Shown here piece after piece: positions 1-64,000 of a stretch of DNA of 64,000 nt (the stretch's first letter is position 1; every line of letters begins with the position of its first letter). Source of the stretch: an uncultured cyanobacterium (GTDB taxonomy: Bacteria; Cyanobacteriota; Cyanobacteriia; PCC-9006; JAAUQQ01); contig OY970368.1 of the NCBI GenBank assembly GCA_963718615.1, forward strand, positions 3,072,001 to 3,136,000, in the 5' to 3' direction. The position numbers were made by a program, and so were the translations under genes. The notes below the pieces were generated by a model that searched no databases, was not told the DNA's origin, and worked only from the letters and a program-made list of their open reading frames with translations.

Positions 1-211
1 GATTCCGTTGCCCTTCTTGAGCTATGGGCGATCGGCCCTCCTCACCAATTTTATTGGGATTGGTTTAGCCGAATCCGTTGCCAATCAGCGTCAGCGATTC
101 CGCTTTTAGCGGTAATTTCCCCCTAATCGGGTTCGGCGATCGCCTAGAGGCCATGACGAGAACTCGCTATGGTAAGACAGTCAGTAAGTCGGTGGAAGAG
201 GGGGTAAGGCG

Positions 212-1789
212 GTGTCCGATTGGTTACTGCCATCATTAAGTGCAATTTTTCAGCGCGCGGCCACGGTAACACCTGAGGGTAGGCCAGCGTCGGACGTTGT
301 GCCGCAGACAACTGGGCCAGACACTCGTTGGGGTACGGAGGGCAGCGCCGGTCGCAAATCCCTGGTGCAACAGCAGTTGCGGGCAGAGCTACAGTGGCGG
401 GGGGCGATCGCGGCCATCCAGGATTTACTCACCACCTCCATGAATCCAGAGGGACAGGATTCGACCCAGGGGGTGGTGCTCTGTGGGCCGTTTCCGGTGT
501 TGAGTGATCCCATGCTCAATCAGCATCTGGCGACCTGGGTGTTTGTCTCGGATGCCTTGGGTGCTCCCTATGGGCTGTCGCTCCAGCTCAGTGCCGATGT
601 CAATCAGGCGGATGCTCTGACTCCCGTGGCCATGACCTCGGTGCCGATCCTCAATCAGGATTCCCTCGCGTCAGAGCAGTTTTGCTTAGTGCTTACGCCG
701 GACTATAGTTTGGTTCTGGTTTTGGGCCAGGATGGCCAGGGTCACCCCTGTTTTCAGTTTTCCTTTGATCCTAAAATTACCCAGATGTGCTGGCAGGCGC
801 TCTTGCTGCGGGTGCGGCTGAGCAATGCCAGCTATGCGCTGCAGCTCAATCGCCTGTTTCAGTTATTTGCCCCCGGTGTGCCGGATTATTGTTGGGTTAG
901 TCAATTTACGGCCCGTTCGATGGCCCATCTGGCCGATGCCCAATTGGAGCTGACTGTTGAACAAGCGGCGAGCTTGGGCGGTTCCAGTGCCCCATCTCCT
1001 CAGTCGCCTTTACCCACCTGTGCAGCGTCTGTGGCGGCGACGGCGGAAAGCTTGGCGGAAGGCTTGGATGGGGAAGGATTGGATGTGGAACTGCTGAAGG
1101 CGATCGCCCACGAAGTGCGCACACCCCTGGCCACGATTCGGACCTTAACCCGTCTACTTCTGCGTCGCAAGGATTTAGCCCCAGATGTGCTCAAACGGCT
1201 GGGAATTATTGACCAGGAATGTACCGAACAAATCGATCGCTTTGGGCTGATTTTTCAGGCGGCAGAGCTGGGGCAGAGTCCCAATTGGGGGCAGCAACGG
1301 CTGGCAGCGGTTCCCCTAGACCAAATGTTTCAAGAGGGGATGTCCCGTTGGCAAACCCAGGCTAGCCGTCGGGGGTTGACACTTAAGCTGGGTCTCTTAG
1401 AACAGATGCCGTTGGTGGTCAGCGATCCCCATATGTTGGACCAGGCCTTGACGGGGTTGATCGATCGTTTTACTCGACAATTGCCCAGTGGAAGTCAGTT
1501 AGATCTGAAGGTCTCTCTGGCCGGGAGTCAACTCAAACTGCAATTTAGTGCTCAAGATGGGGACGGCAATCCCATTCCGACCTCCCTGGCAGAAGCCAGC
1601 AACGGTCAGCCCCGACCCAAATCCTTAGGACATTTACTCTCGTTTCAACCGGCCACTGGCAGCCTGAGTTTGAACCTAGATGTTACCAAAAGTTTGTTTC
1701 AAGCCCTGGGGGGCAAGCTGCTGATTAAGGACCGTGCCCAGAAGGGAGAAATGGTGACGGTCTTTTTGCCGCTCAAAACGGAGCATTAG
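212..1789 (+). CDS. Cyanobacterial sensor histidine kinase, Hik34-like (degenerate ATPase domain)
   Basis: H-box AIAHEVRTPLATIRTLTRLLLRR; the C-terminal HATPase-like region lacks DxGxG/GxGLGL boxes (LSLNLDVTKSLFQALGG instead); no transmembrane helix. Confidence 0.75.
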   Translation: MSDWLLPSLSAIFQRAATVTPEGRPASDVVPQTTGPDTRWGTEGSAGRKSLVQQQLRAELQWRGAIAAIQDLLTTSMNPEGQDSTQGVVLCGPFPVLSDPMLNQHLATWVFVSDALGAPYGLSLQLSADVNQADALTPVAMTSVPILNQDSLASEQFCLVLTPDYSLVLVLGQDGQGHPCFQFSFDPKITQMCWQALLLRVRLSNASYALQLNRLFQLFAPGVPDYCWVSQFTARSMAHLADAQLELTVEQAASLGGSSAPSPQSPLPTCAASVAATAESLAEGLDGEGLDVELLKAIAHEVRTPLATIRTLTRLLLRRKDLAPDVLKRLGIIDQECTEQIDRFGLIFQAAELGQSPNWGQQRLAAVPLDQMFQEGMSRWQTQASRRGLTLKLGLLEQMPLVVSDPHMLDQALTGLIDRFTRQLPSGSQLDLKVSLAGSQLKLQFSAQDGDGNPIPTSLAEASNGQPRPKSLGHLLSFQPATGSLSLNLDVTKSLFQALGGKLLIKDRAQKGEMVTVFLPLKTEH

Positions 1790-1791
1790 CC

Positions 1792-2499
1792 ATGGAGGTC
1801 TGGCTGTTTCGTCATGCGGAAACCTGGGCCAATCGCCAGGGTCGGATGCAAAGCCAGCAAAACCTCGTCCTCAGCCCCAGCCAGCCCACAGAACTGACCC
1901 CCCTTGGCCAACACCAAGCCCAAGCCCTCGGCCAGCATTTAGCTCGGGTCTGCGGGCCTCCGAGTCGGATTTATTGCAGCCCGCTGGTGCGTGCCCAGGC
2001 AACCCTAGCGGAGATTCAGGCCATTTGGCCCACTGCTTGGCCGGGGCCAGATGCTTGCCCGACCGAGTGGGAGCCCAGACTCATGGAAATTGAGCTCGGC
2101 ATTTTTTCCGGTTTGACCTGGCCCGAGGCCCAAAACCAGTTTCCCAATTTGTGCGATCGCCTCTTACAGCAATTGGATTGGCTCCCCATCCCCGGTGCCG
2201 AATCCCCCCAGGACTGCCGCGATCGCGCCACTGCATTTTGCCAAACGCAATTGCGCAATTGCACTGAATCCGATCGCGTATGGATCATCACCCATGCTGG
2301 AATCATGCCCCATCTGTTGGCGGTCCTACTGGGCTGCGATCGCACCTGGGGCATAGCCCTAGACCCCACAGCTTTGTTTGCCTTTTCACTCAATCGTGAT
2401 CGTCTCGATCGTCAAGATATCAATCGTTTCAATCCTTGTCTTTGGACCATCCGAGCCTTTAATGACCTGTCCCATTTGAGCCAGCTTAAAAGCGACTAG
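1792..2499 (+). CDS. Histidine phosphatase (phosphoglycerate mutase-like) family protein
   Basis: N-terminal LFRHAET motif, CSPLVRAQAT, RLMEIELG, GAES and ITHAG second His. Confidence 0.85.
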   Translation: MEVWLFRHAETWANRQGRMQSQQNLVLSPSQPTELTPLGQHQAQALGQHLARVCGPPSRIYCSPLVRAQATLAEIQAIWPTAWPGPDACPTEWEPRLMEIELGIFSGLTWPEAQNQFPNLCDRLLQQLDWLPIPGAESPQDCRDRATAFCQTQLRNCTESDRVWIITHAGIMPHLLAVLLGCDRTWGIALDPTALFAFSLNRDRLDRQDINRFNPCLWTIRAFNDLSHLSQLKSD

Positions 2500-3039
2500 A
2501 TTTTTCGGAGTCGTGAGTTAAAAACATCACTTTTGAAAAAGAGATTGTGCAGATTTTTAGGTCAAGCGTTCAACTTTAGCTACCCACGAATGATACAGGA
2601 ACCTCGGAGTTTTACTGTTGTTCCCGAGGTCGACCCAAGGGGTCTGCGATCGCTCCATGGCCGGCCCCTTCGCCATAATTCTATTCCCCTCCCAAGGTTG
2701 ACAATTTTGTCTTTTTCGCAATCCTCAAACTCAGACCTGGCAAAATCTTTCGTTCATTTACCGAACGATTCAGATCGTACCCCCCAAAGAATTTAGAAAT
2801 TTAGAAATCCGTATGAGTTTCCGAGGATATGGGTTAGATTATTGAAAGTACATCGCGATGCAATTAACCCCTGGTCCAAGGAAATTGTTAACCTAAAACC
2901 CTTAAATTCTCAAATTTGTCATCAGTTTCCTCTTTATCGCTGACCAAGGGCATTTTGCTAAGTCTTTGATTTCAGCCTCACCTGGTGCGATAGGGACTCT
3001 TTTAGAGCACCCAGCGTTCATTTTAAAAGGGCGCTGGCC

Positions 3040-3819
3040 TTGCCACCCATGAGTGATGCAGTGTCAGAGTTGGCGATGGTCTACCTACATCGATTTATTC
3101 AGGGCGTCTCGACGGGAATGGTCATTGCACGGCTAGAGCGGCGGAAGCTGTCCAGGCAGCAGCAGCTTAAGGAGCAAGTTACAGAACCAGTGATTCTGCG
3201 GCGGGCGCAGACTATGCCAGGGGTTTTGCCTGTCGTAGAGACCTTTCACTCCATCCAGGGGGAGGGTCGCTGGTCGGGTTACAGTGCCTTTTTCATTCGA
3301 TTAGCGGGCTGTAATGTCGGGTGTCCCTGGTGTGATACCAAAGAATCCTGGCCCCAGGACCGGCATCCCCAGCGTTCGATTGCAGACTTGGTGGCGGCGG
3401 CGCTCGCTGTGCGACCTCGTATGGTGGTGATTACAGGGGGGGAGCCGCTAATGCACGATCTCACTGAATTGACCCAGGCGATCGCCGACGCGGGACTGCG
3501 GGTCCACCTAGAGACATCGGGAGCCTATCTTTTGAGCGGCAGGTTTGACTGGATTACCCTTTCTCCCAAGCGCACCCTGCCCCCCGATCCCAGCCTCTAT
3601 GACCAAGCCGATGAGTTGAAAGTCATCATTGCGGATACCTCGGACTTGGCCTGGGCGGAGGAGCAGGCCAAGTGGGTTGCCCCTCAGGTCATCAAGCTAT
3701 TGCAGCCAGAATGGACCGTCTCCCAGGCGAAGAGTGCAGCACTCGTGTGCCAGTATGTACTTAATCATCCAGAGTGGCAGGTGAGCCTGCAAACTCATAA
3801 GTACCTAGGAATTCATTAA
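3040..3819 (+). CDS. queE: 7-carboxy-7-deazaguanine synthase (radical SAM); true start possibly ATG 3214
   Basis: ETFHSIQGEG, FIRLAGCNVGCPWCDT (CxxxCxxC), VITGGEP, C-terminal SLQTHKYL; adjacent to queC. Confidence 0.93.
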   Translation: MPPMSDAVSELAMVYLHRFIQGVSTGMVIARLERRKLSRQQQLKEQVTEPVILRRAQTMPGVLPVVETFHSIQGEGRWSGYSAFFIRLAGCNVGCPWCDTKESWPQDRHPQRSIADLVAAALAVRPRMVVITGGEPLMHDLTELTQAIADAGLRVHLETSGAYLLSGRFDWITLSPKRTLPPDPSLYDQADELKVIIADTSDLAWAEEQAKWVAPQVIKLLQPEWTVSQAKSAALVCQYVLNHPEWQVSLQTHKYLGIH

Positions 3820-4569
3820 GTGATGCCTGCTCCGAATGCTCCGGGCTCGGACTCCCCTGATCTTGCTGCCGTTGCTCTGCCCAAAGCGGTCGTCCTTTTA
3901 TCGGGTGGACTAGATTCTGCTACCGCTGCGGCTCAGGCTCAGGCAGAGGGGTACGAGGTCATTGCCCTTTCCTGTCGGTATGGACAGCGCCACGAACGGG
4001 AATTGCAATCGGCGCAGCAAGTGGCGATGTCTCTCGGGATTCATCAACATTTTGTGGTGGACGTCAATCTTTCCCTCTGGGGGGGGTCGGCGTTGACCGA
4101 TTTGTCTCAAGGCGTTCCCCTGTCGGGGGTTCAACCGGACGTTATCCCCGTGACCTATGTGCCGGGACGAAATACAGTTTTTATTGCCTTAGCGCTATCG
4201 TTAGCGGAGTCCGCAGGGGCTGAAGCGATTTATCTGGGGCTGAATGCGGTGGATTACTCGGGGTATCCCGATTGTCGCCCGGAGTTTTTAGAGGCTTATC
4301 AAACCCTCGCCACCTTGTCTTCGAAGGCAGGGCTGGAGGGTCGAGCACCGCGACTGGTCGCACCGCTAATTCAGCTGAGCAAAGTTGAGATTGTCCAACG
4401 GGCTTTGGCCTTGGGGGTTCCGATCGCCCTGACTTGGTCTTGCTATCAGGGAGAGCTGGAGCCCTGTGGACGCTGTGATTCTTGCCGGATTCGCGATCGC
4501 GCCCTAATTGAAGCCGGAAGACCCGACTTGGCAAGCCCGTTAGGCCAGAAACTCACTGCCGATGCCTGA
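3820..4569 (+). CDS. queC: 7-cyano-7-deazaguanine synthase
   Basis: [41 protein letters not shown]. Confidence 0.96.
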
Positions 4570-4623
4570 ATCTCCCAAATCTGAAAATAAGAATTCAAGA
4601 ATCAAGAAGAGACTGATCAATTA

Positions 4624-4694
<71 letters not shown>

Positions 4695-4915
4695 ATCGCA
4701 GGACCACTTTAGCATAACTTACAGGTCCTATCTGGAGAAAATCTGAGGAAAAGTTCAGATTTTTCTGACTTGACCTTAAGCTGAGCTTCTTCCAACTTGA
4801 CACTCCCCTTAGCCAACGCCCTTAGCTAACCCCCTTGACAAATTGTCGGTTATTTCCGCCAAGAGGTGATATATTGCAGGCCAATTCTGTTTAGCGAAGT
4901 AGTAGAAGCTGACTC

Positions 4916-5920
4916 ATGCGTTCATCCGAAGTGGCTTGGCAGCATTGGTCTTTAGCTGTGGCAAAGGTCCGGGAATATCAACTGGAAATCAGCCTGTTCA
5001 GCGGCATGATTGCAAGCACCTGTTTGATTACCGGTGCAGCGATGACGGTGTTAGTCAATCCGAATGTAGGCCAACAGCTAACACCGGTCTCTTTATTGAA
5101 GCCTGGTTCTTTACCGGAAGGAGGTTTCTCTGCGGTGGGTAAGGCAATCCGAGGCTTCCGGGGGCCGTTAAAAATTGAAATTGTGCAGGGAGGAGGTGCG
5201 AATCTTGAACCTTCTGCCCATCCCTTGGCAACGATCGTTGCACCTGCTGAGTTTCAGCCCCAGCTTGCCGAAGCCATGACTGAACGCAATACCCAGTTGC
5301 TCACCTATGCTCTGGGTGCAGCAGGGGCCATGCTCGTCCTAGGACGATTGGCTCCCCATTTGCCCGTTTGGCCAAAACGCCGCCAGCCCTTAGGAGAGCG
5401 CTTGGCTTCGGTACCCGTCGAAGTGTTACCGGCCCATCCGTTGGCGGTCAAACTGGCAGTCAAACCAGAGCCTGTTAACGTTGCTCGGAACCGTATTCGC
5501 AGAATTGTGCCGATGAGCGCGCTCTATCCAGAGGCCCAAGGGGTGACAGCCTTGAGCTTGCTTCCCGATCGCTCGGCGCTCCGTCCTACAAACCGGCCCA
5601 CGGGTTGGGCTGCACCGACTAACGGGTTGGGCTTTGCTCCTGGGGGTGCAATGCTCCCTGCCCAGCAGCAAACCTCCCAGCCAGCGTCCCTGCAAACATC
5701 TCAGCCAGTTTCTCAGCCAGTTTCCCAGAACCGACCTCGTAACCTGGCGAAAAATTCAGCTCGGAAGCCCGCCCAAACTCACGTTCAAACGCCTGTCCCG
5801 AATCTTGCCCAGCCCCCATCGTTGACAGAAGCGGCGATCGCCCCCCCCTCAACAGGATTACCCGACTGGTTAGTGAGTTTGGATGTGCGTCAGCAACAAC
5901 CCTTGACCTCGCTGCTCTAG
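4916..5920 (+). CDS. Hypothetical membrane protein with Pro/Gln-rich C-terminal tail
   Basis: 334-aa ORF, two hydrophobic segments, low-complexity SQPV tail; no family recognised. Confidence 0.55.
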   Translation: MRSSEVAWQHWSLAVAKVREYQLEISLFSGMIASTCLITGAAMTVLVNPNVGQQLTPVSLLKPGSLPEGGFSAVGKAIRGFRGPLKIEIVQGGGANLEPSAHPLATIVAPAEFQPQLAEAMTERNTQLLTYALGAAGAMLVLGRLAPHLPVWPKRRQPLGERLASVPVEVLPAHPLAVKLAVKPEPVNVARNRIRRIVPMSALYPEAQGVTALSLLPDRSALRPTNRPTGWAAPTNGLGFAPGGAMLPAQQQTSQPASLQTSQPVSQPVSQNRPRNLAKNSARKPAQTHVQTPVPNLAQPPSLTEAAIAPPSTGLPDWLVSLDVRQQQPLTSLL

Positions 5921-5954
5921 CTGATCTAAAAAGTTCTGATCTAAAAATCAAGGA

Positions 5955-8372
5955 CTAACGGGCCGCTGCTGCGATCGCGGCCCAGTCCTGGATCAGATTC
6001 CGAGTCCAGATCCAATGGCGATCGAAATCTTTGCCCAGGGCGTTGGGATGGTATGCCGTGGCATTTTGTCGCATGACCCGCTCATAAAACGTCGTTGCGT
6101 CTTTCCACAGCTCGGCGGATTGGGCAGTTTGGGTCTCGGCTAACTTCCGAGAAGCCAAGGCCAATCCTGCTTCGGTTTGGAGGAGCAAAGACTGATCCTG
6201 GTCTTTAAGATTGGCGACCCGATTGTAGGTTGCTTTGAATCGTTGCTGAGCTTCTAAAACATTGCCCTCCGCATAAAGGGCAAAGCCCAAGGCATTGGCA
6301 TATTGAGTATTATTAGGTTCTTGCTCAGCGACCGTCGACCATTGCAGTTTGGCGTTGGTCAAATGTTCTTCAGCAGAGACCCCTTTGGCATCAAATGCAT
6401 TTTGGCTGGATAGCATTTGGCTATATTGCTGCCAACTCAGGCGGCCCCGTAGAAAGTTAATGGCGTTGTTGTCTTCCTTCGAGGTTTGATTGAGTTTTGT
6501 TTGACTCATGAGGGCAAACACCTCTTGGGCTTGCTCCAGGGCTCCTCGGTCTAGCAACTGGTCGATCTTGGTGATCGCCCCCACAAAATTGCCGCTATCA
6601 AACGCTGTAATCGCCTGGTTGGAGAGATCATCAACCGTGGCATTGCCCGCAACTACCGCCGGACCCTCCCGTCCTGGCGTGCCCGTTGGGGGTTGGCTCA
6701 CGCCCCACAGTCCTGCTCCCAGGAGTAAGAGTCCTGTCGCCCCGGCAATCAACCAGGCCACCCGTTTTTCCCGTTGGGGATTAAGGTTTTGAGGGTGAAC
6801 CAGGGTTTCTGGCGTTGGAGCAATGGCCGGTGGGGCCAAATCTCCAGAGGACGCGAGAGGAGAACTGAGAGCAGCGGTTTGACCCGACCGCAGCGCCAGA
6901 TCGCGACGTTGGGGGGTGAGTGCTGTGGCTTCAGATGTATTTGCGGCAGCCTGGGACGGCGAGGATGACTGCTCCGCTGCATTTTCCGCCTCTAGACGTT
7001 GCAGTTCGGCCTTAAAAGCAGCGTCATCCGGATTGAACAGAGGAGGAACAGGGTTGAGGAGACTGGGCTCGACGACGGTGCTGCCCCCCCGATAGGCCCC
7101 TTCGCCCACCGGCATTGACTCGTGACCCTCGACGAACAGTTCTGAACCTTCGCTCCATTGTTGATCGGGGCGGACCAGCCGTCCCTTAAATTCGCTATGG
7201 AGATAGAGAATCGGCAACGCCCAGTAGAGTTGATTCGAGCCATAGGCTGAGATCAAGCCTTGACGTGCGCGACAAAGGCTGAGATCTAGGGGCTGACCAA
7301 ATTTGAGATTGCGATAGAAGAGGCGACTGAGCGTTAAGGCCACCTGATCCGGAATCCGCTCGGCCATGGCCAAAACCCCAGGAATTCCCCGACGAATCAG
7401 GGCCTCCGCCAAGGTCCGTTCGCCCTGGAGGTCAAATTCATCGCTAGTGGCTGCTTGGGTGCCCAAACAGGAGTTGAGCACCGCCAACTGAATTTCGTTA
7501 TTGGCCAATAGTCCGGCTAAATCATCGCCGTTGAGGGTTTCGCTCAGACCCGTACTGGAATTCACCAGATGTAGCCGTCCCCCCGAGGGACCTGGACTGC
7601 TGTGGCCGGCAAAATGAAAGACTTGATAGGAATTTTGTTCGAGGGTTTGGGTGAGCTCTTCGCGGCCCGGATGTTCCAACAAGGTGAGCTGAATATCGGG
7701 CAGTGCTCCTTGGCTATCGCTGCTGCGGTGACTTTGCAACTCCTCTTTGAGCTGAAGGGCTTCCCGTCGTAATTCAAGGTTGGCTTGGTCCGTGGGGGCC
7801 GCTAGCACCATCAAAATGTGGAGCGAGGTGGGCAAATGCTGGTCTGCCTTGAGGCGATCGCGAACCGTCGAAGCGGTGGGCAGCGTTCCCAGGGTGCCTT
7901 GATAGCGGGAGAAAATAATATCGGTCGTCGCGGCAATGGGTCGGTTCCCCGCATGGAGGACTTCCCAGGGCAGGCGAGGGAGGCGATCGCCCTTCAGCCC
8001 CAACCGTAGCCGCAGCCGCTCCTGACGATTTTGGGCCACCCCCTGGGCCGTCACCCAACTATCCCGCACCGTCCCTTGGAACAGATGATTATAGAGATCC
8101 TGGCCCAGGGCAATCAGAGCCGGTTCCGTCGGCAGGACCGTTGCCGCCGAGAGCGGGTCCACCGGAATCATTTCATAGGGGTCGTAGGGACTGCTTTGAA
8201 AGAATTCCGAGAGGGGATCTGTAAAAACTTGACGCGCTTGGGCTAGCCACTCATCCACAGGCCAAGTGACTTGCTCTTCCGCCAAGGGAACGCCCTGCTC
8301 AACCCATTCCACGCGGACATAGAAATCGTCGCCGCGAATGGGGGTAACCGATAGATGAAACTCCTGGACCAT
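5955..8372 (-). CDS. hetF: HetF-like CHAT (caspase-HetF) protease with TM helix and C-terminal helical repeats
   Basis: N-terminus MVQEFHLSVTP..GVPLAEEQVTWPV typical of HetF; LPWE motif; catalytic His (FHFAGHS) and Cys (VLNSCLG); WALPILY; TM segment near aa 538-557. Confidence 0.88.
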   Translation of the reverse strand: MVQEFHLSVTPIRGDDFYVRVEWVEQGVPLAEEQVTWPVDEWLAQARQVFTDPLSEFFQSSPYDPYEMIPVDPLSAATVLPTEPALIALGQDLYNHLFQGTVRDSWVTAQGVAQNRQERLRLRLGLKGDRLPRLPWEVLHAGNRPIAATTDIIFSRYQGTLGTLPTASTVRDRLKADQHLPTSLHILMVLAAPTDQANLELRREALQLKEELQSHRSSDSQGALPDIQLTLLEHPGREELTQTLEQNSYQVFHFAGHSSPGPSGGRLHLVNSSTGLSETLNGDDLAGLLANNEIQLAVLNSCLGTQAATSDEFDLQGERTLAEALIRRGIPGVLAMAERIPDQVALTLSRLFYRNLKFGQPLDLSLCRARQGLISAYGSNQLYWALPILYLHSEFKGRLVRPDQQWSEGSELFVEGHESMPVGEGAYRGGSTVVEPSLLNPVPPLFNPDDAAFKAELQRLEAENAAEQSSSPSQAAANTSEATALTPQRRDLALRSGQTAALSSPLASSGDLAPPAIAPTPETLVHPQNLNPQREKRVAWLIAGATGLLLLGAGLWGVSQPPTGTPGREGPAVVAGNATVDDLSNQAITAFDSGNFVGAITKIDQLLDRGALEQAQEVFALMSQTKLNQTSKEDNNAINFLRGRLSWQQYSQMLSSQNAFDAKGVSAEEHLTNAKLQWSTVAEQEPNNTQYANALGFALYAEGNVLEAQQRFKATYNRVANLKDQDQSLLLQTEAGLALASRKLAETQTAQSAELWKDATTFYERVMRQNATAYHPNALGKDFDRHWIWTRNLIQDWAAIAAAAR

Positions 8373-8765
8373 GGCACTTATGCACTCCCGTTTTGGGTAA
8401 AAACGGCTTCTTAGGGGGGATAAAAAGTTGTCAGCGTGATCCCTAAGTTCCTATTACAAAGATGAGTTGCAGAACTCAGGACAATTCCCTGTTGATTCTG
8501 GCACCTGCTGGATTGTGGAGGAAGAGGCTCTAACCCCTAGCCGCTAAAGCCATTGACAGACTTCGGTAAGGCTTTTGCTGCCGCTTCATGGAAGTTTTAC
8601 ACAGAGAGCCACCAACCCTAAACTAAGTAAATATTAATTCAACTCAAATAAGTATTTACCCTTAAGTATTCTGACTGACATTCTCCTCCGATGGGTCCCA
8701 AATAGTGCATTTGCATTGCTTGAGGATCAGATTTTTGCCCTAGAAACTATTTATGAAGATTTAGT

Positions 8766-8806
8766 AAAAGAGACTGATGCAGACTATTCGGTCTCGCCTC
8801 AGTCTC
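8766..8806 (-). terminator. Probable intrinsic terminator downstream of pyrE
   Basis: Inverted repeat GAGACTGA...TCAGTCTC followed on the minus strand by TTTT. Confidence 0.5.
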
Positions 8807-8835
8807 CTGATTGAGGGGTAAGACAGGATTGAGGG

Positions 8836-9441
8836 TTAAGCATGCAGCTGACGCCAGCGATCGCGCAGCGCCCCAATCTGATAGAGCGCCTTAAACTTCA
8901 AGCCCTGCTCGACATAGAGCTCTGCCCCCCCTTGCTCTCGATCCACCAAGGCCAAAATCTCTTGAACCTGATAGCCTGCCGCCTGCAACCGCTCCACGGC
9001 TTTTAGGGCAGACTGTCCCGTCGTGACCACATCTTCAAGGACCACCACGGGACTCTGTGCCGGTAGCGGCAGTCCTTCAATATAGGCTTGGGTACCATGG
9101 CCTTTGGCCTCCTTGCGGATAATTAAGGGGGCGATCGCCCGACCCTCATACATCCCCACCACGCTGACCGCAGTAACCATGGGATCGGCCCCCAAGGTCA
9201 GCCCCGCGACCGCAGCGGTATTGTCCGGAAGCCAGCGCAAAAGTAGGCGACCCACCGCCACTGCGCCCTGGGGATGGAGCGTCACCTGTTTACCATTAAT
9301 GTAATAGTCACTCTGCTGGCCCGAGGATAGGACAAAATCCCCCTCGCGATAGGCCAGTTCACAGAGAAGGTCAAGCAGGCTGTGCCGCAGGGTTTCAGGG
9401 TCTTCTGTCAACCAGCGAGCGGAATCAGGATTGCTTATCAT
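8836..9441 (-). CDS. pyrE: Orotate phosphoribosyltransferase
   Basis: GDFVLSSGQQSDYY, IRKEAKGHG, PRPP-binding VVVLEDVVTTGQS. Confidence 0.96.
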   Translation of the reverse strand: MISNPDSARWLTEDPETLRHSLLDLLCELAYREGDFVLSSGQQSDYYINGKQVTLHPQGAVAVGRLLLRWLPDNTAAVAGLTLGADPMVTAVSVVGMYEGRAIAPLIIRKEAKGHGTQAYIEGLPLPAQSPVVVLEDVVTTGQSALKAVERLQAAGYQVQEILALVDREQGGAELYVEQGLKFKALYQIGALRDRWRQLHA

Positions 9442-9578
9442 GCGTTCGATGCTACGGTAGTGGCTTAATTCTTTTGGGAAAGCTGTGCACTGTTATTGTA
9501 CGGGTCTGTTAGGCTACAGACCTGTTCCAATTGGACCCGGTTATCCCCTTGATTAGAGTCACCTTGAGGAGTTAGCAC

Positions 9579-10016
9579 ATGATCAGGCTAGGATTCAAAT
9601 CGCTTGTCGTCGGGTTGGCAGTCGCCGCCAGTACGGTCGCCCATGTCCCCCTGGTTCAAGCCCAGGAAATTCCTGGTACAACGGCTTGGCGCGATGCGTT
9701 ACAAGACGCATTTTTTGACGATTCCAAAACCTTCTACGACAACCAAAGCACCCTCCGGCAGCTGAGAACCGTCCTGGGCACCGGTCGCAGCATTTTCCGT
9801 CGCGGTAATTACGCCGAAATCAACGTGGAACGGGATGCTGAACGCGTCAATCAAGTTTATCAGCAGATGCTCCAGGAGCAGGTCGCGAGCGATCCGACCA
9901 TTCGGGTTGTGGATCTGCCCAATCCCTTTGAAACTTCTCTGCTGGTGCAACCGTCCCTCTATAGCAATCAGAGTGCTGGGACAGAATTTGTCTATGAGCG
10001 ATCGCCCATTCGTTAA
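9579..10016 (+). CDS. Conserved cyanobacterial exported hypothetical protein
   Basis: GAGGAG RBS, signal peptide ending VQA, C-terminal IRVVDLPNPFETSL motif; divergent from pyrE. Confidence 0.7.
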   Translation: MIRLGFKSLVVGLAVAASTVAHVPLVQAQEIPGTTAWRDALQDAFFDDSKTFYDNQSTLRQLRTVLGTGRSIFRRGNYAEINVERDAERVNQVYQQMLQEQVASDPTIRVVDLPNPFETSLLVQPSLYSNQSAGTEFVYERSPIR

Positions 10017-10099
10017 GTTCTACGGATAAGTTCTGTTGACAGGAACAGAAAACAACGGTGGGCTACACTGCTAGTCCACCGTTCGGTTCTAGTTGTCAG

Positions 10100-10172
10100 T
10101 CCAGGGTACAGGAATTGAACCTGTCTGGGGCGAATTATGAGTTCGCTGCCTAAACCGCTCGGCCAACCCTGG
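10100..10172 (-). tRNA. tRNA with CAT anticodon, probably tRNA-Ile2 (lysidine-modified)
   Basis: Reverse complement CCAGGGTTGGCCGAGCGGTTTAGGCAGCGAACTCATAATTCGCCCCAGACAGGTTCAATTCCTGTACCCTGGA; lacks the initiator hallmarks (1-72 mismatch, GGG/CCC anticodon stem). Confidence 0.9.
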
Positions 10173-10377
10173 AAGTGAGAGACCTCGATCGCGAAATCCA
10201 GGAAATTCTATCCGAACTGGATCCGAAAACAATATCCGGTGTTTATCATAGGGGCTCAAAAGAGTATTGAAAAGCACCCTGATAGTTCTACCTTAACCTA
10301 GGCCGTTTGGGATTGTCCTAGCCTAGCCCAAAATCGGTGCTTTCCTCCCCTTGTAGAAACTCAAATCTAGGCTATGC

Positions 10378-11235
10378 TTGCCCTGGGAACGCATCCTGAA
10401 GTGTCCCACGGATACTGGTCTCCAACGCCCACCCCCGAACCGCACCCCCAAAACGTCCCCAGAGAACAACGTCCCCAAAGAACAACGTCTCCAGAGAACT
10501 ATGTCTGCACGAGCATCTTCTGTAAGCTCATCTACTGAATATATGCGTTTGAGAGCATCGTTCGTTTACACCCTGGCGATGCTGTTTTTGATGATTGTCG
10601 CGGGGATCGTTGGGATGACCCTGGGCACAGCCCTAGGGCGTGAGGCGCTAAAGGGAGTGACCCAACCGGATTTTGGTTTGAGTAGTCGAACGATTCCCGA
10701 AGAAGAAGAATCAGGCTTGGCTGAGCCCGGTCAGGAAACCGCGTTTTTGTCAGAAGCAGAGATTCTCAAACAAGTCAAAGAGCGGGTTGCCAGCAAAGGC
10801 AAAGATCCCGTTGCAGCCGCCGTAGCCAAGGCGGAGGCGGAAGTTGAAGCCAACCAGAAAGATGAGCAGCGGCCTCAACAGATCGGCTTTCCAATTGTGA
10901 GCAAGGATGGCGGCGTGTTGATGGAAGTGGTAGGAGCGCGGCCCGACAATGGGTCCTTCATCCTAGATGTGAATTTGCGCAATGAAGGCACGAAACCAGT
11001 ACGCTTCCTTTATAGCTTTTTGGATGTGACCGACGATCGTAATCGAACCTTGAGTGCCACTGCAGAGGGGTTACCCGGTGAGCTGCAACCCCTTAGCGAT
11101 ACCTTCTCCGGCACTATCCGGATTCCCCAGGCCCTTGTAGAGGGCGTCAATACGTTGGTCATTTCCCTCACGGATTATCCAGATCAAAAGATTCAACTCA
11201 AACTGTCCGGAGTTCCCGTGCTAAAAACGGAGTAG
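10378..11235 (+). CDS. Hypothetical single-pass membrane protein (start probably 10501 or 10543)
   Basis: TM helix followed by GREALKGVTQPD and a C-terminal beta-sandwich-like region (VRFLYSFLDVTDD). Confidence 0.7.
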   Translation: MPWERILKCPTDTGLQRPPPNRTPKTSPENNVPKEQRLQRTMSARASSVSSSTEYMRLRASFVYTLAMLFLMIVAGIVGMTLGTALGREALKGVTQPDFGLSSRTIPEEEESGLAEPGQETAFLSEAEILKQVKERVASKGKDPVAAAVAKAEAEVEANQKDEQRPQQIGFPIVSKDGGVLMEVVGARPDNGSFILDVNLRNEGTKPVRFLYSFLDVTDDRNRTLSATAEGLPGELQPLSDTFSGTIRIPQALVEGVNTLVISLTDYPDQKIQLKLSGVPVLKTE

Positions 11236-11252
11236 TCCGAGTTCCATACTGA

Positions 11253-12674
11253 ATGATTCAGGCTGAAATCATGACGGTCTCTAAGGCCGCAGAACGGTTA
11301 GTCGCGGTCCTGGCGCTGATTTTACTCAATGCATTCTTTGTCGCGGCAGAGTTTTCCATCGTTGCGGTTCGACAATCTCGAATTAGCCAACTGGTGCAAC
11401 AAGGGGATATCAATGCCCGCTCGGTGCAGCGCTTACAGCAGCGCATGGAACGATTGCTTTCTACAACGCAAATTGGCATCACATTATCGAGCCTCGCCTT
11501 GGGCTGGATCGGGGAAAGCACCATTGGAGGCGTCGTCGCCTGGGGATTGTCTTATTTGCCGATGGGATATCGCTGGACTCAGTCTGAGCTTCAGTCCATC
11601 TCCCTGCCCCTTGCCTTTTTACTGGTGGCTTATTGGCAAATTGTTTTGGGAGAGCTCTGTCCTAAGGCCTTGGCGCTACTCTACCCCGAACAAATGGCAC
11701 GCGCCCTAGGTCCCTTTAGCTGGAGTATTGCCCGCTCTTTTCAGCCGCTCATTAGCCTACTCAACCACTCCACTCGTTGTCTGCTTCGTCTAGGGGGAAT
11801 TCGTTATGGTGCCGCTGAGTTTCCAGGACGGTTGAGTACTGCTGAATTGCAATTTATTATTCGCACTCAAAGCCCTACGGATCTTGAAGCCGAAGCGCAA
11901 CAGCTCCTCAGCAATGTCTTTGACTTTTCAGCGATCGCCGTCGGGGATGTGATGGTTCCCCGGTCCCAATTACTAACGCTGCCTGAAACCTTGACGCTGG
12001 CTGATTTGCTGCAAGCCGTCCAGACCACAGGCTATCGCAGCTATCCTGTGGTGGCGGATTCAGTGGATCAAGTCCTGGGTATCATTCAGCTCAAACTGTT
12101 GGCAGAACCACTACTGCAGGGCACCCTGGGGCTGCAAGATTCCCTGTTGCCTTGGATCCAGCCGGTGCAGTTCGTGCCCGAGCAAATGCTGCTGCAAGAG
12201 CTGCATATTTTGATGCAGAAACTTCAAGCCGAAGCGGTCATTGTGGTCGATGAATATGGTGGCACCGCAGGTCTGGTTACACAGGCAGATATCGTTAACG
12301 AAATTTTGGACCACCCCCTTGGCAGTGAGGCGATTCAATCGGATCCCCGTTTTCAGCAAATCGATGCGGCGACCTATCAATTGCAAGCTCAAATGGAGGT
12401 GCGCGAGGTCAATGAACGTCTGGATATTCGGCTTCCCCTGTCGATGGACTACACCACCCTAGGAGGTTTTTTAATTGATTTACTTCAGCAGGTACCAGAG
12501 CCCGGTCAAGTTGCTGTTTATGAAGATTTAGAGCTGAAGGTATTGTCGAGTGAGGGGCCGCGTCTGAACTTTATCCAAATTCGCCGCCTTGAGCCCTGGG
12601 AGCGTTTGACCACGCCTGGATCTGCCCGTTCTCCCCAAACAGAGCCGCCTCGTTCTAGAACTCGACCAGAATAG
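11253..12674 (+). CDS. Hemolysin/CNNM family protein (DUF21-CBS-CorC)
   Basis: LNAFFVAAEFSIV, LSTTQIGIT, GELCPK, CBS pair with VVDEYGGTAGLVT, CorC-like YTTLGGF. Confidence 0.92.
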   Translation: MIQAEIMTVSKAAERLVAVLALILLNAFFVAAEFSIVAVRQSRISQLVQQGDINARSVQRLQQRMERLLSTTQIGITLSSLALGWIGESTIGGVVAWGLSYLPMGYRWTQSELQSISLPLAFLLVAYWQIVLGELCPKALALLYPEQMARALGPFSWSIARSFQPLISLLNHSTRCLLRLGGIRYGAAEFPGRLSTAELQFIIRTQSPTDLEAEAQQLLSNVFDFSAIAVGDVMVPRSQLLTLPETLTLADLLQAVQTTGYRSYPVVADSVDQVLGIIQLKLLAEPLLQGTLGLQDSLLPWIQPVQFVPEQMLLQELHILMQKLQAEAVIVVDEYGGTAGLVTQADIVNEILDHPLGSEAIQSDPRFQQIDAATYQLQAQMEVREVNERLDIRLPLSMDYTTLGGFLIDLLQQVPEPGQVAVYEDLELKVLSSEGPRLNFIQIRRLEPWERLTTPGSARSPQTEPPRSRTRPE

Positions 12675-12913
12675 GCGACAGAGAATAGGTTGCAGAAAAT
12701 TGGCTACAGAAAATTGTGGATCGGAGGATGGGCCAGAAAGATTGCTGGAACGTTGGAATTCTTCACAAATAGAGACACCATGTTAGTATCTGGATGATCT
12801 TGTCCGAGCTTAAGCCTAGGTTTGGATTGGTATGGGGTAAACCCAGCCCAGCATGGAGGGTCTCTAGGATTATTCCGACCGTGGTTGAGGAGTGAATCGG
12901 AGTATAAAAGCGC

Positions 12914-14020
12914 ATGTCCGCGAGACAAGCTGATTTTTCGACGCAGTTTTCTAGTTATCCCCATTGCCCTATCCCGGTTCGGGTGGGAGTAATTGGGGTC
13001 GGCAATATGGGCCAACACCATACCCGTGTGCTGAGCCTGCTGAAGGATGTGGAGTTGGTGGGAGTTTCTGATGTCTCTCTAGAGCGGGGCCTTGATACTG
13101 CGGCCAAGTATGGCGTGCGGTTTTTTGAGGATTATCGAGACCTGTTGCCCTATGTAGATGCGGTCTGTATTGCGGTGCCAACGCGGCATCACTTTCCCGT
13201 GGGCATGTCCTGCCTGAAGGCGGGGGTGCATGTGCTGATTGAAAAGCCGATCGCCTCGACGATTCACGAAGCGGAACTGCTGGTCAATGCAGCGGCAGAG
13301 CAGCAGTGTATTTTGCAGGTGGGCCATATTGAGCGCTTTAATCCAGCGTTTCAAGAGCTGAGCAAGGTTTTGCAGACGGAGCAACTGCTGGCTCTAGAGG
13401 CCCATCGCATGAGTCCCCATGCTGATCGCGCCAATGATGTTTCGGTGGTCTTGGATTTGATGATCCATGATATCGATTTGATGTTGGAGCTGGCCAAGGC
13501 TCCGGTCTCGAAACTGACGGCGAGCGGGAGTCGGGCTTCAGATTCCGGTTATCTAGATTATGTAACGGCGACGATCGGGTTTACCAATGGCATCGTGGCG
13601 ACGCTCACTGCGAGTAAAGTAACTCATCGCAAGATTCGTCGGATTGCGGCCCATTGTCGTAACTCGTTAACGGAAGCCGATTTTCTTAATAACGAAATTC
13701 TGATTCATCGCCAAGTTACGGGCAATTATTCAACCAATTATGGTCAAGTGCTGTATCGCCAAGATGGTTTGGTTGAGCAGGTCTATACGAGCAATATTGA
13801 ACCGCTGAATGCCGAACTTGAGCATTTTGTCGGCTGTGTGCGTGGGGGCAGTCAGCCCTCCGTGGGGGGTGAGCAGGCGCTCAAGGCGTTACGGCTGGCT
13901 AGCTCCATTGAGCAAATGGCGCTGGAGAGTATGGCTTGGACCGCCCAGGAGAAGGGTGAGGACCTGTCGGATGTGCTGGAGGAGGCTGCGGAATTGGTGG
14001 CGATCGCCGCCGCCAGCTAA
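12914..14020 (+). CDS. Gfo/Idh/MocA family oxidoreductase
   Basis: GVIGVGNMG Rossmann motif, LIEKP, VGHIERFNP, DLMIHDID. Confidence 0.93.
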   Translation: MSARQADFSTQFSSYPHCPIPVRVGVIGVGNMGQHHTRVLSLLKDVELVGVSDVSLERGLDTAAKYGVRFFEDYRDLLPYVDAVCIAVPTRHHFPVGMSCLKAGVHVLIEKPIASTIHEAELLVNAAAEQQCILQVGHIERFNPAFQELSKVLQTEQLLALEAHRMSPHADRANDVSVVLDLMIHDIDLMLELAKAPVSKLTASGSRASDSGYLDYVTATIGFTNGIVATLTASKVTHRKIRRIAAHCRNSLTEADFLNNEILIHRQVTGNYSTNYGQVLYRQDGLVEQVYTSNIEPLNAELEHFVGCVRGGSQPSVGGEQALKALRLASSIEQMALESMAWTAQEKGEDLSDVLEEAAELVAIAAAS

Positions 14021-14034
14021 GACACTTCCCTCAG

Positions 14035-14976
14035 CTAAGACAGCTTGCCCCTGATCAAATCCACCACTATCTCGTTCCCCGCTGGACTGAGATGAATATG
14101 GTCTCGGTAGAGTGACTCTCCTGTGGCTTTACCCTGCTCGATCTGCTGGTTAAATTGGGGCAAAACATCGACAAACCGAATCTCCTGGGCCTGTACAAAC
14201 GCCAGGAGACGTTGTCGTTCTTTCTGCTCGTAGTCTAAGGGACCGCCATTGACGCTGAGTTCCCGTTTGAGGGGAGTCATCAGCAGGAGGAACTGGGCTT
14301 GATTGGCCTGGGCGATCGCCTGGATTTGGGCAATGGCTGCAAGGTTGCGCTCAACGCGATCGCCTTCTTCCTGGCGGGACTGTTCCAAAATAGGATCGGA
14401 TTTAGGGCGAATCAGATAGCGACCGAGGAGTTCCGTGAGGGCAGAAAAGGGAGGGCGATCGGGATAGTTGCGATCGCGTCCAACGGGAATCGCTGTAGGC
14501 GCAACCGCGAACAAATCATCGGTATTGATTACCAATACCAACGTCTCCGCGCCAAAACAGCTAAACCGTTCCAGATAGGCCAACTCGTTGCGGGGTCCCC
14601 AGGAGTTGGCGGAGGCATTGATCACCTGAGTCGTCGCCCTGTCTCGATTGAGCTGCTTTTCTAGGAGAGACGAAAGAATTTGCCCTTGGTCCGTCCACCA
14701 ACCCCCATTGACAATGGAGTCTCCAATTAGAAAAATGCGTCGCGTTGAGTCTAAGGGCTGCGGTGAAATCGGTGCTGTTCGCATCGAATATTCATTGACT
14801 TGAATACGATTGCCAAATCGTTTCACCCGCTGATTGGGCTTGAGTAAATAGCCGATTTGAGGATCACCCACGTATAGCAGCGGTGTTCCAAAGCCAAAGC
14901 CCAGGCGCAAACCTAGCTCCAGCAAAAATAGCAGTCCGAGACTTAGACCGACAACAAGGAAGAAAATTTTCATCAT
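14035..14976 (-). CDS. SGNH/GDSL hydrolase family protein
   Basis: N-terminal anchor, LIGDS block I, INASANSWG, C-terminal DHIHLSPAG. Confidence 0.85.
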   Translation of the reverse strand: MMKIFFLVVGLSLGLLFLLELGLRLGFGFGTPLLYVGDPQIGYLLKPNQRVKRFGNRIQVNEYSMRTAPISPQPLDSTRRIFLIGDSIVNGGWWTDQGQILSSLLEKQLNRDRATTQVINASANSWGPRNELAYLERFSCFGAETLVLVINTDDLFAVAPTAIPVGRDRNYPDRPPFSALTELLGRYLIRPKSDPILEQSRQEEGDRVERNLAAIAQIQAIAQANQAQFLLLMTPLKRELSVNGGPLDYEQKERQRLLAFVQAQEIRFVDVLPQFNQQIEQGKATGESLYRDHIHLSPAGNEIVVDLIRGKLS

Positions 14977-15300
14977 GGGGGCAACTCAGCGGAGGATAGC
15001 CGAATATCGGGTAGGGACCTGTCTCAGCCTCAGGATGCCCATTTTCTTTCATGGAATTTTCCATGCAGTTTTCCATGCCATTTGCGCCGTTCGTTGACCA
15101 ATACCATAGCCCCAAAAAAGGCATCGTCATCTATCCATAGATAGATTATCTTTCTCCTGAAAATATGCGGCTCGGCTTGTGTTCCCAGACTTCCCGATGG
15201 GCACTATACACATACCCCCAGCTAAAACTTCTCCCATTTTCAGATTTGACCTTGCTTTTTCGATTGAGGTCGCTTGTATTAATTTCGTTGGGCAAAGCCT

Positions 15301-16626
15301 ATGCCGATTGTTGCCGGTCACCACGCTATTTTAGAGACTTTGACAGCTGAGCAGTTGTCTCTGCGACTCCAAGAGGTATTGAGAGCCGCGCCTCGCGGTT
15401 CCGTTGCGCTTACCAATGCCACAGGGGAGGAAATTGGCTGTTTGTGGTTTCAGCAGGGCTATCTGCTCTGGACTACGGGCGGAGAGCACCGCTGGAAGCG
15501 CTGGAAGCGGTTGGTCAGGCAACATTGTCTTGGCTTAGACCCTTTCCCGGACGATGCAGCTCAAGCGGGAACGTTGTTTTCAGGCTCGTCTGTTTTAGAG
15601 GCGTTGTCTTGGGAGTTGGCCATGCTAGAGCGTTGGGTTCAGCGGCAATCCCTGGCTCCTGAGGCGGCCCGAGGATTAGTGCAAGCGAGCCTGCTGGAGG
15701 GGCTATTTGATATTTTTCAAGCAGCAGCACTGGTCAGCCGGATGACCATTCAGCTCCAGGAAGAACCGATCGCGGTCGGCAGCCGAGTCCTGGAAGGCAG
15801 TGTCAATGGATTAACACTTCTCAATACGGCCTTGCAAACTTGGCAAGCTTGGTCTGCTGCGGGGCTATCGGCCTATGGGCCGAATCTTGCGCCAGTGGTT
15901 CGTAATGCCGATGCGCTGCAACAGCGGACCTCACCGCAGACCTACCAGACCTTGGTGAGTTTGTTAAATGGCCAATGTACGCTGCGGGATTTGGCCGTCT
16001 TTATGAAACAGGATCTGCAAATGCTGACCCAGACCTTGGTGGCCTATGCCCAATGGGATTTGATTGGGCTGGAGGCGATCGCCGACCTGCCAGCCCCCGC
16101 CACGTCACGCCTCAATTCCACGGCAAATTCTACGGCAAATCCAGCAGCTATCCCATCAACGCCCTCAGTGGTGGGAAACACTGCTGCGACCTCAGCGGGA
16201 ACCATAAACTTTGTCGCCGACGCAGTCTCTGATGCACCGCTGATCTGCTGCATTGATGACAATCCCAAGGTTTGTGAAATGCTCGGCAAAATCCTGATGA
16301 GTGCAGGCTATCGATATGCCAGCGTTCAAGATTCACTCCAAGCCTTGCCCGTTTTACTGGAGGAAAAACCCGATTTGATCTTTTTAGATTTGGTCATGCC
16401 CGTGGCCAGTGGCTACGAGGTCTGTACCCAAATTCGCCGCATTTCAACCTTTAAAGATACCCCCATTGTCATTTTGACGGGCAATGACGGCATCGTCGAT
16501 CGCATTCGAGCCAAGGCATCGGGATCAACGGACTTTATTTCAAAACCCCTGGATGTACAAAAAGTCCTATCTACGATTCGCCGCTATATCCCCGATCGGG
16601 TTCCAGCGGCTGCGATGGGCGTATAG
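15301..16626 (+). CDS. PatA-family response regulator (PATAN + receiver), PixG/TaxP-like
   Basis: N-terminal PATAN/DUF4388-like region; receiver ICCIDD..IFLDLVMP..ILTG..FISKP; first gene of the chemosensory cluster. Confidence 0.88.
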   Translation: MPIVAGHHAILETLTAEQLSLRLQEVLRAAPRGSVALTNATGEEIGCLWFQQGYLLWTTGGEHRWKRWKRLVRQHCLGLDPFPDDAAQAGTLFSGSSVLEALSWELAMLERWVQRQSLAPEAARGLVQASLLEGLFDIFQAAALVSRMTIQLQEEPIAVGSRVLEGSVNGLTLLNTALQTWQAWSAAGLSAYGPNLAPVVRNADALQQRTSPQTYQTLVSLLNGQCTLRDLAVFMKQDLQMLTQTLVAYAQWDLIGLEAIADLPAPATSRLNSTANSTANPAAIPSTPSVVGNTAATSAGTINFVADAVSDAPLICCIDDNPKVCEMLGKILMSAGYRYASVQDSLQALPVLLEEKPDLIFLDLVMPVASGYEVCTQIRRISTFKDTPIVILTGNDGIVDRIRAKASGSTDFISKPLDVQKVLSTIRRYIPDRVPAAAMGV

Positions 16627-16729
16627 GCACTGGGAATAGGTACTGGAAATAGGTACTGGAAATTGCCACTAGCCCCCTCAAATTCTCCCCTTAACGTTGT
16701 CAAACTGACTTTCTTGAAACGCCATTCCT

Positions 16730-17095
16730 ATGAATACCGCCCTTCTTGTTGAAGACAGCATTACCGAAGTCGAAATCATCACACGCTATCTCAAGCAGAT
16801 TGGCTTGAAGGTGGTGCGAGCTGGCAGTTGTGAAGAGGCCAAGGCTTGCCTGACCCAAGAACGCCCCGACTTGATCATTTTAGATGTGATTTTGCCGGGA
16901 CAAAGTGGGTTTGAACTCTGCCGGGAGCTAAAAAGCAACCCTCAAACGGATACCATTCCGGTCATGATTTGCTCCACCAAAAACACTGAGGCGGACAAGC
17001 TTTGGGGTGACATGTTAGGGGCTGATGCCTATTGTCCCAAGCCCGTCGATCCTCAGCAATTTGAAACGATTGTCCGCCAATTGGTTCAGGTTTAA
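16730..17095 (+). CDS. CheY-like single-domain response regulator (PixH-like)
   Basis: LLVEDS, IILDVILP, CSTK, YCPKP. Confidence 0.92.
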   Translation: MNTALLVEDSITEVEIITRYLKQIGLKVVRAGSCEEAKACLTQERPDLIILDVILPGQSGFELCRELKSNPQTDTIPVMICSTKNTEADKLWGDMLGADAYCPKPVDPQQFETIVRQLVQV

Positions 17096-17099
17096 GCCA

Positions 17100-17699
17100 A
17101 TGCTTTCCTCTCCTTCACCCTCCATCGATTCTAGTAATGCCCTTTGGCAATGGCTTAGTCAGGGTACGGATCAGCCCCTCACCCCAGCGGTTCGAGAGGA
17201 TCTACCCCTAGAGGAGGAGCGGTTCTTGCGGTTTCATCTGAACGCGGATGAGACGGCGCTGCTTTCCCTCAAAAGCATTCAAGAAGTTTCGCAAATTCCC
17301 CGGCGCGGGGTGCTGCCGGTCCCGGAGGTGGCTCCTGCGGTTCTGGGCGTTGCCAATTGTCGTGGTGCCCTGTTGTGGTTAGTGGATCTCCCTCGGCTGT
17401 TAGGTGTTGAGTCTTCGCCAACATTGCCAACCGACCCGTCTACAACCTTAAGAGCCCTACCAACGGTTGCCCCGTTTCTGCACACCATCACGATTACGGC
17501 AGAGAGTCAAAGTGTGGGATTGGTGGTGCCTTTGGTCCTAGATCTAGAGTCCTACGATCCTCGACAAATCCATCCTGCCACTGCCGAATTGGTCCCAACC
17601 CATCTTCTGCCCTTTCTTGAGGGGTCTCTGCTGAGCTCTGGAAGCCCTGTCCTCAGTGCAAGGGCGGTGCTTGAAACCTTACAAATGCAGCCCATTTAA
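17100..17699 (+). CDS. CheW-like coupling protein (PixI-like)
   Basis: LPVPEVAPAVLGVANCRGALLWLVDL motif; ATG at 17100 preferred over the overlapping upstream start. Confidence 0.85.
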   Translation: MLSSPSPSIDSSNALWQWLSQGTDQPLTPAVREDLPLEEERFLRFHLNADETALLSLKSIQEVSQIPRRGVLPVPEVAPAVLGVANCRGALLWLVDLPRLLGVESSPTLPTDPSTTLRALPTVAPFLHTITITAESQSVGLVVPLVLDLESYDPRQIHPATAELVPTHLLPFLEGSLLSSGSPVLSARAVLETLQMQPI

Positions 17700-17735
17700 G
17701 AGCCCATTTAAGATTTTTACGACTCACACTCTGTC

Positions 17736-20700
17736 ATGAATATTTTCAACCGCAAACGTGCCCACGCTCCTGAGGACAGTGACTCTCGTTCCAAATCTCT
17801 CCCAAAATCTCTCCCCTCCGCTTCATCTGCTCTGCCATCTGGAGGCCACCCTCCCACTGCAAAGGCGGATCTCAGCCTCAAGGAAGTCTTTATCTATGAA
17901 GAGGATGAAGCCTCTGAAATCCTTGCAACGCGGCCCATGGGAAATGCCTCAATCCCCGCCAATGCCATCCAGACAGAAGGGCGAGCTTCGATAGAGCCTC
18001 CGGTTCGAACCTATGTGGAGTCCCTGCGGCTAAGCGGGGGAAGTCCAGAAGCAGAGATGCAGGGCGATCGCCCTTCTAATGCCGATTCAAACACCGATTC
18101 AACTCATTCAGGATATCCCGTCATGGCAAGCGGCAACTATAACGGTCAATCATCAATGGCAACTCCCTATTCCCTCTTGCCCGGTGAAGCTGGACGTGAC
18201 CATGGTCCTGCGGGTACGGCCTCAGCCTCCGGAGAGGGTGCACTGAATGAGGCGGTGATTACGGCGGTGGAGCAACAGGTGCGTCACAACGTCATGGTGG
18301 CGAGTCAAGAGGAATTGAAGCAAGGTCGTCAGCAGCTTCAAACCATTGCCGCAGCGATTCGCAAAGCCAATGATCGGGAAACGGTGCTGAAGGCAGCGGT
18401 CATGGCTTTACGGGAGGCCCTGAAGAGCGATCGCGTCCTTTTTTGTCGCTGCACAGCTCCGGAGCAAGGCATCGTTGAAGCAGAATCCTTGGCAACGGGC
18501 TGGACACCGACCCAGGGGCAATATTTGCCGGTGTTGTTTTTTGGGGGAGAAACCCTTGAAGATTATCAAAATGGCCATGTCTATGCCTTTACACGTAGCC
18601 AAAGCCTAGAGTTTTCACCCTACCAAATTCAACTGTTTGAACAGTATCAAGTGAAGGCCAGCTTGGCGCTGCCAGTGATCTTGAATGAAAAACCTTGGGG
18701 TTTTTTAGTAACCCATCAATGTGGTCAGTATCGCCAGTGGCGAGAAACAGAAATTGACCTGATCTATCAAGTGGTGACTGAAATTCGGCTGAAGCTACAA
18801 GCGCTGGAATTTGAACAGGAATTTAAGCACCAGGTTGACCATGGCGCGGCCCTGGTAAAGGTGATTCAAAAAATTCAGCAGGCCACGGATGTTGAAGGCA
18901 TTTTTCGGACAGCCACGGCGGAATTGCGCAAGGCTTTGAATTGCGATCGCACCGCCATCTATCGCTTTAACGAAGACTGGACTGGCGAAGTTCTGGCGGA
19001 ATCGGTCGGTGCCGGATGGTTATCCCTCTTGAAGGAACAGGCCCGTGATTCCCAGACCTACGCGGATTTGATGCCGGAGGATTGCACGTTTGTGAATCTC
19101 TATCCCGGTGATCAGCAAATCATTACCTTTGAGCAGGAAGATGCGCTGCTACGCGACAGTGGTGGCGGTCAGTTTAACCAAGGCGTTCCCTTCCGCAAGA
19201 TTGATGATGTTTACGCCATGGGCTTCTCGGAATGCTATTTACAAATGTGTATGGAGAAGTTCCAGTGTCGAGCCTATATCCATGCACCGATTTTCCAAGA
19301 TGGCAAACTTTGGGGGATTCTTTGCGCCTATCAAAACGATGGCCCGCGTCAATGGACGATGGGAGAAGTCAATCTGTTGGTCAATCTGACGACCCCGCTG
19401 AATACGGCCCTCCAGCAAGCTCGAACCGTCCAACAAATGCAGGAGCAAACCCGGCAACTGTTTGAGGCAGCCAAGCGGGAGCAATTGGTCAGCAGCATGG
19501 TCAATCGGATTCACCAGTCCTTGGATGTGGGCCAAGTGTTTAAGACGACAACCCAGGAAGTGCGCCGCTTTTTGAAGTGCGATCGCGCCGTAGTCTATCG
19601 GTTTAACGAAGATTGGAGCGGTGAATTCATCGCCGAATCGGTGGGTTCTCGCCTCAACTCAATTCTGGGCAAAGGTTTTAGTGCGGAAATGGGCAACTGC
19701 CACAGCCTCACTAGCCTCTATCCCGGTGGTGTACCCCTGGATAGTCGGGACCCGAGAATTGCGGACTATAGCCGGGAGCATGGTCGCGATTACAACCGCA
19801 GCGGTTTCTTCCTGGATGATGTCGAAGCCTACGATCTCCCCGGCGATTTTCTCGACCAGATGGAGATGATTGGGGCACGGGCCTATTTGATGTCCGGTAT
19901 TTTTGTTGACGATCGCCTTTGGGGCATGCTGGCGGTGTATCACAGTCGTCCCTACCCTTGGCAGGAGGGCGATCGCCAACTCATGGCCCAAATTGCCAGC
20001 CAGTGCGGCTTAGCACTTCAGCAAGCGGAAGCGGTTGAAAAACTGAAACAGCAGTCCGAAAAACTGCAAGAGGCAGCAGAACGGGAACAGTCGGTCACTA
20101 GTTTGATTAACCGCATTCGCGAAAATCAAAAAACCGATTGGGTGTTCCGCACGGCGACCCAGGAAGTTCGCCGATTGCTGAGTTGTGATCGCACCGTCAT
20201 CTATCGGTTCAACGAAGATTGGAGCGGCGAAGTGGTTGCTGAATCCGTGGGGGGCGGCTGGATGCCCTTGCTACAACTCCAAAGCCAGGATGTTTCAATC
20301 CGTCAAGAGCTGATGTCTTCGGATACTTGTGTGGTCAAGTATTACGACGATGCCACGGTCCGGGATGAGAAATTTTACCAACAAGATACCTACCTGCGTG
20401 ATACTCGGGGCGGTGAATATGCCAAAGGGGCACGGTTCCGTCGGGTCGATGATGTCAAAGCCATGAACTTCCCGCTGTGCTACGCCCAAACCCTGGAGAA
20501 ATTCCAGTGCAAAGCCTACATCAACGTTCCGATTTTCCAAGGGGCAAAGCTTTGGGGATTGATGGCCGCTTACCAAAACGACAGCCCCCGCGAATGGCAA
20601 GAGGCAGACATCAATCTACTGTTGCAAATCGCCCCCCAGATTGGCTTGGCTCTCCAACAGTCCGAATACCTAGAGCAGCTTGAAGACCAGACACGGAAAC

Positions 20701-21725
20701 TACAAGAGTCTGCCGATCGCGACAAAGCAGCCAAGGAGCAGTTGCAGCAGCAGGTGGTGCAGTTGCTTAAGGCCGTGCGTCCGGCGCTGAGCGGCGACTT
20801 GACCGTGCGCGCGCCCATTACCGAAGATGCGGTGGGAACTGTGGCGGATGCCTACAACAACACGATTCACGCCCTGCGGCAAATTGTGGTTCAGGTGAAA
20901 GACGTGGCGACCCAGGTGGGGAGTACCTCGAAAACCAACAGCGAGGCGATCGCCCAACTCTCCCAACAATCCCAACAGGAAAAGCAGGTGATTGAACAGG
21001 CCCTGACGGAAATTCAGAGCATGCGCAGCGCCACCCAGGCAGTCACGACGGAGGCGGAGAAAGTTGAGGCGGCGGTCCAACAGGCTAACCAGGTAGTGAC
21101 CCGAGGGGATGCGGCGATGAATCGCACCGTCGATGGTATCCTGGCGATTCGGGCAACGGTGTCGGAAACCAGCAAGAAGATCAAGCGCCTGAGCGAATCG
21201 TCCCAGAAGATCTCCCGCGTGGTCAGTCTGATTGGGGATTTCACGACCCAAACCCAGCTCTTGGCGCTGAATGCAGCGATCGAAGCTACCCGCGCGGGCG
21301 AATATGGTCGGGGCTTTGCCGTGGTGGCCGACGAAGTGCGTTCCCTGGCTCGCCAATCCGCAGAAGCGACGACGGAAATCGAAAAACTCGTCCAGGAAAT
21401 CCAGGCGGAAACCAGCTCCGTGACCGAGGCCATGGACACGGGCATTGACCAGGTGGTCAGCGGTACGAATTTGGTCAACGAAACCCGCTCCAGCTTGACG
21501 GAAATCGTCGAAGCCACGGCCAAGATCAGCGAATTTGTCGAAGGCATCACTGCCTCCGCCGCCACCCAGAATCAACAGTTCCAATCCGTAGCCGAAGTCA
21601 TGACCGGCGTCACCCGGTTGGCCACCAAGACCTCCGAAGATTCCCTAGAAATCTCCGAGTCCTTCCAGGAACTGCTGGCGACGGCGGAATCCCTCCAAGC
21701 GACCGTCGGCAAATTCAAAGTCTAG
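17736..21725 (+). CDS. Soluble cyanobacteriochrome methyl-accepting chemotaxis photoreceptor (4 GAF + HAMP + MCP), PixJ/PtxD-like
   Basis: Four GAF repeats (three with CDRxxxYRFNEDWxGE); HAMP GDLTVRA; [37 protein letters not shown]; no TM helices. Confidence 0.93.
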
Positions 21726-21760
21726 CGGACCTACGGTTGAAACCCGGATCTCTGGTGAAA

Positions 21761-21821
21761 GGCAGGTTTGGCCAAGGGCTTGGGTCTACTCCCTCGTCTT
21801 CAGGTCAAAACCTGCCCCTAC
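21761..21821 (-). repeat. GTAG-type REP-like palindrome
   Basis: Minus strand GTAGGGGCAGGTTT...AAACCTGCC; 9-bp inverted repeat GGCAGGTTT/AAACCTGCC between the MCP and CheA genes. Confidence 0.55.
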
Positions 21822-21899
21822 CGGCTCCTCCTGAGCTTGATTAAATTCGTATTCCTTGGATTGATTTGCGATCGCCCGTCCCACTCACGTCTCCCTGTC

Positions 21900-24800
21900 A
21901 TGGCCACTGATCCGACTGTCCGCGAAGAAGCGTTTCCTTACTTTGTGAGCGAAGCAAACGACCTGTTGCAAAACATCGAACAGGATTTGCTGAGTTTGCG
22001 GGAAGACCGAACCTCAGCGAAGATTCATAGCCTGATGCGCTCAGCCCACACCCTCAAAGGGGCAGCGGCAACGGTGGGCTTAGAAACGGTTAAGCATGTG
22101 GCCCATGTGCTTGAAGATGTTTTTCGGGCGCTTTACAACCCTGACATTGACATTGACGACGAAGTTGAAGCCCTGCTGTTTGAGGGCTATGACTGTTTGC
22201 GATCGCCCCTGATGGCCGAAATCCACGGCAGTCCGGTGGATGAGTCGGATATTTTCAACCGGGCGGCGGCGATTATTTCGCGACTTCAGGACAAGCTCGG
22301 CGATTTGTTTGACCGCGAAACCCCGATCCCGACCTCTGAGGAGTTGGGCTTTGATGTGGTGCAGTCGATGTTTGAAGTGGGAGTCGAACAGCGGCTCAAT
22401 ACCCTGGCGGCCATGCTGGAGACGGCATCTCCAGAGGAGATGATGGTTCAACTGAAAACCATGGCTGAAGTGTTCTGGGGCTTAGCAGAATCGCTGCAAC
22501 TGCCGGGTTTTGGGCGGATTGCACAGCTCAGTTTAGAAGCTCTGGAGGCCAATCCAGGGGAACAGCGGCAGGTGATCGAGGTAGCCTATGGCGATCTTCG
22601 GGCTGCCCAGCAGGCAGTACTGACGGGCGATCGCACCCAAGGGGGGCAGGCTTCGGCGCGGCTGGAACAGTTGGCCCAGGGATTGGTTGACTCTGAGCCT
22701 CAATCGGAGATGAGCAAGCCGGATACGCAGTCCGTTTCACAGCCCAGCTCACAGCCCAGTTCGCAGACTAGCTCACAGCCCCTGCCTCTCGACATCGGCG
22801 CGAGTCTTGATGCTCTGTTTGGCGAAGGTCCCGTGCTGGATCTCGCCTTTGAAGAAGGGATGGAGGAAGCAGCGGAAGAGCAGGGAATGGAAGCTGCTTT
22901 TGGCAATTTAGACCAGCTCTTTGGGGCCGTAAATCCTGAGGATCTAGCGATGGGGTTTGAACTGGCCCTGTCCCCTATTTTGCCAATGACAGGGACGCTG
23001 GGTGAAGCCACAGCGGAAGAAGAAGTAGAGGTAGAAGCGGAGGTAGAGGCAACTGCCCAAGCGATTGCCCGATTGGAACCCCTGCCAGAGTTTTTAGTTT
23101 CGGAAGCTTTAACTTTGGAAGCGTTAACTTCGGAAGCTTTAACTTCAGAGCCTAAGGTCGTTGATTTGGCACCGATTGATCTAACGCAATCGACGCCAAC
23201 AGCATCAGTACCGACATCATCAGCGCCAACAGCACCGACACCGGCAATCCAAGCGCTCTCCGTACCCGTAGCTTCTGTATCCAGTTCTCGATCCGTAAGC
23301 ACCAAAGCCGCTGTTCCCATCGCCTCATCCGCTGATACGGCCCATCGCAAGGGGGCTCAAGTCAATGTCCGGGTGGGACTAGAGCAGGTTCTGCAACTGG
23401 ATCACTGGGTGGGTGAACTGCTCACCAATCAAATTCAAACCACCGAAGAAGACGAACAGCTTCGGGCCGGAATTCGAGAGCTGCTGGAGCAACTGCGGCA
23501 CCATCGCCGGACCTTGGGTGATCTGCAAAGCTGTGCCCAACAAATCGGCTTGGATGAATGGGAGCTCGATCGCCGCTTAATTCCCAAACCCACCGAGAGT
23601 CCAAAGGTTTCTAGCCGGATCGCCATCCCCCAACTTCCCCTCAGCGCTCAGTTTGATGCCCTAGAAATGGATCGCTATAGCGATCTGCATATCTTTACCC
23701 AAAAGGCACTCAACGAAGCCGTCCAGCTTGAAATCGTGATCGAAGCCGTTGATCAACTCACCAAACGCACCCGCCAAACCCGCGACTCTCGCCAGCGCTT
23801 GTTCCAGCAACTGCGCGATGGCTTAGCAGCGGTGCGCCTCAAACCCATTAGCGAACTCTTCAATCGCTTTCCCCGCGTCTTGCAACAGCTTTGTACCACC
23901 TATGGCAAACCGGTCAATCTGACCCTGACGGGTTCCCATGTTTTGGTGGATAAAGTCACCCTAGATTCGCTCTACGATTCGCTGTTGCACTTGGTGCGTA
24001 ATGCCTTTGACCATGGCATCGAAGACCCCGAAAAGCGCTTGGCCCAGGGTAAACCAGCCGTCGGCCAAATCGAACTTTGTGCCTACCATCAAGGCAATCG
24101 CACAGTGATTGAAATTCGTGACGATGGTCAAGGGGTGAATCTGCAACGCATTGCGGAAAAAGCCATTAGCCAAGGGCTGCTCGATGCCACGGCCACAGAC
24201 CAAATTTCAGAAGCCGAGTTGCTGGAATTTCTTTTTCATTCGGGCTTTTCCACCGCTTCCCAGGTCAGTGATTTATCCGGTCGTGGGGTGGGGCTGGATG
24301 TGGTGCGATCGCAAATCGAAAAACTCGAAGGCTCGCTCTCGGTTCGCTCAGAGGAAGGGAAAGGCACCACGTTCCTCCTCTATCTGCCCCTTTCGGTGAC
24401 GATTACCAAACAGCTCATTTGTTTGAGCAACGGCAACTCCTATGCGATCGCCGCCGACTCTGTCCAGCAAGTTCTCTTACCCCGCCCCGGTCAGCTTCGC
24501 ACCCTGGGAGACGGTCGGTTGGTCCTCAATTATCGTCAAGCAGAGACCGAAATCCCGATTCCGGTTCAGCCCCTGGCCCATCTAATTCGTTATGCCGAAG
24601 GCAGCGGACAGCACTCAGCGCCCGCCATGGCCGAGAAATCTCCGATTTTGCTCATCGCTTGTCCAGAAGGATTGCGCGGCATTCAGGTGGATCAGGTCAT
24701 TGGAGAACAGGAGGTGTCGATCCGCAGCTTGGGAACGGCGATCGCCCCCCCTCCCTGTATTCAAGGCTGTACGGTTCTGGGAGATAACAATTTGGCCCTG

Positions 24801-25307
24801 GCGATCGAGCCTCAGACACTGCTCGCCCAAACCTACGAAGCGGCCCAGGCGCGGACCATTGCTATTGGGTTGCAAAGCGCGAAGAGCGGACTGCGACGAC
24901 AGCCGAACGGTCCCCAAGCGCCTCGGGTTTTGATTGTGGATGATTCTCTCACCCAGCGCCGGACGCTCGAACGCACCTTGGTCACCGTGGGCTACGAGGT
25001 GGAGCAGGCGGAAGATGGTCTCGAAGCCTTGATTCGCTTGAAGCAGGAAACGGGATTTGATCTCATCGTTTGCGATTTGGAAATGCCTCGGATGAATGGC
25101 TTTGAGTTTTTGAGCCAGAAACACGGCTTGAGTCAAAACGCCCAAATTCCCGTGATTATTTTGACCTCTCGCGGCGGCAGCAAATATCGACAGCTTGCCC
25201 TCGGGCTGGGAGCGGCGGCGTTCTTGAGCAAACCCTATACCGATTACGAGTTGCTCAACCAAGTTGCTGAATTGATTCAGACCCAAAAACCGGCGGCTGT
25301 CCGCTAG
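21900..25307 (+). CDS. CheA-like hybrid histidine kinase (Hpt-HATPase-CheW-receiver), PixL-like
   Basis: Hpt AHTLKG, HLVRNAFDHGIE, DDGQG, SGRGVGLDVV, CheW domain, C-terminal receiver; start MATDP at 21900. Confidence 0.93.
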   Translation: MATDPTVREEAFPYFVSEANDLLQNIEQDLLSLREDRTSAKIHSLMRSAHTLKGAAATVGLETVKHVAHVLEDVFRALYNPDIDIDDEVEALLFEGYDCLRSPLMAEIHGSPVDESDIFNRAAAIISRLQDKLGDLFDRETPIPTSEELGFDVVQSMFEVGVEQRLNTLAAMLETASPEEMMVQLKTMAEVFWGLAESLQLPGFGRIAQLSLEALEANPGEQRQVIEVAYGDLRAAQQAVLTGDRTQGGQASARLEQLAQGLVDSEPQSEMSKPDTQSVSQPSSQPSSQTSSQPLPLDIGASLDALFGEGPVLDLAFEEGMEEAAEEQGMEAAFGNLDQLFGAVNPEDLAMGFELALSPILPMTGTLGEATAEEEVEVEAEVEATAQAIARLEPLPEFLVSEALTLEALTSEALTSEPKVVDLAPIDLTQSTPTASVPTSSAPTAPTPAIQALSVPVASVSSSRSVSTKAAVPIASSADTAHRKGAQVNVRVGLEQVLQLDHWVGELLTNQIQTTEEDEQLRAGIRELLEQLRHHRRTLGDLQSCAQQIGLDEWELDRRLIPKPTESPKVSSRIAIPQLPLSAQFDALEMDRYSDLHIFTQKALNEAVQLEIVIEAVDQLTKRTRQTRDSRQRLFQQLRDGLAAVRLKPISELFNRFPRVLQQLCTTYGKPVNLTLTGSHVLVDKVTLDSLYDSLLHLVRNAFDHGIEDPEKRLAQGKPAVGQIELCAYHQGNRTVIEIRDDGQGVNLQRIAEKAISQGLLDATATDQISEAELLEFLFHSGFSTASQVSDLSGRGVGLDVVRSQIEKLEGSLSVRSEEGKGTTFLLYLPLSVTITKQLICLSNGNSYAIAADSVQQVLLPRPGQLRTLGDGRLVLNYRQAETEIPIPVQPLAHLIRYAEGSGQHSAPAMAEKSPILLIACPEGLRGIQVDQVIGEQEVSIRSLGTAIAPPPCIQGCTVLGDNNLALAIEPQTLLAQTYEAAQARTIAIGLQSAKSGLRRQPNGPQAPRVLIVDDSLTQRRTLERTLVTVGYEVEQAEDGLEALIRLKQETGFDLIVCDLEMPRMNGFEFLSQKHGLSQNAQIPVIILTSRGGSKYRQLALGLGAAAFLSKPYTDYELLNQVAELIQTQKPAAVR

Positions 25308-25347
25308 CAACGGTCCGCTAAATCCTGTTCACGTTCGGATATCATCC

Positions 25348-25911
25348 ATGCAAACTTCTGCCCCTGGGGCGCTCCCCCAAACCTGTAAAGCAGTGGTCCT
25401 GATGACCGCAGGTTACCGATTTGCGCTGCCGTTGAATGCGATCGCCCGCATCCTTCACGAATCGCTCTTGCAGCAGGATCCGCAAGTTCCAGACTTGGTT
25501 TATTTTGAGAACCAACCGCTGGAGCAAGTCTATTTCAATCGCCTTCTCTCGCCTATTTCCGCAGCTCACGCTCCTGTGGCGCAACCGTTTTTTGTTCTGG
25601 TGGAAGTAAACCAAAGACGGCTGGCGATCGCCGTCGATAATCCGCCCGTGATGATGGAGTTGCCCCTGACCGAGGTTTGCGAAATTCCTGCTACCTACAG
25701 CCGCACGCTCCAAGGTTTAGCACGGCAAATGGTCACGCTTGACCTCACCAAAGCCAGCAAGACAGCGGCCAAAACCGAAGGATCAACCCCTGGGCTGATG
25801 GCTGGCCATTTGGCATTAGGGCCACAACCCAGCGGACGCCTCAGTATTTTTCTCCTCGATCTCCACCAGGTTATCCGTCGGATGGATGCGATAGCAGTCG
25901 TCCCAGCCTAA
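25348..25911 (+). CDS. Degenerate CheW-like protein
   Basis: AGYRFALPLNAIARI and LAIAVDNPP strands; last gene of the chemosensory operon. Confidence 0.7.
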   Translation: MQTSAPGALPQTCKAVVLMTAGYRFALPLNAIARILHESLLQQDPQVPDLVYFENQPLEQVYFNRLLSPISAAHAPVAQPFFVLVEVNQRRLAIAVDNPPVMMELPLTEVCEIPATYSRTLQGLARQMVTLDLTKASKTAAKTEGSTPGLMAGHLALGPQPSGRLSIFLLDLHQVIRRMDAIAVVPA

Positions 25912-25940
25912 GATCCATGTCAAGCAAAATCCCCCTGAAT

Positions 25941-25992
25941 AGCGCAAGAACCTCGTTGTGGCATCCGTTTATCCGCGAGTTCTTGCGCTTTC
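25941..25992 (+). terminator. Stem-loop, probable terminator of the phototaxis operon
   Basis: Perfect 11-bp inverted repeat AGCGCAAGAAC/GTTCTTGCGCT followed by a short T tract. Confidence 0.55.
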
Positions 25993-26278
25993 AATATTGC
26001 GGTAAAGACTCAATAAAGAACCGCCTCAGTAATTTTCCCATCCTTGATTCAAAATATATTTGAACTCTGGGTGATTACTCTGCCTGCATAGTCGCAAATA
26101 GCACTAATCCGCAAATATCCCTCAGCCCCCAGATATTGCCCCCGTCCCGCCAAAACCTGAGGCGTTTAGCGCCCTGGCTTGAGGTGGAGATGGGCGATCG
26201 CCCAGCATCATCAACGGGGGGTGTCGCTGTATCCGACACTGCCTAGCCGATGCCTTGCTGTCTATATGCAATATCTAA

Positions 26279-26512
26279 ATGAAGCGCTTTTATCTCGTGC
26301 GAACCGCTTGGATTACCCTGCTGTCGCTTATTTCTCTATGTGTAACGCTTCAGGTGCTGTCCCGCAAAAACTCTACTTCGCTGGCGCTTTCCCAGCAAGA
26401 GATCTATCCCACAGCGTTACCCTGGATTCAAACCCCGGCAGATTGCATCGGTCGCACCCGTCAGTGGAAAAATAATCTTTGTTTCGAATCGGACCATAAT
26501 CGGGAGTTCTAG
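26279..26512 (+). CDS. Small membrane-anchored hypothetical protein
   Basis: N-terminal hydrophobic helix, then a WIQT..DC..R.W...LC...H...F pattern with two Cys. Confidence 0.6.
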   Translation: MKRFYLVRTAWITLLSLISLCVTLQVLSRKNSTSLALSQQEIYPTALPWIQTPADCIGRTRQWKNNLCFESDHNREF

Positions 26513-26717
26513 GGAGGAGGTTTGGCCATTGCCCGGAGACAGAGCTTTCAACCAGGGCGGATAGGCTGCTGAGGTTAGAAAAATTTGCTAGAAGAGAGCT
26601 AGAGATGGGCAACCTCCGGTTAGCGTTCCTCTGGTTAGCTTTATTCAGTCAGGCAGATTGCAGGACTACCTTTGCCCCAAATCCTTTCGAATCCTGTCCG
26701 CCCTGTGAGAAGTCTTT

Positions 26718-28418
26718 ATGAGCGTTATACGCAATACTGCCCTAGCCCTGGGCCTGACAACCGTGGTGGCCGCAGGAGCGGGTGCCTATGTGTATCGCAA
26801 TGGGTGGCCTTGGGGCGATCGCCCCTCCAGCGCCTACGCCCAAGTGATTCCCGATGATGCAACCCTAGCCCTGCATGTTTCCACGGATCCTCAACGGTGG
26901 GGACAGCTCCAACCCTTTGGCAGTCCCCAGATCAAGCGTCAGTTGACCGCCCAGGCTCAAACCTGGGAGCAGCAACTGCTGACCCATTCGGGGATTTCCC
27001 TCGAAAAGGATGTATTGCCTTGGGTCGATGGCGTGACGTTGGCAATGCTGGCCGCGACAGAGGTCCAGTCGGCGTCAGGCCCTGAGTTTTTAGCGGTGGT
27101 GGGCATCAAAAACCCAGCCAAAGCCCTGGGATTGATGCAGAAGCTGGGCCAAAATTCTGAGGTTAAAATCAAAACCCTGGACCATCAAGGCGTCAAAATT
27201 TCTGAGCTGCTTCCCCAGGGAAAAACGCCGTCGGGCTCTCCCGCCAATCCCCTCTATGCCGCCATGGTCAAGCGACAGTTGGTGATTGCGCCCACCCGCC
27301 GTCCGATTGAAATGGCGATCGAAGCTTCCCAGGGGGATCCATCCTTTGCCGACCTACCGGGCGTGTCGGCGGCGCTGCAAGATACATTGCAATTAAAAAC
27401 GCCCCTCGCCCATCTCTATGTACCCGACTACAGCCAATTTGTCGGTCAGCTCATGACCGCTTCTCCCGACGCCGCACCCCTATCTCCTCAGATGCGAAAA
27501 CAACTTGAGCAAGTTGGTGCCATTCATCTCGGGCTGGGGGTAGAGGGGGAAGGACTCCATCTCAAAACCGTGGCGGCGGTCGATCCGAGCCTACGTCCGG
27601 CCAACTATCAGCCCAGCTCCAATCAGGCCCAGGCTCGATTCCCCGTAAATACCATCGCCTTCTTCAACGGTTCGGGCCTTAGCCAATCTTGGGACAAAAT
27701 GGCAACGCAATCCAGTACCTTGCCTGAAAGTGCTCTGGTCCTCAATCTGCTCCGCAATAGTGCAACCCAGGCCAATCTCGACCTGGATCGCGAGGTGGTC
27801 AGTTGGATGACGGGGGAATTTGCCGTGGGTATCGTGCCGGTGGATCAGGGGGTAGTGGGTCAAGTGGGAATTGGTACGGCGCTGGTGTTGGATAGTGGCG
27901 ATCGCCCCACCACCGAAGCAACACTCACCAAACTCGATCGCTTGGCAGCAAAAAATACACTCAAACTCAGCCAGCGCCAGGTGGGCTCCACGCAGATCAC
28001 CGAATGGTTGGCCCCCACGCCCCAGCCGGAAGCCCTAGTGGGTCACGGCTGGCTGGATGCCGATTCGGTATTTATTGCCCTAGGTCAGCCCTTGGTGGAA
28101 ACCTTGGCCAAACCGCCCCAGCAAAGTCTGTTGGCTAATCCGGTTTATCAGACGGTGATGGCCAAACTGCCATCGAAGGGCATGGGGTATGGCTTTGTGA
28201 ACTTTGAGCAGGCGATCGCCACAGCCCAACGGTCTCCCTTCGCCAGCTTAGTGGCCAATGGCCAGACGATCGAAGTCCTCAGTTCGATTCAAGGCCTTGG
28301 CCTAGCCTCCAGTTGGGAACAGGCGGATCGCTCCACCCTTGAGGTTTACCTGGCGCTAAAGACAACCCAAGATCTGGAAGCCCAGGCTCAGCGCCAGACT
28401 CAGCTCACCCCAAACTAG
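26718..28418 (+). CDS. DUF3352-like exported protein
   Basis: N-terminal anchor, AQVIPDDA, SLEKDVLPWV and DLDREVVSWMTGEFAVG duplicated-module pattern. Confidence 0.75.
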   Translation: MSVIRNTALALGLTTVVAAGAGAYVYRNGWPWGDRPSSAYAQVIPDDATLALHVSTDPQRWGQLQPFGSPQIKRQLTAQAQTWEQQLLTHSGISLEKDVLPWVDGVTLAMLAATEVQSASGPEFLAVVGIKNPAKALGLMQKLGQNSEVKIKTLDHQGVKISELLPQGKTPSGSPANPLYAAMVKRQLVIAPTRRPIEMAIEASQGDPSFADLPGVSAALQDTLQLKTPLAHLYVPDYSQFVGQLMTASPDAAPLSPQMRKQLEQVGAIHLGLGVEGEGLHLKTVAAVDPSLRPANYQPSSNQAQARFPVNTIAFFNGSGLSQSWDKMATQSSTLPESALVLNLLRNSATQANLDLDREVVSWMTGEFAVGIVPVDQGVVGQVGIGTALVLDSGDRPTTEATLTKLDRLAAKNTLKLSQRQVGSTQITEWLAPTPQPEALVGHGWLDADSVFIALGQPLVETLAKPPQQSLLANPVYQTVMAKLPSKGMGYGFVNFEQAIATAQRSPFASLVANGQTIEVLSSIQGLGLASSWEQADRSTLEVYLALKTTQDLEAQAQRQTQLTPN

Positions 28419-28451
28419 ACCCCAAACTAGACCCCAAACTAGACCCTAAAC
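28407..28451. repeat. 12-bp tandem repeat ACCCCAAACTAG x3 plus a partial copy
   Basis: Directly visible; first copy includes the stop codon of 26718..28418. Confidence 0.9.
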
Positions 28452-28469
28452 CCAATCAGCAAGCGGCCC

Positions 28470-29237
28470 CTAAAGCATCACCGCCTGGAGCAGCTCCTCT
28501 GAGATCTCAAAATTGGCGGTCACGGTTTGGACATCGTCCAAATCATCCAGGGCATTCATCAGCTTCAGCAGTGGCTTTGCTTGATCCAACGACGTGATCT
28601 CCACAGCATTGCCCGGAATCCAGCGCAGCTCAGCCTCGCGGACCTGATACCGCTTGGCCTTGAGCACTTGGCTGAGGGTTTCGAGATTGCTCACCGCTGT
28701 CAACACCTCTGCCCCGGTTTCTGCTTCCGCTTCAAAGAGGTCATAGGATTCCGCTCCCCCTTCGAGGGATGCCTCCAGCAAGGCTTCTTCATCGATGGGT
28801 CCAGTCACCACCACCACGCCTTTATGGGAAAACATCCAGCTCACGCAGCCAGTTTCCCCGAGGTTGCCGCCATTTTTACTAAAGGCCACCCGTAGGTCAG
28901 CAGCGGTGCGGTTGCGGTTGTCGGTTAGGGCTTCGATTAAAATGGCCACGCCCCCTGGCCCATAGCCCTCGTAGCGAATCGCCTCAAAGCGGTTGCCTTC
29001 TTCTTCGTAGGTGCCCGCTCCTTTGGCGATCGCCCGTTCAATATTGTCATTGGGAATTCCAGCGGCCTTGGCTTTTTCGATCGCCGACCGCAATTGAAAA
29101 TTGCCTTCCGGATCTGGCAATCCCGTGCGGGCCGCCACAATAATTTCACGGGCAATTTTGGTAAAAACTTTTCCTTTTTTGGCATCGACCACCGCCTTTT
29201 GGCGCTTGATGTTAGCCCACTTACTATGTCCTGCCAT
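28470..29237 (-). CDS. yebC: YebC/PmpR family protein
   Basis: MAGHSKWANIK, YEGYGPGG, TDNRNRT, LDDLDDVQ. Confidence 0.96.
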   Translation of the reverse strand: MAGHSKWANIKRQKAVVDAKKGKVFTKIAREIIVAARTGLPDPEGNFQLRSAIEKAKAAGIPNDNIERAIAKGAGTYEEEGNRFEAIRYEGYGPGGVAILIEALTDNRNRTAADLRVAFSKNGGNLGETGCVSWMFSHKGVVVVTGPIDEEALLEASLEGGAESYDLFEAEAETGAEVLTAVSNLETLSQVLKAKRYQVREAELRWIPGNAVEITSLDQAKPLLKLMNALDDLDDVQTVTANFEISEELLQAVML

Positions 29238-29379
29238 ATCTCCTGCAATGGGGGCGCGAATTCAACCCGTATTTTGCTTTTCCTACAATAATTCCCCGGA
29301 GGACCCTGCAACTTAGACAACATCACAGAAGTCGAAGGAAGAAGACTAAAATAAAGGCGACTTAGCGGAGGTCCGAGCG

Positions 29380-31818
29380 ATGAGCCGAATTCAAAAAACC
29401 ACCGGACGGCAATATTCCAACGATCTGGAAACCGCTGAGCTCACCCATACCCTGCCTGCCCAAGTTTCAAAACGCCGCACCCAAAGTGGCTCTCATTCCC
29501 AAACCCAAGGGAACCCGCGTCGCCAGCGGCTGAAACTGGCCTTTCGGGGATTGGGAGCGCTGGCGCTGGGGGCGATCGCCGCCTTTAATCCCAATTTTGT
29601 TCAGATCCTAGACCGCCAAACCCAAAGTCTTTTTCTCGAACTGCGGGGACCGATCGCCTCCCCTGACAATATTGTCATCCTGGCCATCGATGACTCCTCC
29701 CTGAGCCAAGCAGATATTTACGCACAGGATCCCGTCCGCTTTGCCGATCTGGAGCCGATTCAGTCCTGGCCCTGGCGACGCCAAGCCTATGCCGAGGTGA
29801 TTGAGCGTCTCTTTGCCGCCGGGGCCAAAAGTGTGTCCCTCGATTTAGTTCTGTCAGCGCCTAGCAGCTATGGTCCCCAGGACGATGAGGCTTTGGCCCA
29901 GGTCTTACAGCGCCATACCGGACGCGTTGTCCTGGCGGAACAGTTTGTCTCTACCGACAATTTGCTCCAGGGGAGTCTGTTCCAACGGGATATGCCCCTA
30001 GAGGATTTTCAAACCGCTGGAGCGACAACGGGGTTCATCAACCTGATGCTAGAGCCCGATAGCCAAGTCCATCGGTTTGGTCTGGCATTTCTCGACCAGA
30101 TTCAGCGTCAGGATCCGCTCTTTCGCTTACTTCTAGAGGACGAGACCGTCACCCCGTCCTTTGCCACCGCAACGCTCCAAGCCGCTCAGGCGACCCAATC
30201 TCCCGAAACCGCTCAGCACCACATTCAGTTCTACGGTCCCAACAACAGCTTTACTCAAATTCCCTTTTGGCAAGTCCTAGACAACACCAGTTGGAATGCC
30301 GTCAATGGTGGCGGAGCGCAGTTCCAGCAACAATTCAAAGACAAAATTGTACTGATTGGCTCCACCGCACCGCTCCAGCAGGACTTTCACCCAGCGCCCT
30401 TTGGCCATACGGGTCTCTATCAACAGCAGTTGTTTGGGGTGGAAATTCAGGCCAATGCCATCGCCTCTCTTCAGGAAAGGGGGGCGATCGCCGATCCCTT
30501 CCTCCACCAGCCCTGGGGACGAGGCCTTCTTCTTGCCCTCTTAGGGATAGGAGCCAGCCAACTGCTCCGACGACCGCGTCAGCCCCTGCTACGTCTAGGG
30601 GGTGGTTTTGTCCTAGCAACTGCATGGGGATTGGTCGGATTTGGAGTCTTGGCTCTAGGACGAATCATTGTGCCCACTGCGTTACCGATCCTGGCCTTGG
30701 TGGGTCTTGGCAGCACCCACTTTGTCAGCGCACTCCTCCGAGAACAGCGACAGCGAAAAAAGCTGCGCCAAGCCCTCAAAGCCCATGCCTCTGTCCCTGC
30801 GGTCCAGCAAATTATTCGGCAAGAGGACTTAGATCTGATTGACCTGATTCAGGAACGGGAAGCAGAAGTCATCGGAAAAATTCTCAATAATCGCTATCGC
30901 ATTGCCAAAGTCCTCGGGACCGGGGGCTTTAGTGAAACCTATGTTGCGCAAGATACCCATCGTCCCGGCGATCCCACCTGTGTTGTCAAGCAACTGCGCT
31001 TGGTGCAGGGAAAACCCGGCAAGATCGAGCTCGTCCGCCGTCTGTTTTTGCTTGAAGCGGAAACCCTGGAGCGATTGGGACAGCATAGCCAGATCCCTCA
31101 ACTGTTGGCCTACTTTGAAGAGGATTATGAATTCTATCTAGTCCAAGAGCTAATCGAAGGCCAGTCGCTCCACGATGAGCTGATTCGCAAAGCCAGGTTG
31201 CCGCTCTACGCCATCATGCAGTTGCTTTACGATGTCTTAGTGGTTTTGGACTTTGTCCATGGGCATCAAATTATCCACCGGGATATCAAACCCCATAATC
31301 TGATTCGCCGCAGCCAGGATAGCCAGTTTGTCCTGATTGACTTTGGCGTCGCCAAAAAACTGTCCGATCGCTTGCAAACCGATACCCGCACCCAGCTCAC
31401 CGTCGCCATCGGGACCCAAGGCTACATTTCCCGCGAGCAAATTGCAGGCAAGCCCAATTTTGCCAGCGATCTCTATTCCCTCGGCGTCACCACCATCGAG
31501 GCGCTGACCGGACTAATTCCCCGACAGTTCCAATTTGATGAGGAAGGGGAAATTTCCTGGACCCATCGCGCGGACTTTATCAGCGATGAGCTGCAAGGGT
31601 TTCTCCAGCGCCTTGTCCGAGCGGACTACACCCAGCGTTATCCCTCCGCCCAGGAGGCTCTGCTCGCGCTACAACAGGTGCCTGAGTTTGCGTTGCTCAA
31701 GGAAGAGCGTCCCCAGGTCATACCCACAGGAACGGTTAATCGACTGTTCCAAAGTTTTGAAGATGAGACCGAAGATGCGTCAGCGGATACCCAAATCTGG
31801 CAGCGGGAGGAGCCCTGA
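29380..31818 (+). CDS. CHASE2-domain Ser/Thr protein kinase
   Basis: CHASE2 (IVILAIDD, WPWRR..A, KDKIVLIG, GVEIQANAI), 3 TM helices, intact Hanks kinase (LGTGGF, VVK, HRDIKPHN, DFG, SDLYSLG). Confidence 0.93.
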   Translation: MSRIQKTTGRQYSNDLETAELTHTLPAQVSKRRTQSGSHSQTQGNPRRQRLKLAFRGLGALALGAIAAFNPNFVQILDRQTQSLFLELRGPIASPDNIVILAIDDSSLSQADIYAQDPVRFADLEPIQSWPWRRQAYAEVIERLFAAGAKSVSLDLVLSAPSSYGPQDDEALAQVLQRHTGRVVLAEQFVSTDNLLQGSLFQRDMPLEDFQTAGATTGFINLMLEPDSQVHRFGLAFLDQIQRQDPLFRLLLEDETVTPSFATATLQAAQATQSPETAQHHIQFYGPNNSFTQIPFWQVLDNTSWNAVNGGGAQFQQQFKDKIVLIGSTAPLQQDFHPAPFGHTGLYQQQLFGVEIQANAIASLQERGAIADPFLHQPWGRGLLLALLGIGASQLLRRPRQPLLRLGGGFVLATAWGLVGFGVLALGRIIVPTALPILALVGLGSTHFVSALLREQRQRKKLRQALKAHASVPAVQQIIRQEDLDLIDLIQEREAEVIGKILNNRYRIAKVLGTGGFSETYVAQDTHRPGDPTCVVKQLRLVQGKPGKIELVRRLFLLEAETLERLGQHSQIPQLLAYFEEDYEFYLVQELIEGQSLHDELIRKARLPLYAIMQLLYDVLVVLDFVHGHQIIHRDIKPHNLIRRSQDSQFVLIDFGVAKKLSDRLQTDTRTQLTVAIGTQGYISREQIAGKPNFASDLYSLGVTTIEALTGLIPRQFQFDEEGEISWTHRADFISDELQGFLQRLVRADYTQRYPSAQEALLALQQVPEFALLKEERPQVIPTGTVNRLFQSFEDETEDASADTQIWQREEP

Positions 31819-32306
31819 GTTAGAGCCCTGGGCTAGAAGCCGAATACTCAAGGTTCAAACAGTCAAGGTCCAAACATTCAGTTTTCAACCCCGTGTGACC
31901 TGAATCATTGGTCACAACTGTAAGAATTGTGTAAAGTAAAAGTGTAGGGAAAACATGAAGAACCTAGAGAAAATCGGGTTGTATTGTGTAAGCTCAACTT
32001 AGGTTACAGAGAGAATCAGGGTTTGACTGGCAAGTTTCCTACGAGTTTTAACGGATCAACATTCATGCAGTCTCGCTATAGAACTTCTAGGCAAGACTTA
32101 AGATCCAAAGGGTGATTTCAGCTTGCGTCTACATTCCAGCTTACCCTCAGAGTTTTTCCAAGGCTGTTCCAGGGTTTCCGGTGTTAGTTTATAGTCCGTT
32201 CATAAAGTTCGTTTACAAAAAGTTTGTTTACAAAGTTCGTTCACAATCGATAGCCGCTCGCGGTCGTTCGATTGGAGACGTTGAATTGTAGGGTTAGGGT
32301 TCCCCC

Positions 32307-34025
32307 ATGCTTCGTCAATCCATTTCAGCCAGTATTATCTTGCTTTGGGCCGGGGCGATCGCGACCATTGCTACCCCAGCCCAGGCCCAAACCCCGCTGA
32401 CGCGGGCGATTGTTTCTTCGCTCCGCAATCGGGTGAAGTTTCTGCCCCAAGGACGACCCGCCAGAAGCGCCCAGCTTTCGGACGTGATGGTGCCAGGGGA
32501 TGGTTTAGCCACGGCTCGTTCCTCGTTGGCGGAGCTGCGGTTTAATGATGGTTCTCTCGCGCGGATGGGGGAGCAGGCGGTCTTTCGCTTTGTGCCCCAG
32601 TCCCGGAGCTTTCGCCTGTCCAATGGAACAGTCTTGCTACTGATTCCCCCCGGTCAAGGGCATACCCAGATCCGCACCCCCAACGTCACAGCAGGGATTC
32701 GGGGCTCGGCACTCTTCGTTCGTTATGATGCGGCGACCCAGAAAACCTTGGTAGGAGCTTTGACCGATAGCGGCATTGAGGTCAGTAATGCCGATGGCAG
32801 TCAGCGTCAGGTGTTAAAAGCGGGCCAGGTGGCGATGGCGGTGGGCGATCGCATTGTCGGTCTCTACGACTTTGACTTAGAAGTGTTTTATAACACCAGT
32901 CCCCTCGTGGATGGACTAGAACTCAATCAATTAACACCAGTGAACAGTGAAGATGAGGCGATCGCTCAAGTGCGGGAAGAGACTCTCGCTGGTATCGCAC
33001 AGCAAAGTGAATTTGCCACGGAGACGGCAACAGGCCCCATTTTGGTTAATCCTGAATTTGTTTCCCTGACGGCTACGCCTGCGATCCCCGTGCCCAATGG
33101 CTCCGCTCTGGGTCAACCTTCACTGCCTGGTGTGAACGGTGTTCCAGTGGCATTGCCCGGTCAGGATACCCTAACCCAAACCCAGCCCAACTTCCCGGTT
33201 TGGGATGCAGGGATGCAGCCTGGGTCGACGATGCCTAGCGCGGGCAATGGTAGTAACTCGGGCTACGAACCCCCTACAGTTCCTGGGGTCGTTCCTGAAG
33301 TCCCTGCGGTCGTTACGCCGCCACCAATACCAGTGGTCGAACTGCCCACAACGCCCTTACCTGAAGTTGTTCAGCAGATCCCCGAGGTTCCCGTTGATAC
33401 CGGGATTCCCTCTACGCCCGAAGTGGTGGCTTTTCCAGAGGTTCCCCCAGGACCTGAGGGTTTGTCGGGTTTAACCCCCCCCGAAGTAGAAGCCTCAGCA
33501 CCGGAGGTTCCAGAAGTTCCAGAAGTTCCGGAAGTCCCCGAAACGTCAGTGACGCCAGAAATGCCTGAGGTGCCGGAAGTCCCCGAAACGCCAGTGACGC
33601 CAGAAATGCCTGAGGTCCCAGAAGTTCCTGAAACTCCTATTACCCCGGAGGTCCCCGAAGTGCCGGAAGTCCCTGAGGTACCGGAAGTCCCTGAGACGCC
33701 AGAAGTGCCGGAAGTCCCCGAAACGCCAGTGACGCCGGAAGTGCCGGAGGTCCCAGAAGTTCCTGAAACTCCTATTACCCCGGAGGTCCCCGAGGTGCCG
33801 GAAGTCCCTGAGGTACCGGAAGTCCCTGAGACGCCAGAAGTGCCCGAGGTGCCTGAAACGCCTGAAACTCCAGAAGTGCCGGAGGTTTCTCCCCCTTTTG
33901 TCCCCGAGGAGCCGACGACCCCTGAAGCTCCAGAGACTCCTACAGTTCCTGAAGTTCCAGAGACCCCCACAGTCCCACCGGAAACTCCTGTAGATCCTAC
34001 GGATATTTTGATCGATGTCCTCTGA
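32307..34025 (+). CDS. Exported FecR-domain protein with long Pro-Glu-Val repeat tail
   Basis: Signal peptide (AQA/Q); FecR motifs [18 protein letters not shown] and [13 protein letters not shown]; ~170-aa PEV/PET tail. Confidence 0.88.
33500..33990. repeat. 9-bp (PEV) coding tandem repeats with a higher-order 135-bp duplication
   Basis: CCNGARGTN units; GAAACTCCTATTACCCCGGAG occurs at 33630 and 33765. Confidence 0.9.
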
Positions 34026-34073
34026 TCCCCACTGAAAACGGCTCGAACACAGAGGACAAAAATGAGAACAAAA

Positions 34074-34102
34074 ACAAGGACAAAATGGCTTTTTGTCCTT
34101 GT
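34074..34102 (+). terminator. Intergenic stem-loop (terminator or mRNA stabiliser)
   Basis: Perfect 12-bp inverted repeat ACAAGGACAAAA/TTTTGTCCTTGT with a 5-nt loop. Confidence 0.5.
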
Positions 34103-34147
34103 CTCTTTGCGCTAAACTGCCTGAGGCTGTAGCGCGCTCGGTTTCAC

Positions 34148-35422
34148 TTGGCCCTGGAGGGGGATTCGTTGAGACGAGATTTCTTAAACCACCATCGCTT
34201 ATGGTTCCTAGTTGGGTTGTGCCTGGGGATTGATTGGTTGTCTCTTCCGGCGATCGCCACGGAGCCGATTTCTAAACCTGATCCCATCCCATGCTTATCT
34301 ACCGTTCTCCTTGATGTCCATCAAGAGGATACCTGTCGAGATCATGAGATTCAATTCAGTGACACGGCGTTAGAAATTGGCTTGGATGAGCCCCTGCTCA
34401 ATCCTTCCAGTCCAGATGCACCCACCCCAGAGTCCCAGGCTCAAACCGCAGACACCGTAACCGACAGTGTTCCTACGGACCCCCTAGAAGACCCACTCAC
34501 GCCCTCGTTTCCAGAGTCGATTGAGCCGCCGGAAGAGCTGGCCCCGGAGGGAGAGAATCCAACGGAGCCTAGTCCTGGGGCGGAAAACAGTACACCCGAA
34601 GGCGAAGCTGGAGAAGAGACCGATGGCGACATGGGGAGCAGCGATTCAGGGGGTGATCCCGATCTGGGCACGCTTCGACTGAAGGAACGGGAGCTGTCGC
34701 TACAGCGACCTCCGATCCGGATTCCGGTTTATTTTTCACTTGACAGCAGCTACCTCAGCACCAGCAACACCCTGGCCAGCGAAAACTTTCTGGACGATCG
34801 CCTATTCCGTACAACAACCGCGTTGACGGTTTCGCCGATTTTGAACCGCAAAACCTTTCTGTTTGGCTCGGTGCAGGGTAGTGTGTATCGTTACGGTGAA
34901 CTCTCTCGCCTCGACTACAACGAATTGCGGCTGCAAGTGGGAGCCCGACGGGTGTTGTTTCCTCGGGTGGTGGGAGAACTGAGCTGGAGCAATCGGCAGC
35001 TGTATTTTCGGGAGAATGGCGATCGCTTCCTCAACGAACAGGCTTTGAGCCTGGGGATCTCCCGCCGTGATCCCCTCATGGAAAAAGTCTATGTAGATAG
35101 CTTTTACCGACTGCGGGCAGGATTTGCCGAGCCACAGACCAGCAGCCGAGTGGTGCAGATTTTGGGTTCTACCTTAAATTACGACGTTACCCGGCAGATC
35201 AATCTTTCGATCACGGGACTGGGGGTTTGGACGCAATATACCCAGCGCGATCGCCAGGACCTCTATGGTCAAGTTCTGGGCCGCCTGACCTATAAACTGG
35301 CAGACAATACCAAGCTTGGATTGTTTGCCGCCTGGGCTCAAGGGGAATCGTCGAGTCAGGGCGTTGATTTTGACAATACCCTCTTGGGGATTAGCTTTGA
35401 TACTAATATCAAGCTGTTTTAG
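34148..35422 (+). CDS. Probable outer-membrane beta-barrel protein with acidic N-terminal linker
   Basis: Signal-like segment, Pro/Glu-rich linker, ~230 aa of amphipathic aromatic-rich strands, terminal LLGISFDTNIKLF ending in Phe. Confidence 0.7.
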   Translation: MALEGDSLRRDFLNHHRLWFLVGLCLGIDWLSLPAIATEPISKPDPIPCLSTVLLDVHQEDTCRDHEIQFSDTALEIGLDEPLLNPSSPDAPTPESQAQTADTVTDSVPTDPLEDPLTPSFPESIEPPEELAPEGENPTEPSPGAENSTPEGEAGEETDGDMGSSDSGGDPDLGTLRLKERELSLQRPPIRIPVYFSLDSSYLSTSNTLASENFLDDRLFRTTTALTVSPILNRKTFLFGSVQGSVYRYGELSRLDYNELRLQVGARRVLFPRVVGELSWSNRQLYFRENGDRFLNEQALSLGISRRDPLMEKVYVDSFYRLRAGFAEPQTSSRVVQILGSTLNYDVTRQINLSITGLGVWTQYTQRDRQDLYGQVLGRLTYKLADNTKLGLFAAWAQGESSSQGVDFDNTLLGISFDTNIKLF

Positions 35423-35441
35423 GATTGGGTTAGGGGGTTCC

Positions 35442-37019
35442 ATGGCTTCATCATCGCTTCTGCAACAGTTTCATCGCTGGCGGCTCGGAATGCTAGAACC
35501 CCTGCCCCTGGTCTTACCCAACCGGGCGGTGATCAACAAACGCTATCAAATCCTCTGTCAGCTCGGGCGAGGTGAGGTTGAACGTACCTACTTAGCGGAA
35601 GATTGGCACCACAAGAATCGCTGGTGTGTACTCAAGGAAATTGTGCCTCGCCTACTCAACCCTCGGATGTTGGCGGAGGGGCGGCGGCGGTTTGAGCAAG
35701 AGGTGTCGCTGCTGCGAGACCTGGAGCATCCGCAATTGCCCGCCTTTGGCGAGATGCTGGAATGTGAATTCGCTGGGCTGCATCGCTGGATCGTGGTGCA
35801 GGAATGGCTTGAAGGCATGAGCTATCTCGACTTGGTCAAAAGCCGTCCCTACCGTGAGGAGGAAGTCCTACGGTTTTTGCAGGAGGTGTTTCCAGCGCTG
35901 CATTATTTGCACCAGCAGGATCCACCGGTGATTCATGGCAACCTCTCGCCGGAGACGATTTTACACAGCAGCGAGATGGACAAGCCCATCTTGATTAACT
36001 TTGGCACGTTCAAACATATTGCCGCCCAGATTGCCGATCCCTTTGGTGACCCGGTGTCGCCAAGGCTGCGGCTGTATCGTCCGCCGGAGCAGTTTCGCGG
36101 TCATCTGAGTCCCTCGACGGATCTCTATGCCTTGGCGGTGACAGTGCTGACGCTGCTCACGGGCTGTCCGGATCCGCGAGAGTTTTATGATGCCAAACGG
36201 CGAGAATGGCGCTGGGCCAAACATGTGGCAGTGAGTGTGGGTTTCGTCGTGGTCCTAGACCGAATGCTTCAGGCCGATCCCAATCTTCGCTATCCCTCCG
36301 TGGCGGATGTCCAGGAAGCCTTGGCAGCCATTCATAGCCGTCGGCCAGTCCCGGTGCCTGAAGCGGTGGTGCTGTTATCCAGCCCAACTCAATCCCTAGG
36401 CTCTGCATCCCTAGGCTCTACATCCTTGGGTACTACCGCCACCGCTCCCTATCTTTTACCCCCGGCTCCGACGCTCACGACGCTCAACGCCACCCTCGCC
36501 ACAGGCTTCACGACAACCCTGACCACAACCGCCCAACAGCTTCAGGGGACCATTCACCAGGGCGGCACCTGGGTGGCGGCTGGGCTGCAGCGCAGTGGGG
36601 TGGGGGTGCGATCGCAGCTCCTAAAACTCAAACAAATCCCCCCCGACAAAGCCCTGAATGGCCTGCTGGGTCTCCTGTTCTGGGGCAGCATCCTAGGGTT
36701 TTTGGGGCTCAGTGGCTATGCCGGACTGCGGCTGGTTCACCGGCTCAAGCAAGATCCCGCTATCCAGGCGGTGACGGCGGCTCCGGCGGTGATCCGCTCG
36801 ACCTATTTGCCCGATGGTGACCTGGAAAGTTGCCACACCAACCTAGCTCAGCGCTATCTGAATTTATCTCAGCCCAGTTGGACTGAAGTGGATCAACGGT
36901 TTGCCGCTGCCTTTCCCGGATTTCCGGGGCCGATTGAAGCTCGTAATCCCGACCATGCGTTTTATTTGCAGGAATGGTGTTTTCTTGCGAATCAGTGGCT
37001 AGAAGACCAAGGGAATTAA
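35442..37019 (+). CDS. Membrane-anchored Ser/Thr kinase-like protein (probable pseudokinase)
   Basis: Hanks fold (LGRG, VLKE, HPQLP, TDLYAL) but HGNLSPET replaces HRDxKPxN and INFG replaces DFG; TM helix; start at ATG 35442. Confidence 0.85.
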   Translation: MASSSLLQQFHRWRLGMLEPLPLVLPNRAVINKRYQILCQLGRGEVERTYLAEDWHHKNRWCVLKEIVPRLLNPRMLAEGRRRFEQEVSLLRDLEHPQLPAFGEMLECEFAGLHRWIVVQEWLEGMSYLDLVKSRPYREEEVLRFLQEVFPALHYLHQQDPPVIHGNLSPETILHSSEMDKPILINFGTFKHIAAQIADPFGDPVSPRLRLYRPPEQFRGHLSPSTDLYALAVTVLTLLTGCPDPREFYDAKRREWRWAKHVAVSVGFVVVLDRMLQADPNLRYPSVADVQEALAAIHSRRPVPVPEAVVLLSSPTQSLGSASLGSTSLGTTATAPYLLPPAPTLTTLNATLATGFTTTLTTTAQQLQGTIHQGGTWVAAGLQRSGVGVRSQLLKLKQIPPDKALNGLLGLLFWGSILGFLGLSGYAGLRLVHRLKQDPAIQAVTAAPAVIRSTYLPDGDLESCHTNLAQRYLNLSQPSWTEVDQRFAAAFPGFPGPIEARNPDHAFYLQEWCFLANQWLEDQGN

Positions 37020-37232
37020 AGCAGAAGCTTCCAGAAAACCCCAATGCAGGCAAGGGTATTTTTGGCAACATACTTTTACAATTATTTTTGCTACCATAGG
37101 ACTAGTGAGGAAGCGTAAGGTCCTGGGAGCAGAATCGAACAACCCAGGGCTCACAGGATTGCTGGATGACTGATTACTGGATGACTGATTGTTGGATTAT
37201 TGATTGTTAAATCAATCCCGGAGGCTTTCGCC

Positions 37233-37679
37233 ATGGCACTCGCCAGACAGATTGAAACCTATGCCCTGGAAACAGTTCAAGGGGGAATGGCTCAGTTCTA
37301 TACACCTCAAGCCAGTGATGAAACGATGTTGGTGGAGCTACCGCCCCATGCCCAGGATGATTTGTTCGTGCATCGCTACCAAACCGATCAGTTATTCGTG
37401 GTGCGCGGCAGATTTGTCCTGGTGGTCCTAGAAAATCGGCGCTATCGCTACGTACCGATGCAGGCCGATGACCGGCAAATGGTGAAAATTCCGCCCGGTG
37501 TCCCCCATGGGGCGATTAACTTTAGCGATGAACCCTGTTTTGTCGTGAATGCAGTCCTGCGCCACGGCGATTCTCATCCCAAGGACTATCAACCGCTCAA
37601 GCGTCCCTTTGAGTATGACCGCGAGGCGGCTTGGCGATCGCTCACCGCCTACAGTGCCGAAACCGCCTGCGCTGCCTAA
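37233..37679 (+). CDS. RmlC-like cupin protein
   Basis: GGAGG RBS before ATG 37233; cupin motifs FVHRYQTDQLFVVRG and IPPGVPHG. Confidence 0.8.
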   Translation: MALARQIETYALETVQGGMAQFYTPQASDETMLVELPPHAQDDLFVHRYQTDQLFVVRGRFVLVVLENRRYRYVPMQADDRQMVKIPPGVPHGAINFSDEPCFVVNAVLRHGDSHPKDYQPLKRPFEYDREAAWRSLTAYSAETACAA

Positions 37680-37775
37680 ATCGCTCCCTCCCCCCGGCCC
37701 TTGCCCCTCTGCCGGATGCGAAGGCTAGTGCGCTAAAGTATTGAAGGATACTTTAGTCATGATGCCCCTGTCTCT

Positions 37776-38951
37776 GTGACCGTTACTCGACGCCAATTTT
37801 TAACCGGTACTGCTGCGATCGCCGCCGGACAGCTCGCCACCGGCTGTGCCGCCCTGCCCTTTTGGCAGCCTCCCCATTTCAAGGTTCAGATTTTGGACGG
37901 TACGATTCCGGTACAATTGCTCAGTCGATTTCGCAGCCAAGTGAAGGGCCAAGGCAAACTCAAATTTGTCCCGGTCACCACGCCCAAAGAGATTTTCACC
38001 ATTTTGCAATATTGGCAGCGGGGCCTCAATGCCTACCAACGGGGGCTGATTAAGCTACCGTTTCGAGCGGGAAAGGAACCGGTCGATTTAATTTCTTTGG
38101 GAGATGCCTGGCTGACGGGTGCGATTCGCCAACAGTTGATTCAGCCTCTGGATGCTAACGCTTGGAGCGCCTGGTCCGAGCTTCCGTCCCAATTTCAGCA
38201 GATCGTACAGCGAGATGCTCAAGGCTTCCCGACAGCGGAGGGGCAAACTTGGGGGGCTCCCTATCGTTGGGGTAGCACGGTGATTGCCTATCGCAAAAAC
38301 CGCCTTAAGCCCTTGGGCTTCAAGATTCAAGACTGGTCCGATCTGTGGAATCCGGCCCTGAAGGGACAAATTTCGTTGCTCAATGACCCCCGTGAGGTCC
38401 TAGGACTGGCGCTGAAGCAGTTGGGTGGGTCTTACAATACGGAAAAGTTGGCGGGGGTTGCTGGGCTCAAGGCGAAGTTAGGTGCGTTGCACCAACAAGT
38501 TAAGGTCTATTCGTCCGACAACTACCTGCAACCGTTGATGTTGGAAGATACTTGGGTGGCGGTGGGGTGGTCGGGAGATTTGTTGCCGTTGTTGCAGCGC
38601 GATCGCAATCTGGTCCTAGTCTATCCGCGATCGGGCACAGCCCTCTGGGCCGATTTGTGGGTACAACCGCGCAGTGCTAAGCCCTTGAGTATGTCGGCGA
38701 ATGACTGGATTAATTTTTGCTGGCAGCCTGAGATTGCGGAGTTGCTCTCTCGGTTTACAGATGCGGTGTCACCGAGGGCGTTAACAGGGACCGTTGCAGC
38801 TGCTTGGACCCAAACGATTCAGCACCGAGAGGTGTTATTACCGGACGGGGAAGCCCTCAGCCGCAGTGAGTTTATTCAGCCCTTGCCCCAAGAGAGTTTG
38901 GATGAGTATCAAGCATTGTGGTTGGCGATGCGGAAGGGAGAACTGATATAA
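37776..38951 (+). CDS. Polyamine ABC transporter substrate-binding protein (PotD/PotF-like), Tat-exported
   Basis: TRRQFL twin-arginine signal with a lipobox-like Cys; PYRWG, DWSDLW, VGWSGD, LWADLW. Confidence 0.85.
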   Translation: MTVTRRQFLTGTAAIAAGQLATGCAALPFWQPPHFKVQILDGTIPVQLLSRFRSQVKGQGKLKFVPVTTPKEIFTILQYWQRGLNAYQRGLIKLPFRAGKEPVDLISLGDAWLTGAIRQQLIQPLDANAWSAWSELPSQFQQIVQRDAQGFPTAEGQTWGAPYRWGSTVIAYRKNRLKPLGFKIQDWSDLWNPALKGQISLLNDPREVLGLALKQLGGSYNTEKLAGVAGLKAKLGALHQQVKVYSSDNYLQPLMLEDTWVAVGWSGDLLPLLQRDRNLVLVYPRSGTALWADLWVQPRSAKPLSMSANDWINFCWQPEIAELLSRFTDAVSPRALTGTVAAAWTQTIQHREVLLPDGEALSRSEFIQPLPQESLDEYQALWLAMRKGELI

Positions 38952-39190
38952 AGTCTGGTCCATTAATCGGGGATAAGGGAGCGCCACCCTCGCGATCGCC
39001 AGAACAACCACCAGAACAATCGTCAGAAAATTACCAAGGAAAATATCACTGGCAAAGTCCTCAAAGTTATGTTTAGAGTGGCCTGGGCTTATCGGGTCTA
39101 GCGGCTGGGTTCATGGGTTTATGTTGGTGAATGGGCTAACGAGAGGATGTGCGACAATGGGGGGCTGGACTTTTTTGCAGAGCTAGCGTT

Positions 39191-39526
39191 ATGGTCACTC
39201 AGTTTATTACGGATGAAGCAGGTAAACGGGTAGGTGTTGTACTGGATTGGACGACCTACCAAAGGCTTGTGCATCGTGAGGTTCAGGATCCTGAGTTATT
39301 GCCAGGATTGGGCGCAGAGGAGTTGTCGATTTTGGCCAATGTGAGTTTGGCTGCTGAGTTGCAACAGGAAATGAGTGAGCTTTTGGCAAGGAACCAAGAG
39401 GGGCAGGTGTCGGAGTCGGAGGCTGATCGTCTAGATGATTTGTTGGATCAGGTCGATCGCCTAAATATTCTTAAGGCTCGTGCGAGGTATACGATTGAGC
39501 AGTTGTATACACCGTCTATGCCATGA
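39191..39526 (+). CDS. Small antitoxin-like protein coupled to an HNH gene
   Basis: QFITDEAGKRVGVVL N-terminus; helical ELLARNQEG..LDDLL..LKARA C-terminus; 4-bp ATGA overlap with the next gene. Confidence 0.7.
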   Translation: MVTQFITDEAGKRVGVVLDWTTYQRLVHREVQDPELLPGLGAEELSILANVSLAAELQQEMSELLARNQEGQVSESEADRLDDLLDQVDRLNILKARARYTIEQLYTPSMP

Positions 39527-39660
39527 GTGTTTACGTACCTGTTGAGTTACAGCGCAGGGTGCGAGGGCAGTTTTATGGTTGCTGTGCCTACTGCCGAACA
39601 GCAGAATCTTTGACGGCTACAACATTTGAGTTTGAGCACATTGTCCCTTTGTCATCGACC
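39523..39660 (+). pseudogene. Truncated HNH endonuclease (N-terminal ~45 aa only)
   Basis: CCAYC..FEFEHIVP is present, but the GG..NL..C..CN half is missing; the ORF runs on antisense into mutS2. Confidence 0.7.
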
Positions 39661-39716
39661 GAAAACCCTTCAACGGTCTGTGCTGTTTCAACGCCTGCCA
39701 AATTTCCTCATCAACC

Positions 39717-42146
39717 TTATATCTTCAAATACACCACCGTCACCCCCGTTCCCCCATCCGCCTGCTCCGCCGCCTCAAATCGCTCCACCTGGGGATGCTG
39801 CTTGAGAAAATCCTGCACCCCGCGCCGTAGCTTACCCGTGCCGTGGCCATGGATAATCCAAATGGGTCCTGCGGCCTCGGCAATAAACCGATCGACCTCG
39901 ATTTCCGCATCGCTCACCTTGCTGCCCCGCAGATCTAGCGTATTGCGGGAGGTTCGGATGGCGGGGGCTGCTGGGCGATCGCCCTCCTCCACCTTCGGGT
40001 CTGACCTAAAGGACTCCAGCACTTTGATCTTCGCCTTGGCCTCCGGCATCTGTCCCTTCTCTCCCTGGAGCGACTCCACATCCGCCAGGGTCACCATCAT
40101 TTTCATCAAACCAAACCGCACCTGTAACTCACCTTCCGGCGTCGCCACGGTCAAGACCTCTGCAACCTGCCCCCCCAGGCGAGGTAAACGCACCCGCTCA
40201 CCCACCTGGGGCTGATAGCCCGGTTTCGGTTTTCGTTTCTGTTGGGAAGGCAACTGGGCAGCGATCGCCTCCACTGCCTCCGTCGCCTGCTGTGCCCGCT
40301 TCGCCCGCTGCTGGGAATCCTGGGGACCCCTTTGGAGTTGCCGGATCACCTGGGCAATTTCGCCCTTAGCTTGGGCGATCGCCGCCTGGACCGCCTGTTC
40401 CTGCTGCGCCTTGAGTTCCTGCTCCCGCGCCTGTAGCTCCGCTGCTTTGCGAGACACTTGGGCATAGAACTTCTCTGCCTCTGCCACCAGCTTTGCCGCC
40501 TCCGCCGCCTTTTCTTCCTGGACTCGTCGCTGGGCTTCTAATCCTGCAATCACTTCATTGACTTCTGTGGAAGCTCCAGGGCTGACAAAATCGCGGGCGG
40601 ATTCGATGATGTCGGACTTGAGACCCAGACGCTGGGCGATCGCCAAGGCATTGGACCGTCCCGGAATTCCCCAGAGCAGTCGGTAGGTGGGCGAAAGCGT
40701 CTGGACATCAAATTCCACCGAGGCATTTTCAAACCGTTCATCGCTATATTTCAGCGCCTTGAGTTCGCCAAAGTGGGTGGTGGCGACGGTAAGACGGGTG
40801 GTATCGGCTAGGTGTTTGAGGAGGGCGATCGCCAAGGCGCTACCTTCAGAAGGATCGGTCCCCGCCCCCACTTCATCCAACAGCACAAGGGAGTTGGGGT
40901 GGTTTTCCAAGGCCTCCAGGATCCGCCCAATCCGTTTAATATGGCCGGAGAATGTGGACAAGCTCTGCTGGAGCGACTGTTCATCGCCAATATCCGCCAG
41001 GACTTGGTCAAACCAAGGCAGCTCGACCGGTTCGCGGGCCGGAACAAACAGACCTGCCTTCGCCATCAGAGCCGCGAGCCCCAAGGTTTTGAGCGTCACG
41101 GTTTTGCCCCCGGTATTGGGACCAGTAATCGCGACGACCCGCAGATTGGGGTCAATGCGTAGGTGGGTTGGAACAACGCCATTGCCTTGTTCGTGGCGCT
41201 CTTGCCAGATCAACAGCGGATGGCGCAACTCTCGCAGCGTCGTTGATTCTGGCGTTTCGCTGGCCAGAAAACGGGGCGGATTGCCTTCGAGCCAGTAGCT
41301 ATAGCGAGCACGGGCCGCCGCCAGATCAAGGGTCGTGGCAACGGCCAGCAGATGCTCCAAATCCTCTAGGACTTCGGCGATTTGCTCCGACAACCGGCGA
41401 CGCACCCGTTCTTCTTCAACCTGCTCTTGACGCAGCAACTGTCTAAGCTGATTGTTGCCATTCACCACGCTGCTGGGCTCAACGTAGAGGGTTGCGCCAC
41501 TCGATGAACTGTCGTGGACAATGCCGGGAATGACATCTTTGTGGGAGGCCTTGACCGGAATGACAAACCGGTTGTCCCGCTGGGTCACCACCGCCTCTTG
41601 AATGGCGCTGGCCTTGACCTGCATAATCCGCTGAAGTTTGCGATAGACTTCGTCCCGCTGGGATTTGAGCTTGGTTCGCAGGGCTCCAAGGGTTTCGCTG
41701 GCGCGATCGGTGACTTTGCCGCGATCGTCGATGCAGTGATGGATCTGCTGTTCTAGCTCTGGATAGGTCCGCAGGTCCGCCACTAGGCCCACGAGTGTGG
41801 GCAGGTCGTCCTCATGGGCATCAATGAGTCGACGGAGGTTGCGCACTCCGGCTAGGGTCGTCGCTACGGACAGCAACTCTTCGCCGGAGAGAATGCCCCC
41901 ATGGCCCGCCCGCTCTAGGGCAGCGCTAATGTCCTCGATGCCGTCAAAGGAAAGCGAGGGGGTCAGCCGAGACTCTAGGTCATAGATCTCGGTGGTTTGG
42001 GTGAGCAGATGTTCGCTTTCGGCTTGGGTTTGGGGGATGCGCAGTTGACCGGTGGCGATCGCCCCCAACTTTGTCGCCGCAAACGTAGCGACATGCTGGC
42101 ACAGACGCGGCCATTCGAGCAGGTTTAAGGTTTCGTCTTGAATCAC
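39717..42146 (-). CDS. mutS2: MutS2 endonuclease
   Basis: LEWPRL start, ITGPNTGGKT Walker A, QSLSTFSGH, LLDEVGAGTDP, C-terminal Smr domain (LDLRG, IIHGHGTGKLR). Confidence 0.96.
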   Translation of the reverse strand: MIQDETLNLLEWPRLCQHVATFAATKLGAIATGQLRIPQTQAESEHLLTQTTEIYDLESRLTPSLSFDGIEDISAALERAGHGGILSGEELLSVATTLAGVRNLRRLIDAHEDDLPTLVGLVADLRTYPELEQQIHHCIDDRGKVTDRASETLGALRTKLKSQRDEVYRKLQRIMQVKASAIQEAVVTQRDNRFVIPVKASHKDVIPGIVHDSSSSGATLYVEPSSVVNGNNQLRQLLRQEQVEEERVRRRLSEQIAEVLEDLEHLLAVATTLDLAAARARYSYWLEGNPPRFLASETPESTTLRELRHPLLIWQERHEQGNGVVPTHLRIDPNLRVVAITGPNTGGKTVTLKTLGLAALMAKAGLFVPAREPVELPWFDQVLADIGDEQSLQQSLSTFSGHIKRIGRILEALENHPNSLVLLDEVGAGTDPSEGSALAIALLKHLADTTRLTVATTHFGELKALKYSDERFENASVEFDVQTLSPTYRLLWGIPGRSNALAIAQRLGLKSDIIESARDFVSPGASTEVNEVIAGLEAQRRVQEEKAAEAAKLVAEAEKFYAQVSRKAAELQAREQELKAQQEQAVQAAIAQAKGEIAQVIRQLQRGPQDSQQRAKRAQQATEAVEAIAAQLPSQQKRKPKPGYQPQVGERVRLPRLGGQVAEVLTVATPEGELQVRFGLMKMMVTLADVESLQGEKGQMPEAKAKIKVLESFRSDPKVEEGDRPAAPAIRTSRNTLDLRGSKVSDAEIEVDRFIAEAAGPIWIIHGHGTGKLRRGVQDFLKQHPQVERFEAAEQADGGTGVTVVYLKI

Positions 42147-42502
42147 GCGGGCTCGTAGAGGTATTCAAACCAGTTACCATCGGGGTCACGACCATAAAAC
42201 GAAGCCGTGCCATCGCGGTGTTCGTGGACTGGGGTGAGTTTAATTTCGGTTTGGCTGAGGCGTTCAAAGGCTTCATCCACGGCGGCTCGGTTGTCAAACA
42301 CAAAGCCAAAATGGGGACCGGCCTGGGCATAGCCGGGTCCCAAAAGTGCGAGGCCATCTTTGCCTGCTTTGAGATAGGCCCAGTCTGTATCTTTCCAAGC
42401 GAGCTCCAGGCCTAAGTCTTGGTAAAACTGGGCAGCCCGTTCGATATTTTCTACTTTGATGGCGACGTGGCCGAGTCGTTTGACCTGCATTTTGACCTGC
42501 AT
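42143..42502 (-). CDS. VOC/glyoxalase family protein
   Basis: LGHVAIKV, HFGF, FYGRDPDGNWFE. Confidence 0.9.
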   Translation of the reverse strand: MQVKMQVKRLGHVAIKVENIERAAQFYQDLGLELAWKDTDWAYLKAGKDGLALLGPGYAQAGPHFGFVFDNRAAVDEAFERLSQTEIKLTPVHEHRDGTASFYGRDPDGNWFEYLYEPA

Positions 42503-42672
42503 GATGTCGAAGCGTTATGGGCTGAGTATTGTGTGCTGAGTTGAGGATGAGGCTATGGGGTAGCCTTCTCTATTTTAGGGCTGCGGGTTTAGAGGTGCTG
42601 GTTTTGGGGCGCACAATGTTAAGTTAGGTTACAGCTATTCATTTTACTGCCGTTTTACCAAAAATCTTTGCC

Positions 42673-43206
42673 ATGGGTATTTCTCGGTTGTGGTCCGGTC
42701 GGGTTTTGTGGAGTCGGTTGGGAACTGTGGCGATCGCCAGTCTCTTGGCCATTGTCTTGCTCTTGCCAGGGAGCGCTTGGGCCGCTAGCTCTAGTACGCT
42801 CAAGTCTTCTCGCATTGAGGATGGGCAAACGGATTTTGCGGGTCAAAATTTGATTCAGGTCGAGTTTGTCAATTTGAAGCTTCAGGGGGCAGATTTTAGC
42901 AATGCGGATCTGCGGGGCGCTGTGTTCAATGGCTCCAATGTGCGGGAGGCCAATTTTCACGGGGCTGATTTTACCGATGGTATTTCCTATTCCACCAGTT
43001 TTAGAAATGCGGATTTGTCCGACGCGGTGCTGAACTCGGCGCTGTTGCTACAATCCTATTTTGATGGGGCCAATGTCACGAATACGGACTTTTCATTTGC
43101 GGTGATTGATGGGGTTCAGCTATCGATTTTGTGTAAGACGGCGAGCGGTGTGAATCCTAAAACTGGCGTTGATACGCGCGAATCTCTGGGCTGTTCGAAT
43201 AGCTGA
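42673..43206 (+). CDS. Exported pentapeptide-repeat protein
   Basis: Signal peptide (AWA), A(D/N)(F/L)xx repeats, C-terminal [20 protein letters not shown]. Confidence 0.92.
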
Positions 43207-43388
43207 ACTGCGACTGAGCTAATCCTGATCTAGCCCTGAGCTACTATGGTGCTTTCACGTCATGCTTTAATGTTGTGCTTTCTTCATCCCAGCGCAGTGG
43301 CTACGATGAATTTATCGCCTATCTCAAAGCGCAGAGAATTTGGGATAGCGCGATTCTGATTCGCCAAGTTTTGCAGCGGTCGGTCCCC

Positions 43389-44222
43389 ATGACACTCTCG
43401 GAAAAACTGGCTCAAATCGATCGCCTCAAGGGCTGGCTCGATGCCTTTCGCCCACTCCCTGCGTCGGTCGTAGCGGAGTTGAAAGCCCTGTATGATGTGC
43501 GGTTTACGTACACCTCTAATGCGATCGAGGGAAACACGTTAACCCAAAGTGAGACTCAGCTTGTGTTGGAGCGGGGGATTACGGTGGGTGGGAAGAGTCT
43601 GACGGAGCATTTGGAGGTGGTTGGCCATAAGGAGGCGATCGACTATATCGAAGCCTTGGCACGGCAGGAGACAGCGATTGGAGAATGGGAGATTCGGCAA
43701 ATCCATAGTTTGATTCTGCGCAAGATTGCCCCAGAGGAAGCGGGCTGCTATCGACAGCTTGATGTCAGAGCAGCAGGAACGGAATATGTGTATCCGCCCC
43801 ATTATGCTGTGTCTGAGTTGATGGCGGAGTTTGTGGAATGGTTAGGGTCTGAAATGGTTCGGACGATGCATCCGGTTTGGCGCGCGACGGTGGCCCATGT
43901 AAAGTTTGTGTCGATTCATCCATTTCGGGAGGGTAATGGGCGAACAGGCCGGTTATTCATGAATTTGTTGCTGTTGCGATCGGGGTATCCGATTGTGGTG
44001 ATTAGCAATCGGGTTCGGCAGGCTTATATTGAGGCGTTGGTGGCAGCGCAGCAGGCTTCTGATTTGGAGCCGATGCTGGAGTTGGTTGCTAATGCGATGG
44101 AGGATGCGTTGATTGACCTGTTGCGGGGGGTGGCGACGGCGGGGGAGAGTCGCGGGAGGGGGTTGAGGTTTTATCGGGAGATGATGGAGATTTTGGATCA
44201 GGGGATGGGTTCGAATCCCTAG
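43389..44222 (+). CDS. Fic family protein with N-terminal inhibitory motif
   Basis: HPFREGNGRTGR Fic motif; SNAIEGN inhibitory helix; ATG 43389 preferred start. Confidence 0.92.
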   Translation: MTLSEKLAQIDRLKGWLDAFRPLPASVVAELKALYDVRFTYTSNAIEGNTLTQSETQLVLERGITVGGKSLTEHLEVVGHKEAIDYIEALARQETAIGEWEIRQIHSLILRKIAPEEAGCYRQLDVRAAGTEYVYPPHYAVSELMAEFVEWLGSEMVRTMHPVWRATVAHVKFVSIHPFREGNGRTGRLFMNLLLLRSGYPIVVISNRVRQAYIEALVAAQQASDLEPMLELVANAMEDALIDLLRGVATAGESRGRGLRFYREMMEILDQGMGSNP

Positions 44223-47200
44223 GATGTGATGAGGGCTTGGACTTCGTTGGCTTTTTCGGTGAGGTCTAGGTGTTGATAAAGGGCTAGGCTTTGGCTCAGG
44301 TATTGGCGGGCGGTTTGGGGGGCGTTGGGGTCGGTTTGGTTGGGATGTTGATAGATTTCGCCGAGGAGTTTGAGGGCGTCGGCTTGGTGTTTTTGGCGGT
44401 TGTAGGTTTGGAAGGTTTGGAGGGATTTTTGGGTGAGGGTGGTGGCTTGTGGGAGGTCTAGGAGGGCGGGGGTTTCGAGGTGGGCTCGGGCGATATCGAG
44501 GGTTTCTTCGGCGGCGATGAGGGTTTGGTTGAGGCTGGAGAAGAGGTTTAGGGCTTGGGTATAGCTGGTTTTGAATTGGCTGATGAGGGTTGGTGGGTTG
44601 GGGTCGTTGGGGGGGCGGTGGCGGAGTTGTTCGGCTTGGAGGAGGCTGAGGACGATGTGGTCGTAGGCGAGGTTTTCGGTGTATTGTTTTTGGGTGTTGA
44701 TTTGGAGGGCTTGTTGGAGGTTTTGTTGGGCTTGGGTGAGTTGGATGAGGGCGGTGTTTGGGTCGGGGGTTTGGTGGGCTTGTTGGCGTTGGGTGTTGGC
44801 GAGGCGTCTGAGTTGGCGGGCGAGGTTTTCTGAGTGGTCGAGTTTTTTATAGATGTCGTAACTTTGTTGATGATACTGGGCTGCTGTATCGTATTGTTTT
44901 TGTGCGGAGTAGATACTCCCTTGCTGTCGATACGAATCGGCAATGTCTAGCTTCTCGTCTAGCTTTTGACGAAGAGCCAAGTCTTGTTGTGCTGCTTCCA
45001 AAGCTTGCTCATACTTACCCCAGTCTCGATAGCTATCCGATATCCAATACCACTGGTTAGCAACCTTAGAATCTTTTCCTAACTGCTGATAGAGATCTCG
45101 GCTTTGGATGTATTGAGTGATCGCCTCTCCATACTTACTCCAGGCTTGATAGATTCTTCCCAATTGCCAATAAACAGCAGCAATTTCAGAAGAATCATCC
45201 AGCCGTTGACGAATCGCTAACTCCTGCTGCTGTGCTTCTAAGGCTTGCTCATACTTACCCCAATCTCGATAGCAAACTGATATCCGATACCACTGGTTAG
45301 CAACATCAGAATCTTTGCTTAACTGCTGATAAAGGTCTCGGCTTTGGATGTAGTGGCCGATCGCCTCTTCATACTTACTCCAGGCTTGATAGATTCTTCC
45401 CAATTGCCAATAAACAGCAGCAATTTCAGAAGAATCATCCAGCCGTTGACGAATCGCTAACTCCTGCTGCTGTGCTTCTAAGGCTTGCTCATACTTACCC
45501 CAATCTCGATAGCTATCCGATATCCAATACCACTGATTAGCAACATTAGAATCTTTGCCTAATTGCTGATAGAGATCTCGGCTTTGGATGTGGTGGGCGA
45601 TCGCCTCTTCATACTTGCTCCAGGATTGATAGATTCTTCCCAATCGCCAATAAGCAAGGGCAATTCCAGAGGAATCATCCAGCCGTTGACGAATCGCTAA
45701 ATCCTGCTGCTGTGCTTCTAAGGCTTGCTCATACTTACCCCAATCTCGATAGCTATCCGATATCCAATACCACTGATTAGCAACATTAGAATCTTTGCCT
45801 AATTGCTGATAGAGATCTCGGCTTTGGATGTGGTGGGCGATCGCCTCTTCATACTTACTCCAGGCTTGATAGATTCTTCCCAAGGCATAGTAAGCTCTAG
45901 CAACTCCAGAAGAATCATCTAGACTTTGATGAATCGCTAGATATCGCTGCATTGCTTCCAAAGCTTGCTCATACCTACCCCAGTCTCGATAGCTATCTGA
46001 TATCCAATACCACTGAGTAGCAACATTAGAATCTTTGCCTAACTGCTGATAGAGGTCTCGACTTTGGGTGTGGTGGGCGATCGCCTCTTCATACTTGCTC
46101 CACGCTTGGTAGATTCTTCCTAATCGCCAATAAGCAGTAGCAACCCCAGATGAATCATCCAGCCGCTGACGAATTGCTAACTCCTGCTGTGCTTCTAAGG
46201 CTTGCTCATACTTGCCCCAGTCTCGATAGCTATCCGATATCCAACCCCACATATTAGCAACATCAGAGTCTTTGCCTAACTGCTCATAGAGGTCTCGGCT
46301 TTGGATGTAGTGGCCGATCGCCTCTTCATACTTACTCCACTCTTGGTAGATTCTTCCCAATCGCAAATAAGCAAGGGCAACTCCAGAAGGAATCATCCAG
46401 CCGTTGACGAATCGCTGAATCCTGCTGCTCTGCTTCCAATGCTTGCTCATACTTACCCCAGTCTCGATAGCTATCCGATATCCAACCCCACATATTAGCA
46501 ACATCAGAGTCTTTGCCTAACTGCTCATAGAGGTCTCGGCTTTGAGTGTGGTGGGCGATCGCCTCTTCATACTTGCTCCAGGCTTGATAGATTTTTCCCA
46601 AGGCATAGTAAGCTCCAGCAACCCCAGAAGAATTATCTAGACTTTGACGAATCGCTAAACATTGCTGCCTTGTTTCCACAGCCTGCTCATACTTACCCCA
46701 ATCTCGATAGCAATCTGATATCCAAGCCCACTGATTCGCAACATTAGAATCTTTGCCTAATTGCTGATAGAGGTCTCGACTTTGGGTGTGGTGGGCGATC
46801 GCTTCTTCATACTTGCTCCACTCTTGGTAGATTCTTCCCAATCGCCAATAAGCAGTAGCAATTCCAGAAGGAATCATCCAGCCGTTGACGAATTGCTAAT
46901 TCTTGCTGCTGTGCATCCAATGCTTGCTCATACTTACCCCAGTCTCGATAGCAATCTGATATCCAATACCACTGATTAGCAACATTAGAATCTTTGCCTA
47001 ATTGCTGATAGAGGTCTCGACTTTGGGTGTGGTGGGCGATCGCCTCTTCATACTTGCTCCAGGCTTGATAGATTTGTCCAATTTGTCGATAAACACTAGC
47101 AATTTCAGAAGAATCATCCAGCCGTTGACGAATTGCTAACTCCTGCTGCTGTGCATCCAATGCTTGCTCATACTTACCCCAGTCTCGATAGCTATCCGAT

Positions 47201-50200
47201 ATCAAACACCACAGGTTAGCAACATTAGAATCTTTGCCTAATTGCTGATAGAGGTCTCGACTTTGGGTGTGGTAAGCGATTGCCTCTTCATACTTACTCC
47301 AGGCTTGATAGATTCTTCCCAATCGCCAATAAGCAGTAGCAATTCCAGAAGGAGTCTTCCAGCCGTTGACGAATTGCTAACTCCTGCTGCTGTGCATCCA
47401 ATGCTTGCTCATACTTACCCCAGTCTCGATAGCTATCCGATATCAAACACCACAGGTTAGCAACATTAGAATCTTTGCCTAATTGCTGATAGAGGTCTCG
47501 ACTTTGGGTGTGGTAAGCGATTGCCTCTTCATACTTACTCCAGGCTTGATAGATTCTTCCCAATCGCCAATAAGCAGTAGCAATTCCAGAAGGAGTCTTC
47601 CAGCCGTTGACGAATTGCTAACTCCTGCTGTTCTGCTTCCAAAGCTTGCTCATACTTGCCCCAGTCTCGATAACTATCCGATATCCAATACCAGAGATCT
47701 GCAACATTAGAGTCTTTGCCTAACTGCTGATAGAGGTCTCGACTTTGGGTGTAGTGGGCGATCGCCTCTTCATACTTATTCCAGGCTTGATAGATGCTTC
47801 CCAATTGCCAATAAGCAGTAGCAATTCCAGAGGAGTCTTCCAGCCGTTGACGAATTGCTAAATCCTGCTGTTCTGCTTCCAAAGCTTGCTCATACTTACC
47901 CCAATCTCGATAGCAAGCTGATATCCAACCCCATAGATTAGCAACATCAGAATCTTTGCCTAACTGCTGATAGAGGTCTCGACTTTGGGTGTGGTGGGCG
48001 ATCGCTTCTTCATACTTGCTCCAGGCTTGATAGATTTGTCCAATTTGTCGATAAACACTAGCAATTTCAGAAGAATCATCCAGCCGTTGACGAATTGCTA
48101 ATTCTTGCTGCTGTGCATCCAATGCTTGCTCATACTTACCCCAGTCTCGATAGCTATCTGATATCCAATACCACTGGTTAGCAACATTAGAATCTTTGCC
48201 TAATTGCTGGTAGAGGTCTCGACTTTGGGTGTAGTGGGTGACTGCCTCTTCATACTTACTCCAGGCTTGATAGCTTCGGGCAAGGTGCCAAAAGAGATAA
48301 GCCTCAGCCTTAAGGTTCTGAGCTTGTTGAGCAATAGCAATAGCCTGCTGAAAGCACTGTAGGGATTCTGCGTATCTACCATGAGATCTGTAACAAACAC
48401 CCCGATATCTCCATAAAATTAACTGCTCAGCAGAATCCGAATCAACATTCAATTTATCCGAACATTGCTGATAATATTGCAAGCCTTGATCATAATCATC
48501 TTTCTTCTCATAGGCAATCGCAATTGCCCACTCTACAAATCCACCAAAATAGCAATTATCCTCATCCACCAGCAATTCCAACCGCTCCAGCGCCCGATCA
48601 TAATGATCTGCCCTCAAATACGATAGGGAGGCTACAAACACCAAGCATCGACGATCATCAGAATCAAAATACCCTAAATCTAATGCTCGCTCCAGCACCG
48701 GGCTCATCTCCGCACCCAATTCTGCCATCAAGTCTCGTATATCACCAAACAATGAAGGCGTAAGGTGCTGCATAACCTCCACAACTCGTTCTGCCAACAA
48801 TTCTTCCGAATTACCACAAGCCACATACAACATCGCTACCCAAGCTCGGTTCCGCTGCTCAGTCGAAAGCTGTCGGTTCTCCACCGCCTGCTGCAATCGC
48901 CCCCAAACCTGATGATTAAAAGCTTCAATCCCCCGCAATCGCTGCAAGAGTTGCTTAACGGGCTCTTTACTAAATCCCTCATCTAACCCCAAATAAGTCA
49001 ACACCAACCTGTCAACCTGCCTAGCACAAAACGTTGACAACACCCGCACTTCAGCCAATATCTGTCCCACAAACAGCAAATCTTGCCACAGCCCCTCCGA
49101 CTCCCGTATCGCACTTTCTGATTGCGAATACCACAATAGAATCGGATTATCGCTCCCAGAATTCTGAAGGCGAATCTCTTGCCCTAAAATATTCGGCTGA
49201 TACTCTGATAAATTACGAAATAACTGCTCCAAAAGGCGATTGGTTCGTTTCTGGTCAGCACTTAAATACCCGAGCGCCAACAAAATCGGCTCATTCCACC
49301 GGGCCTGATTGCGATAGGGACCAATAATCTCCAAAATTTCACTAATCTCATTATCCGCAATCTGCCGAGCCGCAAAATACTCCTCAAACGTCAGATGCAT
49401 AAACCCATACATCTCCGGAGCCCGCTCCACAAATAGCCCCGTCGTCTCCCGCACCTTCCGCAAAAACTGCCGCACTAACTCCAGCGCAGCCTGCTCATCC
49501 ACCCCCTGCAATTCCATCATGTGCGGCGTCAGCCATCGCTCAACCTCCCCCTGGGCCACAATCCCCGAAGGCTTCTCCTCATGCATCCGCAGCGCCAGCG
49601 GAGCCAAAAGCGCCGTTACCTCTTCCTCCACCAACATCAACTGCCGATGTCTAGCCTGATAAGGAATATTGCGGCCAAGCTGCCAATCCTCAATCAACGT
49701 CTTTGCCGCCAATTGATAGAGCTCCACCCGACGCTGGGGCAACCGCGTACCATTGCGATGGATCAGCGCCAAAATCGTCAAAAGCAAAGGATTCGCTGCA
49801 AATCGCCTCACCCCTTGATTGCTCGAAATTTCCTGCACAATCTCTTGGGCTTCCCGATCCGCATCCCGCTGTTGTCGCTCCGCCTCAACCTCTGGCCGCT
49901 GCGCGATTTCGACCGCCAAACACCAACGCCTCAGGAATTGCTCAATCTGTTCATCCCCCATGGGCGTAATCGTAAATTCTCGAAACCGGCTTCCCAACGC
50001 AGCCTGCTTGTACCCCGCAATCCGACTTGTAACCACAAACTTGTTATTACGATACTCATCAACCAATCGATTAATGTGTTGAACAACCTGCACCCGATTG
50101 TCTTGATCAAACACCTCATCCAATCCATCCAGCAAAACCAAACAATCCCCTGTCGCCATTCGGTTCAGCAGCAGATTCGCCACAGAATCCCCATCCGTAG

Positions 50201-51347
50201 CCTCAAAACGGTGCTCCCACTGGCGATAAAATTGCTGGAGATAATCTACCAGGCTCAACTCTGGCGTATCAGTCAACCGTTCCGCATAGTCCGCAATCCG
50301 AAACAGAATGGGCAACCGCATATCTCCCAGTTCTTCTTCTTTCCCCCCTACCACGGTGGAGAGACGATCCCGCTGAGCCAAGGCAAAATGCCTTGCTAAG
50401 TAGCGCAGCAACGTCGTTTTCCCAGCCCCCGGATCACCCAAAATCACGCAATAGGTGTGCTTACGCACCGCCTCCGCCAGATCCACCACCTTCGTCACTC
50501 GCTGTTGCCGAGTATCAGACTCAACAGGACGCTCAAGCGTTATTTCCTGTTTCAATGCTCCAACGAGCTTAAGCGGTGATTTTCTACCTGGCTCTAAACT
50601 CTCTTCCCATTCACTTGCCCCTGAACCCACAGCCCCATTTATCGGGCTCAGATTCACGGGCGACTCTACTGCAACAATCTGTTCTTTGAAAGACTGGCTT
50701 CGCTTTTCCTCCCAGGAGCCCTGTAGTGATACATAAATTTGATCTAGGGAAATATCAACCTGCCGATTGACCTGCATGACCCCACTGACCCTCAGCCGTG
50801 AGTTTTCTGAGATTAGCCATTCCAAATAGGGATATAGCAACGGATCAAGCTGAGGACGTGTCGTAAAGATCGCGACTTTGCCCCGCCAATCCCAAAAGTC
50901 TGCAGCCCGTCGCCGAAACTCCTCTAAAAAAGACTCTCGATTCAGCCAAAAGACCAAAATCAAACCCTGCTCAAAAATTCGCTCTCTCCCCAAATTGAGC
51001 TGTTCCATTTCCTGCCGAAGCAAATCAGGCCGGAGCTGCTCTAAGCCAAAGGCCATCACAATTCGGCGTGTCGGGTTAGTCTTTGCTGAATCGGCTGGCA
51101 ATTGATGTAGAAAGTTAAATAATGAATCCTCGCTGTAATGAAACGTCAAAAAATGAAATTCATTTTCTAACTGCTGGATCTCTATCTTAAACGCCTGGGA
51201 AACAGGATGATCTGGAGCACTATCCGGTGTAATTGCAAACAGCGTCAAGCTCCGCTCGCTCATGGCTACAGCATTGACTAATTTAGCCAACTCGTCCCGT
51301 TCTTCGGCATCAAGAAGATGTAGATGATTTTCCGATTGAGTCATCAT
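44219..51347 (-). pseudogene. NLR-like NACHT NTPase with TPR-repeat sensor, split by four +1 frameshifts (2374 aa if corrected)
   Basis: Walker A GDPGAGKTT, Walker B LLDGLDEV, VTSR, ANPLLL, winged-helix FMHLTFEEYFAA; TPRs continue across ORFs 47535..51347, 47294..47563, 46807..47322, 46332..46877 and 44219..46504; 7129 nt minus 4 = 2375 codons. Confidence 0.88.
44960..48290. repeat. 14 tandem ~240-bp repeats, each encoding two 40-aa TPRs
   Basis: GC(T/C)TGCTCATAC anchor at about 45003, 45243, 45483, 45723, 45963, 46200, 46441, 46681, 46922, 47162, 47403, 47644, 47884 and 48124. Confidence 0.95.
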
Positions 51348-52639
51348 CAGTTCTCCCCATTCATAGAGCGCCAGCGTTCCAAATCGATAGCCAAAATTGG
51401 ATTAATATCAAACCATCGGCCTTGCTCAGGATCCTGATACCCCAAGACTAACTTATTGTGCAGAAGTTCATCGCAGATCACAACCTTGCCATATTTAGGG
51501 GAATCAAAGGAATTCGTGGTCAATTGCCCTGTTTTTTTGACCGTATTCAGCTCCGGAAACTGATAATCTTCAACCGTATAGCCTTGCCGCTCCTCTCGTA
51601 CAGCATCTTGGGCTAGGGCGAGGCTGATTTCGCTACTTTTTTTACGTAGGGCCACTTCTCCAGAGGTTCGTGCCAGACGGACCAGATCGCGCATTACCCC
51701 CCCACTTGTCTCACAAAGCAGATTCAAGGCATCAGGATGGAACAGGTTTCTGAAGGTCGGCTCCAGCGTTCCCAACCTCTTCTGAATCACCGTTGTTAGA
51801 ATATGTCGTCCAACTCGATCTGACTCATGGGTTGGTCGTGCGTGATCATCACATTTAAAAACCGGGATATTAGATAAGTCTAGGCATTTATCAAAGCTCT
51901 GCATTGGCTGCCTAAATGCCGAGGAATAACGTAATGAGATCGGAATTGCATAAACGATATGACAGTTTAGATCAGTCATCAAAGAACTAGAGAACATCTC
52001 TAGTGCAATCCCAAAATCTTTTCTATCCAAACCATCTACAATCACCAAGAGCTTTGGCTTATTCTGCTCTGCCACCGCAATGATTTCGTTAACCTTCGCA
52101 ACAATTTCACCTATTGCTGGACGAACTTCACGAGTCGCTGTTGTTTCTCGTTGAAACCCAACCTTTAACAGCAGTCCTAAGTCTTTAAAAAGCTTTGGCA
52201 ATTCTAGCTGTCCACCACCAGTAACTTTGTCTTGATAGGTGATACGCGCTAGACTCGTTAGTAATTCCTGCTCTAGCTTCCGAGGTAGCCTCCACCCAAG
52301 CTTTGTGAGCTGTTGGACAATTTGTAACCCAATCAGAACAACTACTTCCGCATAACCAATATTGTATTTGTCTAGAGCTGTGTCAGTGTCCACCCAGACA
52401 ACGGTGTAGTCTGAGACACATTTTTGTTCGAGTCGCCGTAGCTCTGTCGTTTTTCCACCTCCCCGATGACCCGCCAGCAGAAACTTTGCCGCTCCATCAT
52501 CCATTGCCAGAAGTTCTATGAGACTATCGACTGGACTATCCTCTCGACGTACATAAAAATCTCGTAACTCTCTGTCTATCAACGGTTCATCGGGCTTAAA
52601 GAGCTGATAGACAGGGGTCCAAAACTTAAGATCACTCAT
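51347..52639 (-). CDS. P-loop ATPase (AAA+/STAND-like), translationally coupled to the NACHT-TPR gene
   Basis: LAGHRGGGKTTEL Walker A, LLVIVDGLDR Walker B, SGGVMRDLVRL, C-terminal WFDINP; TGATG stop/start overlap at 51349-51345. Confidence 0.88.
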   Translation of the reverse strand: MSDLKFWTPVYQLFKPDEPLIDRELRDFYVRREDSPVDSLIELLAMDDGAAKFLLAGHRGGGKTTELRRLEQKCVSDYTVVWVDTDTALDKYNIGYAEVVVLIGLQIVQQLTKLGWRLPRKLEQELLTSLARITYQDKVTGGGQLELPKLFKDLGLLLKVGFQRETTATREVRPAIGEIVAKVNEIIAVAEQNKPKLLVIVDGLDRKDFGIALEMFSSSLMTDLNCHIVYAIPISLRYSSAFRQPMQSFDKCLDLSNIPVFKCDDHARPTHESDRVGRHILTTVIQKRLGTLEPTFRNLFHPDALNLLCETSGGVMRDLVRLARTSGEVALRKKSSEISLALAQDAVREERQGYTVEDYQFPELNTVKKTGQLTTNSFDSPKYGKVVICDELLHNKLVLGYQDPEQGRWFDINPILAIDLERWRSMNGEN

Positions 52640-52786
52640 AGCGCCAAGACAAATCTGAGGATATTACGCAGCACTGATATTATGCGTGCTTTGGATGATG
52701 CAAGGTGAGACATGGATCACGTCCGAGACGTTACACTGTAGCCATGGCTCCTCCGCTATGGCTTTCCACCCCAGGAGACTCCATCC

Positions 52787-53362
52787 ATGGTCGTCACCAT
52801 CAACCTCCAGCCAACCCTTGAGTTAACCGACGTGCAGTTCGAACAGATCTGCCACCAAAATCGTGACCTAAAATTTGAGCGCACCGCCAAAGGAGGATTG
52901 GTCATTATGTCCTTAACAGGGGGCGAGACTGGCGAACGTAATGCTGAGATCAACGGCCAACTGTGGCTTTGGAATCGCCAAGCCCGTCTTGGTCACATCT
53001 ATGACTCCTCCACAGGCTTTCGGTTACCCAACGGAGCCATTCGCTCGCCCGATGCCGCCTGGATCAGCCAACCTCGCTGGGAAGCCCTCACCCCTCAACA
53101 ACGTCAACGCTGGGTGCCGCTTTGTCCTGATTTTGCCGTGGAATTGAAGTCCCCTTCCGATGACATTGAAGACTTGCGGATCAAGATGCGGGAATATCTC
53201 GAAAATGGCTTGCAATTGGGTTGGTTAATCGACCCAGAGAGCCAAATCGTAGAACTGTATCGAGCCGATCAAGCCGTTGAAATTTTGAGCCATCCAGAAA
53301 CCCTTTCCGCAGAAGAACTGATGCCGGGGTTTGTTTTAAGTTTGGTTGGAATTCTAGAGTGA
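52787..53362 (+). CDS. Uma2 (DUF820) family endonuclease
   Basis: DSSTGFRLPNGAIRSPDAAW, CPDFAVELKSPSD, KMREY, LGWLIDP. Confidence 0.95.
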   Translation: MVVTINLQPTLELTDVQFEQICHQNRDLKFERTAKGGLVIMSLTGGETGERNAEINGQLWLWNRQARLGHIYDSSTGFRLPNGAIRSPDAAWISQPRWEALTPQQRQRWVPLCPDFAVELKSPSDDIEDLRIKMREYLENGLQLGWLIDPESQIVELYRADQAVEILSHPETLSAEELMPGFVLSLVGILE

Positions 53363-53374
53363 TGGGCGATCGCC

Positions 53375-53413
53375 AAAAAAGGACGCCTTACTCCCGAAGA
53401 AGCAACAGCGCCC
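53375..53413 (-). terminator. Intrinsic terminator of the SdrD-B repeat gene
   Basis: Minus strand GGGCGCTGTTGCT-loop-AGTAAGGCGTCC followed by TTTTTT. Confidence 0.6.
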
Positions 53414-53443
53414 AGTCCTCACCTATTCTGCTATTCTGCTCAA

Positions 53444-55648
53444 TTAGCCCAGGGGATTGAGTCCTGGATCAGTGACCCAGAAAGAACCATCAATTCCTGC
53501 CAAGTCAGAGTCAGCGGTCGATGACAGGATTGCCTGTCCGCCTAAACTGTTTCCCTGAATCTCTACCTCCACCGCACGGTCATAACGACTATCGATCAGC
53601 GGTTGTGTGAGCATTACACCACCATCAAAATTCGCACGGAACTGGCCAGCCAACAGGAAGATATCATCGGTTGTACCAGTGCTTGGATCGAAATCAGAAT
53701 CGATCGCGTCATTAACGCCCACATTGGCCTGGGTAAGCTCGTATCCTGCAGGCAATCCCTCGATCGCAACCCTGTATTGCCCTGCAGCAAGGTTGCTAAA
53801 GCCATAGAAGCCCTCAGCGCCCGTCGTTTGGGTCCGAATGAGATCATCAGCAGTATTGAATTGTGCATCTGCCCCAGCCCCGCGCAGCGTGACCTGCGCG
53901 CCCGCAAAACCGCCTTCATTGACATCGTGCAGGCCATTGCCATTTTCATCGAAAAAGACACGGTTGCCGATAAAACCCGTTTTGGGATCAACCTTACCCG
54001 GTGTGGAGACCACGCCCGCATCAATATCGGCACGAAACTGACCGGCTGACAGGGTGATCGGCTCTGTCATGCCACTGTTGGGATCAACGTCTGAATCCAG
54101 GGCGTCGTTATTGCCCACATTGGCATAGGTGAGCTGAAAGCCTTCCGGCAGGCTGTCGATAGAGATTTTGTATTGTCCCGCAGCCAGATCGCTGAATCCG
54201 TAAAACCCTTTTTGCGCTGTGGTTTGGGTCTGGACAATATCGTCTTCCGTGTCAAAGAGATTATCCGTTCCAGCGCCCCGCAGAGTTACCCTTGCCCCTG
54301 CAAATCCCTCTTCATTGCCGTCATAAAGACCATTGCCATTGGCATCGAAAAAGACCCGGTTGCCGATGAAACCCGTTTTGGGATCTACGGCAGGTCCTGC
54401 CTGTTGGACAACACCGGCATCAATATCGGCTCGAAATTCTCCAACTTCCAGCGTAATTTGTTCACTGATACCGCTACTGGGGTTAAAGTCAGAATCGATC
54501 GCATCATTGCCGCCCACATTGGCTTGGGTCAGTTGAACCTCTTCCGGCAAATTATCAATCGCAATTTGATATTGACCAGCAGCCAGATCGCCAAAACCAT
54601 AGAATCCCTCAGCCCCGGTCGTTTGGCTCCGAACTAAATCGTCATTGGTGTTGAATAAACCATCAGCACCAGCGCCCCGTAGGGTTACCCGTGCTCCGGC
54701 AAAACCGCCTTCGTCCGTATCCAAAAGACCGTTGGCATTGGCATCCAGAAAAACCCGGTTGCCGATGAAACCGGTCTTAGGATCAATCTTTTCCGGAGTG
54801 GTCACAACGCCTGCATCGATATCTGCGCGAAACTGGCCCGCCGAGAGTGTGATCACATCTGTCAAGCCACTGTTCGGATCAACATCCGAATCAAAGGCAT
54901 CGTTGTTGCCCACATTAGCTTGGGTTAGTTGGAAGCCTTCGGGTAAGTTGTCAAGGGAAATGGTATATTGCCCCGCCGCCAGATTGTCAAACCCATAAAA
55001 GCCCTGCTGACCTGTGGTTTGGGTCCGAATGACATCATCCGCCGTTTCAAACAGACCATCGGCACCCGCACCCCGCAGGGTTACCTGTGCGCCTCCAAAG
55101 CCTTCTTCGTTCTCATCAAAAAGACCATTGCCGTTTTTATCCAAAAAGACTCGGTTGCCGATGAAACCAGTCTTAGGATCGACTAGTGGACCTGTCTGTT
55201 GGACGACACCCGCATCAATATCAACCCGGACTTGATTATCCGCTAAGTTGATAATCTCTGTCTCACCTGTGAGCGGATCAATGTCAGAATCAATCGTGTT
55301 GTTATTGCCCACCTTTGCATGGGTTAGCTGAAACCCTTCGGGCAGATTATGGATAGAGATTTTGTATTGTCCACCCGCGAGATCGCCGAAACCATAAAAG
55401 CCTTGGGAGTTTGTATTTTGGGTTCGAAGAATATCATCATCAGTATTGAAGATTCCGTCTGCTCCAGCGCTCTGTAGCGTGACTTGGGCTCCAGCAAAGC
55501 CGCTTTCATTGGCTTCGTGCAGGCCATTGCCATTTTCGTCGAAGAAGACACGGTTGCCAATAAAACCGAGGGGAAGAAGAGTCAGTTCTGAGCTTTGATT
55601 GCTTTCAATATTCTGAAAGAGAGAAGAGCTGGTCGTGAATGAAGTCAT
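53444..55648 (-). CDS. Protein with five SdrD B-like (Cna-B) repeats
   Basis: 5 x GFIGNRVF(F/L)DxNxNG...GFYGF..L..GQY...DSD...D(A/G)GV, about 133 aa each; no signal peptide. Confidence 0.88.
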   Translation of the reverse strand: MTSFTTSSSLFQNIESNQSSELTLLPLGFIGNRVFFDENGNGLHEANESGFAGAQVTLQSAGADGIFNTDDDILRTQNTNSQGFYGFGDLAGGQYKISIHNLPEGFQLTHAKVGNNNTIDSDIDPLTGETEIINLADNQVRVDIDAGVVQQTGPLVDPKTGFIGNRVFLDKNGNGLFDENEEGFGGAQVTLRGAGADGLFETADDVIRTQTTGQQGFYGFDNLAAGQYTISLDNLPEGFQLTQANVGNNDAFDSDVDPNSGLTDVITLSAGQFRADIDAGVVTTPEKIDPKTGFIGNRVFLDANANGLLDTDEGGFAGARVTLRGAGADGLFNTNDDLVRSQTTGAEGFYGFGDLAAGQYQIAIDNLPEEVQLTQANVGGNDAIDSDFNPSSGISEQITLEVGEFRADIDAGVVQQAGPAVDPKTGFIGNRVFFDANGNGLYDGNEEGFAGARVTLRGAGTDNLFDTEDDIVQTQTTAQKGFYGFSDLAAGQYKISIDSLPEGFQLTYANVGNNDALDSDVDPNSGMTEPITLSAGQFRADIDAGVVSTPGKVDPKTGFIGNRVFFDENGNGLHDVNEGGFAGAQVTLRGAGADAQFNTADDLIRTQTTGAEGFYGFSNLAAGQYRVAIEGLPAGYELTQANVGVNDAIDSDFDPSTGTTDDIFLLAGQFRANFDGGVMLTQPLIDSRYDRAVEVEIQGNSLGGQAILSSTADSDLAGIDGSFWVTDPGLNPLG

Positions 55649-55878
55649 AGAACGTTGTTAACCTACAAAGTGAGTAGGTAAATGACCCGATTCAAAAAAG
55701 ATGCGATGGCTTTACTTTAGGTGATGATGCGGGATCTGTGCAAGTGTTATCACTGATAAATAACTCATTTATCGGCAACTTTATTTACTTGCAAAACGCT
55801 TTTTACACAGTACATGAAAACAGCGATCTGAATCGGGTTAACTCTCGCTAAAAATTTAGACTGGGGATGAGAAGTCTG

Positions 55879-56820
55879 CTACAACCGATATTGCCGAAAC
55901 ACATCGCTGGCGGCCCGATGGAGGAGCGAATGGCGAAAGACCAAGGCATTTAGATCATCGCAATAGCCCCCACCGATCACACAGGCTACCGGATAGCCTG
56001 CACTGACGCATGTGCTCAAAACCTGCATATCGCGACGGAATAGACCTTGATCCGTGAGGGCCAGTTTGCCGAGGCGATCGCCCACATGGGGATCCACCCC
56101 CGCATTGTAAAACACAATATCCGGCTTTACTTGGCTCAATAGATCGGGCAGATGCTGCGCCAACGCCTGGAGATACTCATCATCCTCAGTCCCTTCTCCG
56201 AGGGGCAGATCCAGATCGCTTTGCTGTTTGCGCAGGGGAAAGTTAATGCCGCAGTGGATCGAAAAGGTAAACACCCGAGGATCATTGCGAAAAATCCAGG
56301 CAGTGCCGTCCCCTTGGTGAACATCCAGATCGACGATGAGGATTTGCTGGGCTTGGTTGTTTTGGAGGAGCGATCGCGCCGCCACCGCAAAATCATTAAA
56401 AATGCAAAACCCCGAACCATAGTCCGGAAACGCATGGTGGGTGCCCCCCGCCGTATTGCAAGCCAAACCTCGCTCTAGGGCCAGTTGTGCCGTCAAAATG
56501 GTTCCCGCCACCGCTCGACAGGTGCGCCGCACCAAGACTGGCGACCAGGGCAAGCCAATGCGACGCTGGGCGCGAGGGTCAAGGGTTCCAGTTTGATAGG
56601 CCCGAATATACTCCGGACTATGAACCAGTTGTAGGAGCGTATCGCTGGGAAAATCCGGTGCGTGAAACTGATGGGGGTGAACCACCCGATCTCGCAGTAG
56701 CAACTCTCGCAGTAGCGAGAATTTACTCATGGGAAAACGGTGGTGCTCCGGCAGCGGCGCAACATATTCAGGATGGTAGACCAGGGGCAAGTCGGCGATC
56801 GCAGACACCATCGAAAGCAC
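55879..56820 (-). CDS. Histone deacetylase family protein
   Basis: HRFPMSKF, GGTHHA, GFCIFND, DLDVHQGDGT, GVDPH..DRLG, GGGY. Confidence 0.93.
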   Translation of the reverse strand: MLSMVSAIADLPLVYHPEYVAPLPEHHRFPMSKFSLLRELLLRDRVVHPHQFHAPDFPSDTLLQLVHSPEYIRAYQTGTLDPRAQRRIGLPWSPVLVRRTCRAVAGTILTAQLALERGLACNTAGGTHHAFPDYGSGFCIFNDFAVAARSLLQNNQAQQILIVDLDVHQGDGTAWIFRNDPRVFTFSIHCGINFPLRKQQSDLDLPLGEGTEDDEYLQALAQHLPDLLSQVKPDIVFYNAGVDPHVGDRLGKLALTDQGLFRRDMQVLSTCVSAGYPVACVIGGGYCDDLNALVFRHSLLHRAASDVFRQYRL

Positions 56821-56898
56821 AAAGAATCGAAACGGCAGGTTCTCTGTCCCAGGCTACAGTGAAAGTCCTGAGGGCAACACCCCAAGCACAGGAACCGC

Positions 56899-58698
56899 TC
56901 AAGATCCGCCAGGACCGCGCAGGGCTGAATACACAGGAGACGAGGCTGAGGCCAAGGCCGAAAACATCGGGAAATGGGCGATCGCCCCCATCGGCAGACC
57001 CACCAAACAAAACAGATAGACCAAGCCCAAAACCAGCCGTGTCCGGCCCGAAGCTTGGGCTTCTCGCTGTCGCTCCCAGACATCCTTGGCGATCGCATAC
57101 CGCTGTTCAAAGGACCGCTTTCCATAGCCAGAGTCCCGCAAGGTCTGAAAAATGGCTTGAAGATAAGGCCGATCGAGACCCTCTAGGGGACGATTGGCCC
57201 CTTGGCTTTTCCAGGTTTCTGGCAGAGAAGCTCCCTCGGAAGTCTTCAGGGAATTTTTCAGGGAACTTTGCAATTTAGCGCTGCGGAAACTGTGGGGAAT
57301 ACTGAGACCCACACCGACGGCAAGGAGCAAAAGCAACGGGCTAAACCAGGATAGGGCAGATAATGCGGCGATCGCCCCCAGCTTAAACCCCACATCGGCC
57401 CAAGGATAGCGGGAAAACAGCAGCAGGTACGCAATCTTGCCACCATCCAGCGGATAGATCGGCAGCAAATTAAACAGGTTGAAGCCAACCAAAATGATGC
57501 TGCCTTCCCAGAGCCAAGGGGATTGCGGACTGGATTGCAGACTCCCCAAGGTTTGCCAGAGGAGCCCGCCCAGACCGAGAGCCAGCCCTGGCAGGGGACC
57601 CGACAGTAGAACGATAATTTTTTCACTCAAAGAGGCATGGGCTTTATGACCCGTGGCAACACCTCCCAAAAACGGTAGAAAAAAGATCGCAGTTTCCCGA
57701 TAGCCCAGGAGCCCCATGGCGAGAAAATGGCCCAGCTCATGGAGGGCGATCGCCCCCACCAGCATCAACAGTCCCCAGCCATCCCCAAAGGCCCGCAGCG
57801 ACAACCCCAACAACGCCAAACTTACCCCAAAGGCCCAGGAGGAGCCCGCCGAACGACGCACCGCCCCTGCCTCCATCTGGCCCATGCGTTCAAAATTCTC
57901 AACCTCTAGCTCAATCGGGATCTCGATCTGGCCATCGGGTTCCTGTTGAGCGCGAGCGACATAGGCTTTGAGCAGTTGCACCGTCTGGCGATGGCCCCGT
58001 GCAATCCGCCAAGTAACCGCCATTGCCGTGGGGAGACTGAGCTTATGAAGCGCCTGCTGGGGAGCCGCAATAATCTGTCCTTGGTCCCACAGGTGTTTGA
58101 GATAGCGATCGTAATGATCATTCAGGACATCCACATAGAGGGGTTTGGGAATTTTAACCGGGAGCTGGGACCAGGACTCTAGGCGCTGTTGATGGCCTCG
58201 CCATTGAGCCGCCAGATCAGCCGTATAAAAGTCCTGAACCTGGGTTTGGGGCAAGGTACCAATCAGCGAATGGGCTGCGCCATTGAGGGTTAAAAGTAGC
58301 GTTCGGTCTTGAAAAAAAGAATAAAACGCAACGTGATACCAGAGCGCAGGTTCAATGGGATGCCGCAAACTGATATGGGCATAGGTTTGCCATTGGGGAT
58401 GAAACAACAGCAGTTCCCACTCCTTCCTCGGTCCCCCATGAATCAAGGGCTGCACCGCCAAGGCCCCCATGGGTTCAAAGCCTTGGGCTTGTAGATGCTG
58501 AAGCGGCACTTGAAACAGAGGCACCAGGGCCGCCGGAACCCCCTGAACATCATTGGGATCTGCATCATTAGCCCGTCGCAACTCATATTGAATGGGCTGG
58601 ATACCGAGACGAATTAAACGCTGAAAAATAATTAAATAAAACGTAGATGAAATAAAAATAAACAATAAAATCGCTACAAACAAAAGCCACATTGTCAT
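56899..58698 (-). CDS. Site-2 protease (M50) family protein with extended N-terminal domain
   Basis: HELGH zinc motif, LSGP, FNLLPIYPLDGG, multiple TM helices. Confidence 0.88.
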   Translation of the reverse strand: MTMWLLFVAILLFIFISSTFYLIIFQRLIRLGIQPIQYELRRANDADPNDVQGVPAALVPLFQVPLQHLQAQGFEPMGALAVQPLIHGGPRKEWELLLFHPQWQTYAHISLRHPIEPALWYHVAFYSFFQDRTLLLTLNGAAHSLIGTLPQTQVQDFYTADLAAQWRGHQQRLESWSQLPVKIPKPLYVDVLNDHYDRYLKHLWDQGQIIAAPQQALHKLSLPTAMAVTWRIARGHRQTVQLLKAYVARAQQEPDGQIEIPIELEVENFERMGQMEAGAVRRSAGSSWAFGVSLALLGLSLRAFGDGWGLLMLVGAIALHELGHFLAMGLLGYRETAIFFLPFLGGVATGHKAHASLSEKIIVLLSGPLPGLALGLGGLLWQTLGSLQSSPQSPWLWEGSIILVGFNLFNLLPIYPLDGGKIAYLLLFSRYPWADVGFKLGAIAALSALSWFSPLLLLLAVGVGLSIPHSFRSAKLQSSLKNSLKTSEGASLPETWKSQGANRPLEGLDRPYLQAIFQTLRDSGYGKRSFEQRYAIAKDVWERQREAQASGRTRLVLGLVYLFCLVGLPMGAIAHFPMFSALASASSPVYSALRGPGGS

Positions 58699-58966
58699 TA
58701 ATTCTTTAGGTAGAGAACGAGCGACCTGCTATCTCTACTTTGCCCTATTTCTTTTGATTCAAAATCCTTCAAATGTCGGAATGTAGGTATTTTAATTGTG
58801 TAGACTTCAATAAAATTTTTGTATTCAATAAATTTAGTTCAACCTGAGGTCTGGATTTTTTTCCTAGCGAATAAGATATGATACGAACCGTTTACAGCTC
58901 AGTCCACCGTTCAGTCCACCGTTCACGCTCCGTTTTTCTCCCCGAGAGGACCTTCAAACGCCCCCT

Positions 58967-60163
58967 ATGACCGTGCATCTTTTCCATTCGCTCTTGCCTG
59001 TCCCCGCTGGCATCCCCCAGGTTGCGGCGCTAGCCTTAGACGCTACTCCGGTAGAGTTTTCGCTAATTATCCCAACCTACAATGAGCGAGAAAATCTGCC
59101 CCAACTCCTAGCGGAGCTAGTGGCGCTGCTGGAGTCTGTGGTTCCGGGGGATTATGAAATCATTGTGGTGGACGACAATAGCCCCGATCGCACCTGGGAA
59201 CTTGCTCTGGACTTGATGAGCCAATATCCTCAGCTCTGGGTCATGCGACGACAGCGAGAACAGGGACTTGCCAGTGCGGTAGTCCGGGGCTGGCAAGTCT
59301 CACGGGGGAAGATTCTCGGCGTCATTGATGCGGATTTACAGCATCCTCCCCAAACCCTCTTGCCTCTGCTTCAGCAGATCCAAGGGGGGGCCGATTTGGC
59401 GATCGCCAGCCGTCACATCGAAGGGGGGGGCGTGAGCAACTGGAGTTTTAGTCGCCGATTTCTCTCGCGGGGGGCACAAATTCTGGGGCTGATCCTTTTA
59501 CCGGGGGTCGTGGGTCGTGTGTCGGATCCCATGAGTGGTTTCTTTTTGGTGCGCAGAGGGGCGATCGCCCATTCTCCGCTCTATCCCCACAGCTACAAAA
59601 TTTTGCTAGAGGTTCTCGCCCGAGGTCAGGCTGGTGCCATTGCGGAGGTGGGATATATCTTTCGATCGCGCCACCAGGGCCAGAGCAAAGTCAGTCTACG
59701 TCAATACAGTGATTATCTTCTCCATCTTTTGCGGCTGCGGCTGAGCCTCTTTCCAGGGCAGCGATTTTTGCGCTTTGGCTTGGTTGGGCTGAGCGGTGTC
59801 TGTGTGGATATGGCGCTTTTCTATGGCCTCAGCAGTACCGCTGGATTAGGCTGGGGGCTGAGCCTTAGCAAGATTTTGGCCGCAGAAGCCGCCATGGTTA
59901 ACAATTTTATTTGGAACGATGCTTGGACGTTTCGAGACTTGAGTAGCCATCAACGGGGCTGGCGGAAACGAGGCCAACGGTTTTTGAAGTTTAACTTGGT
60001 CTGTGGTCTGGGCTTGGTCTTGAATGTGTTGATTTTGAATTTACTGGTTCATACGATTTTGCCCCACAAGTATCTGGCGAATTTGGTGGCGATCGCCCTC
60101 ACCACGGTCTGGAATTTCTGGATTAATTTCAAACTCAGTTGGCGAGTGACGGATACCCATTAG
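58967..60163 (+). CDS. GT2 glycosyltransferase (polyprenol-phosphate hexose synthase-like) fused to a GtrA domain
   Basis: IIPTYNEREN, VVDDNSPD, IDADLQHPP, SDPMSGFF; C-terminal RFGLVGLSG..NNFIWN..WTF GtrA helices. Confidence 0.92.
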   Translation: MTVHLFHSLLPVPAGIPQVAALALDATPVEFSLIIPTYNERENLPQLLAELVALLESVVPGDYEIIVVDDNSPDRTWELALDLMSQYPQLWVMRRQREQGLASAVVRGWQVSRGKILGVIDADLQHPPQTLLPLLQQIQGGADLAIASRHIEGGGVSNWSFSRRFLSRGAQILGLILLPGVVGRVSDPMSGFFLVRRGAIAHSPLYPHSYKILLEVLARGQAGAIAEVGYIFRSRHQGQSKVSLRQYSDYLLHLLRLRLSLFPGQRFLRFGLVGLSGVCVDMALFYGLSSTAGLGWGLSLSKILAAEAAMVNNFIWNDAWTFRDLSSHQRGWRKRGQRFLKFNLVCGLGLVLNVLILNLLVHTILPHKYLANLVAIALTTVWNFWINFKLSWRVTDTH

Positions 60164-60371
60164 ACTTCTTGGCTGATCAATGCCTAGGTCCTTAACCCGA
60201 AGCTGTCAGCCTGGGTTGGGTTGAGGCGTTTACGAGGTTTGGGAGAATGGTTCACGGAAATTACGGAGCGTTCTGCCGAATTGCCAGTATGGGTGTATTA
60301 GGCAGAATTCTGGCAACGCACGCACAGGAGCAATTAAGGTCCGTTTTGCCTAAGGCTCTACTGGGGGATCT

Positions 60372-60574
60372 GATGTGCGGTTTGAATCGGCCTAACGCTA
60401 TAATCTGGGGAGTTAAGCTGACGGATTTCGGTATAACACTCTATATTCGAGGTGTTAAGCGGAATTGAATCGGCATAACATCCGGATTTGGGTGGATAGG
60501 CGAAACACAATTCGGTATAACACCCCTAAAGGGGTGAATAGGCTAACTCAGTTCAGCCTAAACAATAGTTATCT
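60372..60574 (+). mobile_element. attI-like site: five ~42-bp phased repeats ending in crossover G^TTATCT
   Basis: TCGGYMTAAC-like motifs end at 60396, 60437, 60479, 60521 and ~60563; GTTATCT at 60568-60574 is the exact complement of the R'' of the first attC. Confidence 0.65.
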
Positions 60575-60600
60575 AGTAAATCTCTTGTTGATATACACTT

Positions 60601-61716
60601 ATGTCACATTCATTTCGCGATATCCAGGGCATCATTGATGATCTCAATCGGTCGCGCTCAGTGTACAAGAGCTTCACGGATCAGATTCTGTCATCGACAT
60701 CAGGCATTAACGCGATTCAAGAGTCTCTAGCCGCCCAAAGAGCACTTGACCGTAGCCTTCTCGCATCAGCGACATCAGCTCTCGCCACAGTAAATCTCCC
60801 CGATTACACAAGTAACATTCGCGATCTAGTTTCCGCTAACAAGACACTGACCGACATTGTCTCACAGGCGTCAATTGCCGACTCAGCGATGTCTAAGATT
60901 TTTGCTGAGCACAACGTACTGCGAAAATCATTGGCTTCAATCGCCTCTCTTCGTTCGACAACCGAGCCTTTGGCATCATTTGATACCAGTCGCTTACTCT
61001 ACACTTCGCTCAGCAGTCAGGTTCGGCTTCTTGACTTGGAGACGCATTCTTTCGGGAACTTAATTGGCGCAACAAATTTATTTACCAATGACCTCGCGGC
61101 GACATTCAGTAAACTTACCAGTTCGTATCGCGATGTGATCGAGTCTATCCCAAAGATTTCCAAGCAGTTAGTTCCGTTTGTTGCAACGTATGCACCGATT
61201 GAATACGCCCTTGAACTTGATGTCATTGAAGGTATTACAGTTGAAGACGACGAAGCTCAAGACCTCGAACCGCTACCGTCAGTTGACGACGAACTGGCAT
61301 CATTTGATGAACGTCTTCTCGCTCTTCTGAAAGGTGCAAGACAGTCGTTGGATTCAGATAACCCAGAAAAGGCTCGTCACGTTACAACGTCGGTTCGTGA
61401 GTTTTTTACTCATATTCTTCACGAACTCGCCCCCGACCACGAAATAAACCAATGGACAACTGACGCCTCTTATTATCACAACGGTCGCCCGACACGTCGT
61501 ACACGCTTGCTCTTCATCTGCCGAACTTTCTCGTGCGATCCCCTTACAAAGTTCATCGAACATGATGTTCAGGCTGCGCTCACTCTGGTAGATTCGCTCA
61601 ATGCTGGTACACACGCGATCGAGTCCAAGCTCACGCAACCTCAACTTCAGGCAATCGTATATCGCATGGAATCTCTAGCGTTATTCCTGCTCAAAGTATC
61701 ACGAGGTGGTGGTTAA
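60601..61716 (+). CDS. Gene cassette 1: hypothetical protein; C-terminal region resembles the predicted pPIWI-associating nuclease domain
   Basis: 371-aa ORF, no HIP1 seen, start 33 nt after the crossover; C-terminal GAR.SL..DNPEK.RH...SVRE...LAPD..I..W...GRPTRR.RL motif (family call from memory). Confidence 0.65.
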   Translation: MSHSFRDIQGIIDDLNRSRSVYKSFTDQILSSTSGINAIQESLAAQRALDRSLLASATSALATVNLPDYTSNIRDLVSANKTLTDIVSQASIADSAMSKIFAEHNVLRKSLASIASLRSTTEPLASFDTSRLLYTSLSSQVRLLDLETHSFGNLIGATNLFTNDLAATFSKLTSSYRDVIESIPKISKQLVPFVATYAPIEYALELDVIEGITVEDDEAQDLEPLPSVDDELASFDERLLALLKGARQSLDSDNPEKARHVTTSVREFFTHILHELAPDHEINQWTTDASYYHNGRPTRRTRLLFICRTFSCDPLTKFIEHDVQAALTLVDSLNAGTHAIESKLTQPQLQAIVYRMESLALFLLKVSRGGG

Positions 61717-61726
61717 TGGGTTGGTC

Positions 61727-61816
61727 AGATAACAAACGCCCATGCACACCGACCGCCGAGAGTTGATCGGTTATGATTCAGAGGTTGTCTGCGGCGGGTG
61801 ATGGGCACCGTTTTAG
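61727..61816 (+). mobile_element. attC recombination site
   Basis: R'' AGATAAC; L'' GCCCATgCAC pairs with L' GTGATGGGC (one extrahelical base); CCGaCCGC pairs with GCGGCGG (second extrahelical base); R' GTT at 61810. Confidence 0.8.
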
Positions 61817-61828
61817 GCGTTCACGCGT

Positions 61829-62164
61829 ATGAAACCACAATACCATCGTCATAGTTGTCCGAACTGCGGCCATCGGGTTAGTTGGTCGCGCCTGCATCTG
61901 CGCGCATGGATTTGGGCTCGGTGGCGATGCGAGTCTTGTAGCAGTGAGTTACGTTTCGATTCTGGTAGGCGTTGGTTATACGCAGGCTTGTCTGCTCTGT
62001 GGTTTATTTTTCTTGTCGCATTAGTCAGGCAGTATGTGGATTTATGGGTGTGTGGCGTTCTTGTTTTTGTCGGTGTCATTGCGATATCCCGATTGGAGCG
62101 CATTCGACTTGTTCGGGAGTCCCACCACACAGCAGATTTGTATGCACGACCAAAGGACACCTAA
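61829..62164 (+). CDS. Gene cassette 2: CxxC-x20-CxxC zinc-ribbon membrane protein
   Basis: CPNC-x20-CESC followed by two TM helices; stop codon lies inside the R'' box ACCTAAC (62159-62165). Confidence 0.7.
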   Translation: MKPQYHRHSCPNCGHRVSWSRLHLRAWIWARWRCESCSSELRFDSGRRWLYAGLSALWFIFLVALVRQYVDLWVCGVLVFVGVIAISRLERIRLVRESHHTADLYARPKDT

Positions 62165-62173
62165 CCAGAGCGC

Positions 62174-62453
62174 TTCTGCAATTCTCTCGGCAACTTCATC
62201 ATTCGATTCTTTCACCTCAAATGCTCGATGCGCCTGCTTGAGAAATTCATTCTTCCAGCGGCACAGCACTGACATATGGACTTTGTGGGCTCGTCTTGCT
62301 TCTGTTGGCAAACGCTGACCACTCAGCAGTTCCAGCACCACTTTTGCCTTGAACTCGCTGCTATAATTTCTTTGCTTTTTGTCATGACCTCTTTCCCTCC
62401 TGGACTTCAGCTTACTCTCTCTACCCTCTGTCCAGTTTGAGGGGGTCACTTCA
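62174..62453 (-). mobile_element. IS3-family remnant (left end plus truncated orfA)
   Basis: End TGAAGTGACCCCCTCAAACTGGACA; HTH RNYSSEFKAKVVLELL..VLCRWKNEF; ATG at 62385 is out of frame; no orfB. Confidence 0.8.
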
Positions 62454-62613
62454 AAATGACTATCTTTGCATGATTCTCCACAGTGCCATGGCAAACCCAG
62501 AGGTTGCTCACACAGCTCATCTATGAAATCCGATTATTCTCTCGATTACAGTCATGCGCGATCCCTGCAAAAAGATGAGCCTAGCGCATGACTTTAGCCT
62601 GAGCATCTGCTTC

Positions 62614-62645
62614 GTTGGGTTTCGTTGCACTCAACACCAACCTAC
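62614..62645 (-). repeat. GTAG-type REP-like palindrome
   Basis: Minus strand GTAGGTTGGTGTTGAGTGCAACGAAACCCAAC. Confidence 0.6.
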
Positions 62646-62744
62646 GGATTTTTCTTTCTGTGCCAACGCAGACGTAATTTCTCTGACCAAAACCGCTAGG
62701 CGAGTGACATAAAAGTACTACTGCCAGCGCAGCGGAGACTTGTC

Positions 62745-62945
62745 ATGAGAAACCAACTCACTCTTGAAATCATCCGCGCCATCCTGCACCATGCCGAAGA
62801 ACACAGCCGCCTCGCCAAAAGCCACTACAATGCTTCCCTGGTCATTGCCTTCCTCTGCGTTCAATTCATTAACAACGCCGGAAAACAACTCCAGTCCGCC
62901 AGCCAGCAACTCAACCAAACCCTGGACAATTTAGACCAAAAATAA
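62745..62945 (+). CDS. Small hypothetical protein
   Basis: 66-aa ORF with GGAG RBS; hydrophobic segment followed by a coiled tail. Confidence 0.35.
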   Translation: MRNQLTLEIIRAILHHAEEHSRLAKSHYNASLVIAFLCVQFINNAGKQLQSASQQLNQTLDNLDQK

Positions 62946-62983
62946 CCCGCCTTCAGCCCCGTGCCTCAGTTCACAATCTCCCC

Positions 62984-63907
62984 CTAATCAAAATACTCAT
63001 CCAGAAAAAACGTCCCTTCCCCATCCAGATTATTCATGCAGAACGGCGCGTTTTTGCCATTCCAAGGCTTCTTTCCATTGGGCTTCGTCACCACAATCTG
63101 CCCATCGCTACCGCCAGCAGCATCGATATAATAGGCCGCCAATGCCTCACATTGCTCATGGGTTAAGGCCGGATTATTCGTATCCGCCTGAATCACCTTG
63201 CCATCAAAGATCTTTTCCTCGCTCAAACGATGGGGAGGCAGATTGGCAATGGTGAGCATCGGCGTATCGGCAGAGAGGAAAGCCGCCGCTGGGATAGCAG
63301 TAGCAGGGGGGGGCGCGACCGCTGAGGCAGAAACAGGTGTTGAGGAAGCAGATGTTGAGGCAGGAGTTGAGTGAGCAGAAGAGGCCATGGGCGCAGGCGC
63401 TTTGGGGGAGAGGCTGAGCAAAATTGCGCCGACGGTGACCACGATCGCCACAAACGCCGCACTACTCTTCCAGGTATAGACAAACCGCCTCGGAACTGTG
63501 GACTTAGGGGCTGCGGACTGGCGCAGAACAATTTGCCCCGTCCAACTGGGGAGGGTCGCCTGGGCACGATAGCCCCGCACCTGAATCGCCCTAATCTGAG
63601 CCAAATTTTGTGCCAAATTGAGATTGTGGCAAAAGCGTTTCATCCAAGCCAACAGCTCAGCCTTCGGTGGGGTCAGACGGCTGCTGAGATCGACCAGCAA
63701 AATCGAGCCCCGGCGCTGGACCCGCACCTGAATGCCTTTGGCTCGGAGGGAGCGGGCCATGAGGGTCGCGATCGCCCGAGGATGGTTAGGCTTAGCCGGT
63801 TTCTTCACCGGTCTTTTCGCCAGTTTCATAGCTGGTTTCACAGCCAGTTTCTTCGCCGATTGCAGGGCCGGTTTCATGGAGGCTCGCCTCGTGGTGGACA
63901 GACTCAT
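62984..63907 (-). CDS. Hypothetical single-pass membrane protein
   Basis: Basic N-terminus, AIATLMARSL..GIQV domain, TM helix, Ala/Ser/Pro linker, C-terminal domain with two Cys. Confidence 0.65.
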   Translation of the reverse strand: MSLSTTRRASMKPALQSAKKLAVKPAMKLAKRPVKKPAKPNHPRAIATLMARSLRAKGIQVRVQRRGSILLVDLSSRLTPPKAELLAWMKRFCHNLNLAQNLAQIRAIQVRGYRAQATLPSWTGQIVLRQSAAPKSTVPRRFVYTWKSSAAFVAIVVTVGAILLSLSPKAPAPMASSAHSTPASTSASSTPVSASAVAPPPATAIPAAAFLSADTPMLTIANLPPHRLSEEKIFDGKVIQADTNNPALTHEQCEALAAYYIDAAGGSDGQIVVTKPNGKKPWNGKNAPFCMNNLDGEGTFFLDEYFD

Positions 63908-64000
63908 CGCGTTGCTTCCCCGAGCTGAATCGAGCTTATTCTGCCATAGGTTATCTCAGCTTGGGATCGGGATAATGCCATTGGGGGGAGGTGTCTGTCA

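What the first reader, a model, noticed from the sequence alone, without database searches (positions are those of the whole stretch)
44219..52639. Two-gene NLR-like system: partner P-loop ATPase plus NACHT protein with a diversifying TPR sensor
Seen: an intact ATPase gene overlaps (TGATG) a ~7.1-kb gene made of a ~165-aa N-terminal domain (..LNLGRERI..LVFWLN..RRAADFWDWR), NACHT, winged helix and 14 near-identical TPR-pair repeats. No recognisable N-terminal effector (TIR, SIR2, nuclease, CHAT) is present. Established: NACHT/STAND proteins with superstructure repeats are innate-immune receptors in fungi, animals and bacteria. Inference: the N-terminal domain looks like a degenerate P-loop fold that could dock the partner ATPase, giving an immune module that signals through a second NTPase. 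Fic and Uma2 genes on either side fit a defence-island context.
Basis: partly seen in the sequence, partly recalled or inferred. Interest (0 to 1): 0.8.

Follow-up and report, generated by a model that had tools for sequence, protein, structure and literature searches.

The report
ATPase plus NACHT-TPR gene pair, frameshifted
A cyanobacterial gene pair, an ATPase followed by an NLR-like sensor that begins with a dead copy of an ATPase fold, is conserved and apparently undescribed, but the sensor gene in this genome is interrupted by four identical one-base insertions.

Summary
The pair is real and conserved, but the sensor gene is not intact here. The 430-aa ATPase (51347-52639, minus strand) is whole and overlaps the next gene by TGATG. 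The "7.1-kb gene" is five open frames separated by four identical +1 insertions (TCC-T-TCTGG) at the same site in four of the 14 repeat units of 240 nt. One metagenome contig carries one of these sites without the extra T. All 22 other coding-type tandem arrays in this closed genome are open. The breaks are therefore either a very young pseudogene or a local assembly error.

The partner resembles Orc1/Cdc6-type AAA+ ATPases.

The two are tightly linked. The domain lies just downstream of the ATPase in 71 of 75 orthologous loci and in 29 of 30 loci of a distant paralogous clade. In the reverse direction, 40 of 41 domain matches have the ATPase just upstream. This genome holds three such pairs, two of them without NACHT.

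No third gene, effector or defence neighbourhood is conserved. An immune role is inferred, not shown.

The parts
51347..52639 (-). Partner ATPase gene, 430 aa, intact. Walker A is GHRGGGKTTEL, Walker B is LLVIVDGLDR, and SGGVMRDLVRLAR is conserved.
   Evidence: ORF. Motifs are invariant in 18 homologues. Pfam and NCBIfam give only sub-threshold hits: nSTAND_NTPase5 24.1 bits vs 34, AAA_16, Sll1717. The AF2 model (pLDDT 62.3) matches archaeal Orc1/Cdc6 (2v1u E 6.6e-8), TnsC and RdrA.
50853..51347 (-). N-terminal domain of the sensor (aa 1-165): an AAA+-like alpha/beta core without Walker A (TPDSAPDHP follows the first strand).
   Evidence: AF2 with 60 homologues gives pLDDT 79.6. Foldseek against the PDB finds RFC, Hda, ORC and Rif2 at E 2e-5 to 1e-3. 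In the VIA wide search all 50 rows are AAA+, Z 8.6-11.1, with Orc3 (7jgr_C) on top. No Pfam model matches, and the nearest Atlas clusters are unnamed.
49923..50453 (-). NACHT NTPase core (aa 299-475). Walker A is GDPGAGKTT; Walker B is LVLLDGLDEV (D-G-L-D-E).
   Evidence: Pfam PF05729, 1.1e-10, 42.1 bits against a cut-off of 26.7. Motifs read from the translation.
47535..51347 (-). First open piece of the sensor gene (1270 aa): N-domain, NACHT, helical region, and TPRs from about aa 900. It ends 14 codons past the first frameshift.
44993..48277 (-). Array of 14 TPR-pair units (240 nt, 80 aa each). Variation is concentrated in 22 codons.
   Evidence: TRF; unit table; entropy and synonymous/non-synonymous counts.
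47585..47597 (-). Frameshift site 1: GACTCC-T-TCTGGA (241-nt unit).
47344..47356 (-). Frameshift site 2: GACTCC-T-TCTGGA. One metagenome contig lacks one T here.
46863..46875 (-). Frameshift site 3: GATTCC-T-TCTGGA.
46382..46394 (-). Frameshift site 4: GATTCC-T-TCTGGA.
44219..46504 (-). Last open piece (761 aa): six and a half further repeat units, then a Q/T/P/N-rich helical tail (about 44219-44990).
   Evidence: composition

Best explanation
This is one copy of a conserved cyanobacterial two-gene module.

Gene 1 encodes an Orc1/Cdc6-STAND-type AAA+ ATPase whose catalytic motifs are kept. Gene 2 encodes a sensor with three parts: a catalytically dead AAA+ domain at the N-terminus, a NACHT NTPase, and a long array of 80-aa TPR-pair repeats with a set of hypervariable positions.

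The dead AAA+ domain is the signature partner of the ATPase. The two travel together whether or not a NACHT lies between the domain and the repeats.

Inferred mechanism:
1. The repeats bind a ligand.
2. The NACHT switches and oligomerises.
3. The clustered dead AAA+ domains pair with the free ATPase as a mixed AAA+ assembly, as inactive subunits do in ORC and clamp loaders.
4. This gives a second ATP-dependent step that gates or delivers the output.

The output is unknown. The most likely role is NLR-type conflict or immunity.

In this genome the sensor gene carries four identical +1 insertions in its repeats. Here it is either a very recent pseudogene (leaving a 1270-aa truncated product) or locally mis-assembled.
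For: Shown:
- The pair is adjacent and on the same strand in 71 of the 75 loci that have at least 700 nt downstream. 80 loci were examined; L085 was dropped because its match lies on the minus strand.
- Only these two gene clusters are shared widely: 79 of 79 and 72 of 79 loci, with the next cluster in at most 18.
- In this genome the three best ATPase-HMM hits among 39302 open frames each lie directly upstream of the three best N-domain-HMM hits. The two extra partners are N-domain + TPR without NACHT.
- In a paralogous ATPase clade, 29 of 30 loci have the N-domain directly downstream. The 30th has only 154 nt of downstream DNA.
- In the reverse direction, 40 of 41 N-domain matches in 301 genomes have an ATPase match directly upstream. 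This comes from my reading of the tables. The 41st has none within 1072 nt.
- The N-domain folds as an AAA+ core with no GK[ST] motif.
- The ATPase motifs are invariant and its fold matches Orc1/Cdc6.
- Distant N-domain relatives sit in front of NACHT+HEAT, NB-ARC+TPR, NACHT+FGE-sulfatase, TPR alone and RES, and in a NACHT+HEAT+TIR protein.
- The ATPase superfamily occurs in 79 of 301 sampled cyanobacterial genomes, with several copies per genome and 0 of 123 in one family.
- Repeat variation: the 22 variable codons carry non-synonymous:synonymous differences of 1371:329, against 359:1018 in the other 58 codons.

Inferred: heteromeric pairing, the order of events, and the immune role.
Against: - No binding model could be obtained.
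- Profile-profile comparison finds no sequence similarity between the N-domain and the ATPase (probability 0.6%).
- No effector domain was found and no third gene is conserved.
- No PADLOC model matches the ATPase.
- Fic and Uma2 neighbours are not conserved.
- In Nostocales the pair sits among housekeeping genes: QueC, phosphoglucomutase, Ham1, CorC.
- The ATPase is unusually conserved for a defence gene, 57-85% identity across orders.
- pN/pS at the variable codons is about 1, not clearly above it.
- Four of 75 ATPase loci lack the partner; one of them, L076, is a clear orphan.
- The ATPase model has only moderate confidence (pLDDT 62.3), and its last 80 residues are unmodelled.
- Related genomes are not independent samples.
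Confidence: 0.55

Rival explanations
1. The four frameshifts are real. In this strain the sensor gene is a very young pseudogene, or makes only the 1270-aa truncated protein. One insertion arose and was copied to three other units by gene conversion between repeats.
For: - The insertion is the same extra T at the homologous site of four units.
- All 22 other tandem arrays with a period divisible by 3 in this closed genome are fully open, including arrays 95-98% identical. The assembly therefore does not generally break repeats.
- Two units with the same local sequence are in frame (GACTCCTCTGGA and GATTCCTCTGGA), so the insertion is not a strict sequence-context error.
Against: - All five pieces are otherwise free of stops or other indels over 3.6 kb. 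Decay, if real, is very recent.
- A 220-nt metagenome contig matches 47282-47502 with no other difference and lacks one T at 47349.
- The flanks of the four insertions differ (GAAGAC vs GATGAT; GGAATTGCTACT vs GGAGTTGCCCTT), which requires very short conversion tracts.
- No reads of this genome were available.
Confidence: 0.45
2. The frameshifts are local assembly or polishing errors in the longest repeat array. The true gene is one frame of about 2374 codons, like its orthologues.
For: - Orthologues are mostly single frames of 1100-2433 aa.
- An in-frame copy of site 2 exists in an independent sample.
- The pieces have no other defects.
- This is the longest array, with the longest period, in the genome.
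- Two loci from contigs whose names suggest long-read assemblies (my reading of the record titles), L060 and L068, also show split genes.
Against: - Other repeat arrays are clean.
- The same local sequence is in frame in two other units.
- A run of one base read as two is not a typical homopolymer error (this rests on my general knowledge, not on a call).
Confidence: 0.45
3. The module is not immune. It is a cellular STAND-type signalling or regulatory pair, like MalT- or AfsR-type TPR regulators, that senses an endogenous ligand.
For: - No effector domain was found.
- No conserved defence neighbours.
- Stable housekeeping synteny in Nostocales.
- High conservation of the ATPase.
- No PADLOC model matches the ATPase.
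Against: - The focal orthologue is patchy: 0 of 7 same-family genomes (62-93% complete) and 2 of 33 other genomes of the same class.
- Many paralogues per genome.
- Repeat arrays of variable length with hypervariable positions.
- N-domain relatives are fused to RES, or stand in proteins that also carry TIR or a kinase.
Confidence: 0.3
4. The four insertions are programmed +1 ribosomal frameshift sites (UCC-U-UCU), or the pieces are separate genes.
For: The same site occurs four times and every piece stays open.
Against: - Orthologues have single frames without this site.
- The zero-frame codon after UCC is an ordinary Phe codon, so there is no slow or stop codon.
- Four serial shifts would leave little full-length product (inference).
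- The 'start' codons of the later pieces are internal Leu codons of the repeat.
Confidence: 0.03

Closest known systems
Bacterial NACHT (bNACHT) NLR-related proteins (Kibby et al.; preprint 10.1101/2022.07.19.500537, passages read)
   Same: A NACHT module with the D[GAS]hDE Walker B signature, followed by 'antigen-receptor-type' TPR repeats. These proteins are abundant and paralogous in multicellular cyanobacteria.
   Different: The N-terminus is a dead AAA+ domain, not an enzymatic effector or a named adaptor. A separate AAA+ ATPase gene is nearly always encoded just upstream. No phage test exists for this clade.
Avs/AVAST and other defence STANDs (Lee et al. 2026, PMC13581612; abstract and section 5 read)
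   Same: Three-part logic: an N-terminal module, a STAND NTPase, and a large TPR-like sensor.
   Different: No effector domain and no defence neighbourhood. There is a second NTPase in trans. I did not see that paper's supplementary clade tables, which may list this clade.
iSTAND ternary systems with MoxR and vWA (Kaur et al. 2020, PMC7159879; passages read)
   Same: An inactive STAND/AAA+ domain protein works with an active AAA+ ATPase. These systems are enriched in multicellular bacteria.
   Different: No vWA or MoxR gene is conserved here. The partner is Orc1/Cdc6-like. The focal sensor also keeps an active NACHT.
ParA-STAND and ParA-TPR fusions in the TIR-ParA and TA-ParA systems (preprint 10.64898/2026.10.19.760177; passages read)
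   Same: A second P-loop NTPase module is grafted in front of either a STAND module or TPRs alone. The authors propose a two-step NTP-dependent cascade.
   Different: The module here is AAA+-like and inactive, not ParA. The active NTPase is a separate gene. There is no TIR or toxin-antitoxin partner.
ORC/Cdc6 and clamp-loader assemblies
   Same: Active and degenerate AAA+ subunits are mixed. The best structural match of the N-domain is Orc3, and the best match of the partner is archaeal Orc1/Cdc6.
   Different: There is no replication context. Similarity is at the level of fold only (6-15% identity).
Fungal NLRs with highly internally conserved TPR, ANK or WD repeats (recalled; PMC13449251 seen only in a search listing)
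   Same: Long arrays of similar repeats, with variation focused on a few positions and variable repeat number between orthologues.
   Different: This is a bacterial gene. Positive selection is not shown (pN/pS about 1 at the variable codons).

Membership tests
NACHT NTPase (Pfam PF05729) | Profile match above the curated cut-off | tested here: met
   42.1 bits against 26.7, aa 299-475
NACHT NTPase | Walker A GxxxxGK[ST] and Walker B D[GAS]hDE (signature as quoted in the Kibby preprint) | tested here: met
   GDPGAGKTT and LVLLDGLDEV in the translation
Known anti-phage NLR/Avs/bNACHT systems | Match to a defence-system model | tested here: not met
   PADLOC: no family for the ATPase. The NACHT piece gets only weak hits: a generic TPR model at 3.7e-12, and hits over the Walker A region at 1.8e-5 and weaker. 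NCBIfam EruA scores 39.7 bits against a cut-off of 1000.
Known anti-phage NLR/Avs/bNACHT systems | Recognisable N-terminal effector or named adaptor domain | tested here: not met
   No Pfam family among those listed covers aa 1-275. The fold is an AAA+ core.
Known anti-phage NLR/Avs/bNACHT systems | Protection against phage | not testable with these tools
   This needs an experiment.
AAA+ fold (N-terminal domain) | An alpha/beta core that superposes on AAA+ ATPases | tested here: met
   Model pLDDT 79.6. Foldseek E down to 2.1e-5. VIA Z 8.6-11.1 with 120-176 residues aligned; all 50 rows are AAA+.
Active P-loop NTPase (N-terminal domain) | Walker A GK[ST] after the first strand | tested here: not met
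   TPDSAPDHP in the window's protein. The consensus of 60 homologues is IAPESxPQHP, with no G-K-[ST].
Orc1/Cdc6-STAND clade AAA+ (partner ATPase) | Fold match, with Walker A, Walker B and a lid arginine conserved | tested here: met
   2v1u E 6.6e-8, 2qby, 1fnn and 1w5s on top, although the model pLDDT is only 62.3. The motifs are invariant in 18 sequences.
Named Pfam/NCBIfam ATPase families (nSTAND_NTPase5, AAA_16, Sll1717) | Score above the curated cut-off | tested here: not met
   24.1 vs 34, 21.3 vs 32.6 and 18.2 vs 75 bits
iSTAND / MoxR-vWA ternary system | Conserved MoxR and vWA genes beside the inactive STAND gene | tested here: not met
   Only two gene clusters are shared by more than 18 of 79 loci. 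The eight next clusters that I scanned are housekeeping or unknown.
Defence island | Recurrent neighbourhood of known defence genes | tested here: not met
   Fic is in 0 of 79 loci and Uma2 in 3 of 79. Uma2 has at least 11 tblastn hits in this genome.
Diversifying repeat sensor | Excess of non-synonymous change at a subset of repeat positions | tested here: inconclusive
   In the 22 variable codons non-synonymous:synonymous is 1371:329, about neutral given a 4:1 ratio of sites. In the rest it is 359:1018. Overall pN/pS is 0.32.

The most novel reading that the evidence does not exclude
The free Orc1/Cdc6-like ATPase and the dead AAA+ domain may form a general, so far unnamed two-NTPase switch cassette of multicellular cyanobacteria. 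It would be plugged in front of many sensors and outputs: NACHT, NB-ARC, TPR alone, HEAT, FGE-sulfatase, RES, TIR and kinase. In this reading the dead domains, once clustered by the sensor, template a mixed AAA+ ring with the ATPase. That would be an initiator- or clamp-loader-like assembly logic reused for conflict signalling, with the ATPase itself as the output.
Probability: 0.3. Interest if true: 0.8.

Novelty: new variant of a known kind. Interest (0 to 1): 0.6.

Why it matters
STAND/NLR proteins are usually read as self-contained receptors made of an effector, an NTPase and a sensor. Here the effector position holds a dead AAA+ domain that is genetically tied to a separate, active AAA+ ATPase. 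The same tie holds when no NACHT is present.

If the two bind, this would define a widespread accessory switch: 223 relatives among the species genomes scanned and 358 representative clusters for the domain. It would give a testable route to the output of many effector-less bacterial NLR-like proteins.

For this genome in particular, the finding also flags a gene that should not be annotated as intact without checking the four insertions.

Tried and rejected
- Complex prediction (ATPase alignment + N-domain 1-170) gave no result. The one accepted job was lost. The tool was then declared unavailable.
- PDB sequence searches found nothing significant: best E 0.22 for the N-domain profile and 0.049 for the ATPase profile.
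- hhalign of the N-domain against the ATPase found no similarity.
- The look-up of sequencing runs found no run of this genome, only two metagenomes holding 0.11 and 0.08 of the sampled words. The X2 piece covers no frameshift site.
- The metagenome scan with P0293 (N-domain + RES) found no relative.
- The search for fused forms found one protein, P0385: NACHT first, the ATPase homologue last, no N-domain. A single case is too thin to use.
- Promoter and terminator scans did not exceed shuffles.
- The search of earlier findings returned nothing in three look-ups.
- Four literature searches and passages of four papers gave no description of this pair.
- The idea that the N-domain is ParA-like was dropped, because all 50 VIA rows are AAA+.
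- Programmed frameshifting was considered and rejected (see rivals).

Full report
**What is in the sequence**

On the minus strand, an intact 430-aa ORF (51347-52639) ends in TGA. The A of that stop is the first base of the next ATG (GAG AAC TGA / ATG ATG ACT).

The next gene is open for 1270 codons (47535-51347). It then continues in four further frames: 47294-47563, 46807-47322, 46332-46877 and 44219-46504. The '7.1-kb gene' is therefore not one ORF.

The breaks lie in a tandem array (44993-48277; period 240, 13.7 copies, 88% matches). When the array is anchored on the motif WSKYEEA there are 14 units. Their lengths are 240, 240, 241, 241, 240, 241, 240, 241, 237, and then five of 240 nt.

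Each 241-nt unit has one extra base in GAYTCC-T-TCTGGA, at 47585-47597, 47344-47356, 46863-46875 and 46382-46394. That gives 4 matches where 0.00 are expected. Eight in-frame units read GAYTCHTCTGRR, and two of these have the same TCC codon without the extra T.

**Are the frameshifts real?**

No sequencing run of this genome was on offer.

One 220-nt contig of a metagenome (X1) lies on 47282-47502 with no other difference, and it lacks one letter at 47349. That letter is one of the two T's of site 2. An in-frame copy therefore exists elsewhere.

The genome is a closed single contig of 6.10 Mb. Among its 28 long tandem arrays, all 22 others with a period divisible by three are open from end to end, including arrays 95-98% identical. 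Only this array is broken. This argues against a general weakness of the assembly in repeats.

The five pieces carry no other stop or indel. If the decay is real, it is very young.

I cannot decide between a recent pseudogene and a local assembly error, and I give both about 0.45. Most orthologues are single frames of 1100-2433 aa.

**The domains**

*The sensor.* Pfam finds NACHT at aa 299-475 (42.1 bits, cut-off 26.7) and many TPR families. None of the listed families covers aa 1-275. The NACHT motifs GDPGAGKTT and LVLLDGLDEV fit the D[GAS]hDE signature quoted in the Kibby preprint.

*The N-terminal domain.* I aligned residues 1-200 with 59 homologous stretches taken from fetched loci. This gave an AlphaFold2 model with mean pLDDT 79.6 and a five-stranded alpha/beta core.
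- Foldseek against the PDB returned AAA+ proteins: RAD17-RFC, Hda, ORC subunits, clamp-loader delta and Rif2, at E 2e-5 to 1e-3 and TM 0.37-0.49.
- The independent VIA search over 48161 chains returned AAA+ proteins in all 50 rows, Z 8.6-11.1. Drosophila Orc3 was on top with 167 residues aligned.
- After the first strand the sequence is TPDSAPDHP (consensus IAPESxPQHP), with no GK[ST].

*The partner ATPase.* It reaches no curated family cut-off and matches no PADLOC model. Its Walker A (GHRGGGKTT), its Walker B (VDGLD) and an SGGxxRxLxRL motif are invariant in 18 homologues. Its model is of moderate confidence (pLDDT 62.3, with the last 80 residues poor). It matches archaeal Orc1/Cdc6 best (2v1u, E 6.6e-8), then ORC1, TnsC and RdrA.

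**Linkage**

*The ATPase family.* The word-index search listed 277 homologues. All names given were cyanobacterial, with 57-85% identity among the best 120.

*The N-domain family.* The region search found 145 proteins. Almost all were N-domain + NACHT + TPR.

*Forward test.* A scan of species genomes found 223 relatives of the ATPase and kept 79 loci.
- Profiles of both parts were run over 80 loci, the 79 plus L084. L085 was left out because its match lies on the minus strand.
- 75 of the 80 had at least 700 nt downstream.
- 71 of the 75 had the N-domain within 2.1 kb downstream on the same strand.
- The exceptions are L072, L076, L077 and L083. L076 is a clear orphan.

*No third component.* When all flanking ORFs were clustered, only the two genes were shared widely: 79 and 72 of 79 loci. 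The next clusters (18 loci or fewer) are Nostocales synteny with housekeeping functions.

*Paralogues in this genome.* Among its 39302 open frames, the three best ATPase hits each lie immediately upstream of the three best N-domain hits (E 1e-87, 7e-4 and 0.011). The two extra partners are N-domain + TPR proteins of 665 and 713 aa without a NACHT.

*Paralogues in other genomes.* I searched 301 cyanobacterial genomes with one of those paralogous ATPases (about 24% identical to the focal one).
- It matched in 79 genomes and 51 of 134 genera, often with five or more copies per genome. One family had 0 of 123.
- In the 30 best loci, 29 had an N-domain hit directly downstream. The 30th has only 154 nt of downstream DNA.

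*Reverse test.* The N-domain profile gave 41 matches in the same kind of sample. Comparing coordinates with the ATPase tables, 40 of them have an ATPase match directly upstream on the same strand. The 41st has none within 1072 nt of its contig start.

Related genomes are not independent, so these counts describe a pattern and are not a statistical test. They do show that the tie survives deep paralogy and the loss or gain of the NACHT.

**Wider family of the domain**

A profile search of 1.84 billion representative proteins gave 358 hits at E <= 0.001. In the 150 best listed, the domain is almost always at the N-terminus.

I scanned 55 of the more distant of those 150 with Pfam. They were N-domain + NACHT + HEAT (many), + NACHT + TPR, + NACHT + FGE-sulfatase, + NB-ARC + TPR, + TPR alone (many), + RES (one), one NACHT + HEAT + TIR protein, and one protein with EAD7. 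One close relative (P0173) has a protein kinase in front of the domain.

No Pfam model covers the domain, and the nearest Atlas clusters are unnamed.

**The repeats**

Across the 14 units, synonymous difference is 0.31 and non-synonymous 0.10, so pN/pS is 0.32. Twenty-two codons with entropy above 0.8 carry non-synonymous:synonymous differences of 1371:329. The other 58 codons carry 359:1018.

Variation is thus focused on a subset of positions at about the neutral rate. This fits a variable binding surface but does not prove positive selection.

**Context**

- The Fic gene (43275-44222, plus strand) converges on the sensor gene and overlaps its end by four bases. It matches PADLOC SoFic and PDC-S04 models.
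- Fic occurs in 0 of 79 related loci. Uma2 occurs in 3 of 79 and has at least 11 hits in this genome. The 'defence island' argument is not supported.
- The focal orthologue is patchy: 0 of 7 genomes of the same family (62-93% complete) and 2 of 33 others of the class.

**How it most likely works**

Shown: two NTPase genes and a dead AAA+ domain that co-occur almost without exception.

Inferred:
1. The TPR array binds a ligand.
2. The NACHT switches and oligomerises.
3. The clustered dead AAA+ domains pair with the free ATPase, as inactive subunits do in ORC and clamp loaders.
4. This adds a second ATP-dependent step that gates or executes the response.

The output is unknown, since no effector was found. 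An immune or conflict role is favoured by several observations: paralogue expansion in multicellular lineages, variable repeat arrays, patchiness, and relatives that carry RES, TIR or kinase domains. Other observations speak for a cellular signalling role, which I keep as a rival at 0.3: the high conservation of the ATPase, the housekeeping synteny in Nostocales, and the lack of defence neighbours.

**Comparison with what is known**

The sensor is a member of the NACHT family; the tests are listed in the membership section. The pair matches no PADLOC system.

I found no description of this pair in four full-text searches, nor in the papers I opened:
- Kaur 2020 (PMC7159879): passages.
- The Kibby preprint (10.1101/2022.07.19.500537): passages.
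- Lee 2026 (PMC13581612): abstract and section 5.
- The ParA preprint (10.64898/2026.10.19.760177): passages.
- PMC8195603 and PMC10907252: search listing only.

The nearest ideas are the iSTAND-MoxR-vWA systems and the ParA modules grafted onto STAND or TPR sensors. Both involve a second NTPase, but with other families and other partners. The supplementary tables of these papers, which I did not see, may list the clade.

**Verdict**

The module is a new variant of a known kind and is worth a bench test on an intact orthologue. The copy in this window is broken as assembled.

Noticed in passing
L086:4459-7807 (minus strand) and L087:4084-7530 (minus strand): This genome holds two further ATPase + N-domain pairs outside the window. 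Their sensors are N-domain + TPR proteins (665 and 713 aa) with no NACHT. A DDE transposase lies next to the first pair (L086:2773-4266) and an XisI gene next to the second (L087:3702-4079).
   Followed up: yes
P0173 (database protein, 1087 aa): A close relative of the sensor has a protein kinase domain in front of the N-domain (N-domain at aa 266-452), followed by NACHT. The domain is therefore not always at the extreme N-terminus.
   Followed up: partly
P0385 (database protein, 1251 aa): A single protein has a NACHT first and a 62%-identical copy of the partner ATPase at its C-terminus, with no N-domain. It comes from one 5984-nt contig and could be a real fusion or a gene-calling artefact.
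   Followed up: partly
window 44000-45000: The last ~250 codons of the sensor gene are Q/T/P/N-rich and give an extreme GC skew on the plus strand (0.44-0.56). ORFs of 92-131 aa in other frames overlap it and look like by-products of the composition.
   Followed up: no
window 43275-44222 (+): A Fic-domain gene converges on the sensor gene, and the two ends overlap by 4 nt (44219-44222). It matches PADLOC SoFic (1.8e-32) and PDC-S04 models but is absent from all 79 related loci.
   Followed up: partly
window 53444-55648 (-): A 734-aa protein made of SdrD B-like repeats (Pfam 1.6e-129, five stretches) lies beyond the Uma2 gene. It appears unrelated to the pair.
   Followed up: no
L060:9001-11069 and L068:10359-12161: In these two loci the ATPase or the sensor gene is split. 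The contig names suggest long-read assemblies, which is my reading of the record titles. This is a reminder that such breaks can be technical.
   Followed up: no
L029:5889-6464 and L031:6784-7974: In 18 Nostocales loci, a 191-aa protein with no Pfam family and an actin-like (ALP_N) protein lie just upstream of the pair on the same strand. This looks like lineage synteny but was not examined further.
   Followed up: partly
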